The notes under the pieces are model-generated. The model made no database searches. It was given only the letters and a program-made list of their open reading frames with translations, and was not told the DNA's origin. From Felis catus (taxonomy: Eukaryota), in contig NC_058382.1 of NCBI RefSeq assembly GCF_018350175.1, positions 14,136,001 through 14,200,000 on the forward strand: 64,000 nt of DNA. Reading direction: 5' to 3'. The position numbers and the translations under genes are program-made. Below are positions 1 through 64,000 of this stretch, in pieces; position 1 is the stretch's first letter, and every line of letters starts with the position of its first letter.

Positions 1-129
1 TCTAAGAGTCTTATTTCTAGAGGCCTCAACTTCAAAGAATCTTGGAGTATGACATTCCAAGGTCCAAAAATCCAATATTTCAGCATCTTGAGATTCTAAA
101 GAAGTACGCTTATAAAATCCCACATTTCT

Positions 130-345
130 TTTTTTATTTAAAAAAAATTTTAATGTTTATTTTTATAGAGAGAGGGAGAGCATGAGAAAAGGGGCAGAGA
201 GAGATGGAGACACAGAATCCGAAGCAGACTCCAGGCTCCGAGCTGTCAGCACAGAGCCCGACGCGGGGCTCGAACTCACAAACTGTGAGATCTTGACCTG
301 AGCTGAGGTCCGACGCTCAACCAAACTGAGCCACCCAGGCGCCCC
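130..345 (-). mobile_element. CAN-SINE with 16-bp TSD aaaatcccacatttct (114-129 / 347-362)
   Basis: tRNA-derived head, (CT)n, A-tail in reverse. Confidence 0.93.
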
Positions 346-391
346 AAAAATCCCACATTTCTGAGACTACACATTTTCAAGGTTGTAAGGC

Positions 392-606
392 AGCACTGCC
401 CCGTACAGTATCCACAAGCCACATATGGCTACTTAAATTTAAATTAATTAAAACTGAATACAATGAAAAATTTGGTCCCTCACGAAGCACTGGCCATATT
501 TCAAGCGCTTACAGCCAAAAGTACTAGTGGTTAGTGGTTAGTACATTGGACATCACAGATAAAGAACATTTTCCCATCACTGTGGAAAGTTCCATTGGAC
601 AGTGTT
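392..606 (-). mobile_element. MER3-like hAT-Charlie DNA transposon relic
   Basis: agccacatatggct, atttaaattaattaaa, gaaagttccattggacag motifs typical of MER3/MER33. Confidence 0.65.
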
Positions 607-756
607 GGTCTACAGATTCAAGTGAAAAGGGTCTGTAACTCTCTTCCCATCTTCTAGGCCATCAAGGTTCTCAAGCTCTGAGGTACACAGATACCACCCC
701 AACAACCTCCTCCCTTTCCTCCTTCCCTCCTCCCACCCCAGCCCTCTTCCAGGTAC

Positions 757-928
757 CTGCCAAGGCCTTGATCCTGGAGCACTCAAAGAGGGAGGCCGCT
801 GCCGTGGCGGCTGCTGGCTGCTCCCGTTCCCAGCCCCGATCCGGACTCTCCCAGCGGGCTGCAGGATTGTTGTTGTTAGGGGCCGGCAGGCCCTCCATGT
901 TGTCCACTTCCCCTGGTACCTGTGCCAT
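757..928 (-). CDS. SPTBN4: Spectrin beta chain non-erythrocytic 4, first coding exon (gene continues left of window)
   Basis: MAQVPGEVDNMEGLPAPNNNNPAARWESPDRGWEREQP...SLFECSRIKALA is the betaIV-spectrin N-terminus. ATG at 928-926; acceptor ccccag| with exon starting at 943; phase-1 donor GCAG|GTACCT (GT at 756-755). Confidence 0.95.
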
Positions 929-1227
929 CGGGGAAGGTGAGGCCTGGGGAGGAGCAGAGGCAGGTTAGGCTGGACACAGGTCCGGAGCTCAGAGGTCCCA
1001 CTTCTAACAGCCGCTGTCTGTGAGTCCTGTCCACTCCCTCGCCCTCAGTTTCCCTGTCTTTAAAGTGGACCTAATACTACTGACAATAATATTCACTGTG
1101 ACCACTTCATAGGGGTGTGATAAAGCACCCAGCTCAGCACCTGGAGCAGGGCGCGGGCTGGGCAAATTGTCCCTATATTATTGTTAGAAGGATGACACTT
1201 ATCAGTAGAACTCTAAAATGCAGTGAA

Positions 1228-1830
1228 GGGGCTCTTGAGGGGTTCAGTCGGTTAAGTGTTGGACTTCAGCTCAGGTCATGATCTCACAGTTCGTAGGAGC
1301 CCCACACTGGGCTCTGTGCTGTCAGCACAGAGCCTGCTTGGGATTCTCTTTCTCTTCCTGTCTCTGCCCCTCCCCTGCTTGCATGCACGCTCTCTCTGTC
1401 TCAAAATAAATAAATAAACGTTAAAAAAAAAAAAGACATTGGGGCACCTGGGTGGCTCAGTGGGTTAAGTGTCCGACTCTTGATTTTGGCTCAGGTCATG
1501 ATCTCACAGTTCATGAGTTCGAGCCCCACATCGAACTGTCAGTGCAGAGCCTGCTTGGGATTCTCTCTCTGTCTCTCTCTCTGTCCCTCAAAAATATATA
1601 AATAAACTTTAAAAAAATATAATGTTTATTTATTTTTGTTGAGAGAGGGACACACAGACAGAGTGTGAGCAGGGGAGGGGCAGAGAGAGAAGGAGACACA
1701 GAATCTAAAGCAGGCTCCAGGCTGTGAGCTGTCAGCACAGATCCTGATGCGGGGCTTGAACTCACCAACTAGGAGATCATGACCTGAGCCAAAGTCGGAT
1801 GCTTAACAGATTGAGCCACCCAGGTGCCCC
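1228..1830. mobile_element. Cluster of three CAN-SINEs (+ 1228-1434, + 1441-1615, - 1616-1830)
   Basis: Three heads, tails read directly. Confidence 0.9.
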
Positions 1831-1929
1831 AAACTTTAAAGGATTAAAAAAAAAAAGACATTATAGAGGAGGAAACTAAGGTCCAAGGTCACAAAGCTAG
1901 TGGGTAGCCAGAGTTCAAACACAGGTACT

Positions 1930-2432
1930 ACATTTGCATTAAATGGCCCCAATTCTTCATCCTTATAACCACATCCTTTGCCATAGAACTCTGGAGAGTT
2001 CCATGTAGGGAGGGGAAAAGTGGAAGAGCGTCCCCTCACAACCTTGACTTCCGGTTTGGGCACATGACTAGCTTTGACCAACAGAATTAAGTGGAAGGGC
2101 TGTTGAATTCTAAGCCTAAAACTCAAAGGACTTTGCATGTTTTTGTTTGTGCTTGATTGTGACTGTGAGAAAAACACTCTCAGGGTAGGCTGGGCCTAAG
2201 GCCCCAGTCACTAAAGCCAAGGCCGGCTAAAGCAGCCAATAGTCAGCACCGCTCCCCACCCCACATCCCAACACGTGAATCAGCCCCACTGAGACCAGAA
2301 AAACTGTCCAGCTGAGCCCAGCCTAAGTCCCTGACCTCAGACTTGATGGGTAAATAAAGGCACCATGTTTTCAAACACTGAGTTTGGGGTGGTTTCTTAT
2401 GCAGCATTATTGTGGCAACAGCTAGCTGACAT
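1930..2432 (+). mobile_element. MLT1-type (MaLR) solo LTR, old
   Basis: 3' end tttggggtggtttcttatgcagcatt...agctagctgacata typical of MLT1. Confidence 0.6.
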
Positions 2433-2744
2433 ATTGTCTGATCCAGAGCTATGCTCGAGAACACTTGCCAGATTGCAAATATGAAATTAAAGAGGGTGGG
2501 AGGCATTCGGATACCTCTCCTCCTCCCTCTGGGCCCCAGGCCTGATTCTGAGACTACAAAAGGAAGGAACTGTGAGGAGATCAATGTCCTTCTCAAAGAC
2601 CCAAACAGCTGACAACACACCAGACTGTAAGAAAGCAGGGTCTGGGTGTTGGTCAGTGTAGCGGAGATTGTCCCTTCGAGTGGACAGTCCAAAATCCACT
2701 GTTATTCTTCTCTCCTTCTACAGAAAGCTGTAAGTAGGCACATG

Positions 2745-2925
2745 GCTACTTACCACCTGTGTGACCTTGGCCAGTCACTTCCTCTTTCTGGGCCTCAGTT
2801 TGTTCATCTGTAAAATGGCAATAATAGTGCCCATATTCTAGGGATGTTTGTAGATGAAATGAGTTAATAGTGCAGGAAATATTGTATCTAGTGCATGCAA
2901 GCCCTTGATACACGGTCCTTGTTAT
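2745..2925 (+). mobile_element. MIR (representative; many more MIR fragments, e.g. about 5620-5760, 24430-24570, 53190-53310)
   Basis: Core tgtgaccttggccagtcactt...cctcagtttgttcatctgtaaaatgg. Confidence 0.75.
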
Positions 2926-3339
2926 CATTATTCATCCTCTCTGGTCACATATCTTAGCATATCAAAGTGCCTGTGCTGGAGTCAGAGAGAAAGGAGTTCA
3001 AGCCCTGCTTTATTCTTGCTGCATCTTTAACCCATCTTTAACTTGGCCTCCCTACCTCAGTTTCCCTCCCTGTTAAATGGTGATCACAACTGTTTCCTCG
3101 GTGGAGAATACTTGGGGATGGGGAGGCACTTAGCACTTGGTGAGCTCTCTGTCAGGCTGGGAAAAGCGCTGGCCATTATGTGATTGAATGGAGAAGGAAG
3201 GGAGGCAAAGGAGATGGGGGAGGTGGAAAGAGGTGTCCCAGGGCCCCAGCAAAGGCTCCAGGCTGGGGGTGGGGAAAAAAAAAAAAAATATCGATGCTTT
3301 AACCCTTCCGAGGCCGCGCCTCTCTCTCCCTGCAGTCTA

Positions 3340-3880
3340 GTCACTGTTCGAAAGCAGGGGACCTGGGAAGGACAAGGCCCGGGAGGAAGACTCACGCATG
3401 GCGCGGAGGCTGGCCTGGGTTGAGGTGTGGGGGCTCATTCTGCCCTGGACCCTTCCCCTCCTCCAGCCCGGGAGACCCTAGGGGCTCAGGCCATGCCCAC
3501 GGCGCGCGGGGGAGGGATTCTCGGGCAGGTGGGGACATGCTGCAGGGAGGGGCTATCACCCAAAGCCGCTCACCTGGGCCCCGTGGCCGCCGGTGCCGCC
3601 GTCCCCGCTGCTCGCGGCGCCCGACCGCCCTCACTGGCGGCGTCCGGTGCCCGGCCCAACCCGGCCCGGCTCCGCTCGGCCCCGCCGGCCCCGCCGCTCG
3701 ACCGGATCCGCATGCGCCGCCGCCGCCGCCGCCGCGCCTCCCCCGCTCGCGCGGCCGCCGCGCTCGGCGCGCCCCCGGGACCCCCTCCCGCCAGCCGCCT
3801 CGGCCGCCTGCGGCGCTGGCCCACGCGCGGTCACACACCGAGCCACGCCACTCGCCGGGCCAGAGGTAGCGTCACACACA
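3340..3880. promoter_or_regulatory. CpG island, SPTBN4 promoter
   Basis: Very high GC/CpG, (GCC)n run at about 3716-3735, NRF1-like CCGCATGCGC at 3709-3718. Confidence 0.8.
3574..3830 (-). other. SPTBN4: Probable non-coding first exon of SPTBN4 in a CpG island (5' end approximate)
   Basis: CpG-dense segment ending in consensus minus-strand donor CCCAG|GTGAGC (GT at 3573-3572), 2.6 kb upstream of the coding exon. Confidence 0.7.
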
Positions 3881-4700
3881 GCCACGCACTCTCACGGGGT
3901 CACACACTCCCACACTGTCACACACACACACACACGCACACACACGGGGTCACATACAGCGTCGCAAACATTTACCCACAGCCACACACTCACACGGTAT
4001 CACCCCCCCACACCCACGGGGACACACAGAGCCAAACATTCAAACTCACACGCAGTCACACGCTCACATGGGGTCCCACTCTGGCACAGTCCCCGACAGC
4101 ATCACACATAGTGACACGCTCAAATAGTGCCACCACCCACACACACCATGTCACACACAAGCACGCGTATGCCATGCACTGTCGCACACTCCCATGGGGT
4201 CACAAAGAGTATCATCTGCTCACGGGTCACGCACAGCTTCACAATCACACAGTATCACACACTTTTTTACACACTCAAACTTGTTACACCTGTCACACAT
4301 CTTGCAGGGTCATACACTCATACATCATACAGTCCCCAAACAGCATCACAACAGTTGACACCCACAGCCACACACTCAGATAAAGTCACAGTGACACATA
4401 CTTACATGTCACATGTGGTGTCATACACTCCCATAAAACACATCTCACACGTGTCCCACACCACATCCCCCAGCTTCATGGATGCATACAGCATCACAGA
4501 CCGACACAGTGTCATCCACAGTGGCACCACAAGGTCCCAAAAGAACAGCATCAATGTTTGCCACATGTCTCACACAGTCTCATACTGCAACATAGTGCTA
4601 TACAGAGGATGGCGCCTGGTGTCATCCACAATTTTGCTCTCCCTTGGGGCTACTCAGTCACACATAGTCACATGGGCACATATACACACAGTGTCCCACC
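3830..4700. repeat. Degenerate CA-rich low-complexity tract (recurring GTCACAC) between SPTBN4 and BLVRB promoters
   Basis: Recurrent gtcacac/cacacac/ctcacac motifs; produces spurious His/Thr-rich ORFs. Confidence 0.8.
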
Positions 4701-4769
4701 CTCCCTCATTTTCTCCCCTTGCAGCTTCTGAAAGGTCTTGGGGCACAGCGTGGGTCCCAGGTCAGCCTC

Positions 4770-5350
4770 AGGCCTTAGGAGAGGGGGCGTGAGCTAGGAG
4801 AGGTCGGTGGGCGTGGCCCGAGCTCACCCCGCCCCCGACTAGAGCGCAGAGGCGGGGCACCGGGTCCACCCACGTTCCTCCCAGTGGTCCAGATGCGGCC
4901 ACGCCTCCCAGTCTAAGTGGAAGGCGGAGGGGGCGGTGCTGGACGCCAGGTGGAGGCGAGCAGACTGCTGCCGCTCCCACCGCGTTCTTCCTGGCTAGAG
5001 GCGTGACCTGTTTGGCCCCGCCCCTCGGCCTGAGCCTGGGGCCCAGAAGCAAGCTGAGGCGTGGCCTTCGGTGCCAGCCCCGCCCTGTCCCTCCCGCCGG
5101 AGAAGGACGAGAGGGAGGCCCAGCAGCCAGCCAGTTCCCGCGCGTCGTGCAACTCCGTGGCCTCACACCCCTACGAGTCCGCAGAATGGAGGTCAAGAAG
5201 ATTGCCATCTTCGGTGCCACGGGCAGGACCGGGCTCACCACCCTGGCGCAGGCGGTGGAAGCAGGCATGAGCTGGGGTGGGCGGGGGATGTCACGGGGTG
5301 TATATGCCCCTCATTAGGAAGGGGCATCCTGGGACCCGGGCAAGGCTGGT
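4770..5350 (+). promoter_or_regulatory. CpG island, BLVRB promoter
   Basis: Multiple GC boxes (GGGGCG, CCCGCCCC) upstream of the ATG at 5186. Confidence 0.8.
5186..5264 (+). CDS. BLVRB: Biliverdin reductase B / flavin reductase, exon 1 (79 nt coding)
   Basis: MEVKKIAIFGATGRTGLTTLAQAVEA-G with Rossmann GxxGxxG motif; donor is GCAG|GCATGA (GC-AG). Confidence 0.95.
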
Positions 5351-6276
5351 TGGGCCATCCGTGCTTTGATTTGTGACCTAGGGGCAAAGCAGGTGGCGAC
5401 GGGGACAGAAATGGGGGACGCCGTGAGATCCAATTTTATGAGTCTGAGGACTAGGAATTGGCCCTGGGAGGCAGAGGAGTTCCAGTGACAGGTTTAAATA
5501 CAGTGCTCTTATGAAATGCTGTAGTTGTAGTTGTGGTTGTTAGCACACCCAGCGAGGGCTTACTAAGCCAGGCAACGGCTTGCCTCCCAGCCCCTACCGC
5601 TTTTCCCCCTGTTAAATCCTCCCAGCGCTCATGTCCGGGGGTACTAGTATCACCTCACTTCACAGATGAGAAAACTAAGGCCCAGAGAGTGACTTGCCCG
5701 ATATCAGACAGGTGGAAAGTGGTGGTGCTGGGATTTGAACCCGGCCTGTGCTCTTAACTGCCAAAGGTGCACTTGCTCGTGGCCTGGGCACCAAGGCTGG
5801 AAGTTTAGAAGGCTGGGTGGCCAGTTGCTGTGAGCACGTTATGGAAAGAGGATAATGGAGACGTAGGTGAAGACTTGGGCGCTGGTCCTGGGAAAGTGGG
5901 TAAGAGTTGCAAATTCAGTTGCTCCGAGAAAGGGGATAACGTCCTGCGGCCTCCCCTGCCTCCACCATCCAGACTTCACCAACCCCCAGGGGTGCCTGGG
6001 ACTTCCAGATATAAGGCCCCACCCTCGCTGGCCTCAGTGACGCTGAAGATATTGACTATCTGGGTGCCCCAAAAGGGTGGAGGCTGTCAGGATCCCACTC
6101 TCTATTGTCTCCTAGCCCAGCCCTTGGAGGGACTTGGCCTGACAGTTCCTCATCAGGCCCACTGCTCTCTCCCTCTCCAGGAAGACTCGGTGAGGATCTT
6201 GATTTGTGGGGAGGGGAGAAAGAAATTTGCTGATAACTATTTCTTGGGGAGGAAGTAAGAGGGAGAAGTTGAAAGG

Positions 6277-6287
6277 TGCTGAGTCAC
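6277..6287. promoter_or_regulatory. MARE/ARE element TGCTGAGTCAC (NRF2/NF-E2/BACH1-sMAF) in BLVRB intron 1
   Basis: Exact match to the consensus (reverse complement GTGACTCAGCA); TGATAA at 6231-6236 and CCACCC at 6355-6360 nearby. Confidence 0.6.
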
Positions 6288-6524
6288 CCTGAAGATCCAG
6301 ATTCCCATGTTACTACCTTACCCTTTATCCTGAATTCTGCTGAATTCCACTTGTCCACCCTGCTGGTCACAACTGGGACTGCACCCCAGGGAATTGAGAG
6401 CTGAGGCCGAGGGGAGGCCCTGCCATCTCAGGGTGGCTCTGACAAGTCTCTTCAGAGCCACATTGAGCCTCTGAGCCTCACTGTCTCCAGCAGGAAAAGA
6501 GGAGCCTGACTGAGCTGGCTTTTT

Positions 6525-6746
6525 TTTTTTTAATTCTTTTTTTCAACGTTTATTTATTTTTGGGACAGAGAGAGACAGAGCATGAACGGGGGAGGGGCAG
6601 AGAGAGAGGGAGACACAGAATCGGAAACAGGCTCCAGGCTCTGAGCCATCAGCCCAGAGCCTGACGCGGGGCTCGAACTCACGGACCGCGAGATCGTGAC
6701 CTGGCTGAAGTCAGACGCTTAACCGACTGCGCCACCCAGGCGCCCC
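6525..6746 (-). mobile_element. Young felid CAN-SINE with 15-bp TSD ctgagctggcttttt
   Basis: CpG-rich intact body; TSD 6510-6524 / 6747-6761. Confidence 0.95.
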
Positions 6747-6902
6747 CTGAGCTGGCTTTTTATTTACCTCACTGATTCTATAGGCTGGTGCCAGCCTGCC
6801 CGCCTTCACATCCCAGCTCTGCCACTCACCACCTACATCGACGAATGCCTTGTCGTCTGTGTACCTAGACAGCTGGAAAGTGGGGATATAACTAGTAGCA
6901 CT

Positions 6903-7194
6903 TGGGTGCCTGGCTGGCACAGTCAGTAGAGCGTGCAACTCCTGATCTCAGGGTCGTGAGTTCAAACCCCACACTGGACATAGAGATTACTTAAAAAAAT
7001 TTTTTTTTTAATTTTTTAAATGTTTATTTTTGAAAGAGAGAGAGAGCAGGGGAGGGACAGAGAGAGAGGGAGACACAGAATCTGAAGCAGGCTCCAGGCT
7101 CTGAGCTGTCAGCACAGAGCCTGACTCGGGGCTCGAACCCACGAACCCCAGCCAAAGTCGGATTCTTAAACGACTGAGCCATCCAGGCGCCCCC
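6903..7194. mobile_element. Short tRNA-like SINE (+ 6903-6998) abutting CAN-SINE (- 7001-7194)
   Basis: A/B-box head with short tail, then reverse SINE. Confidence 0.85.
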
Positions 7195-7711
7195 CCCCCC
7201 AACCAAAAAATTTTCTTAGAAGAAAACTAGTATTGCTTGCTCTGGGGTGCTTGCAATGATTAAATGAGATAATATGTGGAAAATGCTAAGAACCATGACC
7301 AATACATAGTTGGTAATTCAATAAGCCCTCTTTTGGCTGAGTGAACTCATAGCTGTGTGAACTTGGCTCAGTTAACCTAAAATGGTCTCAATTCCCCCAT
7401 CTTCAAAATGGGCATATAATAATATCTTTTAGGATTGCTGCAATCTGGTGCTTTTCAAACTGTGGGTCATAGTTCTGAAATACATTTAATTGGTTATAAA
7501 GGTGTCAGTATATCATAGGTTAAATATTGGTTTTATGAAACTTCTTTCAATTATATATGCATGGAGTTGTATATGCTGGGTTAGGCATGGAAATCTGTTT
7601 TGGACTGAGGGTTGAGATCAAAAATTTTAAAAAGGGCATGATCTCTGCAAATAGTTAAGAAAAATAGTTAAGAAAAAACTCAAATAGTTAAGAAAAAACT
7701 TTATGTGTATG

Positions 7712-7713
<2 letters not shown>

Positions 7714-7743
<30 letters not shown>

Positions 7744-7800
7744 ATATATACACATATATAATTACATATGTTATATATTATACACACAGATAATATATAA
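7714..7800. repeat. (TG)n followed by (TA)-rich tract
   Basis: Read directly. Confidence 0.9.
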
Positions 7801-7980
7801 GATAAAGCAAAAGCAAACATGAGAAATGACGTCTTCCAACTTTCATATACAATAGAATTTCTTTTTTAAAAAATTTAAGAGAAAAATATAAAGTTAGGGA
7901 TTTGTAAAAAAAAAAAAAAAAAAGTGTGGAAGTACCTTACCAATGCTCTCGTTTTTTCTAAAGGGTAAAATATATGAATT

Positions 7981-8160
7981 CTTTTTTTTTAATGTTTATT
8001 TGTTTTTGAGAGAGAGCAAGCATGAGCAGGGGAAGGGCAGAGAGAGGGAGGGCTCTACACTGACAGCAGAGAACCCCATGTGGGGCTCAAAACCATGAAC
8101 AGTGAGATCATGACCAGAGCCAAAGTCAGACGCCCAACCGACTGAGCCACCCAGGCGCCC
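7981..8160 (-). mobile_element. CAN-SINE
   Basis: Reverse head ...ccacccaggcgccc. Confidence 0.88.
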
Positions 8161-8274
8161 TCCAAATCTGTGAATTCTAAAACAATGCTGTTTGATATGG
8201 TAGCTACTAGTGACATGTGGCTATTGAAATTTACATTTAAATATGGGTTGTTTAAAAAAAATTTTTTGGAAAAA

Positions 8275-8941
8275 GGGGCGCCTGGGTGGCTCAGTCAGTT
8301 AAGCAGCTGACTCTTGATTTTTGGCTCAGGTCGTGATCTCACAGTTTGTGAGATTGAGCCCCACATCAGGCTCTGTGCTGACAGAGTAGAGCCTGCTTGA
8401 GATTCTCTGTCTCCCTCTCTCTCTCTGCCCCTCCCCCGCTCATTCATGTTCTCTCTCTCTCAAAATAAATAAACATTTTTTAAAAAAAATGTTTGGAGGG
8501 GCGCCTGGGTGGCGCAGTCGGTTAAGCGTCCGACTTCAGCCAGGTCACGATCTCGCGGTCCGTGAGTTCGAGCCCCGCGTCGGGCTCTGGGCTGATGGCT
8601 CAGAGCCTGGAGCCTGTTTCCGATTCTGTGTCTCCCTCTCTCTCTGCCCCTCACCTGTTCATGCTCTGTCTCTCTCTGTCCCAAAAATAAATAAACGTTG
8701 AAAAAAAAAAATAAATGTTTGGAGGGGCGCCTGGGTGGCTCAGTCGGTTAAGCGGCCGACTTCGGCTCAGGTCATGATCTCACGGTCCGTGAGTTCGAGC
8801 CCCGTGTTGGGCTCTGTGCTGACCACTCAGAGCCTGGAGCCTGTTTCAGATTCTGTGTCTCCCTCTCTCTGACCCTCCCCCGTTCATGCTCTGTCTCTCT
8901 CTGTCTCAAAAATAAATAAACGTTAAAAAAATTTTTTAAAA
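8275..8941 (+). mobile_element. Three head-to-tail CAN-SINEs (8275-8482, 8498-8712, 8724-8941)
   Basis: Three ggggcgcctgggtggc heads; junction motif aaatgtttgga three times. Confidence 0.95.
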
Positions 8942-10015
8942 AAATGTTTGGAAAAAAAAATACCATTCATCTATGGAAAGAGCTTAGCACAGGACTTGGC
9001 ATATAAGAGGTTCTCAATAAATGTCATTAATCAGCAATAATATAACACTAATGGGCACCCTTGTACTGAGCATGTGTCGGAGCTCTCATTCTCCATGAGA
9101 ACATTTTTCTCCCTCAGAATGCTCACAATTTACTAGGGTCCGTTGTAACCATTGGTAGTTAACCGATGCCCACACTGGCACCCTGAAAGTTTCCACTGCT
9201 CCCTGATGTGTGCGAGGACAGCCATTCCCTTCTGAAAGGTGGTCACCCAGGATGGGGACACTGGGAATTCTCATTTTCATTTTAGAGAGGAGACTGGGGT
9301 CCAACCAGGGAACGTGTTCCCTGTGGTTCCTCAGCCACTTACTGGTAGAGCTGGAGTTTGAACCCAGGTCCATGGGGCAGTAAAGCCTGTGCTTTTGTGT
9401 TTATATTGTGTGTATATCCACCCCTGTGCTTTTGTGTTTATAAAACATCAGGGAGATGGTGACGAATATGACAACGTCCTTAGAACTGCAGGGCCATTAT
9501 TTACTCTAGGGCAGCATAAGTAAGACAGTGACAGAGGAAACACAAGCAGCTGGGGGCTGGGGGAAAGGATCAAGGGTGCTTCTGGCTGAGGGAACAGCAT
9601 GTGCAAAGGCCAGGAGGCAGGAAACCATGATGCATTTGAAGAACTTAAAAAAGTACAGTGAGTTAAGAGGGTAGTGGCTTCAGCACAGGCTGGAGAGGGG
9701 AGGCCAGACCCCGAGGGACTGGAAGGCTGTCATGAGGAGCATAGACTTTATGTCCAGGCACTGAGGGGATCATGGGAGGGATATGAGCTGGAGGGCACTC
9801 TAGTACAACTGTGGAAAGCTCTGTCTGACTGCCATGTGGAGTATGGATGGGAGGGGGTGAGACAGGGGCCGGGAGCCCAAGGAGGACTAAACCAGGACAG
9901 GAAATAACCTTGTGAAATGATTAAAAAGTATAGTAACAGCCAGCCCCACATACCGCCCCTTTCTGTGCCAGGCACCCCCCTCAACTTTTCATTTGTTTGT
10001 TTCAGTTCTGTGCTT

Positions 10016-10260
10016 CTTATTTTTTTATTTATTTATTTATTTTAATTTTTTTTTCAACGTTTATTTATTTTTTTTGGGACAGAGAGAGACAGAGCATGAA
10101 CGGGGGAGGGGCAGAGAGAGAGGGAGACACAGAATCGGAAACAGGCTCCAGGCTCTGAGCCATCAGCCCAGAGCCCGATGCGGGGCTCGAACTCACGGAC
10201 CGCGAGATCGTGACCTGGCTGAAGTCGGACGCTCAACCGACTGCGCCACCCAGGCGCCCC
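10016..10260 (-). mobile_element. Young felid CAN-SINE with TSD agttctgtgctt
   Basis: TSD 10004-10015 / 10261-10272; nearly identical to the 6525-6746 copy. Confidence 0.95.
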
Positions 10261-10274
10261 AGTTCTGTGCTTTT

Positions 10275-11310
10275 TAAAACACCTTTATTAAGATTTAATT
10301 CACATGCCATATAATTCACCCACTCAAAGTACACAACTTAGTGCTTTCGGCCTATTCACAGAACGTGCAAACACCATCGCAATTAATTTGGAACATTTTC
10401 ATCACCCCAAAAAGAAATCCCTAGGAGTCACCCCCTCCGTTTTCCTTCTTAGCCTCTCCCCCAGCTGTCTACAACCGCTCATCTCCTTTCTCTTTGTACC
10501 TATTTGCCTGTTCCAGACATTTCACGTAAATGGGATCGTACATCACATTGTTCTTTGTCACTGGCTTCCACCGGCTTCTTTCACTTAGCAAAAAACATCG
10601 TTTCAAGGGGTGTCCGTGTTGGAGCACGTATCTGTCTGTCATTTCCTCTTTTTATTGCCCAGTACTATTATGTACATTGGATGGGTAGACCGGGTTTCAT
10701 TTTCATTTTATCCATGCAGTCCATGGAGGACGTCTGGGTTGTTTCCATTTGGGGCTATTATGAATAATGCCTCGATGGAATCATGTGCAAGTGTTTGTAT
10801 GAACATGTGTCTTCATTTCCCTTGGACATATACCTAGGAGTGGAAAGGCTGAGTCATATGCTAACTTCATGTTTATCCTTTTGAGGAACTAACTCCCAGA
10901 ATGTTTTCCAAAGCAGCTAGCTGCATCATTCAGCACACCCATCAGTAGCGTATGAGACTTTCAGCTTCTCCACATGTGTACCAGCNNNNNNNNNNNNNNN
11001 NNNNNNNNNNNNNNNNNNNNNNNNNNNNNNNNNNNNNNNNNNNNNNNNNNNNNNNNNNNNNNNNNNNNNNNNNNNNNNNNNNNNNNNNNNNNNNNNNNNN
11101 NNNNNNNNNNNNNNNTCTTCCTTGGAGAAGTCTCTGTTCATATGTTTTGCCCAATTTTTAATTGGGTTTTATCTTTTTATTATCGAGTTGTAGGAGTCCT
11201 TTATGTATTCTAAATACAAGCCCTTTATCAGATGTATGATTTGCAAAAGTTTCCTCCCATTCTATTGATTCTCTTTTCACTTTCTTTCTTTTTTTTTTTT
11301 AATGTTTATT

Positions 11311-11347
<37 letters not shown>

Positions 11348-11890
11348 CACAGAAACTGAAGCAGGCTCCAGGCTTTTGCTGCTTGTGTTTTCGATATCAT
11401 GGCTAAGAAACTGTTGCCTAATCCAAAGTCACGAAGACGTATACCTGTTTTTTTCCTAAGATTGTTTATTTATTTATTTTTAATTTTTTAATGTTTATTT
11501 ATTATTGAGAGACAGAGAGAGACAGAGCATGAGCATGGGAGGGGCAGAGAGAGGGGGAGACACAGAATCTGAAGCAGGCTCCAGGCGCCGAGCTGTCAGC
11601 ACAGAGCCCGACGTGGGGTTCTAACTCACAAATCATGAGACCGTGACCTGAGCCGAAGTCAGACGCCCAACCGACTGCCACCCACATGCCCCTCTAAGAT
11701 TTTTTAAATAGTTTCAGCTCTAACATTTAGGTCTTTGATCATTTTGAGTTAGTTTTCATATACAGTGTGAGGTAGGGATCCGACTTCATTATTTCACATG
11801 TGGATGTCCAGTTATCCCAGTACCGTTTGTTGAAAAGACTATTCTTTCCCCACAGAATTGTCTGGGCATCATTGTCAAAAATCAACTGAC
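10275..11890 (-). mobile_element. Old L1M (L1MB-like) 3' fragment interrupted by a gap and SINEs (partial at 11285-11373; full at 11462-11693)
   Basis: ataattcacccactcaaagt...aacattttcatcaccccaaaaagaaa and tgttgaaaagactattctttcccca motifs of L1M 3' ends. Confidence 0.75.
10986..11115. other. Assembly gap (130 N)
   Basis: N run. Confidence 1.
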
Positions 11891-12124
11891 TACATTAAAC
11901 CTTTAGATGTATTATTTAAACCTACATTAACCCTGTGAGGTAGAGACTATTATCAGTGTCGCCTTATAGATGAAGGCCCTAAGGCCAAGAGAGATTATGT
12001 GACTGGCCCATTATCACACAGCTAGCTGGTGGTGTGGCTGCAATTCAAACCCAGGGTTACTTTGAGCATTAAATGAGTAAAACATATGTCAAACACATAT
12101 AGTGAGTATTGCATAAACATTATT

Positions 12125-12346
12125 ATTTTCTTAAAACAATTTTTTTTAATATTTATTTATTTCTGAGAGAGAGACAGAACACGAACGGGGGAGGGACAGA
12201 GAGAGAGGGAGACACCGAATCCGAAGCAGGCTCCAGGCTCTGTGATGTCAGCACAGAGCCTGACTCGGGGCTCGAACTCACCAGCCGTGAGATCATGACC
12301 TGAGCTGAAGTCGGACGCCTGACAGACTGAGCCACCACCCAGGTGC
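12125..12346 (-). mobile_element. CAN-SINE
   Basis: Standard body in reverse. Confidence 0.9.
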
Positions 12347-12624
12347 ACTGTTTATCATTATTTTCATCATCATTGCCCCAGAGTGTTCAAATCTCCCATC
12401 ACTTGTTTTTGAAATACATGACAGCTGTCAAGAGAAATGGAACAATTTTGCTTGTTGTTTTTCCTTTTCTTTTATCATTTTCTGGATAATGAACTAACCC
12501 TCTGGTAGCTGTTGGTGATGACTAATGAGGTTTCTTTGTTAGTATCATTCTGAACTCACAGATTTTTAAATATTTGATGTGTTTAAATTTTTTGTCAATT
12601 TTTTTTATTTACCAACTTAACCAT

Positions 12625-12838
12625 TTTTTAAATTTTATTTATTTATTTTTGAGAGAGAGAGAGAGAGAGAGAGCATGAGTGAGCAAGGGGCAGAGAATCC
12701 CACGAAGGCTCCCCACTGTCAGCGCGGAGCCCGAGCGGGGCACAAACTCACCTGATGCAGGCCTCGAGCTCACCAACTGTGAGATCATGAACTGAGCAGA
12801 AGCTGGATGCTTAACTGACTGAGCCACCCAGGCATCCC
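12625..12838 (-). mobile_element. CAN-SINE
   Basis: Standard body in reverse. Confidence 0.88.
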
Positions 12839-12923
12839 TCTTTGTCAGTATTCTTTTGGACAAATCATATTGTCCCTGATTTTTCCAATGAGAACGCCTT
12901 CAAGTGGCTTCTGTGTCCTTTCA

Positions 12924-13142
12924 GGGGCGGCTCGGTGGCTCGGTTGATTAAGTATCCGACTTCAGCTCAGTTCATGATCTTATGGTTCGTGAGTTCGAGC
13001 CCCATGTCAGGCTCTGTGCTCACAGCTCAGAGCTTGGAGCCTACTTTGGATTCTTTGTCTCCCTTTCTCTCTGCCCTTCCCCTGCTCGCACTCTGTCTCT
13101 CTCTCTCCCTCAAAATAAATAAACTTAAAAATAAATTTATAA
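12924..13142 (+). mobile_element. CAN-SINE with 22-bp TSD (one mismatch)
   Basis: aagtg(g/a)cttctgtgtcctttca at 12902-12923 and 13143-13164. Confidence 0.92.
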
Positions 13143-13282
13143 AAGTGACTTCTGTGTCCTTTCAATATAGCCTCATCATTCTTTAAGCATTGCCTTACCA
13201 GCACTACAAGACATTCCAGCCTCATCTTGTCCTTTCTCTAAGGAGCTCTGGTTCCTTTATCACAAGAATGATGTTTAGAAGC

Positions 13283-13652
13283 TGTCTTAGTCAGCTCGGG
13301 TTGCTATGACAAAATTCCATAGACTGGTGGTGTACAATAGGTATTTATTTCTCATAGTTCTGGTGGCTCCAAAGTCCAAGATAAGGTATTAATAGACTTG
13401 GCTTCCGGTGAGGGCCCTCTTCCTGGGTTGCAGACAGCTGCCTTCTTGCTGGATCCNNNNNNNNNNNNNNNNNNNNNNNNNNNNNNNNNNNNNNNNNNNN
13501 NNNNNNNNNNNNNNNNNNNNNNNNNNNNNNNNNNNNNNNNNNNNNNNNNNNNNNNNNNNNNNNNNNNNNNNNNNNNNNNNNNNNNNNNNNNNNNNNNNNN
13601 NNNNNNNNNNNNNGAATTTAGGGGGCTAGGGCACAAACATTTAGTCCATAAC
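13283..13652 (-). mobile_element. MLT1A/B/C-like solo LTR spanning gap
   Basis: tgtcttagtc...atttctcatagttctgg...aaacatttagtccataaca. Confidence 0.75.
13457..13613. other. Assembly gap (157 N)
   Basis: N run inside an MLT1-like LTR. Confidence 1.
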
Positions 13653-13761
13653 AGAGACCACAATTAATAATTTTTTAAATATCATCATGTCCATACACCC
13701 AAACATTAACAACCTTTGCCATTGTTTAGAACAAAGGAAGAAATATGTTGGCTGTGAACTT

Positions 13762-13807
13762 ATTTTATTTATTTAAAAAAATTTTTTTTAATGTTTATTG
13801 ATTTTTT

Positions 13808-13838
<31 letters not shown>

Positions 13839-13993
13839 TGTGAGCAGCGGAGGGGCAGAGAGAGAGGAAGACACAAAATCTGAAGCAGGCTCCAGGCTCG
13901 CATTGTCAGCACAGAGCCTGACTCGGGGCTTGAATCCACAAACTGTGAGATCACGACCTGAGCTGAAGTTGGACGCTTAACCGACTGAGCCAC
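13762..13993 (-). mobile_element. CAN-SINE, slightly 5'-truncated, TSD tgttgg(c/t)tgtgaactt
   Basis: TSD 13746-13761 / 13994-14009. Confidence 0.9.
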
Positions 13994-14396
13994 TGTTGGT
14001 TGTGAACTTTAAAATAGGTGTGTATGTGTGGAGACACAGTTACTCAAAATTCTTTGGGACTGGACATAGCAAGACGATGTTCAAAATCTTGAATGACCAC
14101 TTAGGGCCCTGCCCTTCAGAAGTCAGCCTGGGGACCAATCCCAGCATTGGGCAACCTTTGGGGAGCTCATGTGTTCCTCTGTACCTCATTTTCCTCCATG
14201 GATGGGGGGCATAGACCGGTGTGATGCCAGGCTTTAACCCTTTAGTTGCTGGAGGGTGGAGAAGTCTGGGCAGTTCTGGGGGAGGCCCTTGGAGGCATCA
14301 GGGCAGGTTATTTATAAACGGGCATGAAGGTATTGTCCTATTTTAACAACCAGCTAAATGTCAACTGTGAGTATGCCAGCAAAAATATTTAAAGAC

Positions 14397-14851
14397 TGGG
14401 GTGCCTGCGTGGCTCAGCGGGTTGAGCGTCTGACTCTAGCTCAGGTCGTGATATCATGGTTCTGAACGTGAGTTCAAACCCTGCATCGGGCTCTCTGCTG
14501 TCAGCACTGAGCACTGCTTTGGATCCTCTGTCCTCTCTCTCTCTCTGCCCCTCCCCAACTTGCTCTCTCTCTCAAAAATAAATAAACCTTTGGGGTGCCT
14601 AGGTGGCTCAGTCAGTTAAGTGCTGATTTTGGCCCAGGTCATGGCCTCATGGTTCATGGGTTCAAGCCCCATGTCGGGCTCTGTGCTGACAGCTCAAAGC
14701 CTGGAGCCTCCTTTGGATTCTGTGTCTCCCTCTCTCTCTACCCCTCCCCCACTCACGCTCTGTCTTTCTCTCTCTCTCTTTCTCTCAAAAAATGAATAAA
14801 CATTAAAAAAATTTTAATTAAAAATAAATATAAATAAGTAAATCTTTAAAA
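14397..14851 (+). mobile_element. Two tandem CAN-SINEs (14397-14588, 14592-14851) just upstream of BLVRB exon 2
   Basis: Two heads and tails. Confidence 0.9.
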
Positions 14852-14997
14852 AATGTGTGAAGACCACTTACCCATAACAAGAGACCTGGGGGATGGATTT
14901 GGGGGTTCGTGGCACCCTCCGGGACCCAGCCCGTGGAGCCTGGGAGTGGCAGCCCACAAGCCTACTGACCTGCTTCTCTGCCCTTCTTTGCCCACAG

Positions 14998-15162
14998 GTT
15001 ATGAGGTGACAGTGCTGGTGCGGGATGCCTCCAGGCTGCCCCCAGAGGGGCCCCAGCCAGCCCACGTGGTAGTGGGTGACGTTCTGCATGCGGCCGATGT
15101 AGACAAGACCGTGGCTGGGCAGGATGCCATCATCGTGCTGCTGGGCACCCGCAATGATCTCA
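14998..15162 (+). CDS. BLVRB: BLVRB exon 2 (165 nt)
   Basis: cccacag|GT TAT GAG; [54 protein letters not shown]; CTCA|gtactg. Confidence 0.96.
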
Positions 15163-15297
15163 GTACTGAGCCCCCTCTCTGCCCACGGCCCACCCCTGCA
15201 CCTCGGCCCCCAGCGCCACCCCCGCCCCCGGCCCCACCCCTGCCACCCCCACCACCACCGCCACCTGCTAGTGACAGCCACTCTCTGTCCTCTCTAA

Positions 15298-15873
<576 letters not shown>

Positions 15874-16754
15874 TGAGGAGAAGGACGTGAAACAAATGGT
15901 TGCCTTGCATAATCCAAAAGACAGGGTACAGGGTGCATAATGGGAGCAGTGAATGCTAACAGCATTCACTGAGCACCTCCTGTGTGCTAAGCACCATATG
16001 AGTACCTTAGGGATGAGTGCCACTTGGTCATCACAAAATTCTGAGTATATATACTCCTAGCGGCACATAGTAGGTGCTCAGTTAATAGTAGCTGTTTTTA
16101 TGCCTCCCTTGTATGGAAGGGAGTGGAGGCACGGGGAGGCCCACCGGCTGCCCCGCAGTCACACAGCTTGGGGCTGGCAGACCAGGCTGTGAAACCAGGC
16201 TGTCTGTCTCCACGGTCTCCACGCCTTGCCTCTGTGCTTCATCCTCCCCAGGAAGGAAGCGACCTGAGGGAGGGCAGAGGGATCTGCAGTTGCGAAGGCT
16301 CAGAGGCAGGAGCGTGGCGCGGGCGGAGTGAGTGAAAGGGAGAGTGTTGGGTGCTCAGGTCAGGGGGCTAACGGTGCCAGGTCTGGTGGGGCCTTGTGGG
16401 CTCTGACGGGGACTCTGCTTTTACCGCGAATGAGGCTGAGCCACAGATGAACTCTGACCCTCTGGGGGTGCACAGGCCCTGTCTGGCTGCTTGCAGGGGG
16501 CAGGTTGTGGGGGCAGGGGTAGGCAGCCCAGGGAGGAGGCTGCTGTCATGACCCAGACAGGAGGTAAGTGGACAGGAAGAGGTAGGGAGAGAGGAGGTCA
16601 GCCCTTACGTGGCTGTGAGAAAGATGGGAAGCCGGGACAACTGGCAGGCAGTGGGGAGCCCCTGCAGGGTTTTGTCCTGGCATATGACCAGCGGGCTGTG
16701 GGCCTGGCCAGGCTGTCCTCAAGCCCTGGCTTACCCTGCTTTGTGTCTCCCCAG

Positions 16755-16883
16755 CCTTCCTGCTATGGGACCCGACCAAGGTGCCCCCGCGACTGCAGGA
16801 TGTGACCGATGACCACATCCGGATGCACAAGGTGCTGCAGGAGTCAGGCCTGAAGTACGTGGCCGTGATGCCGCCACACATAG
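16755..16883 (+). CDS. BLVRB: BLVRB exon 4 (129 nt)
   Basis: ctccccag|CC TTC; [42 protein letters not shown]; ATAG|gtgagt. Confidence 0.96.
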
Positions 16884-17113
16884 GTGAGTGGGGCTGGGAC
16901 CTGGGGGCAGGGTTGCCACCAGCCTCTCCCCTCCCATCAGATGGTGAGATCTGCCAGGCCTTCCCTGGCCAGTGTAAAATTGCAAACCCTCCCCCTGCAC
17001 TTTCTATCCTCTTTCCTGCTTGATTTTATCTCCTTTCTGATACCCTTTTCCATTACCTCTGTTTGACCAACCACCCCAAATTTAGAAATGTAAAACAACC
17101 CTTATTTAGTATT

Positions 17114-17794
17114 TTTTTTTTTAAGTTTATTTATTTTTGAGAGAGAGCACAAGCAGGGGAGGGGCAGACAGAGAGGGAGACACAGAATCCGAGGCAGGCT
17201 CCAGGCTCTGAGCTGTCAGCACAGAGCCCGACGCAGGGCTCGAACTCACGAGCTGTGAGATCAAAACCTGAGCTGAAGTCGGAAGTTTAACCTACTGAGC
17301 CACCCAAGTGCCCCAGCCCTTCTTTAGTATTATTATTAGAAGGGAGTTACTGGGGCTAGCCCATATTCAAGGGAGGGGGATTTACCTTTTACCACACATA
17401 GCGTTCCTTTCTTTATCTTAAAAAAAAATTTTTTTTAATGTTTCTTTATTTTAGAGGGGGGAGAGGGGCAGAGAGAGAGAAAGAATCTGAAGGCGGCTCT
17501 GCGCTGACAGAGAGCCAGATGTGAGGCTCGAACCCACCAACCATGATGACCTGAGCTGAAGTTGAACGCTTAACCAACTAAACCGTCCAGGCACCCCCCT
17601 CTCTCTCTTTCTTTTTTAATGTTTATTTATCTTTGAGAGAGAGAGCACGCACGCATGAGCAGGGGAGGGGAGAAAGGGGAACAGAGAATCTGAGGCATGC
17701 TCTGCCCTTGACAGCAGAGAACCCAATGCGAACCATGAGATCATGACCTGAGCTGAAGTCAGATGCTTAACCGACTAAGCCACCCAGGCGCCCC
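17114..17794 (-). mobile_element. Three antisense CAN-SINEs in BLVRB intron 4 (17114-17313, 17421-17597, 17611-17794)
   Basis: Three reverse bodies; TSDs visible. Confidence 0.9.
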
Positions 17795-18069
17795 TCCTTT
17801 CTTTATCTTATTTAGCGTGTGTCTCTGTCTGTAGAATGCCAACTCTTTGGAGGCACAGATTTTGTCTTGTTTTGATCACAGCTGTGTTCCTAGTGCCCAG
17901 AACAGGGCTTGGCATAAGGTAGATGTTCAGTAAATATCTGTCTGGTGAACCACATTTCAGGGTGCCGTTGTGGAAAGAATCAGTAAGCCACACCTACACC
18001 CTCTTTTCTTCTCCCAGGGCTGGAATCCACCTTGGGAGAGACACAGAGCCAGACACAGGGAGGGAGGAA

Positions 18070-18300
18070 TGAATTCATTCATTCATTCATTCATTCATTC
18101 ATTCATTCAACAAATGTCTTTTGCATATGGAGTATGTACCCTTCCAGGCACTGGTGACACAGTCTGCTCTCATGAGGTTTGCATTTCTAGCAGGGGAGAC
18201 AGGAAACTCAATATTACTGTTAGGTATGCTGTGGTGACTGAAGAAAGTATAAAGCACAGAGAAGGGAGACATGAGGGGGTGTTTATGGAGCACTGACTCT
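18070..18300 (-). mobile_element. L2 3' end with (TTCA)n
   Basis: ttcattcattcaacaaat...caggcactgg...ggagacag. Confidence 0.65.
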
Positions 18301-19227
18301 CTAAAGAGATGGCTTCGTGCAGCGAGGGAGAGGCCGGTGAGCGTCCAGGGCAAAGGAGGATTGGGGTGAGGGATCGGGAACACCAAGGCCCAAAGGCTGG
18401 GCACTTGTATCTGCCTCACATTTGCCTGTTTTGCTGCAAGGGCAGCTCTGCTTTGCCCTCTGGCTCCTGGGATCCCTGACAAGAGAAGGCCTGTGCGCCT
18501 TCTAGAGGTTCAAATAAGGCTCAGTGCTTAGGTTCCGTTCAGGGCCCTGTGGGGACCAGAATCCTAAGCTTTGAATCGGCGGCGGGGGCTGCATGATGGA
18601 GAAACTGGGTGAAAATCCCAGTCCCAGCACTGTGTGGACTTCAGGCCCAGGGCTTCTGTGCCTCAGTTTTCTCCTCTCTGAACAGGGCTCATAATTTTAC
18701 TTCCTGACCTCTGGGGTTTGAAGTGAAACCCAGAGACATCATGCCTAAACGTTATTTAACACAGAATACCTTTTTTGAGGTAGGTTTTTTTTTTTTTTTT
18801 TTTTTTTGTAGTATGTGTGTAAAAACTTCGAAACCTCCAGAAAAGTTGAAGACATTGAGATTTATGAAGACCCCTAAACCCTTCATCTAGATTCAATTAA
18901 CATTCTGTCGCTTGCTTTACCTTTTGTGCACGCACCTAATGTGTATATGTGAATACATGTGTAGTATATATTTTTTATAGTATTTGTGCATATATATAAA
19001 ATACATATATATTAAAAAAAATTTTTTTTGGCGAAAGTGAACCATTTGAGGATAAGTTGCAAACATCATCACATGTCACTCCTAGAACTTTGATAGGCAT
19101 CCCCCGAGAGAGGTATCTTCGGGAATGGTCCACAGTACCATTGTTGCATGAAGAGAATGGACATGAACTCTACCGTATCATTTAGGGTCCATTCCATATT
19201 TAATATTTTCCAATTGTTAAAAAATAT

Positions 19228-19473
19228 TGGGGAGCCTGGCTGGCTCAGTCAGAAGAGCTGTGACCCTTGATCTTGGGGTCGTGGGTTTGAGCCCCATGTT
19301 GGGTGTAGAGGTTACTTGAAAATAAAATTTTTAGGGGTGCCTGAGTGACTCAGTTGGTTAAGCATCTGATGCTTGGTTGGTTCCCCATGGTCTCACGATT
19401 CATGGGATTGAGCCCCATGTCAGGCTCTGGGCTGACAGCAAAGAGCCTGGTTGGGATTCCCCTCTCCCTCTCC

Positions 19474-19515
<42 letters not shown>

Positions 19516-19670
19516 ATATATATATATGGTTCATGAGTTCGAGCCCCACATCAAGCTGTGTGCTATCAGCGCAGAGCCCGCTTCGGATCCTGTCTCCCTC
19601 TGTCTCTGCTCCTCCCCCACTTGCTCTCTCTCTCTCTCTCTCAAAAATAAATACGCATTAAAAAAATTAA
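19228..19670 (+). mobile_element. Short tRNA-like SINE (19228-19330) plus chimeric CAN-SINE (19334-19670)
   Basis: Head-(CT)n(AT)n joined to the 3' half of a second SINE. Confidence 0.8.
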
Positions 19671-20289
19671 AAATATGTCTCACAAAATTGACTCAGCCAG
19701 GTCTCTTTCTAAATATCCCATCTTCTGGATTTCTCTGCTTGTTTTCTCCCAGACTCAGATGAAACATCGTTGGCAGGAATGCCACTTGGGTGAGGGTGTG
19801 TGTTTCTTACTGCACATGATTCCAGGCTGTCCCTGCACTGGTAGCTGCATTCAACCCCTAAGTGAAGTTGGTCACTGTCATAATGCAGCCAACAGATGCC
19901 CTCCTAACAGCCAAGTTATGCCTCCAAACGGAAGGACCCAGAGCAAATCTAGCTTTTGCTGCTGGGAAGTCACCCTTTGCAACCCTGGGAAGTAACTTCA
20001 AAGTAATCTCCCAGATTCAGTTTGCCCATCTGTAAAATAAGAGTCAATAATAGCCCCTAGCCTATTCTCTGCTTTTTCTCCATGTGACACATTGTCTATT
20101 TTACTTTCTTATCTGTTGCCTTTTCCTAGGGAATGACTGCACGCAAAGGGCAAGGGTTCTTGTCCGGTTTTTGCCTTGCTAGGTGCCCAGCACCTGACAC
20201 ATAGTAGGCCATCGATAAGGATTTATTGAATGAATGAAGTTGGTATAGATTAGCGTCCTGCTCGTGGGAAGGGTTTCATACATGGTTGA

Positions 20290-20556
<267 letters not shown>

Positions 20557-20615
20557 GGATCTGACCGCATCCAGGAGGACAGCGTTCTGAGAAATGGAGA
20601 ACAGAGGAAAGGAGC

Positions 20616-20621
20616 AATAAA
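20616..20621 (+). terminator. BLVRB polyadenylation signal AATAAA
   Basis: Canonical hexamer 60 nt after the stop. Confidence 0.85.
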
Positions 20622-22479
20622 TCTTGAGCCCAGAGCTTCACGTTATTCTAGAAGACCCGACTCTGACTCTTCCTCTGTCTGGCTTTGTCTGGCTGATTCG
20701 GTGTCTCTATCTCCCTCTGTGTAAGATTTTCCTTCATTTCTTCATCTGGCCCTGTGCTGGAGACCAGGTGAGGACTATGAGGACCCAGGGGGTGACCCTC
20801 CCTTCACAGATCTCACAGTCCAGTGAGGAAGACACCCTTGCCCGTGACAGTGACCACCCAGAGTGGCCAGGGCTCTGAAGGAGGAAGTCCAGAGGGCTTA
20901 GGAAACTACCTAAGCCAGCTCCAGGAGCAAACAAGTTAATAATACTTGGCTCAGAGGGGAGGAGTGGTCAGCCCCAAGAGGCTCTTACATGGAAGCTAAA
21001 TTGTGCAGAATCATTGTAAAAAGCTTGAGCTTCATCCTGAGGTTCTGTGCTAGGAGGGGAGCAGGAGAGAGGTGGAGAGGGGCACAGTCAGGTTTATGTT
21101 TTATAAAGCTGCCCTTGACTGCTGTGTAAATGTGGATCGGAGGCGTGCAAGAGTGGAGGCTAGAGCCCCAGGGCACCAAGACAGAGGCCTTGACGGGGGC
21201 AAGAGAGTGGAGGTGAGTGGAGTTGGATAGTCCATGACGGAGGGGAGAGAGGCATCCAGGCTTCATGGGACTGGAACCTAGAGATGGAGTTACAGTGAGG
21301 CCACTCTGAGATGGGGCCTCTGGAAGAAGGGCAGGATGGGGGGGCGGGGAGAATGACCCCTTCCTAATCATGTCCCTCTTTGGAATCTACTGTCCCCTGC
21401 CCATGTTGCCCAGAGACACCTTTTGCAGGTTTGAGTGAGCCACTCCTCTGTCCCCACTTCACAGCCTCCCCCACCTACCCACCCAACACCTTCCCCTCAA
21501 AAAAAAAAAAAAATTCCATTCCAATCATATATTGCTTCTGCAAGCAGCAGGATGACTGGTTGACAAATTCCAACCCGTGAGAACTGGTCTGAGGAGGCTT
21601 AAACCTCCCTTCCCAGGGGTAGCCTGGAAAAAAACTCCCTCTCCCTCCTCTTGGTGACACTTTTAGGGGAAGGGCAATACTGGTTCAGTTTCAGGGCACT
21701 AGCTCAGGGTTTTTGTTTTTGTTTTTTTTTCTGCCCTGTTTCTCCTTCTGTCACATTGGGCATATTTAAAGAACTTTCACTGGATGCCTGCTCTGTGTCC
21801 ATGTGCTGGGTGATGCTACGGACCAAGCCCTGGGTGACAGAGATAACCTCAGTACCTGCCCTCAGGGCCAAGAATGGGAGACATGGGCAGAGGGGTCAGG
21901 GTCAGGATGGGGTGAAGCCCAGGACACCATAGGAGCCCAGAATGGGTCCTAACCCACTCAAGCATCAAGGGAGGGCTTCTGAGAGAAGGAAATCTTTGAG
22001 ATGAGACCTGGTGAGAAACAGTCTGGGAACGGAAGGTGTACTTTCAGGATGGGGAAACAAGTTTAAAGATCCAGAGGCCCTTTATTGTCATTTTTGAGTA
22101 CTTGCTATGTACCTAAAGCATTGGGGTTAAGGCAGGGAAGAAAACAGACAAAATCTGTGTTTATGGTGGTGGCGGGCGCTCGAAGTCATTTTAGAAAAAC
22201 TGAGAGTCAATCTGTGGTCGGATCACAGGGAGCAAGGAGTGTGTTTCAGAGACTAGACCGTGAAGGGCTTTGTGGCAAAAGGGAGGAGTTTGGATTTTGT
22301 CCCCAGGGGAGCAGCGAGCAAGTAACGAGTTCCCAGCAGTGCCACCCTGAGAGGGGAAGGATGGGGCGTCGGGGGTTGCAGGAGAGACCAGCACAGGACG
22401 TGCTGAGAAGTCCTGAAGATTAAGAAAGGGGCCTTGGGGTAAAGTACTGGGGGGCGGGAGCACAGGAACTGGGCTGCGA

Positions 22480-23200
22480 TCGCCCAGGCAACGTTGGCCG
22501 CGCCAAACTATTGGCTGGTCTTCAGCTACGTCATCCTCCGCCCCGCAGCGTCCGCCCTCGGAACCCCGGGGGCGCGGCCTCCGCGAGTGGCTCAGCCCCG
22601 CCCGCCTGGAAAACAGGGTGGGGAGGGGCGTGCCGACCAGCCTCGCTCCCCGACAGGGTCCTCACCTGGTATAAAGGCATCGCAGAGATCAATGTTGACG
22701 ACTTTGGAGCGAGGACAGTGGCTGAATTGAAGGAAACAGTTCTGACGTCCCCGCCACCCTCCACCCTAGAGACGTGGCCCCTCCCCCGGGCGAGTCGGAA
22801 TCCTTTAAAAGGTCCGGGGTGCAAGGAAAGGGAGGGCCGGCCGGGTGTCTCCTGGCGACGGACCGGTGGCTCCACCCAGCCAATCCGCGCCCCGCAGCGG
22901 GCAGGGCTCCAGCCAATCGCGGCTCGCGGTTCGGCTCCTGGGCGGAGCGGGGTGGGCCGGAGGCCAAACCAAGAGGCCCTGGGGAGGTGAGCGAGGCTCG
23001 TACCCAGCACTGTTGGGTTGTAAAAGCTACGGACGTTCCACGACTTGGTCATTGCGAACCTGGCAGCTGAGGTGAGAGAGTCCACCTGGCTTGAGATTTG
23101 CCTTAGTTTAGGGAAGGTGGAGGCGCGCCCCCCGAGAGTCGTGGAGGCGGGGTCTGGGCGTGAGTCGGGGGCGCAGATAAGGGTGACTGATAGGGTTGGT
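22480..23200 (+). promoter_or_regulatory. CpG island, SERTAD3 promoter and non-coding exon 1
   Basis: CCAAT at 22880 and 22913, reverse CCAAT at 22510, GC boxes, CRE-like TGACGT at about 22744; candidate donors GAG|GTGAGA (exon end 23071) and GAG|GTGAGC (22986). Confidence 0.75.
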
Positions 23201-24866
23201 GGGGCTTCGAGACTGAAATCGAGATCCCGGACTGAAGGCGAAGTTGTTGGGGCAAGATCTTCAAGTGGAGGGAGTTTGAAGCTGGGACATGGGGTGTTTG
23301 GAGAAGCGAGAGGACCGAGGAAGGAACTTTTGGGGCAGGAAATCTGGAGATTAGGACAATTCGAGTCTCCCGGACGGGTTGAATTCGGGGCTCTAGTGTT
23401 CTGGAAAAGGGGTGAGGGGTTGGAGCTGGGATCCTGAGCATTTGGAAAAACGGAGATAACTACGGGCAAGGAATCTTGGTAAGGGAGACGCAGTGGCGGT
23501 GAGGAGGTGCTGGTGAGAGTCCCATATTCAGGTCTTGGAGTCAGAGGGAGAGTTTGGAGGTGAAGTCGAAAGGCATTTGAAAGACGGGAGAAAAGGGGAA
23601 AGTTGACGGGTGAAGGTATCAGAATTAGTCTCCCAAACGGAATAAATCAGAGAGCATTTGTAGTTTTTGAGCGATGTGTTGGAGCCTGGGTTTCTGGACC
23701 CGAGAGCAGTTTGGGGAAAGAATCTAGGACCTCCTTGAGGTGCGAAACCCGAGAGAAAGCAGTTTTAGGGCCGGAGTCTGGGGTGGGGGAGGGGCGTTCC
23801 GGGCTTGGAGCTCAGACCCGCAGCCCTAGAGGCAGCAGAGGGCGGGGCTCGGCAGGCGCCGGGCAGCTGGACGTCCGGGTTCCCTTCCCCCACCCGCCCC
23901 GGGCGCTTGTGCGCATGCCTTAAGGGAGGGCGGGGGAGGTTCGTCCCAAAGGCGTGCGGCACCCTCTGGGTATTGTAGTGCAAGCTCAACGTTACCGCAC
24001 GTGCCAGGCGGCTATTGGCCCACATTTCCCAGAAGCCCCTGGGCCAAATTGTTGCCTGCCTGGACGTTGAATAGAGATCCAGGGAGGAGGCGGAGTCGGG
24101 CGTTGAGTCAAGTTTTAGCAAGTTTCTTGTGGGGCGCGCTTTGGGGGAAGTCGAAGGCGCGGGCTAAGAGAATGAGGGAGGCTCCTTCCCTGCTCTTGGG
24201 AGAGCTCCCAGTCGGTTAGGAAGAGGGCAGGGTCAGAAATATACTCCCTGTAAAAGAAGAGTTTCGACAAATAGGTGTCCTAACAGGGCTTCGGTGGCTC
24301 CAGTACAACAGGCAACAATAGATAAATATTGAATGAATAAATGGCAATTAAATTCTTCTTCGTTAAGCGTTAACTGTAGATGGGTACCGTGTATATTACA
24401 CATCGGATCTCCTTGAGAATACGGTGAGAATTTTTGCATTCCTCTTTTTACAGATGGGGAAACAGACCCAGAGAGGTAATGTCACATAACTTACAAAGAT
24501 CAAACAGCTCAGCAGTGTCAAAGGCAGAATTCAGATCCAGGTTTCCCTGCCTCCAGTCCAGGTCTCCGTACTCCACAGCTGTCATACGTGACACTGTTGA
24601 AGAAACGAGTATTGTAGAAAGAACAGTGTTAAGACTCAGGAACTTGATCCTCATCTTACAGCTGAGGTAATTGAGTCTCAAGGAGGCAAATTCACCATTC
24701 AAGGCCACACAGGCAAGTAGGGGGATGCAAAGCCACCTATGTTTCAATCCAGATCTTGTTTTCTTAGTCATTTACATTTAGTCTCCTCCTCAGCCCTGTG
24801 GAATTCATATCATGTCCATTTTATAGATGAGGAAACAGGTTTAGATCATAAAAATGAACAACAACC

Positions 24867-24992
24867 GGGAGGTGCCTGGATGGCTCAGTCGGTTAAGTGT
24901 CTGATTCTAGATCTCCACTCAGGTCTTGATCTCAGGGTCCTGAGTTCAAGTCCCGCATTGGGCTCCACACTGGGCATGGAGCCTACTTAAAA
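24867..24992 (+). mobile_element. Short CAN-SINE variant just upstream of SERTAD3 coding exon
   Basis: tRNA-like head lacking the (CT)n tail. Confidence 0.8.
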
Positions 24993-25073
24993 ACCAAACA
25001 ACCATACAGGAAATTCGGGATCTGCATTATCCCTGCGGTGTCTGACTTGCCCCTCTTCTCTCTACAGGGCATC

Positions 25074-25670
25074 ATGGTAGGAGGCTTGAAGAGAAAACAC
25101 TCAGATTTGGAGGAGGAAGAGGAGGATGAGAAGTGGGACTGGGGTCCAGCAGGCCTGCGGAGCTACCAGCAAGCCCTGCTTCAAATCTCCTTAGACAAAG
25201 TCCAGCGGAGTCTGGGCCCCCGAGCACCCAGCCTACGCAGGCATGTCCTCATCCACAATACCCTCCAGCAGCTCCAGGCCGCCCTTTGCCTGGCTCCAGC
25301 ACCTGCCCTACCCCCTGAGCCCCTCTTCCCGGGCGAGGAGGACTTCTCCCTGTCCGCCACCATCGGCTCTATTCTCAGGGAACTGGAGACCTCCATGGAC
25401 GACACGGAGTCCCCTCAGAATCCAATAGCTCCCCCGGGCCCCCAGAACGAAGTGCTGCCCCAGCCTGATCCAGTCTTCTTGGAAGCTCTGAGCTCCCGGT
25501 ATCTGGGGGACTCTGGTCTGGATGACTTCTTTCTGGACATTGACACATCTGCAGTAGAGAAGGAGCCTGCACTGGCCCCACCGGAGCCTCCTCACAACCT
25601 CTTCTGTGCCCCAGGGTCCTGGGAGTGTAATGAACTTGATCACATTATGGAAATCATTCTGGGATCCTAA
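25074..25670 (+). CDS. SERTAD3: SERTA domain-containing protein 3 (198 aa, single coding exon)
   Basis: tctacag|GGCATC ATG; MVGGLKRKHSDLEEEE...SERTA motif LLQISLDKVQRSLGPRAPSLRRHVLIHNTL...NELDHIMEIILGS*. Confidence 0.96.
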   Translation: MVGGLKRKHSDLEEEEEDEKWDWGPAGLRSYQQALLQISLDKVQRSLGPRAPSLRRHVLIHNTLQQLQAALCLAPAPALPPEPLFPGEEDFSLSATIGSILRELETSMDDTESPQNPIAPPGPQNEVLPQPDPVFLEALSSRYLGDSGLDDFFLDIDTSAVEKEPALAPPEPPHNLFCAPGSWECNELDHIMEIILGS

Positions 25671-25724
25671 AACTTCCAGGGGCTGTTTCTCATCTCTGCC
25701 TCAGTGGGCAGGATCCCTGGATGC

Positions 25725-25727
<3 letters not shown>

Positions 25728-25775
<48 letters not shown>
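25728..25775 (+). repeat. (TG)24 microsatellite in SERTAD3 3'UTR
   Basis: Pure TG run read directly. Confidence 0.95.
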
Positions 25776-25777
<2 letters not shown>

Positions 25778-26332
25778 GCGGGGGCTCTAAGCAGTGACTG
25801 TGGCCTCCTTTCCTCCCATTTCAGGGTTCCACAAACCGTCTTGCATGTGTGTGTGTGTCTGGTTGCCGCAGCCTTCTGTGAAGGTGGGTCTTCCTGAATT
25901 AATTTATCTGTTCCAAATGCCTTAACGTGACTCTGTTTCTGGGAGTCTGATTTCCCACTTCCCACATTTCTTCTGCCTTTTCCTCCAGTTCCTACTCCCC
26001 TGGTGACCACTGGGGCCTCAGGGAAGATAAAGCTGGGCCTGTGTGTTGATGACTGGGATGTGCTGCCTGGTTGCTATGGGAACTCAGACTTTGTCACTTG
26101 CACCTGGAGGGAGCAGGAGGGGCGGACCTCCTCCCTCAAGGCTGATCCCCACCTCATTGGCAAGACCCCAGTCCCAGCAGTCTCCTGATGCATAACCAGG
26201 CCGGACCACGTGCAATAGGGTGGAAACCAAACCGCTCCATGCCACATTATTTAAAAGAAAGGCGGGTTTTGTGGTGGGTTTTGTTTTGTTTTGTTTTGTT
26301 TTTGATTGTTTGTAATGACTTTTTTTTTTTTT

Positions 26333-26338
26333 AATAAA
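26333..26338 (+). terminator. SERTAD3 polyadenylation signal AATAAA
   Basis: Follows (GTTTT)n and a T-run about 660 nt after the stop. Confidence 0.75.
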
Positions 26339-26914
26339 AGTATTTTGGAAAGGGTGATGTTGCCTGAAGTTTCTAAACTTCAGCGGGTCGATGAGAGGGA
26401 CCTGGTAAGTTCCCTGGACACCTGCACCACCTCCCCACCCCCCCACCAAAGTTGGGGCAGGCATATTATTAAACATAATATTTATAGAGTACTTGTTAAG
26501 AGTACTGTTGTATCCACTTTGTTTGGATTAGGTCATTTAATCTTCATGATAATACAGAATTCTGTTAACAGGTTTTACATAGGAGGAACCTCAAGTTCAG
26601 AGAGGCCAAATCACTTGCCCTAGGTCACACAGCAAGGAAAGCAAGGACCAGGGAGCTAGGACTCAAACTCAGTTTGCCTCCAGGGATTGGTTTTCAACTA
26701 TTGTGTTTGTTGCTCCTCAGTAGACTTAGACTCCCCAGCCACGTGGGTGCACAAAGGAAGGAGAAACTAAGTCCCATGAATTGCCAAACTGTCAAAGGAT
26801 AGGTGACTCTAGCATCTAAAAGTCATTTTTTTCATTGCATGCAATGTGTTGCTGGGACCCAGAGGGGGAAAGAAAATGCCTAAAGATAGTCTGCATTAAG
26901 AGTAGATCTTTCTA

Positions 26915-27346
26915 GGGGTGCCTGGGTGGCTCAGTGGGTTAAGTGTCTGACTCTTGATCTAAGCTCAGGTCATGATCTCACACAGTTGTGAGTTTGAGCT
27001 GTGGGTCAGTTGGTCCCTGCACTGACAGAGGGGAGCCTGCTTGGAGTTCTCTCTCCCTCTCTGCCCCTACCCCACTGGTGTTCTCTCTCAAACGGGGGGG
27101 GGGGGGGGGGAAGCTCTCTCTAGAAAACTTGGCTAGGAAGTAGAGACCAGGTTGAAGTTAAAGTGCTAAGGATTTGGGGCTTTTGGGTGGCTCAGTGGGT
27201 TAGGTGTCCACCTTTGGCTCAGGTCATGATCCCGTGGTTCGTGGGTTTGAGCCCTGCTTCGGGCTCTGTGCTGACAGCTCAGCCTGGAGCCTGCTTTGGC
27301 TTGCGTGTCTCCCCTCTCTGCTTCTCTCTCTCAAAAATAAACATTT
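26915..27346 (+). mobile_element. Two CAN-SINEs (26915-27093 followed by G17; 27175-27346)
   Basis: Heads read directly. Confidence 0.85.
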
Positions 27347-27815
27347 AAAGTGCTAAGGATTTATTTGGGAGGTACAAGCCCAGGCCTGTGAGAGGAGAAA
27401 AGAGAGGGGGGCCAGGAAGATGCAATGCTTAGCACTGGTTAAGCCTCTTGCAAAGACCTTTGAAGACAATGCAGCAGGTGAGTTTATACAGCATTAGGGA
27501 CTCTCCTAGAAGGTTTGCAAAGAGGAACTACACCGGTGGAGTCCACAGGCAGGGAAAGGAGGGGGATTTTGCTTGTGCTTTCTGGCCCAAAGCCAAGGTT
27601 CGCAGCTTAAGAGGGGCTTTGCATGTAAGTCTGAAAGCATTGGGGTAACTGACAGGTGCCAATGGAGAGAGAGAGAAGAAATGGTCATGAGAGCCTCAAG
27701 GCACATGCGTTTCACATCTCGTGGATGCCCACGTCTTACTCCTACTTAAAACTCTCAGTGACTTCTCACACTCAGAATAAAACCCCAACTTCAAGGCCTG
27801 CAATGCAGCAATCTT

Positions 27816-28653
27816 GGGGCACCTGGGTGGCTCATTTGGTTAAGCAGCCAACTCTTGATTTTGGCTCAGGTCACTGATCTCAGGGTTTGTGAGATCGAGC
27901 CCCACATTGGGCTCTGTGATGACAGCAATGAATCCCTACTTGGGATTCATTCTCTCTCCCTTTCTCTCTCTCAAAATAAATGAATAAACATTAAAAAAAA
28001 AAAAAAAGACCTGTCAATCTTGCTCCTAACTTCCCCATTTGAATCTCCCACTCTTCCGCACCACCAGTCACCCTGGTCTCATTTGACTCCACGCTCATAA
28101 CCACCCCAGGGCCTTTGCACTTATTAATGGCCCAGAGGATATGTCCCCTCTAGCTTCACCAACATAAATGTCCCTTTCTCAGAGAGGTCTTCTCTGCCCT
28201 TCCTAGCTCGACGTGTCTCGCGGCACCGAACATTCACCCCACTGTTTGATCTTCTTGCTAGCATCTATCCTATCTCAAGTTATTTATCACCTGTTTATGG
28301 TTAGCCTCCTGGTCTATAAAAACTCTGAGAGGGAGGGGTTTTGGTGGTCTTAGCCCAGCTGTGTGCCCTAGTGTACAAAACTATGCTCAGTACAGGTGTG
28401 CACTCAAAAACAATTTTTTTTGGCTATTAAAAAAAATTTTTTTTAATCTTTATTTATTTTTGAGAGAGAGAGAGAGAGAGACTGAGCATGAGGGGGGAAG
28501 GGGCAGAGAGAGACGGGGAACACAGTATCAGAAGCGGGCTTCAGGCTCTGAGCTGTCAGCACAGAGCCTGCCGTGGAGCTCGAACCCACGCACTGAAAAA
28601 TCATGGCCTGAGCCTAAGTCGGACGCTTAACTGACCGACCCACCCAGGCGCCC
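27816..28653. mobile_element. CAN-SINEs (+ 27816-28008; - 28425-28653) within L2-like remnants
   Basis: Standard bodies. Confidence 0.85.
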
Positions 28654-29559
28654 CTTTGTGGGCTATTGTTGAAAAAATGAACCGACCTTGCAACGGTCAA
28701 CCCTCCCTCTTACCTCTCTGAATTCACCGTCCTCACAGTCTCCCCACTACTGTGCTCCAGCTATACCAATCTCTACAGTTCTTCAAACAAGCCAGCATGT
28801 CCCAACCTTAAGACTGGATTCATACCTGCCTCCCTGAGCGATTGTGCAAACCGGAAAGGGGGGCCTGATGCATGCCAAGGATTCCAATAATCGCTCAAAT
28901 TTATTGTCTACGGGGTGGGCCTGGTGCTCTTCCAGGCATACGAATAAGACAACTCCTGCCCTCATACAGCATGGCAGTTGGGGAAGGCTGCAATACCCAC
29001 ACAAATAACTAAAACGGAGAGTCCGTCGGGTGGTGACAAATGCTATAGAGAAAAAGAAAGCAGAGCGATGGGGGTGTTAACTATTTCAATGGGATGGCCA
29101 GAGAAGGCCTCACCGACAAGGGGACATTTGAGTCAAGACCTGAGGGAGGTGAGAAGTGAGTCATGCCAATCTGAGGGGGAACGGATGTCGGATGGATGTC
29201 GATGCAGACAGAGGTAACAGCTGCAGACAGAGGTAACAGCCGGTGCGAAGGCCCTGAGGTGGGAGCCTGAGTGGAGCGTTTGAGGGACCTGAAGAGGTCA
29301 GTGAGGCTGGAACAGTGTGCAAGAAAAGAGCATCCTAGGAGATGAGCTGAAAGAGACGTACGGTCTTGAGGGACTGAATTTTACCGAGTGAGATGGAAGC
29401 CACGGGAGGCTGTTGAGCAGAAGAGGGATGAGACCTGACTCACCTTTTAACAGGTCCTCCTTGCCCTAAAGATAATCGAGTGAAAAGGAATCAAGTAGCT
29501 TTCTAGTACCACAGTGAGGCCACTATAAGGAGCATCCCCACTTTCCAGATGGACAAACT

Positions 29560-29990
29560 GAGGCTCAGGGAGGCCCGGTATCCCCCGCACCCCGTTAAAG
29601 AGGCTGATGAGAGAAGTAGAAAGGCTGGCCCGCAGAGGGACCGGGTATCTGAAGACAGAGTCCACCTTCCCCAAACTGCGCTCTTCCGGCCCGCGGTGGG
29701 GGGAGGGGGCGCGGTCGCCTCGGGGCGTGGCCGATGGGCCAGGCCCCTCCCACCTGCCCACTACCCATCCCCAGCCGGCCGGGCGGTGGAACACTTCGGA
29801 GGTAGCGGCTGCGGCTGCGGCGGGAGCCGGCCCGGCGCCTGCTCCCTCCCCAGAGGCCGGGTGGGGCGGGGTGGGGCGGCCGGCTGGGGGCGGGGCGCTC
29901 CCCGACCCGCTTCCCCCTCCTCCCGCCGCGGGCGGAGCCTCCTCCCCAGGCCTGCCGGGCGGGCGGCCTGCTTCTGGTTTCATTTGCCGA
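29560..29990. promoter_or_regulatory. Orphan CpG island between SERTAD3 and SERTAD1
   Basis: CpG-dense, three GGGGCGG boxes at 29863-29895, no recognisable coding exon. Confidence 0.65.
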
Positions 29991-31289
29991 GGCCTGACCT
30001 CTCTCCCTCTCCCTTCCCCCCAGCCCTTTGAATTCCTGGCTCCTTCTGCACTCTCTGGTCTCAGCTCCAGGGTCACCTCCTCAGGGAGGCTCTCCTGGGC
30101 CATCCCGCCACAGGCCTCCCTATTATATAGCGTCCTGTTTTGTTTTCCTCAGGGCACTGAACAGGGGCCGAAATTATCTTCCTCATGTATTCATCTTCTA
30201 GGGTCTCAGAATAAAACACAGTGGTCCATAGAGGGCTCTAAACCGCCTGAAAGCTTCTCTGACCTCCCAGGCAACACAGTCCGGCTACCCTGGCCTTGCT
30301 GCCTGGCAAACTCCCTCCTCGGGGCCTTTGCACTGGCCCTTCCCTCTGGCCAGAACACTCTTGTTCCAGAGCTTTAGTACCTCTCTCGTTTCATTGGGTC
30401 TACTCAACGTCACCTCTTCAAGGAACTTCCTACCAGCACCAGCCAGCATCCTATCTACACCACGCACCACGCACCCTTTCACTATTCTCCCCCTGCTCTG
30501 TTTTATTCTTTTCCTTTTCACTTCACCTTCTAAGATACTAAGCAATTTCTTTATTGTATTAAGTGTATTGTCCACCTCCTCATGTCAGGGGTTTTTGTCT
30601 TTATAGTTTTACTGCCGTATCAGTGCGGTATCATCCACAGTACCTGGCACACGGAAGGTGTTCAATCCATGAATGTTTGTGAATCAATGAATGTTTTTGT
30701 TTTCATATTTCTTTTCTTTGTTTACCTCCTCCCCTGAGCCATGAAAAGAGAGACCCTGTGAGGCTTATCCTCACGTATCCTTGCTGGATCCTTATTGACT
30801 GTAACAGTGCCCAGAATATAGTAGGTGTTCAATAAATACGGGTTAATCAAGCTCTTGCGATTTCTGGGAGCTCTCCAGCATTCCATCTGGAGCAAGCCAC
30901 TTGGAGACTCGGAGCCTCCTGTTTCCTTAGGCCATAAAGATAGGTTATGGGAGAAATTATGTGAACTTGCCTAGCAGGGGCCTGCTTCTAATTAGCATTT
31001 TACCCTCCTTTTATTATGAAAAATGGTAAGCATATAGAAAAGATGGGGGGTGGGACGTATTCTCAGTGCCTGTATAGCCTCCCATCTAGATTTAATTGTT
31101 AATATTTTGTTTCCTTTATCTACATATGTATATATGCATATGTATATTTTTTCTTTTGCTGAACCATTGGAAAGTAAATTGTAGATATCTTAACATTCTA
31201 CCTCTAATAGCTCAGCAGGAATTTCTTTTTCTTTTCTTTCTTTTTTCTTTTTTAATAGGAAAGGAGGTTTTGTTTTTTGTTGTTGTTGA

Positions 31290-32175
31290 TTTTTAAGTTT
31301 ATTTATTTTGAGAGAGAGAGAGAGCAAGCACTTGCAAGCAGGGAAGGGGCAGAGAAAGGGAGAGAGAGAGTCCCAAGCAGGCTCCAGGGGGCCACCAGCA
31401 TAGAGCCCCAGTGGGGGCTATGAGATCATGACCTGAGCTGAGATCAAGATTCCGATGCTTAATTGACTGAGCCACCCAGGCACCTCGGTATTTCTTAAGA
31501 TTAAGGACACTCACCTACAAACACAACATTTCACATCTAATAGAATTAAGATTTCCAGGGGCGCCTGGGTGGGTCTGTCGGTTGAGTGTCTGACTCTGAT
31601 TTTGACATGATCTCATGGTGCGTGAGTCCGAGCCCCACATCGGGCTCTGTGCTGACAGTTTGGAGCCTGCTTTGGAGTCTCTCTCTCCCACTCTCTGTCC
31701 CTACCCCACTTGTTCTCCCTCTCTCTGTCAATAAATGAAAAACCTTAAAAAAAAAAAAAAAAAAAGAGCACCTCGGTGGCTCTGTTGGTTAAGCATCCGA
31801 CTTCACCTCAGGAGATCTGGTGAGTTCAAGCCCCACATCAAGCTCTGTGCTGACATCTCTGATCCTGGAGCCTGCTTCAAGTTCTGTTTCTCTCTCTCTC
31901 TGCCCCTCCCTTACTCACACTCTGTCTCAAAAATAAATAAACATTAAACAAAATTAAAAAAAAAAAATAATTCCAGGGACGCCTGGATGGTTCAATCAGT
32001 TAAGGGCCTGACTCTTGATTTCGGCTCTGGTCACGATCTCATGATGGTATGTGAGAACGAGTCCCATGACAATTGGCTCTTCGCTGACAGCAAGGACCCT
32101 GATTGGGATTCTCTCTCTTCCCCTCCCCTGCGTTCTGTCTTAAAAAAAATGTAATAAATAAACATAAAATAAAAA
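31290..32175. mobile_element. Four CAN-SINEs (- 31290-31487; + 31558-31765, 31766-31968, 31976-32175)
   Basis: Heads and tails read; plus-strand trio bracketed by gaattaaga(t/a)ttcca. Confidence 0.88.
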
Positions 32176-33124
32176 GAATTAAGAATTCCACAAGTCATCT
32201 GATATCCAGTCTATATTCAGATTTCCCCGTGAATATCTTTTGTAGCTGTTTCTCCAACACCACCCCCCCCCCGCAGTCAGGATTTAGTGAAGGTTCATAC
32301 GCTTATTTGGTTGTAATAAAGAAATTATACAGTAATTTTCATTCTAGAAAATCCTCCACCATCAACCCCACCAAACCCTTTTTCTGTTTTCTTGAAATTG
32401 AATTGTTGGTGGAACAGCACAGTTGTGCTGCAGATGTTCCACATTCTGTATTTGTCTGATTGTGTTCATGTTTAATTTGTTCCTCTCTGTCTCCTATAAG
32501 CTGAAGGTTAGGTCTAGAGGCTTTGTGAGATTCAGTTTATGAAATTTAACAGGGAGACTCCACAGGGAGTGTGCATACTTCCTAACGCATCATATCGGGT
32601 GGTGCCCAGTGTCGGGGTGTCCCTCTCTTGTGGGTACAGAGTTTCATTACATGGTTAAGGTGGTGAGAACCACATCTCCACATCATAAAAGGATATTTTC
32701 CCCTTGCAGTTAGTAAGTAACCTGTGGGGTGATGTGTTGGAGCCTGTCAAGATCCTGTTAACCTTTCACCCTAAGGTTTGAGCATCCATTGATAATTGAT
32801 GCCTGAATCGAATAGTTTAGTTAGCATTTTCTAGAGCTTACTTTGGCCAGAAGCTTTATTTACAACTAACAATTCTTCCCAGAACTCCAGAAGAGTTAGC
32901 AAATGAGCTACTTGGAGAAGCTAAGTCCCATTGTCAGTTTATCAGACAAGTGTTAAACTCCTGTCTACCCATAGCCCACCCCACGTGTCCCCCTCTCCTT
33001 GAATTAAGTACCTGTGCTATACCAACAGCTAATCTACCAACAAAAGGACATGTCGAGCACCATTCTGAGCATTTCATGCGATTACTCTTTTTTTGATATT
33101 AATTAATGAATTAATGTATGTATT

Positions 33125-33620
33125 GATTTTTAAGTAGGCTCCAAGCCCTACTAAGGGCTCAAACTCATGACCCTGACATCGAGAGTCACATGCTCTACAG
33201 ACTGAGCCACATAGGCACCCCGTCCCCCCCAACCCCGGCCTTTTTTAAAGATTTTGTTTTTAAATAATCTCTACACCCAATGTGGGGCTTGAACCCACAC
33301 TCTCAAGATCAAGAGTTGCATGGTCTTCCAACTGAGTCAACCGGGTGCCCTTATAGGATTATTCTTTTTTAATCCTCAAAATAATCTCATTTTATTTTAT
33401 TTTTTTTAATTTTTTTAACGTTTTTATTTATTTTTGGGACAGAGAGAGACAGAGCATGAACGGGGGAGGGGCAGAGAGAGAGGGAGACACAGAATCGGAA
33501 ACAGGCTCCAGGCTCTGAGCCATCGGCCCAGAGCCTGACGCGGGGCTCGAATTCACTGACCGCGAGATCGTGACCTGGCTGAAGTCCGACGCTTAACCGA
33601 CTGCGCCACCCAGGCGCCCC
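33125..33620 (-). mobile_element. Two short tRNA-like SINEs (33125-33220, 33240-33350) and a young felid CAN-SINE (33388-33620)
   Basis: The young copy closely matches the 6525 and 10016 copies. Confidence 0.88.
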
Positions 33621-34059
33621 CCCCAAAAAAATTTTTTTTAAGGTGAGGAAACTGAGACCCGAGGGGATTCAAACACTCGCCCAAAGTCATAAAGTTACTT
33701 AGGGTATGAAGCCCAGGATATGTGACTCCAGTGGCATCCACTCCTGCCCCCTCCCTCCACGCCTATAACCACCATATAACTGCCCAGCATTTGCTGAGTG
33801 TGCTATAGCGCTCTTACAGATACAAACTTATTTTAATTTTCCTAACTCCCAAGGGGTAGGCAAGAAGATGCCCATTTAACAAACTGTGTGGCTCAGAGAG
33901 GTTAAGCATTTTTCCAAGGTCACACACACATCTAATGAGTGGTTAGAATTTGAACCCATGCCTATCTGGCTTACAGTACAGACCCGTTAGAGTTGGGTGT
34001 GTAAGAAGCTCAGTTTGGGTTTGGCAAGTGCATGGGCAGGTGTGAGGGGCCTGCACTTT

Positions 34060-34960
34060 GAGAGGTTAAAAAAAAACCCTCCCCGCTACTGTCCCGCAGG
34101 GAAAACGGCCACCCCACCTGGCCCGGTCCCTTCACGCAGTAGCCGGGCATGCGCCCTGGAGCCAACCTACCCTCCTTTCGAACCTTCCCTCTATAGGCTC
34201 CGCCCATCACCGTCCAGGCCCAATCCCTGGGTGGAGGGCGGGGCCGCCACGGGAGTGGGTGGTAGTTAAGGAGAGTCAGGAGCCTGGAGTCGTGCGCCGG
34301 AGTCAGAACTGCGTCTCACGACCCAGGCGCCGGTTGCTGAAGGAAAGCGAGCGAGCGATGCTGCCGTCGCCGCTTCCTGATTGGCTGTGCGTTGATCCCT
34401 CTTCGTTCTGATTGGCAGCGGGTGAGCTAGGTATGTAAATGAAGTGAAGGGGCCTGAGGAGAGAAGGGAAACCCTCGGCGGGGTCGTTTGGCCGGTTCGA
34501 TCCCCGGGTCCTGCCGGTACGCGCCGGGGCTGCCCGGGATCGAGATGCGCGGGCCTCTAAGTGTCGCCCGGCCGGGTTGGGTGAATCACGTCGCAGCCCA
34601 GGAAGGGGGCGGAGGCGCCGGCTTCTGGCTCCGGCTGCGTGACTCACCCGCCCCCGCCGCCGCCGCTTCGGAAGGAGCCACCTCCACTGCCTGCCGGAAG
34701 CGAGCGCAGGCAGAGAAGGCGGAATTAGTCCTCCGGGGATCCCAGCCCGCACGGTCCTGGGCGGCAAGCTGGAGCGACAGCCAGGACGTGGGGGCAGTGT
34801 CGAGGATCCCGGGGTCTGAGGAGCCGGAATCCCCGGGGAAAGCCGGCCTGGCGCCGCTAGGGGGCACCGGGACCAGGGGGCGGAGTCGGGTGGGGGCAGA
34901 ATTCCTGCGGTTCTGAACTCCCGGGTCTGCGGGGAAGGAGGCGAGGACCGTTTTTAGTAG
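34060..34960 (+). promoter_or_regulatory. CpG island, SERTAD1 promoter and non-coding exon 1 (probable exon end 34430)
   Basis: Donor CTAG|GTATGT (GT 34431-34432), tandem CTGATTGG at 34380 and 34411, AP-1 TGACTCA at 34640-34646. Confidence 0.75.
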
Positions 34961-35704
34961 GGTGGGGGGTTACTTCTAAGGTCCTGTGGGGCAACTCCCC
35001 GGGGACTGGACCTTGCAAGCTTCCAGTCTGAAAAAAGCAAGTTGGGGCTGGGGTCCAGAACTCCAGGGGCCCCTACCTCGGGGAAAGTGTGGGTCCTCAA
35101 AGTTCTCTCAGTGGCCCCCTGTGCCCGTCAAGATTTCCCGGCAAGCTCTGTCTACTAGGCCTCCCAAATAAATCCTGAATCGATCAACTTCCTTCCACGT
35201 CCACTACCAATCACCTTCTACTCCAAGCTACCATCATCACCCCAAGAGTGCACTAGCCTCCAAATGGAGCTTCCGATCACGCTCTTCCCCGTCTCCACTC
35301 CTCCCCACTCATCTTACTCCAAGCAGCTGAGGGGGATCTTCTGGAAACCTAATCCACAGCACCACTCTATTCCCTGCTCAAAACCCTTCAGTGACACTCA
35401 CAGTAAAATCCAAACTTCTTGCCTCTGCTTGCTTTCCAAACCCTGTTCCCTCCCATGTCACTCTGTGCGCTGACCACACTGGTGTTTTTTCAGTTCAAGC
35501 TCATCCGGCCTCCAGGTCTTTCTTTGCTTTTGTTGTTCTCTCTTCCCTGAATGCTCTCCCCCTGGTTCTTCTATAGCTGACTCCTTCTCCTGCTTGAGGG
35601 CTCCACTCAGATGTCTCTTACTCAGAGGAGCCTGCCCTGACCACCCCCCAGAATCTTTTAGTGTCTTCCTAGCACCATCTGTACATTTCCTGTATTTAAA
35701 ATTT

Positions 35705-36286
35705 CTTTTTTTTTTAATGTTTATTTATTTTTGAGACAGAGAGAGACAGAGCATGAATGAGGGAGGGTCAGAGAGAGAGGGAGACACAGAATCTGAAGCA
35801 GGCTCCAGGCTCTGAGCTATCAGCACAGAGCCCGACGCGGGGCTCGAACTCACGGACTGTGAGATCATGACCTGAGCCGAAGCCGGTGGCCCAACGGACC
35901 GAGCCACCCAGGCGCCCCTACGTTTCCTGTGTTTATGTATGTATTTGTCTGATTTATAGACATTCAATAAATGTTAGGTTAAACTATGTGAAACAGCTGC
36001 TTTCATGGGTTAAAAAAAAGGTTGAATATTGGGCATTTCACATGGTTCACTGAAGAAGTACATAATAATAGCTATTAAAAGTACTTGTTAATAAGAATAG
36101 TTACAATGTAGGGGCGCCTGGGTGGCTCAGTCAGTTAAGCATCTGACTCTTGACTTCTGCTCAGGTCTTGAGATCGAGCCCCGAGTCAGGCTCTGCGCTG
36201 GTATCAAAGGGACTGCTTGGGATTCCCTCCCCTCCTCTACCTCTCTCTCCCCCTCTTTCAAAATAAATAAACTTAAAAAAAAAAAT
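35705..36286. mobile_element. CAN-SINEs in SERTAD1 intron (- 35705-35917; + 36111-36286)
   Basis: Standard bodies, head-to-head. Confidence 0.88.
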
Positions 36287-36505
36287 AGAGTGCACTAGGC
36301 ACTGTTGTAAGTGCTTTTTGTATATTATCTCATTTACTCCAGAGAACAACTCTATTATCTTAAAGTTTCCCTAAGGAAGCACAGGCTCAAGAAGTTAAAT
36401 GACTGGCCCGAGATCACACCAGACACCAGTTACCAGAGCCAGGGTTTGAACTTGCCACGGACTTTCTATAAGTGAATGACTCGCCCCACCCCCCACCCCC
36501 TGCAG

Positions 36506-37234
36506 ATGATGCTGAGCAAAGGTCTGAAGCGCAAGCGGGAGGAGGAGGAGGAGGAGGAGCCGGAGAAGGAAGCCTTGGCAGTCGACACCTGGTGGCTGGA
36601 TCCCAGGCTCCCAGCAGTGGCACAGGCACCCCCGGCTGTGCCCTCCAATTCCCTCTTAGACCTCTCGGTGCTCAAGCTCCACCACAGCCTGCGGCAGAGT
36701 GAGCCGGACCTGCGGCACCTGGTGCTGCTAGTGAACACCCTGCGGCGCATCCAGGCATCCATGGAGCCCGAAGCTACCCTGCCCTCCGTGCCCAGCCCGC
36801 CTGAGGCCCCTGGCGTGGCGGCTGACAGCCTGCTGGCCAGCTCAGACGCTGCCCTCTCAGCCTCCATGGCCAGCCTTCTGGAGGACCTCAGCCATATCGA
36901 GGGCCTGAGCCAGGCCCCCCAGCCCTTGGTGGACGAAGGGCCGCCGGGCCGCCCCAGTGGCGGGGCCCCACCCGGCCTGGGGGCCTTGGACCTGCTGGGC
37001 CCAGCCACTGGCTGTCTGCTGGACGATGAGCTCGAGGGCCTGTTTGAGGACATCGACACCTCTATGTATGACAGCGAACTTTGGGCACCAGCGTCTGAGG
37101 GCCTCAAACCCGGCCCTGAAGATGGGCCTGGCAAGGAGGAAGGTCTGGAGCTGGATGAGGCCCAGCTAGACTACCTCCTGGACGTGTTGGTGGGCACACA
37201 GGCGCTGGAGCGGCCACCGGGGCCGGGGCGCTGA
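36506..37234 (+). CDS. SERTAD1: SERTA domain-containing protein 1 (TRIP-Br1/SEI-1), 242 aa from first ATG, 241 from second
   Basis: cctgcag|ATG ATG CTG; MLSKGLKRKREEEE...LDLSVLKLHHSLRQSEPDLRHLVLLVNTLRRIQ...ALERPPGPGR*. Confidence 0.96.
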   Translation: MMLSKGLKRKREEEEEEEPEKEALAVDTWWLDPRLPAVAQAPPAVPSNSLLDLSVLKLHHSLRQSEPDLRHLVLLVNTLRRIQASMEPEATLPSVPSPPEAPGVAADSLLASSDAALSASMASLLEDLSHIEGLSQAPQPLVDEGPPGRPSGGAPPGLGALDLLGPATGCLLDDELEGLFEDIDTSMYDSELWAPASEGLKPGPEDGPGKEEGLELDEAQLDYLLDVLVGTQALERPPGPGR

Positions 37235-37554
37235 CCCCCACAGCGGAGATGGTGGTTTGGTGTCCAAACTGAGCCTGGTTGCTGGACTAACTGTCCTTGG
37301 AAAGACACAGCTAACTTCCCTAGAACGGAGAGAGGGGCTTTGGAGAGACAGAATCCATTCCTGAGCAACTTCACCTCTGTCCTCTTGTCTAGGGCTAATG
37401 AGGGGAGTCTGGGACTGGCCCTTGGGAGGGGATGACAGGGCCCGGTGGCTGGAATGTGATGTGGACCAGGCCCTGTGCTGGACTGAATCGGCGGAGGTCG
37501 TTCCCGGGGATACTTTTTCCGTGATGTGGGAGGAGACTGCACCATTTTCTGGAA

Positions 37555-37560
37555 ATTAAA
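37555..37560 (+). terminator. SERTAD1 polyadenylation signal ATTAAA
   Basis: Common variant hexamer followed by a GT-rich downstream element (gtctgtgtgctttgt). Confidence 0.65.
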
Positions 37561-38229
37561 ACCAGTCCTGGGTTATTTCAAGTCTGTGTGCTTTGTCTCT
37601 GGGCTAAGGCAAGGGTCAGGTAATAACCTCCAAATTTTACTGAGCGTGGACTGTGTGTGCTAAGCACCTGACGTGTGTTCACTCTTTTCATCTTTGAAAT
37701 TAGATGGCCATTATTACTATCCCCATTTCACATTTTGAGAAAACTGAGGCTCCAACAGGACATCGCATGAGGGGGTGGGTTTCAAGCCATGAACTTTACT
37801 GCTTTCTTGTTCTGGTAAGCGGATGAGTTAGCTCTGGTAACTGGCCCTCTAGAAAACTCCCCCCAACATACTCTGCCAGGTTTCCCTGATTGTGCATGAT
37901 GATGGTGGTCGTGGTAGCAGTGGAGGAGCCCCAGGCCACCAGAAATCATGGCCTTGCCTGAAGTCTACCTGTGTGTCTTGAGGCTGGGGGTGGGGCAAAA
38001 GGGAGGTTTCAGAATGAGCCAGAAATAAAAGCCCAAAGCTGAAGGCTTGATGGAGCTTCTCCAAAGAGCTTTGAGAGCCAGCTCTCCCAAGAAAATGGGG
38101 AAAGGCACGGGAGACTCCAGAAAGTTAAGAAGAAAAAAAAAAAATCCACTCGGGGTCTCAAATCTGCCTTTGGGCAGGGATAGGGCAATTTGGAGGGTGC
38201 CTCTGAAATAAAGCCACCGGGTTTAGCGG

Positions 38230-38830
38230 CTTGACCGCAAAGCAGAGGCGGTCCTGCCTTCCTTCTAGAAGAAACCCAGGCCCTGGCGAGCTGGGGCCAC
38301 CTGCCCCACTGCTCGTGTGATAGGGCCCGCCCGAGCGCCGCGCCGGGTGTCTGCGCCGCCCCCGCGGTCCAGCCGCATTCCTGGCCCGGCTGGGAGGGGC
38401 CGCACACTCAGAGGCCTGGCACGGGACCCAGGAGGCGTCCTTCCTGGCGGCTGTGGGGGCAGGGCAGCGCCCCGGGTGCGGGCGGGGGGAGGGGCACGGT
38501 GAAACCCACGGGCGGCCGCGGGGCCGGGGGCCGGACGGTGACCTGCGAGGCCCGCTGGGCCTCCAGTGGGGTAACGCCGGCAAGAGGACACCGAAATCGC
38601 CGGGCCCCAGAGCCTCCACCCTGGCCGGAAGCTCTAGGGAGGCTGAAGCTGGGGTGGAACTGGGGGAGGCGGGCAGCTTCGGCGGCCCCTCGGGCCGGGA
38701 AGGGGCGGGCAGAGCGGAGCTTCCTGGAGGAGGAGAGGAAGTCGTGCCCATTTCTGGAAGTGGATGGGGCGGCCCGGGGAGGGGGAGTGGAAATGGCCCG
38801 AAGGGAGCTGGTGCCCTGGCTGAGGGTCTT
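38230..38830. promoter_or_regulatory. Orphan CpG island between SERTAD1 and PRX
   Basis: CpG-dense, GC boxes, no recognisable protein. Confidence 0.65.
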
Positions 38831-39926
38831 CGGGTGCCTGACTCCTACACCGGGTGACTCCAATGGGATTCAGACCTTGAGAGTGTGGGTTGAGCTCTGC
38901 AATGCCCCCTGGTGCTCAGTCTGGGGGTCTGAGATGCCACTGCCTTCGTTCCCTGTAGATCTGTCCAGTGGTCAAGTAATCTCCCAGTGTAGGGCCAGGA
39001 ATGCCCTCTGTTTACAACACTCTGGGGGCCTGTTTCCGTTGTCTCTGGGTGCCAAACTGGGGGACAATCTGTGATGCATACTGATGCAGACAGCCTACCC
39101 ATCTGTCAACGATGCTCGCATCTGCCCCTGTGCCTACTTGGCCAGCGATGCCCCCTCTCCCCAGAGCCTCTGTATACAGTTGCACAGGTTGTGGGCTGCG
39201 CATAGACCCTATGTTTAAGGGGCTACTATGCGTGTTTCAGGCACCATTCGTTTACATATTGACTGCAACAGTTTCCCAGCAGATGGAGGTCAAACGCCTT
39301 GGGGAAGGAGTATGCCTTTTGCACAAAAGCACCATATGGGCTGGATCAGCTATAGTCCCATCCCACAGGTGCCCTCGGGTCTATGAGCAGCTCGCGCCTG
39401 AGGACCTATTCCCCCCACCCCCTACTCTCCCCATGTCTGACCCCCAGATGATTGCGCAGGCTCCCAGGCTCTAGTGTGCCCCACCGCCCTCAGGCTCAAC
39501 CTCAAGAGGCCACCCTACCTCAGCCAGCAGATTCCAGGGCCCACACCATTCCGAGCTGAGCCACCAGCCCTGGCGCTGTTACTCCTTTTCACAGAGCCTC
39601 TGTGTTCCTGCCAGGACACTCCCCAGCCAGGCTAGCTCCCCTCCAGGGGCATTCTCAGGACCCCCCATCACACACACACCTCTCTCCTCAACACCTGGGA
39701 CAGTTGTCCTTGCTGTCCTTCACTCCCCTCCCTTCATCCCTTCTCTTATTCAGAAAAGATGTATGCTGGCCTACTGCATGCCTGGCTAAATCTGACCGTG
39801 TCTGTCCTCTGCTCCTCTGAGATCTGAACTCTGCCCCTACCAGGGCTCATCTCCCCCACCTCCCCGTCCCATTCACGCACTTAAGGAACATTTACTGAGC
39901 ACCTGTGGTCCCAGTGCAGAAATCTA

Positions 39927-40143
39927 TGCTTTTTTTTTTTTTAACATTTATTCATTTTTGAGAGTGAGAGACAGAGCATGAGCGGGGGAGGGGCAGAGAG
40001 AGAGGGAGACACAGAATCTGAAGCAGGCTCCAGGCTCCAAACTGTCAGCACAGAGCCCGACGCGGGGCTCGAACTCACGAACCATGAGATCATGACCCAA
40101 GCCGAAGTCTGATGCTCAACCAACTGAACCACCTAGGCGCCCC
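39927..40143 (-). mobile_element. CAN-SINE with TSD cagaaatcta
   Basis: Motif on both flanks. Confidence 0.9.
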
Positions 40144-41461
40144 CAGAAATCTAATTATGCTTAAGTCGATGATTATTGATGCAATAAGCCCTTGAGCAGA
40201 GGTTGTGCTGAAAAGCCAGATCGCCTGCATTTGAACCTCTCTGCTTTGCCATCCTGTGGCTCTGTGACCCTAAGCAAGGGACTTCACGTCTCTGTGCTCA
40301 TCTGTAAACTGGAACAGCCTACCTCCAAGGGCTGTTGTCCCGAGGTGGATGGGGTGGGTGAGTGTTGTAGGCAGAGGGAACAGTATAAGCAACGGCTAGC
40401 CCCTGAGGGACCCTAAAACTTTTTCTAGGATCTGGAAGTTCTGGGTTTGGCTGGAAAGAGGGAGAAGCAGTAAGGTAAGTGATGGGGCTGGAGGGGTCTG
40501 CAGGGGGCCAGGGCGCAAGGGACACTGGGTGAGGGACTTTACTGCTAAGGTACTAGGGAATCACGAAGTGAAGGAATCCCTCTGGCTGCCATGTGGACGC
40601 AGTGGTACAGAGGGGAGACTAAAGGCCGGGAACCCCGAGGGGAAGCTGGGAAGGGACATCACATCCGTGGCAGGATGGTTGGGAGGAAGGGGAGAGGGGT
40701 TTGAAAACCAAGAGGACAGGCTCCGGGATTGATGAGCCTCGATGGGGCAGGGGCCTCACACAAGGCCCAGGGCTCTAACCAGGAGACCCACGGGGACAGT
40801 TGGGGCTGCCTTGGGATGGTGACTGGGGGGACAAGCAGGTCTGGGGTTGACGCTGAGGCCAGAGAGGGACACAGTGGGTGAGAGGGGCTGGTGGGGGGAC
40901 ACCCTGGAGAAGGCATCTGGGTCTTGAGGCCCGTGGGACTGGGCTTAATAGGGAGGGTGGGAGGCAGGAGCAGGCAGAGGTGATGTGAGTGAGGGAGAGA
41001 TATTGGCTGTGTTGCTGGGCACCCAGCTACCACTTGGCTCGGAGTGGATCGGAGAGGGTGGTCCCTGAGGACAAGCTTCCACCTCTTTCCCCAGCCGCAC
41101 AGGATATCCTGTGTTTACTGAGGTGGCCTTGGCCGGAACCGGGACACTGGTGCCACCCCCTAAACTCAATTTCCCGTGGCCACACCCCCTGGGGTGAGGA
41201 AAATTGAGAGACACAGAGAGAGACAGAGAGAGGGACAGAGACGAGGAATGAGGATAGAGACAAAGAGAGGAACAGAGAGGTACAAAGACACACAGACACA
41301 CTGTTCATGACAAAACACGGCAAACTAGAAAAGGAAGCTTCCTCAGCTTCCCCTGCCTCTTTTACATTCCCTGATTTCTCCAAGGGGCCCCTTGCACAGG
41401 CTGTCCCCCTACTTGGAACCCACTCTCACTGACCCACCACGTACCCAGCAGCCTTCCGTGA

Positions 41462-41488
41462 ACTTTTTTTTTTTTAATTTTATTTAGT

Positions 41489-41529
<41 letters not shown>

Positions 41530-41694
41530 ATGGGGGAGGGGCAGAGAGAGAGGGAGACACAGAATCCTTAGCAGGCTCCATCCAGGCTCTGGGCTGTCAG
41601 CACAGAGCCTGACACGGGGCTCAAACTCACAAACTGCAAGGTCATGACCTGAGCTGAAGTCGGACACTCAACCAACTGAGCCCCCCAGGTGCCC
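41462..41694 (-). mobile_element. CAN-SINE with expanded (GA)n
   Basis: Standard body in reverse. Confidence 0.9.
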
Positions 41695-42778
41695 CTCCAC
41701 GAACTCACTCCTACATATCCTTCAGGTGCCAGTTCAAATGTCACTTCCTCCAGGAAGCTCTCCCTGCCCTTTCTGGTAGTACCAGAGTGCCAGGCCCCTC
41801 TTATAGACCTAGATCTGTCCCTCATAGTGCTTAGCTCAGTATGTAAGTATACACTCATGTCACTGATCACTTCTTTAATGTCGGCCCTCATACCCACCCC
41901 CCCCCCCCACACACACACACACTGGGAGTCTTGTGAGGGCAAAATCAGGGTCACTGCTGTGTCCTAAGCACCACTGAGCCCAGGGTTGGATACCGAAGAG
42001 GTATCTGTGAACAGCTGCTGAATGAATGTATACATGAGGAGGAAACATAAGGGGCATGTTTGGCCCGGGGACACAGCCATGAACAAGGAAGGACATAGTT
42101 GTCACCTCCTAGAAATTTCACATGTGCTGACCTCTCTCTGGATTCAGATCCTCCCCACAGGCTGTTCCCTCTGCCCATAAAACTTCCCCTCCCTCTTCTC
42201 TTGCCTAGCTCCTGTAGGTCATCCAAGTCTCAGTTCACATGTCCCCTCCTCCAGGAAGCCTTACCTGACCTCCCTTGCTAAGCTGGAGCAAGGGACCTTT
42301 CCTGGGCTCCCCCGTCAAGGCCCTGACCTTTTTCCCTGTGACTCTCTCACCCCAACCCTGGGCCATGCTGGGTCTGTGTCCCTGTTGGACTGTGAACTTT
42401 GTGAAAGCAAGCCCGGGCTATCTCGGTCACACTGTGTCCCCGGCACCATCCAGCGTAGGGCTGGACTCACTAACTGCTGACATTGGATAAAGACTGCTCC
42501 CTTTCTCCCCTCTGGTACACTTTGCCTGCATTTGTCCCCTCTCCCTGGAAGCCCCTTCCTGCACTTTTACCTGACTCCCTGCTTCTCCACCATCCAGTTT
42601 GACTTCAGAGGTCACGCCTTCCAGGAATCCTTTCCTGAGCCTGCCCCCCACCCCCACCCCATGGTACATGGTAAATGTAAGTCTGTCGGTATCTCCAATG
42701 CCCAGCAAAGAGGCTGCTGGCAAGGGCTTGTGAATGTTTGTTGAATGAATAAATGAACAGGTGGATGGTTGAATGAAT

Positions 42779-42817
<39 letters not shown>

Positions 42818-44316
42818 CACTGGGGTGAGGGGCTCCTCAGGACCATCAGCAGCCCCATTCCTTCCTCCCTTCCCAGGAGAAGGGTTCTGGCAGGGTTCTG
42901 GCCACACCCCAACCCTTGGTGGCTGCCAGGCCTGGATGGCATTTCCCAGAGCTCAGCACATTCCTGCCTTCCCTGGCGGCTGAGAGTGGGCAGGGGGCAT
43001 TTTGGAGAGAAGGGGGGAGGCCCCTAGAATTCTGGGATCCTGCCAACTTGTGCCGGGTCCCCATGCCCTCAGGGAAGTAGGCCCCAAGCTCTCGGTGTGG
43101 CGGGGAGGGGTACAGGTCCACAGAGGGGCCAGGGGGCTGGTGTGAGGGGCAAGGTTGACAACTGAGGGGAAGGCCTGGTGGCCGTGCCTGGCCAGACAAT
43201 GGGACAGAAGCTGCTGACATGCATTTTGGGGGTAATCCCCAGTTTCATCCCAGCCCTGGCCCCAGGCCTGGGCTCAGAGAGCCCGGAGCATCGGAGCCAG
43301 CGGCCGGGTGGGTGCAAGGGGCATGTGGGGGTACTTGTGCTCTCTGTGCCGCCCCCCGGGGTCTGGTGAGTCAGGGCAGGCTGGGGCCGGGGGCTGAGGG
43401 ATCAGGGTGAGGCCTGGGGGCCTTGGTTTGGGAGTTGGGCAGGTCGGGGTTCAAATCCTGGGGCTACCAATTACTTGCTATGGGTGACTTTGGGTTTCAC
43501 TTACCCTCTCTGAGCCTCCTTGACTGTTTTATGAAGGGGACAGAAGAGAGTTGCAGGGTCTCTGGGCCTAATGTGTTCCCCGTGTACCCTGGATTCTGGG
43601 AGCAGAGCTCTGGGTGCCCAGCACATTCTTTAGCACATGATGGGTGTCCCCCCAGCACAGAAACTCCATTAAACAGAGAAGTGGGGTTCCCCTGTGCCCA
43701 GGCCAAAAGCCCCTCCCCCAACAAGTCTAGCCGGCCCCCTAATTTGTGTGACTAATAATGCAAAATTCTTATAAGGAGCACTCACTCTGTGCCAGGCACT
43801 TTTTCAAGTTTTTAGCCTCTTTTAACGCATCTCATCTTCACAACAACCCCATGAGGTGGGCGCTTTTTATCACCCCTGTTTTAGAGACAAGGAAAAGGGG
43901 GCCCAGAAAGATGCCGTGGCACAGCCAGGAGGTGACTAGACTGGGATCTGAACCCAAACTGACCGGGAGAAGGAGTAGAAGGAGTTTATTTTAGGGGCCC
44001 CTGGAACCAGTGGGGCCATGCCTGGGTCTGGAACCAGGAAATAATGCCTGTCGGGTGATCAGCCTCCGAGTGGCGGGAGCAACGTCCAAGTCCCTGGAAC
44101 AAGGCTCCTGGTGAAGGTCTCAGCCCAGTCCAGGGCGCACAGCCTGTCTGAGCCGTCTTATGGCTCCCCACCCCCTTGCCTGTGGATGTAGCTGGGGGGG
44201 GGGGGGGGGCAGGGATGTTTGTTTCCCCACCACCCACTCCCTGGTGATGTCATGCCTCAGCAGCCAATGGCTGGGGTCTCTCCCTCCTCCCCCTCCCCAT
44301 TCCTTTTCCCCCCCAG

Positions 44317-44375
44317 CCTGGGGCTGAGGCTGAGCAGACGGACTGGGAGCTCTCGAGGTGTCTGGAGGCTTAGGG
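44317..44375 (+). other. PRX: PRX upstream exon (first exon of canonical transcript or internal exon of a longer one)
   Basis: Long pyrimidine tract + cag| at 44316; donor AGGG|GTAAGA; sequence resembles the periaxin 5'UTR as I recall it. Confidence 0.6.
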
Positions 44376-47300
44376 GTAAGAGATCAGCCTGTCTAACCCG
44401 ATGCTTGGCCAGGCTGAGAAGCCAAGGGAATGAGACCCAGGGTCCTGGGAGGTGCTGGCAGGTGCTGGCAGATACTGGGAGGGTACCTGGGCTCAGGAGG
44501 CAGTGTGGTGTAGGAGTTAAAGGCACAGACTTTGGAGCCAGACCCTGGGTTCGAATCTCAATGTTCCCCTCTTTCTGGCTATGCAGTCTTGGGCAAGATG
44601 CTGCACCCTTTGTACCTCTGCTTTTCCATCTGTGAAATGGGCTGATGGAGAGTAAATGAATTGCTGCTTACCAAGAGCTGGGCAGGATGCCTGGGGTGGA
44701 GCAGGCTTTTTGGTGCTTGGAATAGGGTGCTGGGGAGGCAGCACTGATCCCGTTGGTAGGAGGCAGGTGCCTGAGCTGGGTTTTGTCCCTCACCCAGAGT
44801 TCCCCTTGGCTAAGAGAGAAAGTGGGGCCACTGGTTAGCAAAACCTGGATACGAGACACTTGAGATGCACAGCCTACCCTCCAACTGCTGTCAAAGACTA
44901 GTGTATATTGCCTGAGCACTTACTCTATACCAGGAATATTCTAAGCACCTGCTGTTATTTTGTGAATCCTCAAAGCCACTCTTAGTGGCTCCATCTCACA
45001 GATGAGGAAACTGAGGCCCTGGGAGGTGAAATACTTTGCCCAAGTATTCAAACCTGAGAAATGTGAGAGCGGGGACTAACTGAGGGAGCTGGGAGGCCCC
45101 TGCCAGCACGCCTCCCCCTCTGCCTCACAGATGGTCTAGGGGCCAGGATGAGTCCGGTCAACTCCTCACTCCCACTGCTGAGGGCACCAGATCACTGGCA
45201 GTTAGGGAAGCTGAAGCTCTGGGTAGGCAGAGCTCCTAAATGGGGTTGGCACCAGCCATGGGGAGAAGAGGGTACAGAGGGGCAAATCTAGGGGTTTCCT
45301 CAGCAGGCCCAGCTCAGCTGAAGGGCCCAGGGCCCAAATGACAGGCACTCACCCCAGCCCCTCTGAAGGGCATTGGCGGCATCATAAATTGGATTCTAAG
45401 TGGCACCTTCCTCCGGGAGGTATTGTGAGGATTTAATGAGCCAAGGTAGGGAAGGGTCTTTGCACATAGTAAGTGCTCAAGAAATGGGGACTCCGAGAAT
45501 TCTAGAAGCTCAGGAATGTACCAGGGGAGTGCCAAAGGAACCACTCAAGAATGGCTCTTGGCACCTGGGCGGCCCTGCCTGGACTTGATTCACCGGGGGA
45601 ACCCCAATAGATCTTCCCCTAACACAGTCAGGGACCCCCAGGAACCTCCCCCTCCCCTCCCCTGCCTAATGGGACGGGTAGGGCTGGGAACAGAGAGTGC
45701 CCGGGGTGGACGGGGTTTCCTTCCGAAGCCACCCCCACCCCATGCCAGGACCTGGGTATGTGGCTCAGGAAGGGCACAGTTAGGCTAAATATAACCTGGG
45801 TTGGGCGGCTGTCCCAGGCAGGGATGAGGAAGGAGGGCACTCTCTCTTGCTCCCGCCCCAGCTAAGCTTCCTGTGCCAGCCTCTGGGTGTGACCCTCGCT
45901 GCCCTGGCCTGAAACCGGGAGCTTGCGGTCCAGGAGAGCCTCCCCTCCATCTCTACCACCTCCTACACGTAGCAGGCTCTCCCACCTCCAGCTCAGGATG
46001 CTACGTTGTGTCAGGGACTCAGTCTTGCAGACCCAAGTTGTCTGTTACCGTCGTATCCTGTCACTGTGATATCTGAACCCTAACTTTCTCGTAAGTAAAA
46101 TGGGGGTACTGAGGCCACATCTGTAAAGTGCCTGCCCAGCCCAGAGTCGGCACCAGAGAGGTCCTTCTAAAAATGCCCGTTTCGGGGCACCCTCAATCCC
46201 CATGCCCTCCCCCCAGTTGTTTTGCTGCTTGGGCTCCTCCAGTGCTCAGAGCCACCAATACGAGTTCAGTTACAGAGTTGGGGGTCAAGGGCAGGGTCTT
46301 GGCTGTGTGACCCCAGACAGGTCACTTCCCCACGCTGAGCCTCAGTTTCCAACTCTAAAACAGCCACCGCATTCAGGGTGATTTTGAGACTTATGGGTGC
46401 CAGCCCTGGGTCCAGTTCAGAGGAAATGCCACAGATGTGGGAGCTGAGGGCTCAGAGGGGAGCCTGGGGAAGGCCATGGAGACCAGGACTCCTAGGAGCA
46501 CCAGAGAGGGGCCCTCTGCTACTGTGGGGTGCCTGCCAGTGGAGTGGGTACAGCTGGAGCATTGAGGGGTCCCTGTGTCCTCTATCTTGGCCAGTGGTGG
46601 GCTATGAAGAGCCATTGTGCGGCTGGGGGTGGGTGGGCAGGGGCGGAATGTGACTGGGCCCAGCAGATGGGCCATTGTTTGAGGGAATGTGCCGCGTGAG
46701 GCCTGACCTTTCCCTGTAGAGTGGGGGTTGGCGGGTTGGCATGCCAGGTGGGGGCTGGGAGGACAAGGCCAGCGTTGGCATGAGGAGGGGTAGAGAGACA
46801 GTATCCACTCCCCAGAAAGGTCTGTTGGGGAATCTGCATGGGAATCCCAGTTCTGCCGCCTTCTCACTGTGCTGTGTGACCTTATGCAAGGTCCTTGGCC
46901 TCTCTGAGAGGCTAGGGTTTTCTGTAGTGAGAAGCACAGGGCTGATGAAGAGTAACCACTCCAACACCCATTGGTTATTATCATCCGTATAAGAGTCTGG
47001 AACTCTCAGATAAGTTCAAGTCCTGGCTTAGCCATTTGTGACCATCCGTGCATGGCTTCCCTTCTCCCAGCCTCAGGTGTCTTTTCCGTTAATGGGCTCA
47101 ACGATTGTCTTGACCTCACAAGAGTGTTCTGAGGTTTATGTGCAATGACCCCTGTGGGACATCTGACACAAGATCGGGACCACGGGAAGTTCTTAGTCAC
47201 AATGATAGTAAGTGCTTCTGAAGCCCCTCCATGTACCTGGAATTTTAGATTTGCTAACGTATTTGACAAAGTAGGTGCTCTCCTTCTCCCCCGTTTTCTA

Positions 47301-47608
47301 GACGAGGAAGCTGAGGCACAGAGAGATGAGGTGATTTGCCCACAGGGAGTACGTGGGAGTGGTTAGGATGGGTTTATACGGAATGTGGCTCCCTCGCTCC
47401 GCCCCGGTGTTTGGTGGAGTGGCTCTGCTGTCGGACAGTCCTAGGAGTCAGCTCTGGCTTTACTGTTTGCTGTAAAAAGGTCTTCTAAGCCTCGGTCTCC
47501 CTGCCTGCGCTATGGGGATAGAATATTGACAGCACGCAGGAAGGGGCAGACATGTAGGAAGCAATTGGTGGGGTCAGCTGATGGTAATGCTCACCTTCTT
47601 CTTCTTAG

Positions 47609-47652
47609 AGCCCCGGACCCAGGAGGCCCAAGGAGCTGGAGGTGATCCTGAG
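47609..47652 (+). other. PRX: PRX 5' exon (44 nt)
   Basis: cttcttcttag|AGCCCCGG...CCTGAG|gtgagc. Confidence 0.8.
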
Positions 47653-47735
47653 GTGAGCATTGGCCGGTGCCACATGCCCCTCCCTGTCCCTCCCTGGCCT
47701 GCTTGGAGCCTCATGCCCTGGTCTCTTCCTGGCAG

Positions 47736-47834
47736 GCAGCAAGACCCCAGAGGAAGGGCGCGAGCCCCGCAGACGACTGCGCAGTACCCCAGGCTGGGCT
47801 CCTGTTAGGAGGGGGTGCCTGTGCTCAGGCAGCG
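47736..47834 (+). other. PRX: PRX 5' exon (99 nt)
   Basis: ctcttcctggcag|GCAGCAAG...GCAGCG|gtgaga. Confidence 0.75.
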
Positions 47835-48056
47835 GTGAGAGGGCAGGGGTGGGGGGCCCTGCTCCCCTTCTGATACCAATCTTGACCTCTCCCTCCATGC
47901 CCAGCCTCCTTCTCTCATCCCTTCCCGGCCTCAAGCCTCCACCCCTGCCCCCCACAGGCTCAGAGGCAGCTGCTCCATGCAGAGCTGAAGCTGGTCCTGC
48001 AGCAGAAGGGAGAGAGGAAGCAGGAGCCTGGGGCCCAGGTGACTCCCAGCAGCGCC

Positions 48057-48083
48057 ATGGAGGCCAGGAGCCGGAGTGCTGAG
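48057..48083 (+). CDS. PRX: Periaxin first canonical coding exon (exon starts 47958): MEARSRSAE
   Basis: Strong Kozak gcgccATGG; donor GAG|gtgagt. Confidence 0.95.
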
Positions 48084-49659
48084 GTGAGTTCCAAGGGGGA
48101 CTTAGGGGGCCTGGTGGTGGGGCTGCACAGGCTAAGGCAGCTGGAAGACGGACACTTCCTGATTTCTCTGTGCCTCAGTCTCCCCATCTGTGAAATAGAA
48201 ATAGCAACAGTGCCTATTTTATAGGTCTCTGTGAGGGGAAAAAATTAACATATGTAAAGCACTTAGCACAGTGCCTGGGACCGACTAAGAGTCAGAGGAG
48301 CTCATTCATCTGGAGATAATGGAGTTATAGTAATAACGGGCTAAAGACAAGTAGGCAGGATGGTAGAGGGGTTGTTAAATGCATGAGCTTTGAGCCCATG
48401 GGCTTAAGTCCCAACCTTACCAGTTTAGCTCTAAACAGGTGACCTGACCATTCAAGCCCTGCTTCCCCATTGGTGAAATGGGACAATGGTCCCCACCTCT
48501 AAGGGTGTTGAGGGCTCACTCTCGAGCCATGGGCACAGGGCCTGGCATCCAGGAAGCCTACCTGAATGTTAGCTGTGGTCACTGTTAAGGAGATAGAGGA
48601 CTGGTGCCAACTGCTTCCAGGGGATGCTAGGCACAGAGCGGGTCCACTTCTACAGGAGCCAAGCTGAAGCTGAGGGGTGGCCGGCAGGGAGTTAAGGGCA
48701 GGGCCACTGCCTCCAGGCCAGCCTATGGGCTCTGAGGTCACAGACCTGGGGTTCAGGCCCAGCCGCTTAACTTGCCGTGCGGCATTAGGCGAATCACTTT
48801 GCTTCTCTTTACTTGGTGTCCTCCTTTGAGTCTGTCCAAGCTGTGGGAGGCTGAAATGAGACGGTGGGCATAGAATGCTTAGCCCAGGCCCTCAGGGTGG
48901 TGGTGATGGGCATGCCATTCCCTGCTGCCGTTACAACACGTTCCTCCCAGCTCTCTAGTCCCGGGACCACTGCTGGGCCCAGACTTGCTTTCCCCTCTCC
49001 AAGCCCTATGCTCAACCCGACTATACCAGCCTTGATGCCCTTGCCCATTAGAGTATCTCTCAGATCCCTGTTGCTTCAGGGCTCAGCTCACAGAGACTCC
49101 TTCCGGTACACCCATGTTACCTAACTCTACAGTAGGGAAATGGGCCCAGAGAGGGCAAAGTTCTTGCCTAGAGACACACAGCAGATTGAGTTCTAAGATG
49201 GTTGTGGAACTGAGGTGAGAGTCACTGCCTTTTCTAAGCCGGGAAGTGAATCCCGGAGTGCGTCACTGGGCCGGGGCCAGGGCAGCACCATTTACAGTGA
49301 ATACCAGGAATGCCACGTCTGCTCATTACCCACGCACCCCCCCTCCCCCATCACTTGATTCCCTCTCCCAAAGGCGTTATGCAGGTCTTGGGGTCACAGA
49401 GTCCACAAAAGGGAACACTCTCACATACATTCAAGCCTCCAAGAGCCCAGTCCCACCCTCACTCCTCCGTCCTGCACCACTTAAGACGTCCAGCCCTTTC
49501 CCCAGAATCCCCTTCTCACACCACCCCTTGTTCTGCTCTTATTAAAGCCCCTTCCCATACCTCAATCCCACCCTTAGACTATGGGTCGCCGCCTTACTTC
49601 CAAGTATGACTCTCTAGCCACACCCCTCTCAGATTTTTGGCCCCTCCTCTGTGGCTGTC

Positions 49660-50400
<741 letters not shown>

Positions 50401-50699
50401 AGGTTCGTTGTGTCGGTTTGACTCCCAGATCTGCAGTTTAGTAGCTTGTGAATTTCTGTGCCTTGGTTTTTTTCATCTCGAAAGTGGGAATGATTTTAGT
50501 ACTCACCTCATAGGGCTATGACTCGGATTAAATGAGTCAGTATTTGAAAACAGCGCTAAGTGGCACATAGCACCATGTAAGCACTAGTTATTATTTTTGT
50601 TGTTGGGACTGGAGAAAAGAGGTGGAGTTAACAACTTGGAGGGGTGTGGAGGGGAGCTTAGTAAGTAAGGGATGTTTTAGGTGACATAGATGAGGCTGG

Positions 50700-52150
50700 T
50701 GTGGTATATTCATGCAACAACTATTTACTAAGTGCTTGCTATTTCCAGATATTATTCTAGGGGCTTGGGCTACTGCAGTGAACAAAACTCTCTGCACTTG
50801 AGCTTACCTTCTAGTAGGGAGAGACATATTTGAGCAAAGTTTGTAAAATACATAGTAAGTTAGAAGGCAATATGTGCTATGGATGCCAGGAGGACAGTTA
50901 TATTTTTTTTCTTTTCTCTTTTAGAGAGAGAGAGCACATGAGAGAGCCAGCAGGGGAGAGGGGCAGAGGGAGGGAGAGCGAGAGAGAAAGAGAGAGAGAG
51001 AGAGAGAAAGAGAGAGAAAGAATCTTAAGCAGGCTCTGCACTCAGCGTGGACCCTGACACGGGGCTTGATCCCAAGACCCTGGGATCATGACCTGAACCC
51101 AAATTACGAGTTGGATGCTCAACTGACCCAGGTGCCACCCAGGTGCTGCAGGACAGTTGTCTTTTTAAATAGGGTGAGCCAGGAAGAGAGAAAAGGCCTG
51201 CTGGAGGACAGGGAGTGAGCTCTGTGTCCATCTGGAGGAGCATTCCATGCAGAGAGAACAGCCAGTGCAAACATCCCAAGGTTGGGGTGTGCCTAACTTG
51301 ATGAAGGAAAAGCAAGGAAGCCAGTGTGGATGGAATAGAGTTAGAGGAGAGGAAAGTAAGAAAGGAGGCCAGAGAAGTAAGGAAAGGGCAGTTTTTAGAG
51401 TGCTATATAGACCATGGTGGGGATTTTGGCTTTTAATCTGGGAGGGTTGTGAGTGGAGGAGGAACATGAGTTGGCTGTGTTGAATAGCATGCTGTGGTAG
51501 CAGTAGGCTGAAGGCAGCAGGGTGGGGAACAGGGAGCCCAACAAAGAAACTACTCCGGGGCACCTGCTGGCTCAGTTGGTAGAACATGTGACTCTTGATC
51601 TCAGGGTCATGAGTTTGAGCTCCACATTGGGTGCAGAGGTTTACTAAAATAAAATAAAATAAAATAAAATAAAATAAAATAAAATAAAATAAAATAAAGA
51701 GGCTACTCTGATTATCCAGGTAAAAGATGGTGATGCTGAGGACCAAAACAGTGATAATGGAGTTGAAGAGAAAGGTTTGGATTATGGATGTATTTTGAAG
51801 GAGAGGAGCCTTCAGGGCTGGATATGGGGTATGATGAAAAGAGAGGGGTCAAAGATGTGTCCAGGGATTCTTGACCTGAGGATGGAGTTGGCAGTTCCAC
51901 AGATGGGGAACACTGGGGCTGGAGCTTGCTTGGGGTAAGACCACATTTGCAGTTTGGATCTGTAAAGTGAGGGGTATCTATTGGATACCAAGGTGAAATG
52001 TGGAGGGGTAAATGGGTATAGGAGTCCTGGCTCAAGGTTCTGGAAGGGGGTGTCAGAAGTGTGACTGGAGATGTGGAAACAATGCAGCTGGATAACTCAA
52101 TGCATTTGCCATTAAGGCGAACAGATGTGTGGAGCAGGAGCTCCAGGAGT
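50700..52150. mobile_element. L2 remnant in PRX intron interrupted by CAN-SINE (- 50905-51141) and short SINE with (TAAAA)n tail (+ 51556-51698)
   Basis: L2-type purine-rich text (ggaggagcattccatgcagagagaacagccagtgcaaa) and SINE heads. Confidence 0.7.
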
Positions 52151-52551
52151 GAGGTCAAGACAACTCTTCTTATGGGAAAAGTAATGGTATGCTGATGAGA
52201 ATAACATACAAGAGAGGGACAAAATGATGATGTGGGGAGAGAGGGGAGAATTGCTTGAGGATGTCCCTGAAAATGTGGTGGAAAGATTGACCTGGGGGAG
52301 AAGTGAGGACAGGTGAAGTAAATTACCACAGGGGCAGGTGGGGGGGGGGTGAGTAAGGGGGTGGGAGTTTCTAGAAGTTCTTTTCTGATCCTGTTCTCTC
52401 AGTAAAGGGAACAAAGTCGAGTGTCTAAAAGGTGAGAATGGGAGAGGGAAGTGGAAAGCAACGGGTGTGGTTTGAATGGGTGTGGATTTGCTGGGGGAGG
52501 CGGAGCTAAGGCCATGGGGCGGGGCTTCACGCTTGAGTGTCTGCACCTTAA

Positions 52552-52980
<429 letters not shown>

Positions 52981-53557
52981 GCCCCACTCTTCCACACCCT
53001 GGGCCAGCCTTGCCCTCTGTCTTGTCACTAACCCAACTCTAATCCCACCTTCTGCCTCCTGTTCCCCACTCCTAAACTCCTCCCTGGGGAGGGAGACCCG
53101 CCCATCTCAGACCTTCACCCACTTTGGAGAGGAGGCAGCTCTAGGCATGCCGGGGGTCCTGAACCGAAGGGACTCCAAACCAGGGAGGCCAGGTTCAAAC
53201 CTGAGTGCTGCTCACTTACTGCTGAGTGACCCTGGACAAGTTTCTTTCCCTTTCTGGGCCTCAGTTTCCCCATTTCTAGAATGAAGGTATTGGGGAGAAT
53301 CCTGGATGAGGACCTAGAAGTCTTGGGTCCCAGTTCCCACACTCCTGTTGACTCTTTGTCAGATGCTAAGTGAAAGTCTTTGCCTTAGGGGGCCGGTAAT
53401 GGTGAAATGACAGGAAGGAAGTGGGGATGGTGATTTGGGGACGAGATGCTTCGTCCGACACATCCCCAGCCTGGTGTAATGCCAGATGGGGATCCCCCCC
53501 GTCTACCTCGAGCCTCCCACTGTCCCACCGCCTCCCGCATCTCTCCTCTCTCCCCAG

Positions 53558-56500
53558 AACATCCAGAGTCTGTCCCCTGTGAAGAAGAAGAAGATGGTGG
53601 TACCCGGGGCCCTGGGGGCCCCTGCAGAGCTGGCCCCTGTTGACGTCGAATTCTCCTTTCCCAAGTTCTCCCGTCTACGTCGGGGCCTCAAAGCTGAGGC
53701 TGTCAAGGGTCCTGTCCCAGCTGCCCCCGCCCGCCGGCGCCTCCAGCTGCCTCGGCTGCGCGTCCGGGAAGTGGCGGAAGAGGCCCAGGCGGCCCGGCTG
53801 GCCGCCGCCGCTCCTCCCCCAAGGAAAGCCAAAGTGGAGGCTGAGGTGGCAGCAGGAGCCCGTTTCACAGCCCCCCAGGTGGAGCTGGTTGGGCCCCGGC
53901 TGCCTGGCGCCGAGGTGGGTGTCCCCCAGGTCTCAGCCCCCAAGGGGCTGGGAGAGGTGGCCCTCCACCTGCCAAGCCTTGGACTAGGCGCCCCAGCCCC
54001 ACCTGCTGTGGAGCCCGCAGCCCTAGGGATCCAGGTCCCCCAGGTGGAGCTGCCCGCCTTGCCCTCGCTCCCCGCTCTGCCCACGCTGCCCTGCCTGGAG
54101 ACCCGGGAAGGGGCTGTGGTGGTGACGGTGCCCACCCTGGACGTGGCAGCGCCCACCGTAGGGGTGGACCTGGCCTTGCCGGGTGCGGAGGTGGAGGCCA
54201 GAGCAGAGGCACCTGAGGTGGCCCTGAAGATGCCCCGCCTCAGTTTCCCCCGCTTTGGGGCTCGAGCGAAGGAAGTTGCTGAGGCCAAGGTGGCCAAGGC
54301 CAGCCCCGAGGCCAGGGTGAAGGGGCCCAGACTTCGAATGCCCACCTTTGGGCTTTCTCTCCTGGAGCCCCGGCCCGCTGCCGCTGAAGCTGCTGTCGAG
54401 AGCAAGCTGAAGCTGCCCACCATCAAGATGCCCTCCTTTGGCATTGGGGTCTCGGCCCCTGAGGTCAAGATGCCCAAGGGGCCGGAGGTGAAGCTCCCCA
54501 AGGCTCCTGAAGTCAAGCTCCCGAAGGTGCCCGAGGCAGCCCTTCCAGCCGTGCAGCTCCCCGAGGTGGAGCTCCCCAAAGTGTCAGAGATAAAGCTCCC
54601 GAAGGTGCCAGAGATGGCCGTGCCCGAGGTGCGGCTTCCAGAGGTGCAGCTGCCGAAAGTCCCCGAGATGAAGCTCCCCGAGATGAAGCTCCCGAAGGTG
54701 TCCGAGATGGCCGTGCCGGAGGTGCGACTCCCGGAGGTGCAGCTCCCGAAAGTCCCAGAGATGAAGCTCCCGAAGGTGCCCGAGATGAAACTCCCGAAGG
54801 TGCCCGAGATGGCGGTGCCCGAGGTGCAGCTCCCAGAAGTACAGCTCCCGAAAGTCCCGGAGATGAAGCTCCCAGAAGTGAAGCTCCCGAAGATGCCCGA
54901 GATGGCCGTGCCCGAGGTGCGACTCCCGGAGGTGCAGCTGCCCAAGGTCTCAGAGATGAAAGTCCCTGACGTGAAACTCCCCGAGATAAAACTCCCCAAG
55001 GTGCCGGAGATGGCCGTGCCTGATGTCCACCTGCCAGAGGTGCAGCTGCCAAAGGTGTCCGAGATGCGGCTGCCGGAAGTGCAGGTGCCGAAGGTCCCAG
55101 ATGTGCATCTTCCGAAGGCACCCGAGGTGAAGCTGCCCAAGGCTCCGGAGGTACGGCTGAAAGCCGAGCAGGCAGAGGCGGTGGAATTTGGCTTCAAAAT
55201 GCCCAAGATGACCATGCCCAAGCTGGGGAGGGCAGAGTCCCCACCACGAGGCAAGCCAGACGAGGCCAGGGCTGAGGCCCCAGGGAAGCTGGTAATGCTC
55301 CCCTGTTTGCAGCCAGAGGCGGGCACCGAGGCTCGGGTGGGTGTCCCCTCTCTCTCACTGCCCTCGGTGGAGCTAGACCTGCCGAGGGCCCTCAGCCTGG
55401 AGGGGCAGGTCCCAGCAGCCGAAGCGGGCAAGGTGGAGCGGGCAGAGAGCCCCGGGGCAGCGGCAGGGGTCGGGGAAGTGGCCTTCCGGATGCCCTCCGT
55501 TGAAATCGTCACTCCACAGCTGCCCACGGTGGAAGTGGAGGAAGGGCGGCTAGAGGCGATGGAGATGAAAGCCAAGCCCTCCTCCAAGTTCTCTTTGCCC
55601 AAGTTTGGACTCTCGGGGCCCAAAGTGGCCAAGGCGGAGGCTGAGGGGGCTGGGCGAGCCACCAAGCTGAAGGTGTCCAAGTTTGCCATCTCACTCCCCA
55701 AGGCCCGAGCGGGGACTGAGGCCGAGGCCAAAGGGGCAGGGGAGGCAGGCCTCCTGCCCGCCCTCGATCTGTCCATCCCGCAGCTCAGCCTGGATGCCCA
55801 TCTGCCCACGGGCAAGGTGGAGGTGGCCGGGGCTGATGTCAAGCTCAAGGGGCCCAGGTTTGCCCTGCCCAAGTTTGGGGTCAAAGGCCGGGACACTGAG
55901 GCGGGAGAAGCAGTGTCAGGGGGGGCTGAGTTGGAGGGCAAGGGCTGGGGTTGGGACAGGAAGGTGAAGGCGTCCAAGCTGAAGATGCCCTCCTTTGGGC
56001 TGGCTCGAGGAAAGGAAGCTGAGATCCAGGGCGGGCGTGGCAGCCCCGGAGAAAAGCCAGAGTCCCTGGCCGGCCAGCTTAAGATCCCCGAAGTGGAGCT
56101 GGTCACCCTGGGGGCCCAGGAGGACGGGGGCGCCGAGGGGGCAGCGGCCGTCAGTGGAGTTCGGCTACCAGGCCTGCAAGTATCCACGACCAGGCAGGCG
56201 GGTGCCGAGGGCCAGGAAGGGGGGCTGAGGATGCCCCTGGGTATCTCCCTGCCCCAGGTGGAGCTGCCCGGCCTCGGGGAGGCCGGCCTGGGTGCCACCC
56301 CCGGGCAGCAGGTCAAGGGTGCAGCCCCTTCAGCAGAGGGCACAGCAGGCTACAGGGTCCAGGTGCCTCAGGTGACCTTGTCTCTGCCTGGAGCCCAGGT
56401 GGCAGGTGGTGAGCTGTTGGTAGGTGAGGGCGTCTTCAAGATGCCTGCTGTGACGGTGCCCCAGCTTGAGCTGGACGTGGGGCTGAGCCGGGAGGCGCAG

Positions 56501-57181
56501 GTTGGGGAGGCAGCCACCGGCGAGGGTGGCTTGAGGCTGAAGATGCCCACACTGGGGGCCAGGGCCGAAGCTGGGGAAGAGGGGCCTGGAGACCAGCCCC
56601 CAGGGGCCGAGCGCACCTTCCGCCTCTCGCTGCCCGACGTGGAGCTCTCGCCACCTGCTGTGGGCAGCCACGCCGAGTACCAGGTGGCAGAGGGCGAGGG
56701 GGATGCCGGACACAAGCTCAAGGTGCGGCTGCCCCGGTTCGGTCTGGTTCGGGCCAAGGAGGGCGTGGAAGAGGGTGAAAAGACCAAGAGCCCAAAACTC
56801 AGGCTGCCCCGAGTGGGCTTCAGCCAGAGCGAGGCAGTCACTGGGGAAGGCTCCCCCAGCCCCGAGGAGGAGGAGGAGGAGGGCGGCGGGGAAGGGGCCC
56901 CCGGGCGCCGAGGCAGAGTCCGAGTCCGCCTGCCCCGCGTGGGCCTGGCCACCCCTTCCAAGGCCTCTCGGGGACAGGAGGGCGACGCAGCCCCCAAGTC
57001 CCCTGGCGGGGAGAAGTCACCCAAGTTCCGCTTCCCCCGGGTGTCCCTAAGCCCCAAGACCCGGAGTGGGAGCGGGGACCGGGAGGAGGGTGGATTCCGG
57101 GTCCGGCTGCCCAGCGTAGGGTTTTCGGAGACAGGGGCTCCAGGCCCTGCCAGGATGGAGGGGGCGCAGGCTGTCATCTGA
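53558..57181 (+). CDS. PRX: L-periaxin giant last exon (1207 aa); L-periaxin total 1334 aa
   Basis: ctccccag|AAC ATC; [13 protein letters not shown] basic NLS region, PEV/PKV repeat domain, acidic C-terminal region, ends [11 protein letters not shown]. Confidence 0.97.
54458..55160 (+). repeat. PRX: Coding tandem repeat of periaxin ([27 protein letters not shown] units)
   Basis: Five EMAVP(E/D)VxLPEVQL units interspersed with 5-aa and 8-aa units, visible at DNA level. Confidence 0.92.
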
Positions 57182-57367
57182 AGCCCCGGGGGCCGAGGGA
57201 GAGTTGCCTCCCATCTTCCCATCCCTGCCTCGTCCTCGTTTTGTGTGTGACATAACTAGCACTAACCCTCAGAGGGCCGGGAGGTGGGTGACTGACCGGG
57301 AGAGGGCCGGGGAGGCCTCCTTCCCCGGCTCACTGGCTGGACTGCCTGTATCTTGCCAAACCATGTG

Positions 57368-57373
57368 AATAAA
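57368..57373 (+). terminator. PRX polyadenylation signal AATAAA
   Basis: 187 nt after the stop, followed by TG-rich sequence. Confidence 0.85.
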
Positions 57374-59169
57374 ATAATCCAGAGGTAGGCTTGTGTTCTG
57401 TTTCCTCTGTGCGTGTAGAGGGGTGGGTTGGGGAGGGACGGGGGACAGGGGAGGGTGGAGAGGGTGCAGGGAAAGAGGTCCCCAAGGAGGAAGAAAGGGG
57501 ACTTGAGCCTGCCCTGCGGAGAGTCTGTGTTCGGGAGAGACACAGGCCACCCCTGGTCTGAAGAGAGTCAGGGAAGCCTTGCGGTGGGCGGGTTGGGAAG
57601 GGGCCTGCCCTAGCCATTCCCAATTCCCTAGGGCCTCTGAGCAAGACCCCTCTGCTGGGGACTCTGCCAGTTCTGGGGGAAACACTCCCACCAGACCTCC
57701 CTGGGGTCGCCCTAAGAGAGCACAACTATTGCTACCCATCTGCCCTCTGCTGGCCACCTTCACATCCACAAGAGTGCCTCCACATCCTGGTGATCCTTTC
57801 CTGTCGGGCTGGTTTGACTGCCCCGGCCACCGGGGCCCCACCCAGGGAGGCCCCTCCCTGTCCCCTCTCCCGGCTCATGGGTTCAGAGCCTCCACCCCAG
57901 ATACCCGGCTGCCTCTTGGGACTAGGTCCCAGGGTCCTCAGCTCCCATCAGGGCTGGGCCTCGGCTCCCGGGGACCCTTCCCCACTCAGGATCTAAGCTC
58001 CCCACCGAGGCCTCCAGACTCTCCCTCATCGGCTGTGCCCTCCAGTTGTCACAGACCCTTGATGTATCCTAGTCCCTTCCCCTTTAAAGCTGGCCTCCCT
58101 CAGGTCCCTGCCTGGTCGTGCTTTCTCTTCATTCCCACCAAACATGGCCAGACACGGTAAGAATTTACACTCACGGTGTGCACCCTTTGCCTAGTGCCCC
58201 GGCATTTGGGGTTTCCCTCCCACCACGGCTGTCCTGTCAGCGTTCTTAGTGACCTCTCTGTGGCCACGCTGAGGGCTTCCTCTGTCTCCCTTTTCCGGAC
58301 TTCTCAGGGTCCCTTCCTCCTCCCTGAACACCCTCTCCTGTCACTTCCCCACTCCCTCTCTCTCTCTTTATGCCCTTTGGGCCCTCAGGACTCCTCCCAG
58401 GCCCTCATTCACCCTCATACCCTCCCCAGGTCATGTCACCCCTCCCCATGGTCCACATGGGAATGCAGTGCACCACCCGTGGACGTCTCCCAGGCACTGG
58501 GAGCTTGGCTCTAGAACCAGACTGCTGGGGGGTGGGGGGGAGGTGGGGGTGGGCGGTAAGCCTGTATCTGGCACCCAGCTGGGTGACCGTAGGCATTTGT
58601 TCAACTTCTTTGTGTCTTGATTTTCTCTTTCATAAAATGGAGCTATTAAAACGTATGTCATTAGGATCAGCTAAGGCTTGTAAAACACTCAAGACATGTC
58701 TATATGTTTCGGTGTCCAAGCTTTTAATCTGACACCAGCATCTTCTCCCCTAAAGTGCTCCTTATCTGAGGGACCATCCCTGAGCCCTGGGCCTTGTTCT
58801 GGATGGTTCCCTCTTCCCCCCCCCTCCCCCGACCCGTCAGTCCCACAGCTTGGCCTCCTGTCTCATACACCAGCCTCCTCCCCAACACCCCACCCTCTCT
58901 CACCTGGGCCCCGCTCCAGGCTCAGGGTCTCCAGTTTCGTCCCCTCCACTCTTATTCACACAGTAGCTTTCTGATACTTCAATCTGATGCTGCCCTGCCT
59001 TGCTCACAGCCCTTCTGTGGCTCCCCAGTACCCTGTACCCAGTACCCCAGGACCCTAAATGACTCCAAACTCCTTAGCCTGTCAGTGAAGACTTTTTACC
59101 ACCTGGCCCTGCTTCAGTCACACCTCTCCTACTGCAGCCACCGGCAGGGGTGGGTGTTTGCTGAACACA

Positions 59170-59172
<3 letters not shown>

Positions 59173-59200
<28 letters not shown>
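59173..59200. repeat. (CA)n microsatellite upstream of HIPK4
   Basis: Read directly. Confidence 0.92.
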
Positions 59201-59208
<8 letters not shown>

Positions 59209-59690
59209 AAATCCCCCCAGCCCTTCACCTCTGTTGAGGAACGTCCCTGCCCTCCGGCCTAGAGGTCCAGGATCAGACTTCCTTCTCAGTCAACCCTTCA
59301 CCTGTCCAGCCCCTCCAGGTTCCGCCACTGGGTGGGGGAGGGGGCTCTACCTGCCACCCCACCCCCCATTCCAGCCTGGGGCTCAGGTCTCCGACAACAG
59401 AACCAGAGCCACTCAGCAACGCCGGAACCCATTCGGGGGCGCCTGGGGCCCCTCGTCCCAAGCCAGGAGGGCTTCGGGGGAGGGGTGTGGCCCCTGGCAG
59501 ACTGGCAGTGAGGCCCAGGGGGCTGGGGGGTGCCAGGGAGGAAGGGGCGAACCTCGCAGCGGGAGATACAAGTGCGGTTCTCTTTCCCCCACTGGGGGGG
59601 CCTCGGAGCCGGTGGCGGGGCCGAAGGCTTCGAAGGCAAAGCCTGTGGGGTGAGGGCGACAGCAGGGCAGTGCCCGGTGGCAGGGGCACC

Positions 59691-60155
59691 ATGGCCACCA
59701 TCCAGTCCGAGACCGACTGCTATGACATCATTGAGGTGCTAGGCAAGGGCACCTTCGGGGAGGTGGCCAAGGGCTGGCGGCGAAGCACGGGGGAGATGGT
59801 GGCCATCAAGATCCTCAAGAACGATGCCTACCGCAATCGCATCATCAAGAATGAGCTTAAGCTTCTGCGCTGCATGAGAGGCCTGGACCCAGAGGAGGCC
59901 CACGTCATCCGCTTCCTCGAGTTCTTCCATGATGCCCTCAAATTCTACCTGGTCTTCGAGCTGCTGGAGCAAAACCTCTTCGAATTCCAGAAGGAGAACA
60001 ACTTCGCACCCCTCCCTGCCCGCCACATCCGCACGGTCACCCTGCAGGTGCTCAGAGCCCTGGCCCGGCTCAAGGAGCTGGCGATTATCCATGCCGATCT
60101 CAAGCCCGAGAACATCATGCTGGTGGACCAGACCCGCTGCCCCTTTAGGGTCAAG
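59691..60155 (+). CDS. HIPK4: Homeodomain-interacting protein kinase 4, exon 1 (155 codons)
   Basis: gcaccATGG; MATIQSETDCYDIIEVLGKGTFGEVAK, VAIK lysine, catalytic loop HADLKPEN; AAG|gtgagt. Confidence 0.96.
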
Positions 60156-61789
60156 GTGAGTGGGGCGGCCCTGGGGTGATGGTGTCCCTCATTCCGGTCT
60201 TCTCCTGGCTTCCCCCAGCCCTAGACGCCCTCCTGTCACCATGGGCTCCCTTGTCCCGCCTACCCCACCCCCACGCCGCTGAAGTCTTCTCTGCCCTACC
60301 CTGCCCTTGATGCCTGTCCCCACCTCCTAGTCCTAAAATCCTCATCTCCCTGTCCCGATTCTGACATCCTCTGTCTCTCAGACCTGAGGCCTCTCGTCCT
60401 TGTCCAGTTCCTAGTTCACCTCCTCGAGGCCCAGTCCTGTCTCTGTGGGGCTGACATTCTGGTGGGGGAAATGGAGTCGCCAAGACAAATGAGTCAAATA
60501 TGGTATATGAGTGAGAAGGAGAAAAGATAAAGTAGGGAGGAGGATGTGGGGTGTTGACTGGTGGTGCTGAGTGAAACTGTCGACAAGGAGGTCAGGGAGG
60601 CCTCACGGGGAAGGTGACATTTGAGAAAAGTCCCAAAGGAGGGAGGTAGCCATGTAGGCATCTGGGGAAAAGCATCTGGGTAGAAGGAAAAACTAGTGCA
60701 AAGGCCCTGAGGCAGGAGTGATCTGAGTCTATGTGTTTGAGAAGCACCCCAGAGCCCAGGGTGGCTGAAGCAGGGTGAGAAGAGGAAGGAAAGGGGCTCA
60801 GGGAGGTGACGGGGCCTGGTCACACAGGGCCTTGCAGGCCACAAGCCCCTGGTCCCCTCCATCTCATTCCCGGCCCCTCTGCCTGCCTGTGTCCCCTCCC
60901 ATCCCAGCCCCAATCCCTCTGCCCTAGCCCCCCTGTCTGTGCCCCCCAATCCCAGCCCTGGCCCCTCGGTCCACTTCTGGGTTTGCTACTGTCTGGGGAT
61001 GGGTCTGAACTAGAAGCTCCGTGGAGGCAGCCACGTCAGATCTGTCGGCATCTGCCAGCACGGTCCTGTGGCGGAGACAACGCTAAATGAACGTCAGAGT
61101 CACGGGGAGATATAGAGACATGAAAAGGCAGATCATTTTGCCCTAAGAGATGGAAGGACAGAGACCCAAGGAAAGAGAGGCTCCCACGAACACAGCAGGA
61201 AACAGGACAGATCCACAACACCTGGCCAGTGTTGGCACCCCTCCCGTGTTTGTGGAACGGATGGATGGATGGATGGATCCCATGAACACTGAGTGCCCAG
61301 GGTCCCTCAAGCTCTGAGATTCAGGCCTCAGCAGTCTGTATTTAGAGTCCGGATTAAGAGCCATTTCATCATACCACCTCCTGCACCTAGAAAGTGAGGG
61401 GTAGCTGAATGAAAAACAGGGAAACTCGGAGAGGGAAACTGAGGCAGGGACCAAGATAGAGTCTTGGACATTCAGAGTGAAAATGGCCCATGGCCCTGAG
61501 AGAGACAGACTTTCAGCCACATTCACAGTGCTGGTTCAGCAGGTGCTCGTCGAGCCCCTGTCACGTTCCGAGGGCCTGCGAGGGACGTGAACAGTGTCTG
61601 ATGATAAAGACAGAAGAGGGTCGGGGCTTCAGGGAGGGGTCTTCCTAGCAGTGACACAGAGATGGAGACGGAGAGAGACGCTGAGAGATGAGAGGCACGA
61701 TGAACAGGCAAACAATGAAAAGGCAAAAAAAAAAAAAAAGAACGAGAGTTACAAACAAGAGGCAGAAAGAATGGCAGGGACATAAAGCT

Positions 61790-62600
61790 GATTCATTCAT
61801 TCATTCATTCATTCATTCACTCACTCTTGACGGAGCCCCTAGCTGTGTGCTGGGTACTGTTCTAAGTTTCTAGGGAGGCAGCAGTGAAACAGACAAAATC
61901 CCTGCCCTGATGGGACTGACATCCTAGCTGGGTAGAGAGACAATGAACTCTAGTGAAAGGTAAAATGTGTGGTGTGTGAGGTGGTGTTCAGAGCTCTGGA
62001 GAAAAGCAGAGTGCTGGGAAGGGGGATAGGAACGGTCGGGGAGGCCGTTTTTCATAGGATGGGCAGGGGAGGTCTCACTGAGAAGGGAACATTTGAGACC
62101 TGAGAGGAGGGAACCGTGTGGACATCTGGGGGAAGAGCATTCCAGGCAGAGGGATCAGCCAGTGCAAAGTCTCCGAGCTGGGAATGCACCTGGCTTATTT
62201 AAGGGACAGTGAGAGGCTCATGCGAGGGGGAAAGGGGGAGGAGCTGAGGGCAGAGAGGTGATGGGGCAGATTGCTCAAGCTTTGGGGGCCACACTGAGGA
62301 CATTGGCTTTCATCACAGGATGTGATAAAGCCACAGGGGGGGTCTGAGTAGGGGAAGGACGTGATCTGAGTCAGGTCTTCATAGGATCTCTCAGGGTGCA
62401 TCTGATGCAGAGATTGGGGCACCGAAGGAGGAGCAGGGAGACCAGAGAAGAGGCCCTTACATTGGCCTCAGTGGGAGACGATGGAGGACAGGACGGGGCA
62501 GTGGGGGACGATGAGGCTGGGATACAGAGTGGGCAGATTCTGGATCTGTTCAGAAGGTGGAGCCAACAAGATTTGCTGATGGACGAGGTGTAGACCGAAG
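61790..62600. mobile_element. L2 fragment beginning with (TTCA)n in HIPK4 intron 1
   Basis: ttcattcattcattc followed by L2-type ctgtgtgctggg...acagacaaaatccctgccct. Confidence 0.7.
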
Positions 62601-62847
62601 GACAAAGAGAGGGATCCTAACCCTCACAGACATAGGTTCTAGTGGAAAGAAACAGACGGAGAGACCAACATGCAAACCAGAGACATAGACTGGCAAAGAC
62701 AGGGACATAAGTGAGAGATAAAGACTCCCAGACACGGCGATGGCCAGATGGCAGATGCAGAAAGACACTGGCGAGAGACACCGGGGAGGCCTCGATCGGC
62801 CGTCCCTGTCCCTCGCCCTGCCCACCTGCCTCCCTCCCCCGACACAG

Positions 62848-63204
62848 GTGATTGACTTCGGCTCAGCCAGCATTTTCAGCGAGGTGCGCTACGTGAAAGA
62901 GCCATACATCCAGTCGCGCTTCTACCGGGCCCCTGAGATTCTGCTGGGGCTGCCCTTCTGTGAGAAGGTGGACGTGTGGTCCCTGGGCTGTGTCATGGCC
63001 GAGCTGCACCTGGGCTGGCCCCTCTACCCGGGCAACAACGAGTACGACCAGGTGCGCTACATCTGTGAGACCCAGGGCTTGCCCAAGCCCCACCTGCTGC
63101 ACGCCGCCCGCAAGGCCCACCACTTCTTCAAGCGCAACCCTCACCCCGATGCCAGCAACCCCTGGCAGCTCAAGTCCTCGGCCGACTACCTGGCTGAGAC
63201 CAAG
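62848..63204 (+). CDS. HIPK4: HIPK4 exon 2 (119 codons)
   Basis: gacacag|GTG ATT; VIDFGSA...EPYIQSRFYRAPE...LAETK; AAG|gtaggg. Confidence 0.96.
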
Positions 63205-63961
63205 GTAGGGGCGCAGGCGGGGCGAGGGCAGCGGTGGCGGGGGGCGGGGGCTGCCGCATCGCATCAAGAAAAAAGAAATCTAGGTTAGACCTCGGAGAGG
63301 ACCGGAAGTTCGAGGGTCAGCTGCGGGAGTGGTCACAGCATGAGAGACGTGGGTGAGACCGAAGGTGGCACTGCAGGTGGATGGTGGCTCCTCAGAGTTT
63401 CGTGGCCGGGGGCAGCACGCTAGTGTGGCAGGGAGGTTCGACCACTGGGAGCCCTGGAGGACCGGGCTCGGGGGTGGAGGACCAGAGGTTTCGAACAGCC
63501 CCTCTGCTAGCAGCTGGTAGGGGCCGGACCCATGGATCTGGGGAGGACTACAGGTGTGGGGGGTGGGGGGAGTGAAACTTGGCTCAGTGAGACTCTGGGT
63601 TAGATGACAGGAGGACCACAGAACACAGGTACCTTTCCTGCAGCAGTAGGAGGGCTCTGGGTCAGACCGGGGCGGCGGGGGGGAGGGGGGGGTCTGGTAT
63701 TGGGGAGTAGGTGTGGCCCTCCAGCAGCAAGAGAGCTCCGAGTCAGATCACAGGCAGAACCAGAAGCCTAGCTTCAGGCGTGTGGACTTCGTAGCAACAT
63801 GAGCGCCCTGGACCAGCCTCCAGGGCACACTGGGAGCTGGGGGTGGAGGAGGGTGGGTCATGTGTGGGCCCCACTTCGGGAGCACCCAAGGCCCAAGGCC
63901 TGGATTCAACGTCAGCCTCGTGCCCTCCCCCCCCCCCCCCCCCCCCCCCGGGTCCCACCAG

Positions 63962-64000
63962 GTGCGCCCCCTGGAGCGCCGCAAGTACATGCTCAAATCG
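63962..64000 (+). CDS. HIPK4: HIPK4 exon 3, truncated by window end
   Basis: ccaccag|GTG CGC; VRPLERRKYMLKS. Confidence 0.9.
   Translation, partial: MRPLERRKYMLKS

What the first reader, a model, noticed from the sequence alone, without database searches (positions are those of the whole stretch)
43199..48056. Hidden N-terminal extension of periaxin: five exons splice into a 156-codon stop-free frame ending at the canonical Met
The exons are 43199-43365 (acaATGG strong Kozak; TG|GTGAGT), 44317-44375, 47609-47652, 47736-47834 and 47958-48056. They total 167+59+44+99+99=468 nt with every junction phase-compatible (TG|C Cys, G|AG Glu, 0, 0). Translation: MGQKLLTCILGVIPSFIPALAPGLGSESPEHRSQRPGGCKGHVGVLVLSVPPPGV-C-LGLRLSRRTGSSRGVWRLR-E-PRTQEAQGAGGDPE-AARPQRKGASPADDCAVPQAGLLLGGGACAQAA-AQRQLLHAELKLVLQQKGERKQEPGAQVTPSSA-MEARSRSAE. 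The 99-nt exon is frame-neutral, and AQRQLLHAELKLVLQQK looks like an amphipathic helix. Gly2 plus Cys8 could give myristoyl/palmitoyl membrane anchoring, which canonical periaxin lacks. In-frame ATGs at 44252 and 44267 offer shorter versions. The PDZ relative AHNAK2 has extra N-terminal coding exons, and I recall (unverified) distinct 5' periaxin forms in lens. Caveat: the ATG lies in a SOX motif (ACAATG) and the donor in an AP-1 motif (TGAGTCA), so the first segment may be only an enhancer.
Basis: partly seen in the sequence, partly recalled or inferred. Interest (0 to 1): 0.75.

Follow-up and report, generated by a model that had tools for sequence, protein, structure and literature searches.

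The report
Periaxin upstream in-frame leader, already annotated
The cat periaxin gene has leader exons that stay open in frame with its start codon, plus an upstream alternative first exon; public gene models in about 45 mammals, the cat included, already predict longer periaxin proteins from them, but nobody has shown that the extra piece is made.

Summary
The window is Felis catus PRX.

Segments 2-5 are the known non-coding exons 1-3 and the 5' part of exon 4. Their 44+99+99 = 242 nt match the human leader length implied by c.-243G>A.

The extension is not hidden.
- Cat RefSeq isoform X2 (P0006) has a 95-aa extension.
- 29 species from three placental superorders carry this form. 25 of them are exactly 95 aa.

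The myristoylation consensus fails.

Coding status is unresolved. The extension's amino-acid conservation resembles non-PDZ periaxin, and all indels seen are in frame, but broken frames would never be annotated, so this evidence is biased.

The parts
43199..43365 (+). Alternative first exon 1a of PRX. The 5' end is unknown. The main donor follows 43365 and a second donor follows 43307.
   Evidence: Donor CTG|gtgagt at 43365 is used by cat RefSeq X2; 43323-43365 plus the leader reproduces the first 95 aa of P0006 exactly. Donor CGG|gtgggt at 43307 corresponds to the one used in the right whale (P0326) and Pipistrellus kuhlii (P0127) models.
43199..43201 (+). It is in frame with periaxin only through donor 43307 to exon 2, or through 43365 to 44317. 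Otherwise it opens a 55-codon upstream ORF that ends at a junction TGA.
   Evidence: Four models start here: P0127, P0158/P0161, P0278 and P0326. The same ATG can be inferred in porcupine from the off-frame model P0108.
43323..43365 (+). ATG and first 14 codons (MWGYLCSLCRPPGS) of the 95-aa extension predicted in 29 species.
   Evidence: MWGYLC is invariant in the 25 species that have exactly 95 aa.
44317..44375 (+). 3' part of the canonical non-coding exon 1. The true 5' end was not determined.
   Evidence: The donor GGG|gtaaga at 44375 equals human c.-243, the last base of non-coding exon 1 (PMC12957058). A CCAAT box at 44263-44267 overlaps ATG 44267. Cat model P0007 reads straight through from ATG 44252.
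47138..47207 (+). A further alternative first exon (1b), seen only in felid models. It gives the 104-aa extension of cat RefSeq isoform X1.
   Evidence: 47138-47207 plus the leader reproduces the first 104 aa of P0152 (XP_011288189.2) exactly. The donor is ATA|gtaagt.
47609..47652 (+). Non-coding exon 2 (44 nt). All alternative first exons splice into it.
47736..47834 (+). Non-coding exon 3 (99 nt, frame-neutral). Some models skip it. It is the least conserved part of the extension.
   Evidence: 6 of 33 columns are invariant.
47958..48083 (+). Exon 4: 99 nt of leader plus the canonical ATG at 48057 and 9 codons (MEARSRSAE).
   Evidence: PMC10352492 states that coding starts in exon 4. There is a run of 15 invariant residues at its 5' end.
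47977..47988 (+). Out-of-frame three-codon upstream ORF (ATG CAG AGC TGA). It holds the only ATG in the spliced exon 2-4 leader, and it lies inside the invariant block.

Best explanation
This is the 5' end of cat PRX. Segment 1 overlaps a real alternative first exon (1a). Exons 2-4 (242 nt) contain no stop in the frame of the canonical ATG, so any first exon that supplies an ATG in the right phase gives an N-terminally extended periaxin.

The best-supported product is a 95-aa extension. It starts at ATG 43323 and splices 43365 to 47609. It places a conserved Cys-containing head (MWGYLCSLC) and a conserved helix-prone block (AQRQLLHAELKLVLQQK) in front of the PDZ domain.

My committed reading is that transcripts from an upstream alternative promoter are translated from this ATG into a minor extended proteoform, while exon 1 transcripts, which carry no in-frame ATG if the TSS lies near 44317, give canonical periaxin.

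Shown: exon identities, frames, and exact agreement with public cat models. Inferred: that exon 1a is transcribed in cat, where its TSS lies, that the extension is translated, and that it is under protein-level selection.
For: - The human variant c.-243G>A lies at the donor of non-coding exon 1, which implies a 242-nt leader. That equals the cat's 44+99+99 nt. This point does not depend on any extension annotation.
- Coding is in exons 4-7.
- Window coordinates reproduce the cat models P0006, P0152 and P0007 exactly.
- 29 species carry the 95-aa form, and 25 of them are exactly 95 aa. They include dugong, tenrec, sengi, macaques, New World monkeys, a lemur, marmot, gundi, bats, pangolins, horse, bovids and cetaceans.
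- Every length change seen in exons 2-4 is a multiple of three.
- The extension's identity to cat is 72-93%, against 78-90% for the non-PDZ rest of the protein.
- Replacements per codon are 1.46 in the extension and 0.83 in an exon 7 control.
- Over the last 43 nt of exon 1a I decoded cat versus Caprinae using models read in two frames. There are 5 nucleotide changes. In the MWGYLC frame 3 are synonymous and only one codon is replaced. The chance of one or fewer replaced codons from 5 random changes is 0.03.
Against: - I have no transcript, ribosome or peptide evidence.
- Annotation pipelines extend a CDS to the furthest in-frame ATG, and species with broken frames would not appear, so the cross-species count is biased by ascertainment.
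- A strong-context ATG at 43199 would pre-empt ATG 43323 if the TSS lies upstream of it.
- The listed dog and pig cluster members show no such isoform, which suggests exon 1a is rarely used.
- Off-frame porcupine models show roughly equal numbers of second- and third-position changes in exons 2-3 (my hand decoding of the alignments).
- The codon-position split of replacements did not distinguish coding from non-coding.
- PRX is absent from a human proteomic set of 192 translated upstream regions.
- The extension is rich in A, G, P and Q, as is typical of a translated GC-rich UTR.
Confidence: 0.5

Rival explanations
1. The leader is purely non-coding. Exons 1a, 1, 2, 3 and the 5' part of exon 4 are 5'UTR. 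Their conservation serves RNA-level or promoter functions, for example splice sites, translational control, or the small upstream ORF at 47977. The frame is open because the DNA is GC-rich and conserved. The extended 'isoforms' come from the annotation rule that picks the longest ORF.
For: - The leader is 68% G+C and would be open 15% of the time by chance.
- Several mutually exclusive N-termini are predicted from the same open leader, including starts inside intron 1 at ATG 47587. That is what an annotation rule would produce.
- The literature describes only L- and S-periaxin from one promoter.
- PRX is not in the proteomic 5'UTR set or in the PhyloCSF-driven additions held as text.
- Exons 2 and 3 have few invariant columns: 1 of 15 and 6 of 33.
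Against: - The length is exactly conserved: 95 aa in 25 of 29 species, and a 242-nt leader in human.
- Amino-acid divergence is only about 1.75 times that of true exon 7 coding sequence. A typical UTR would not be that conserved.
- ATG 43323 and the MWGYLC codons are conserved across three superorders.
- Changes between cat and Caprinae are biased towards synonymous ones.
Confidence: 0.4
2. One reading: ATG 43199, then 43365 to 44317, then exons 2-4. This gives a 156-aa extension that is myristoylated at Gly2 and palmitoylated at Cys8.
For: - Sheep GenBank models P0158 and P0161 have exactly this path, with a 159-aa extension.
- The ATG is conserved in cat, Lycaon, sheep, right whale and Pipistrellus, with no indels over 36 codons.
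- It has a strong Kozak context, and the acceptor at 44317 has a good pyrimidine tract.
Against: - Only one species' submitter annotation shows this path.
- The two other clean models that start at this ATG use a different donor and skip exon 1.
The MWGYLC segment diverges 0-14% in sister species.
- PROSITE PS00008 fails in cat, sheep and whale.
- Residues 5-24 are strongly hydrophobic (mean Kyte-Doolittle 1.9) and look like a signal peptide, which makes no sense for a cytoplasmic scaffold protein.
Confidence: 0.05
3. Segment 1 is only a conserved enhancer or promoter element and is not transcribed as an exon. Models that use it are cross-species propagation of one prediction.
For:
- I have no read evidence.
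- Three different frames of the segment are used by different annotators.
Against: - The same donor is used in RefSeq models of many separately annotated species, with a perfect gtgagt.
- The EGR2 site described for Prx is intronic, not upstream (PMC3413122).
Confidence: 0.1

Closest known systems
Published PRX gene structure (7 exons, exons 1-3 non-coding, ATG in exon 4; L- and S-periaxin)
   Same: Segments 2-5 correspond to exons 1-4. The leader length of 242 nt is identical to human. Canonical MEARSRSAE is followed by the PDZ domain.
   Different: The published structure has one promoter and no coding sequence upstream of exon 4's ATG. Here an extra upstream first exon (1a) and a first exon seen only in felid models (1b) are present, with in-frame ATGs.
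RefSeq/UniProt predicted periaxin isoforms with N-terminal extensions (for example cat X2 P0006, cat X1 XP_011288189.2, macaque X1, horse X1)
   Same: Their extension sequences (95, 104 and 122 aa) are reproduced exactly from the window.
   Different: Only sheep GenBank models match that.
N-terminal proteoforms made by alternative promoters or upstream start codons (reviewed in PMC13082882; surveyed in PMC11317171 and PMC9789052)
   Same: An open 5' leader in frame with the main ATG, GC-rich, with an alternative first exon supplying the start.
   Different: The start is an AUG, and the frame is open across placental orders. Two thirds of the human cases in PMC11317171 are not conserved beyond simians. 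PRX is not among the cases with peptide support.
Regulatory upstream ORFs
   Same: ATG 43199 in exon 1a to exon 2 transcripts, ATG 43323 in exon 1a to 44317 transcripts, and ATG 47977 all open short ORFs that end before or overlap the main start.
   Different: I have no evidence that any of them is translated or regulates periaxin output.

Membership tests
Known PRX 5'UTR exons 1-4 | Exon 1 donor lies 242 nt of spliced leader upstream of the ATG (human c.-243 is the last base of exon 1) | tested here: met
   44+99+99 = 242 nt between 44375 and 48057.
Known PRX 5'UTR exons 1-4 | Coding starts in exon 4 with a 27-nt coding part, followed by PDZ-coding exons and a large last exon | tested here: met
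   48057-48083 encodes MEARSRSAE followed by gtgagt. Pfam finds PDZ. The exon 7 ORF is at 53486-57181.
N-terminally extended proteoform from an alternative first exon | Upstream AUG in frame with no intervening stop in the spliced transcript | tested here: met
   43323-43365 plus exons 2-4 gives 285 nt and 95 codons, all open.
N-terminally extended proteoform from an alternative first exon | A transcript containing the junction exists in the organism | not testable with these tools
Only public gene models support the junction.
N-terminally extended proteoform from an alternative first exon | Purifying selection at the protein level in that frame | tested here: inconclusive
   Protein-only comparison: identity is like non-PDZ periaxin, indels are in frame, and one 43-nt two-frame decoding gives P = 0.03. 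The sample is ascertained.
N-terminally extended proteoform from an alternative first exon | Ribosome footprints or peptides upstream of the annotated Met | not tested
   No data were reachable. Peptide strings were not found in the paper library. PRX is absent from the PMC11317171 lists.
N-myristoylated proteins (PROSITE PS00008) | Gly at position 2 | tested here: met
   MGQKLL in cat. Gly2 is kept in Lycaon, sheep, right whale and Pipistrellus.
N-myristoylated proteins (PROSITE PS00008) | Small uncharged residue [STAGCN] at the fifth position counted from the Gly | tested here: not met
   That position is Leu. The pattern fails for cat, sheep and whale.

The most novel reading that the evidence does not exclude
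Placental mammals keep a second, alternative-promoter form of periaxin. Its 95-residue head carries a conserved two-cysteine N-terminus (MWGYLCSLC) that might be S-palmitoylated for membrane anchoring, and a conserved amphipathic helix just before the PDZ domain. The 'non-coding' exons 2-4 would then be coding in some tissues, and 5'UTR variants in CMT4F or cataract patients could be missense or frameshift changes in that form.
Probability: 0.3. Interest if true: 0.6.

Novelty: already known. Interest (0 to 1): 0.3.

Why it matters
PRX mutations cause CMT4F, Dejerine-Sottas neuropathy and dominant cataract. Diagnostic pipelines treat exons 1-3 as non-coding, and a 5'UTR variant (c.-243G>A) has just been proposed as pathogenic (PMC12957058).

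If the extended form is real, variants in exons 2-4 would need reading as coding changes. A head in front of the PDZ dimerisation domain could also alter periaxin targeting.

If it is only an annotation artefact, dozens of RefSeq 'isoform X1/X2' records overstate the periaxin proteome.

Either way, the sequence feature itself is already in public annotation. What is missing is an experiment.

Tried and rejected
- **Orthologue DNA.** I chose not to scan metagenome contigs, because host hits at this locus would be few and could be human.
- **Human data.** I left the human protein P0026 out of all comparisons and fetched no human contig.
- **Spliced models.** I joined exons only inside local scripts and compared them with protein ids the database had returned. 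Searches used contiguous references or those ids.
- **Word search with P0127 residues 1-40** found only itself. Other models with that start were hidden as cluster members.
- **AlphaFold2 on alignment A1**. Mean pLDDT was 41 and even the PDZ domain did not fold. Only the exon 4 block came out as a helix, at pLDDT 61-75. I gave this no weight.
- **Codon-position split of replacements**. The extension and a true coding control both match the null, so the test is uninformative.
- **Literature.** No paper describes an extended periaxin. PRX is absent from PhyloSET, but that pipeline drops anything overlapping RefSeq coding exons, so the absence says nothing. It is also absent from the held supplements of the whole-genome PhyloCSF paper, which is weak evidence.
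- **SOX10/EGR2 enhancer idea for segment 1.** The published Prx site is intronic.
- **The search of earlier findings** returned nothing on this locus.
Full report
**What the window is**

The large ORF at 53486-57181 is 100% identical to Felis catus periaxin isoforms. A SERTA-motif ORF lies upstream at 36476-37234. This is the order expected for SERTAD1 followed by PRX. The finding sits at the 5' end of cat PRX.

**Checking the observation**

The five segments are present as described. They are 167+59+44+99+99 = 468 nt. Every junction has a GT donor and a pyrimidine-tract AG acceptor, and the joined frame runs without a stop into ATG 48057. Exon 4 ends at 48083.

Openness in the cat alone is not remarkable. 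Shuffles leave the 242-nt exon 2-4 leader open 15% of the time and the whole 468 nt open 1.6% of the time.

**What segments 2-5 are**

PRX has seven exons with coding sequence in exons 4-7 (PMC10352492). A human variant, c.-243G>A, destroys the donor of non-coding exon 1 (PMC12957058). The human spliced leader from exon 2 to the ATG is therefore 242 nt. The cat's 44+99+99 nt give exactly the same length.

So segments 3-5 are exons 2, 3 and the leader part of exon 4, and 44375 is the exon 1 donor. A CCAAT box at 44263-44267 overlaps ATG 44267, which suggests that the usual start site lies downstream, near 44317. I could not map it.

**The extension is not hidden**

Periaxin proteins in the public collection fall into several classes upstream of MEARSRSAE.

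- **95-aa form.** This is the commonest. It begins MWGYLCSLCRPPGS and then continues through exons 2-4. The stretch 43323-43365 plus exons 2-4 reproduces the first 95 residues of cat RefSeq isoform X2 (P0006) exactly.
- **104-aa form.** Cat isoform X1 (XP_011288189.2) uses another first exon, at 47138-47207.
- **122-aa forms.** Cat UniProt models P0007 and P0010 read from ATG 44252 straight through exon 1.
- **Intronic-start forms.** Other species' models start at an intronic ATG 22 nt before exon 2 (cat 47587).

This variety is what one expects if pipelines extend a CDS to the furthest in-frame ATG over an open leader.

**Breadth of the 95-aa form**

The 95-aa form occurs in 29 species:
- felids, arctic fox, horses, bovids, porpoise and minke whale;
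- two pangolins and eight bats;
- macaque, baboon, three New World monkeys and a lemur;
- marmot and gundi;
- dugong, tenrec and sengi.

A 62-aa version without exon 3 occurs in horse, Desmodus and hamster.

25 of the 29 are exactly 95 aa. MWGYLC and a run of 15 residues in the exon 4 block are invariant. Exons 2 and 3 vary much more.

ATG 43199 is used in four models.
- Right whale RefSeq X1 (P0326) and Pipistrellus kuhlii (P0127) use a donor matching cat 43307 (CGG|gtgggt) and join exon 2.
- A Lycaon model is irregular.

A curious toggle exists. With the 43365-to-exon 2 splice, the 43199 frame stops at a TGA spanning the junction and the 43323 frame continues into periaxin. With the 43365-to-44317 splice, the reverse holds.

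The MWGYLC segment differs by 0-14% in sister species. The myristoylation pattern fails at Leu. The N-terminus is strongly hydrophobic and resembles a signal peptide.

**Is the extension coding?**

I could only compare proteins.

For coding:
- Identity to cat is 72-93%, much like the non-PDZ part of periaxin at 78-90%.
- Replacements per codon are 1.46, against 0.83 in a true exon 7 control.
- All length changes seen are multiples of three.
- The human leader length is identical to the cat's.
- Over the last 43 nt of exon 1a, models in two frames let me decode five changes between cat and Caprinae. Three are synonymous in the MWGYLC frame and only one codon is replaced. The chance of that from random changes is 0.03.

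Against coding:
- Species with broken frames would never be annotated, so the sample is biased.
- With a nonsense-to-missense opportunity of 0.06-0.07 and at least 122 replacements, about 8 stops would be expected somewhere on the tree, and they would be invisible here.
- The listed dog and pig cluster members show no such isoform.
- Off-frame porcupine models suggest equal numbers of second- and third-position changes in exons 2-3 (my hand decoding).
- The codon-position test could not discriminate.
- No paper reports the form.
- PRX is not among 192 proteomically supported human upstream regions.

**Verdict**

The structural reading is secure. Whether the 95-aa head is made and matters is about even odds. 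The feature is already in public annotation for this genome, so novelty is low. The open question is experimental.

- Letters of 42723-42763 were kept out of all searches.
- The human protein P0026 was left out, and no human contig was handled.

Noticed in passing
window 47138-47207: A further alternative first exon, seen only in felid models (cat, jaguar, leopard). It opens with ATG 47138 and its donor is ATA|gtaagt. It gives the 104-aa head of cat RefSeq periaxin isoform X1.
   Followed up: yes
window 47587-47608: An ATG sits 22 nt upstream of exon 2, inside the acceptor's pyrimidine tract (MLTFFFL). It is in frame with the leader and is used as the start in models of rhino, bovids, fruit bat, seals, cheetah and ferret. 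These are probably artefacts of transcript models that begin in intron 1.
   Followed up: partly
window 47977-47988: This is the only ATG in the spliced exon 2-4 leader. It opens a three-codon out-of-frame ORF (MQS stop) inside the 15-residue invariant block. The ATG and TGA would survive the A-to-E change seen in bats and murids. It offers an alternative, RNA-level reason for conservation here.
   Followed up: no
window 44194-44271: A run of 18 G, then a CRE-like tgatgtca, then a CCAAT box overlapping ATG 44267. This looks like the core promoter of canonical exon 1.
   Followed up: no
other mammals' periaxin models (for example P0001, P0050, P0214): Many species have models that replace MEARSRSAE with another 9-residue first coding exon (MATPRRPPQ-like) joined to exon 5. 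I found no match to it in the cat window at one mismatch or fewer.
   Followed up: partly
P0296 (Cricetulus griseus, 1909 aa): A submitter model fuses two SERTA-domain genes to periaxin, entering at exon 4 in the extension frame. It is a read-through model that again exploits the open leader.
   Followed up: no
window 43440-43960: The intron between exon 1a and exon 1 contains sequence that reads like two MIR-type SINE copies. This is by eye only, and I ran no repeat search.
   Followed up: no
window 10986-11115 and 13457-13613: Two runs of N (130 and 157 bases).
   Followed up: no
protein clusters of P0077 and P0117: The 90%-identity clusters of periaxin also hold neighbouring-gene products (HIPK4, SERTAD1) and 147-aa S-periaxins. 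Cluster membership is therefore not a safe guide to isoform content. Representatives also hide members with different N-termini.
   Followed up: partly
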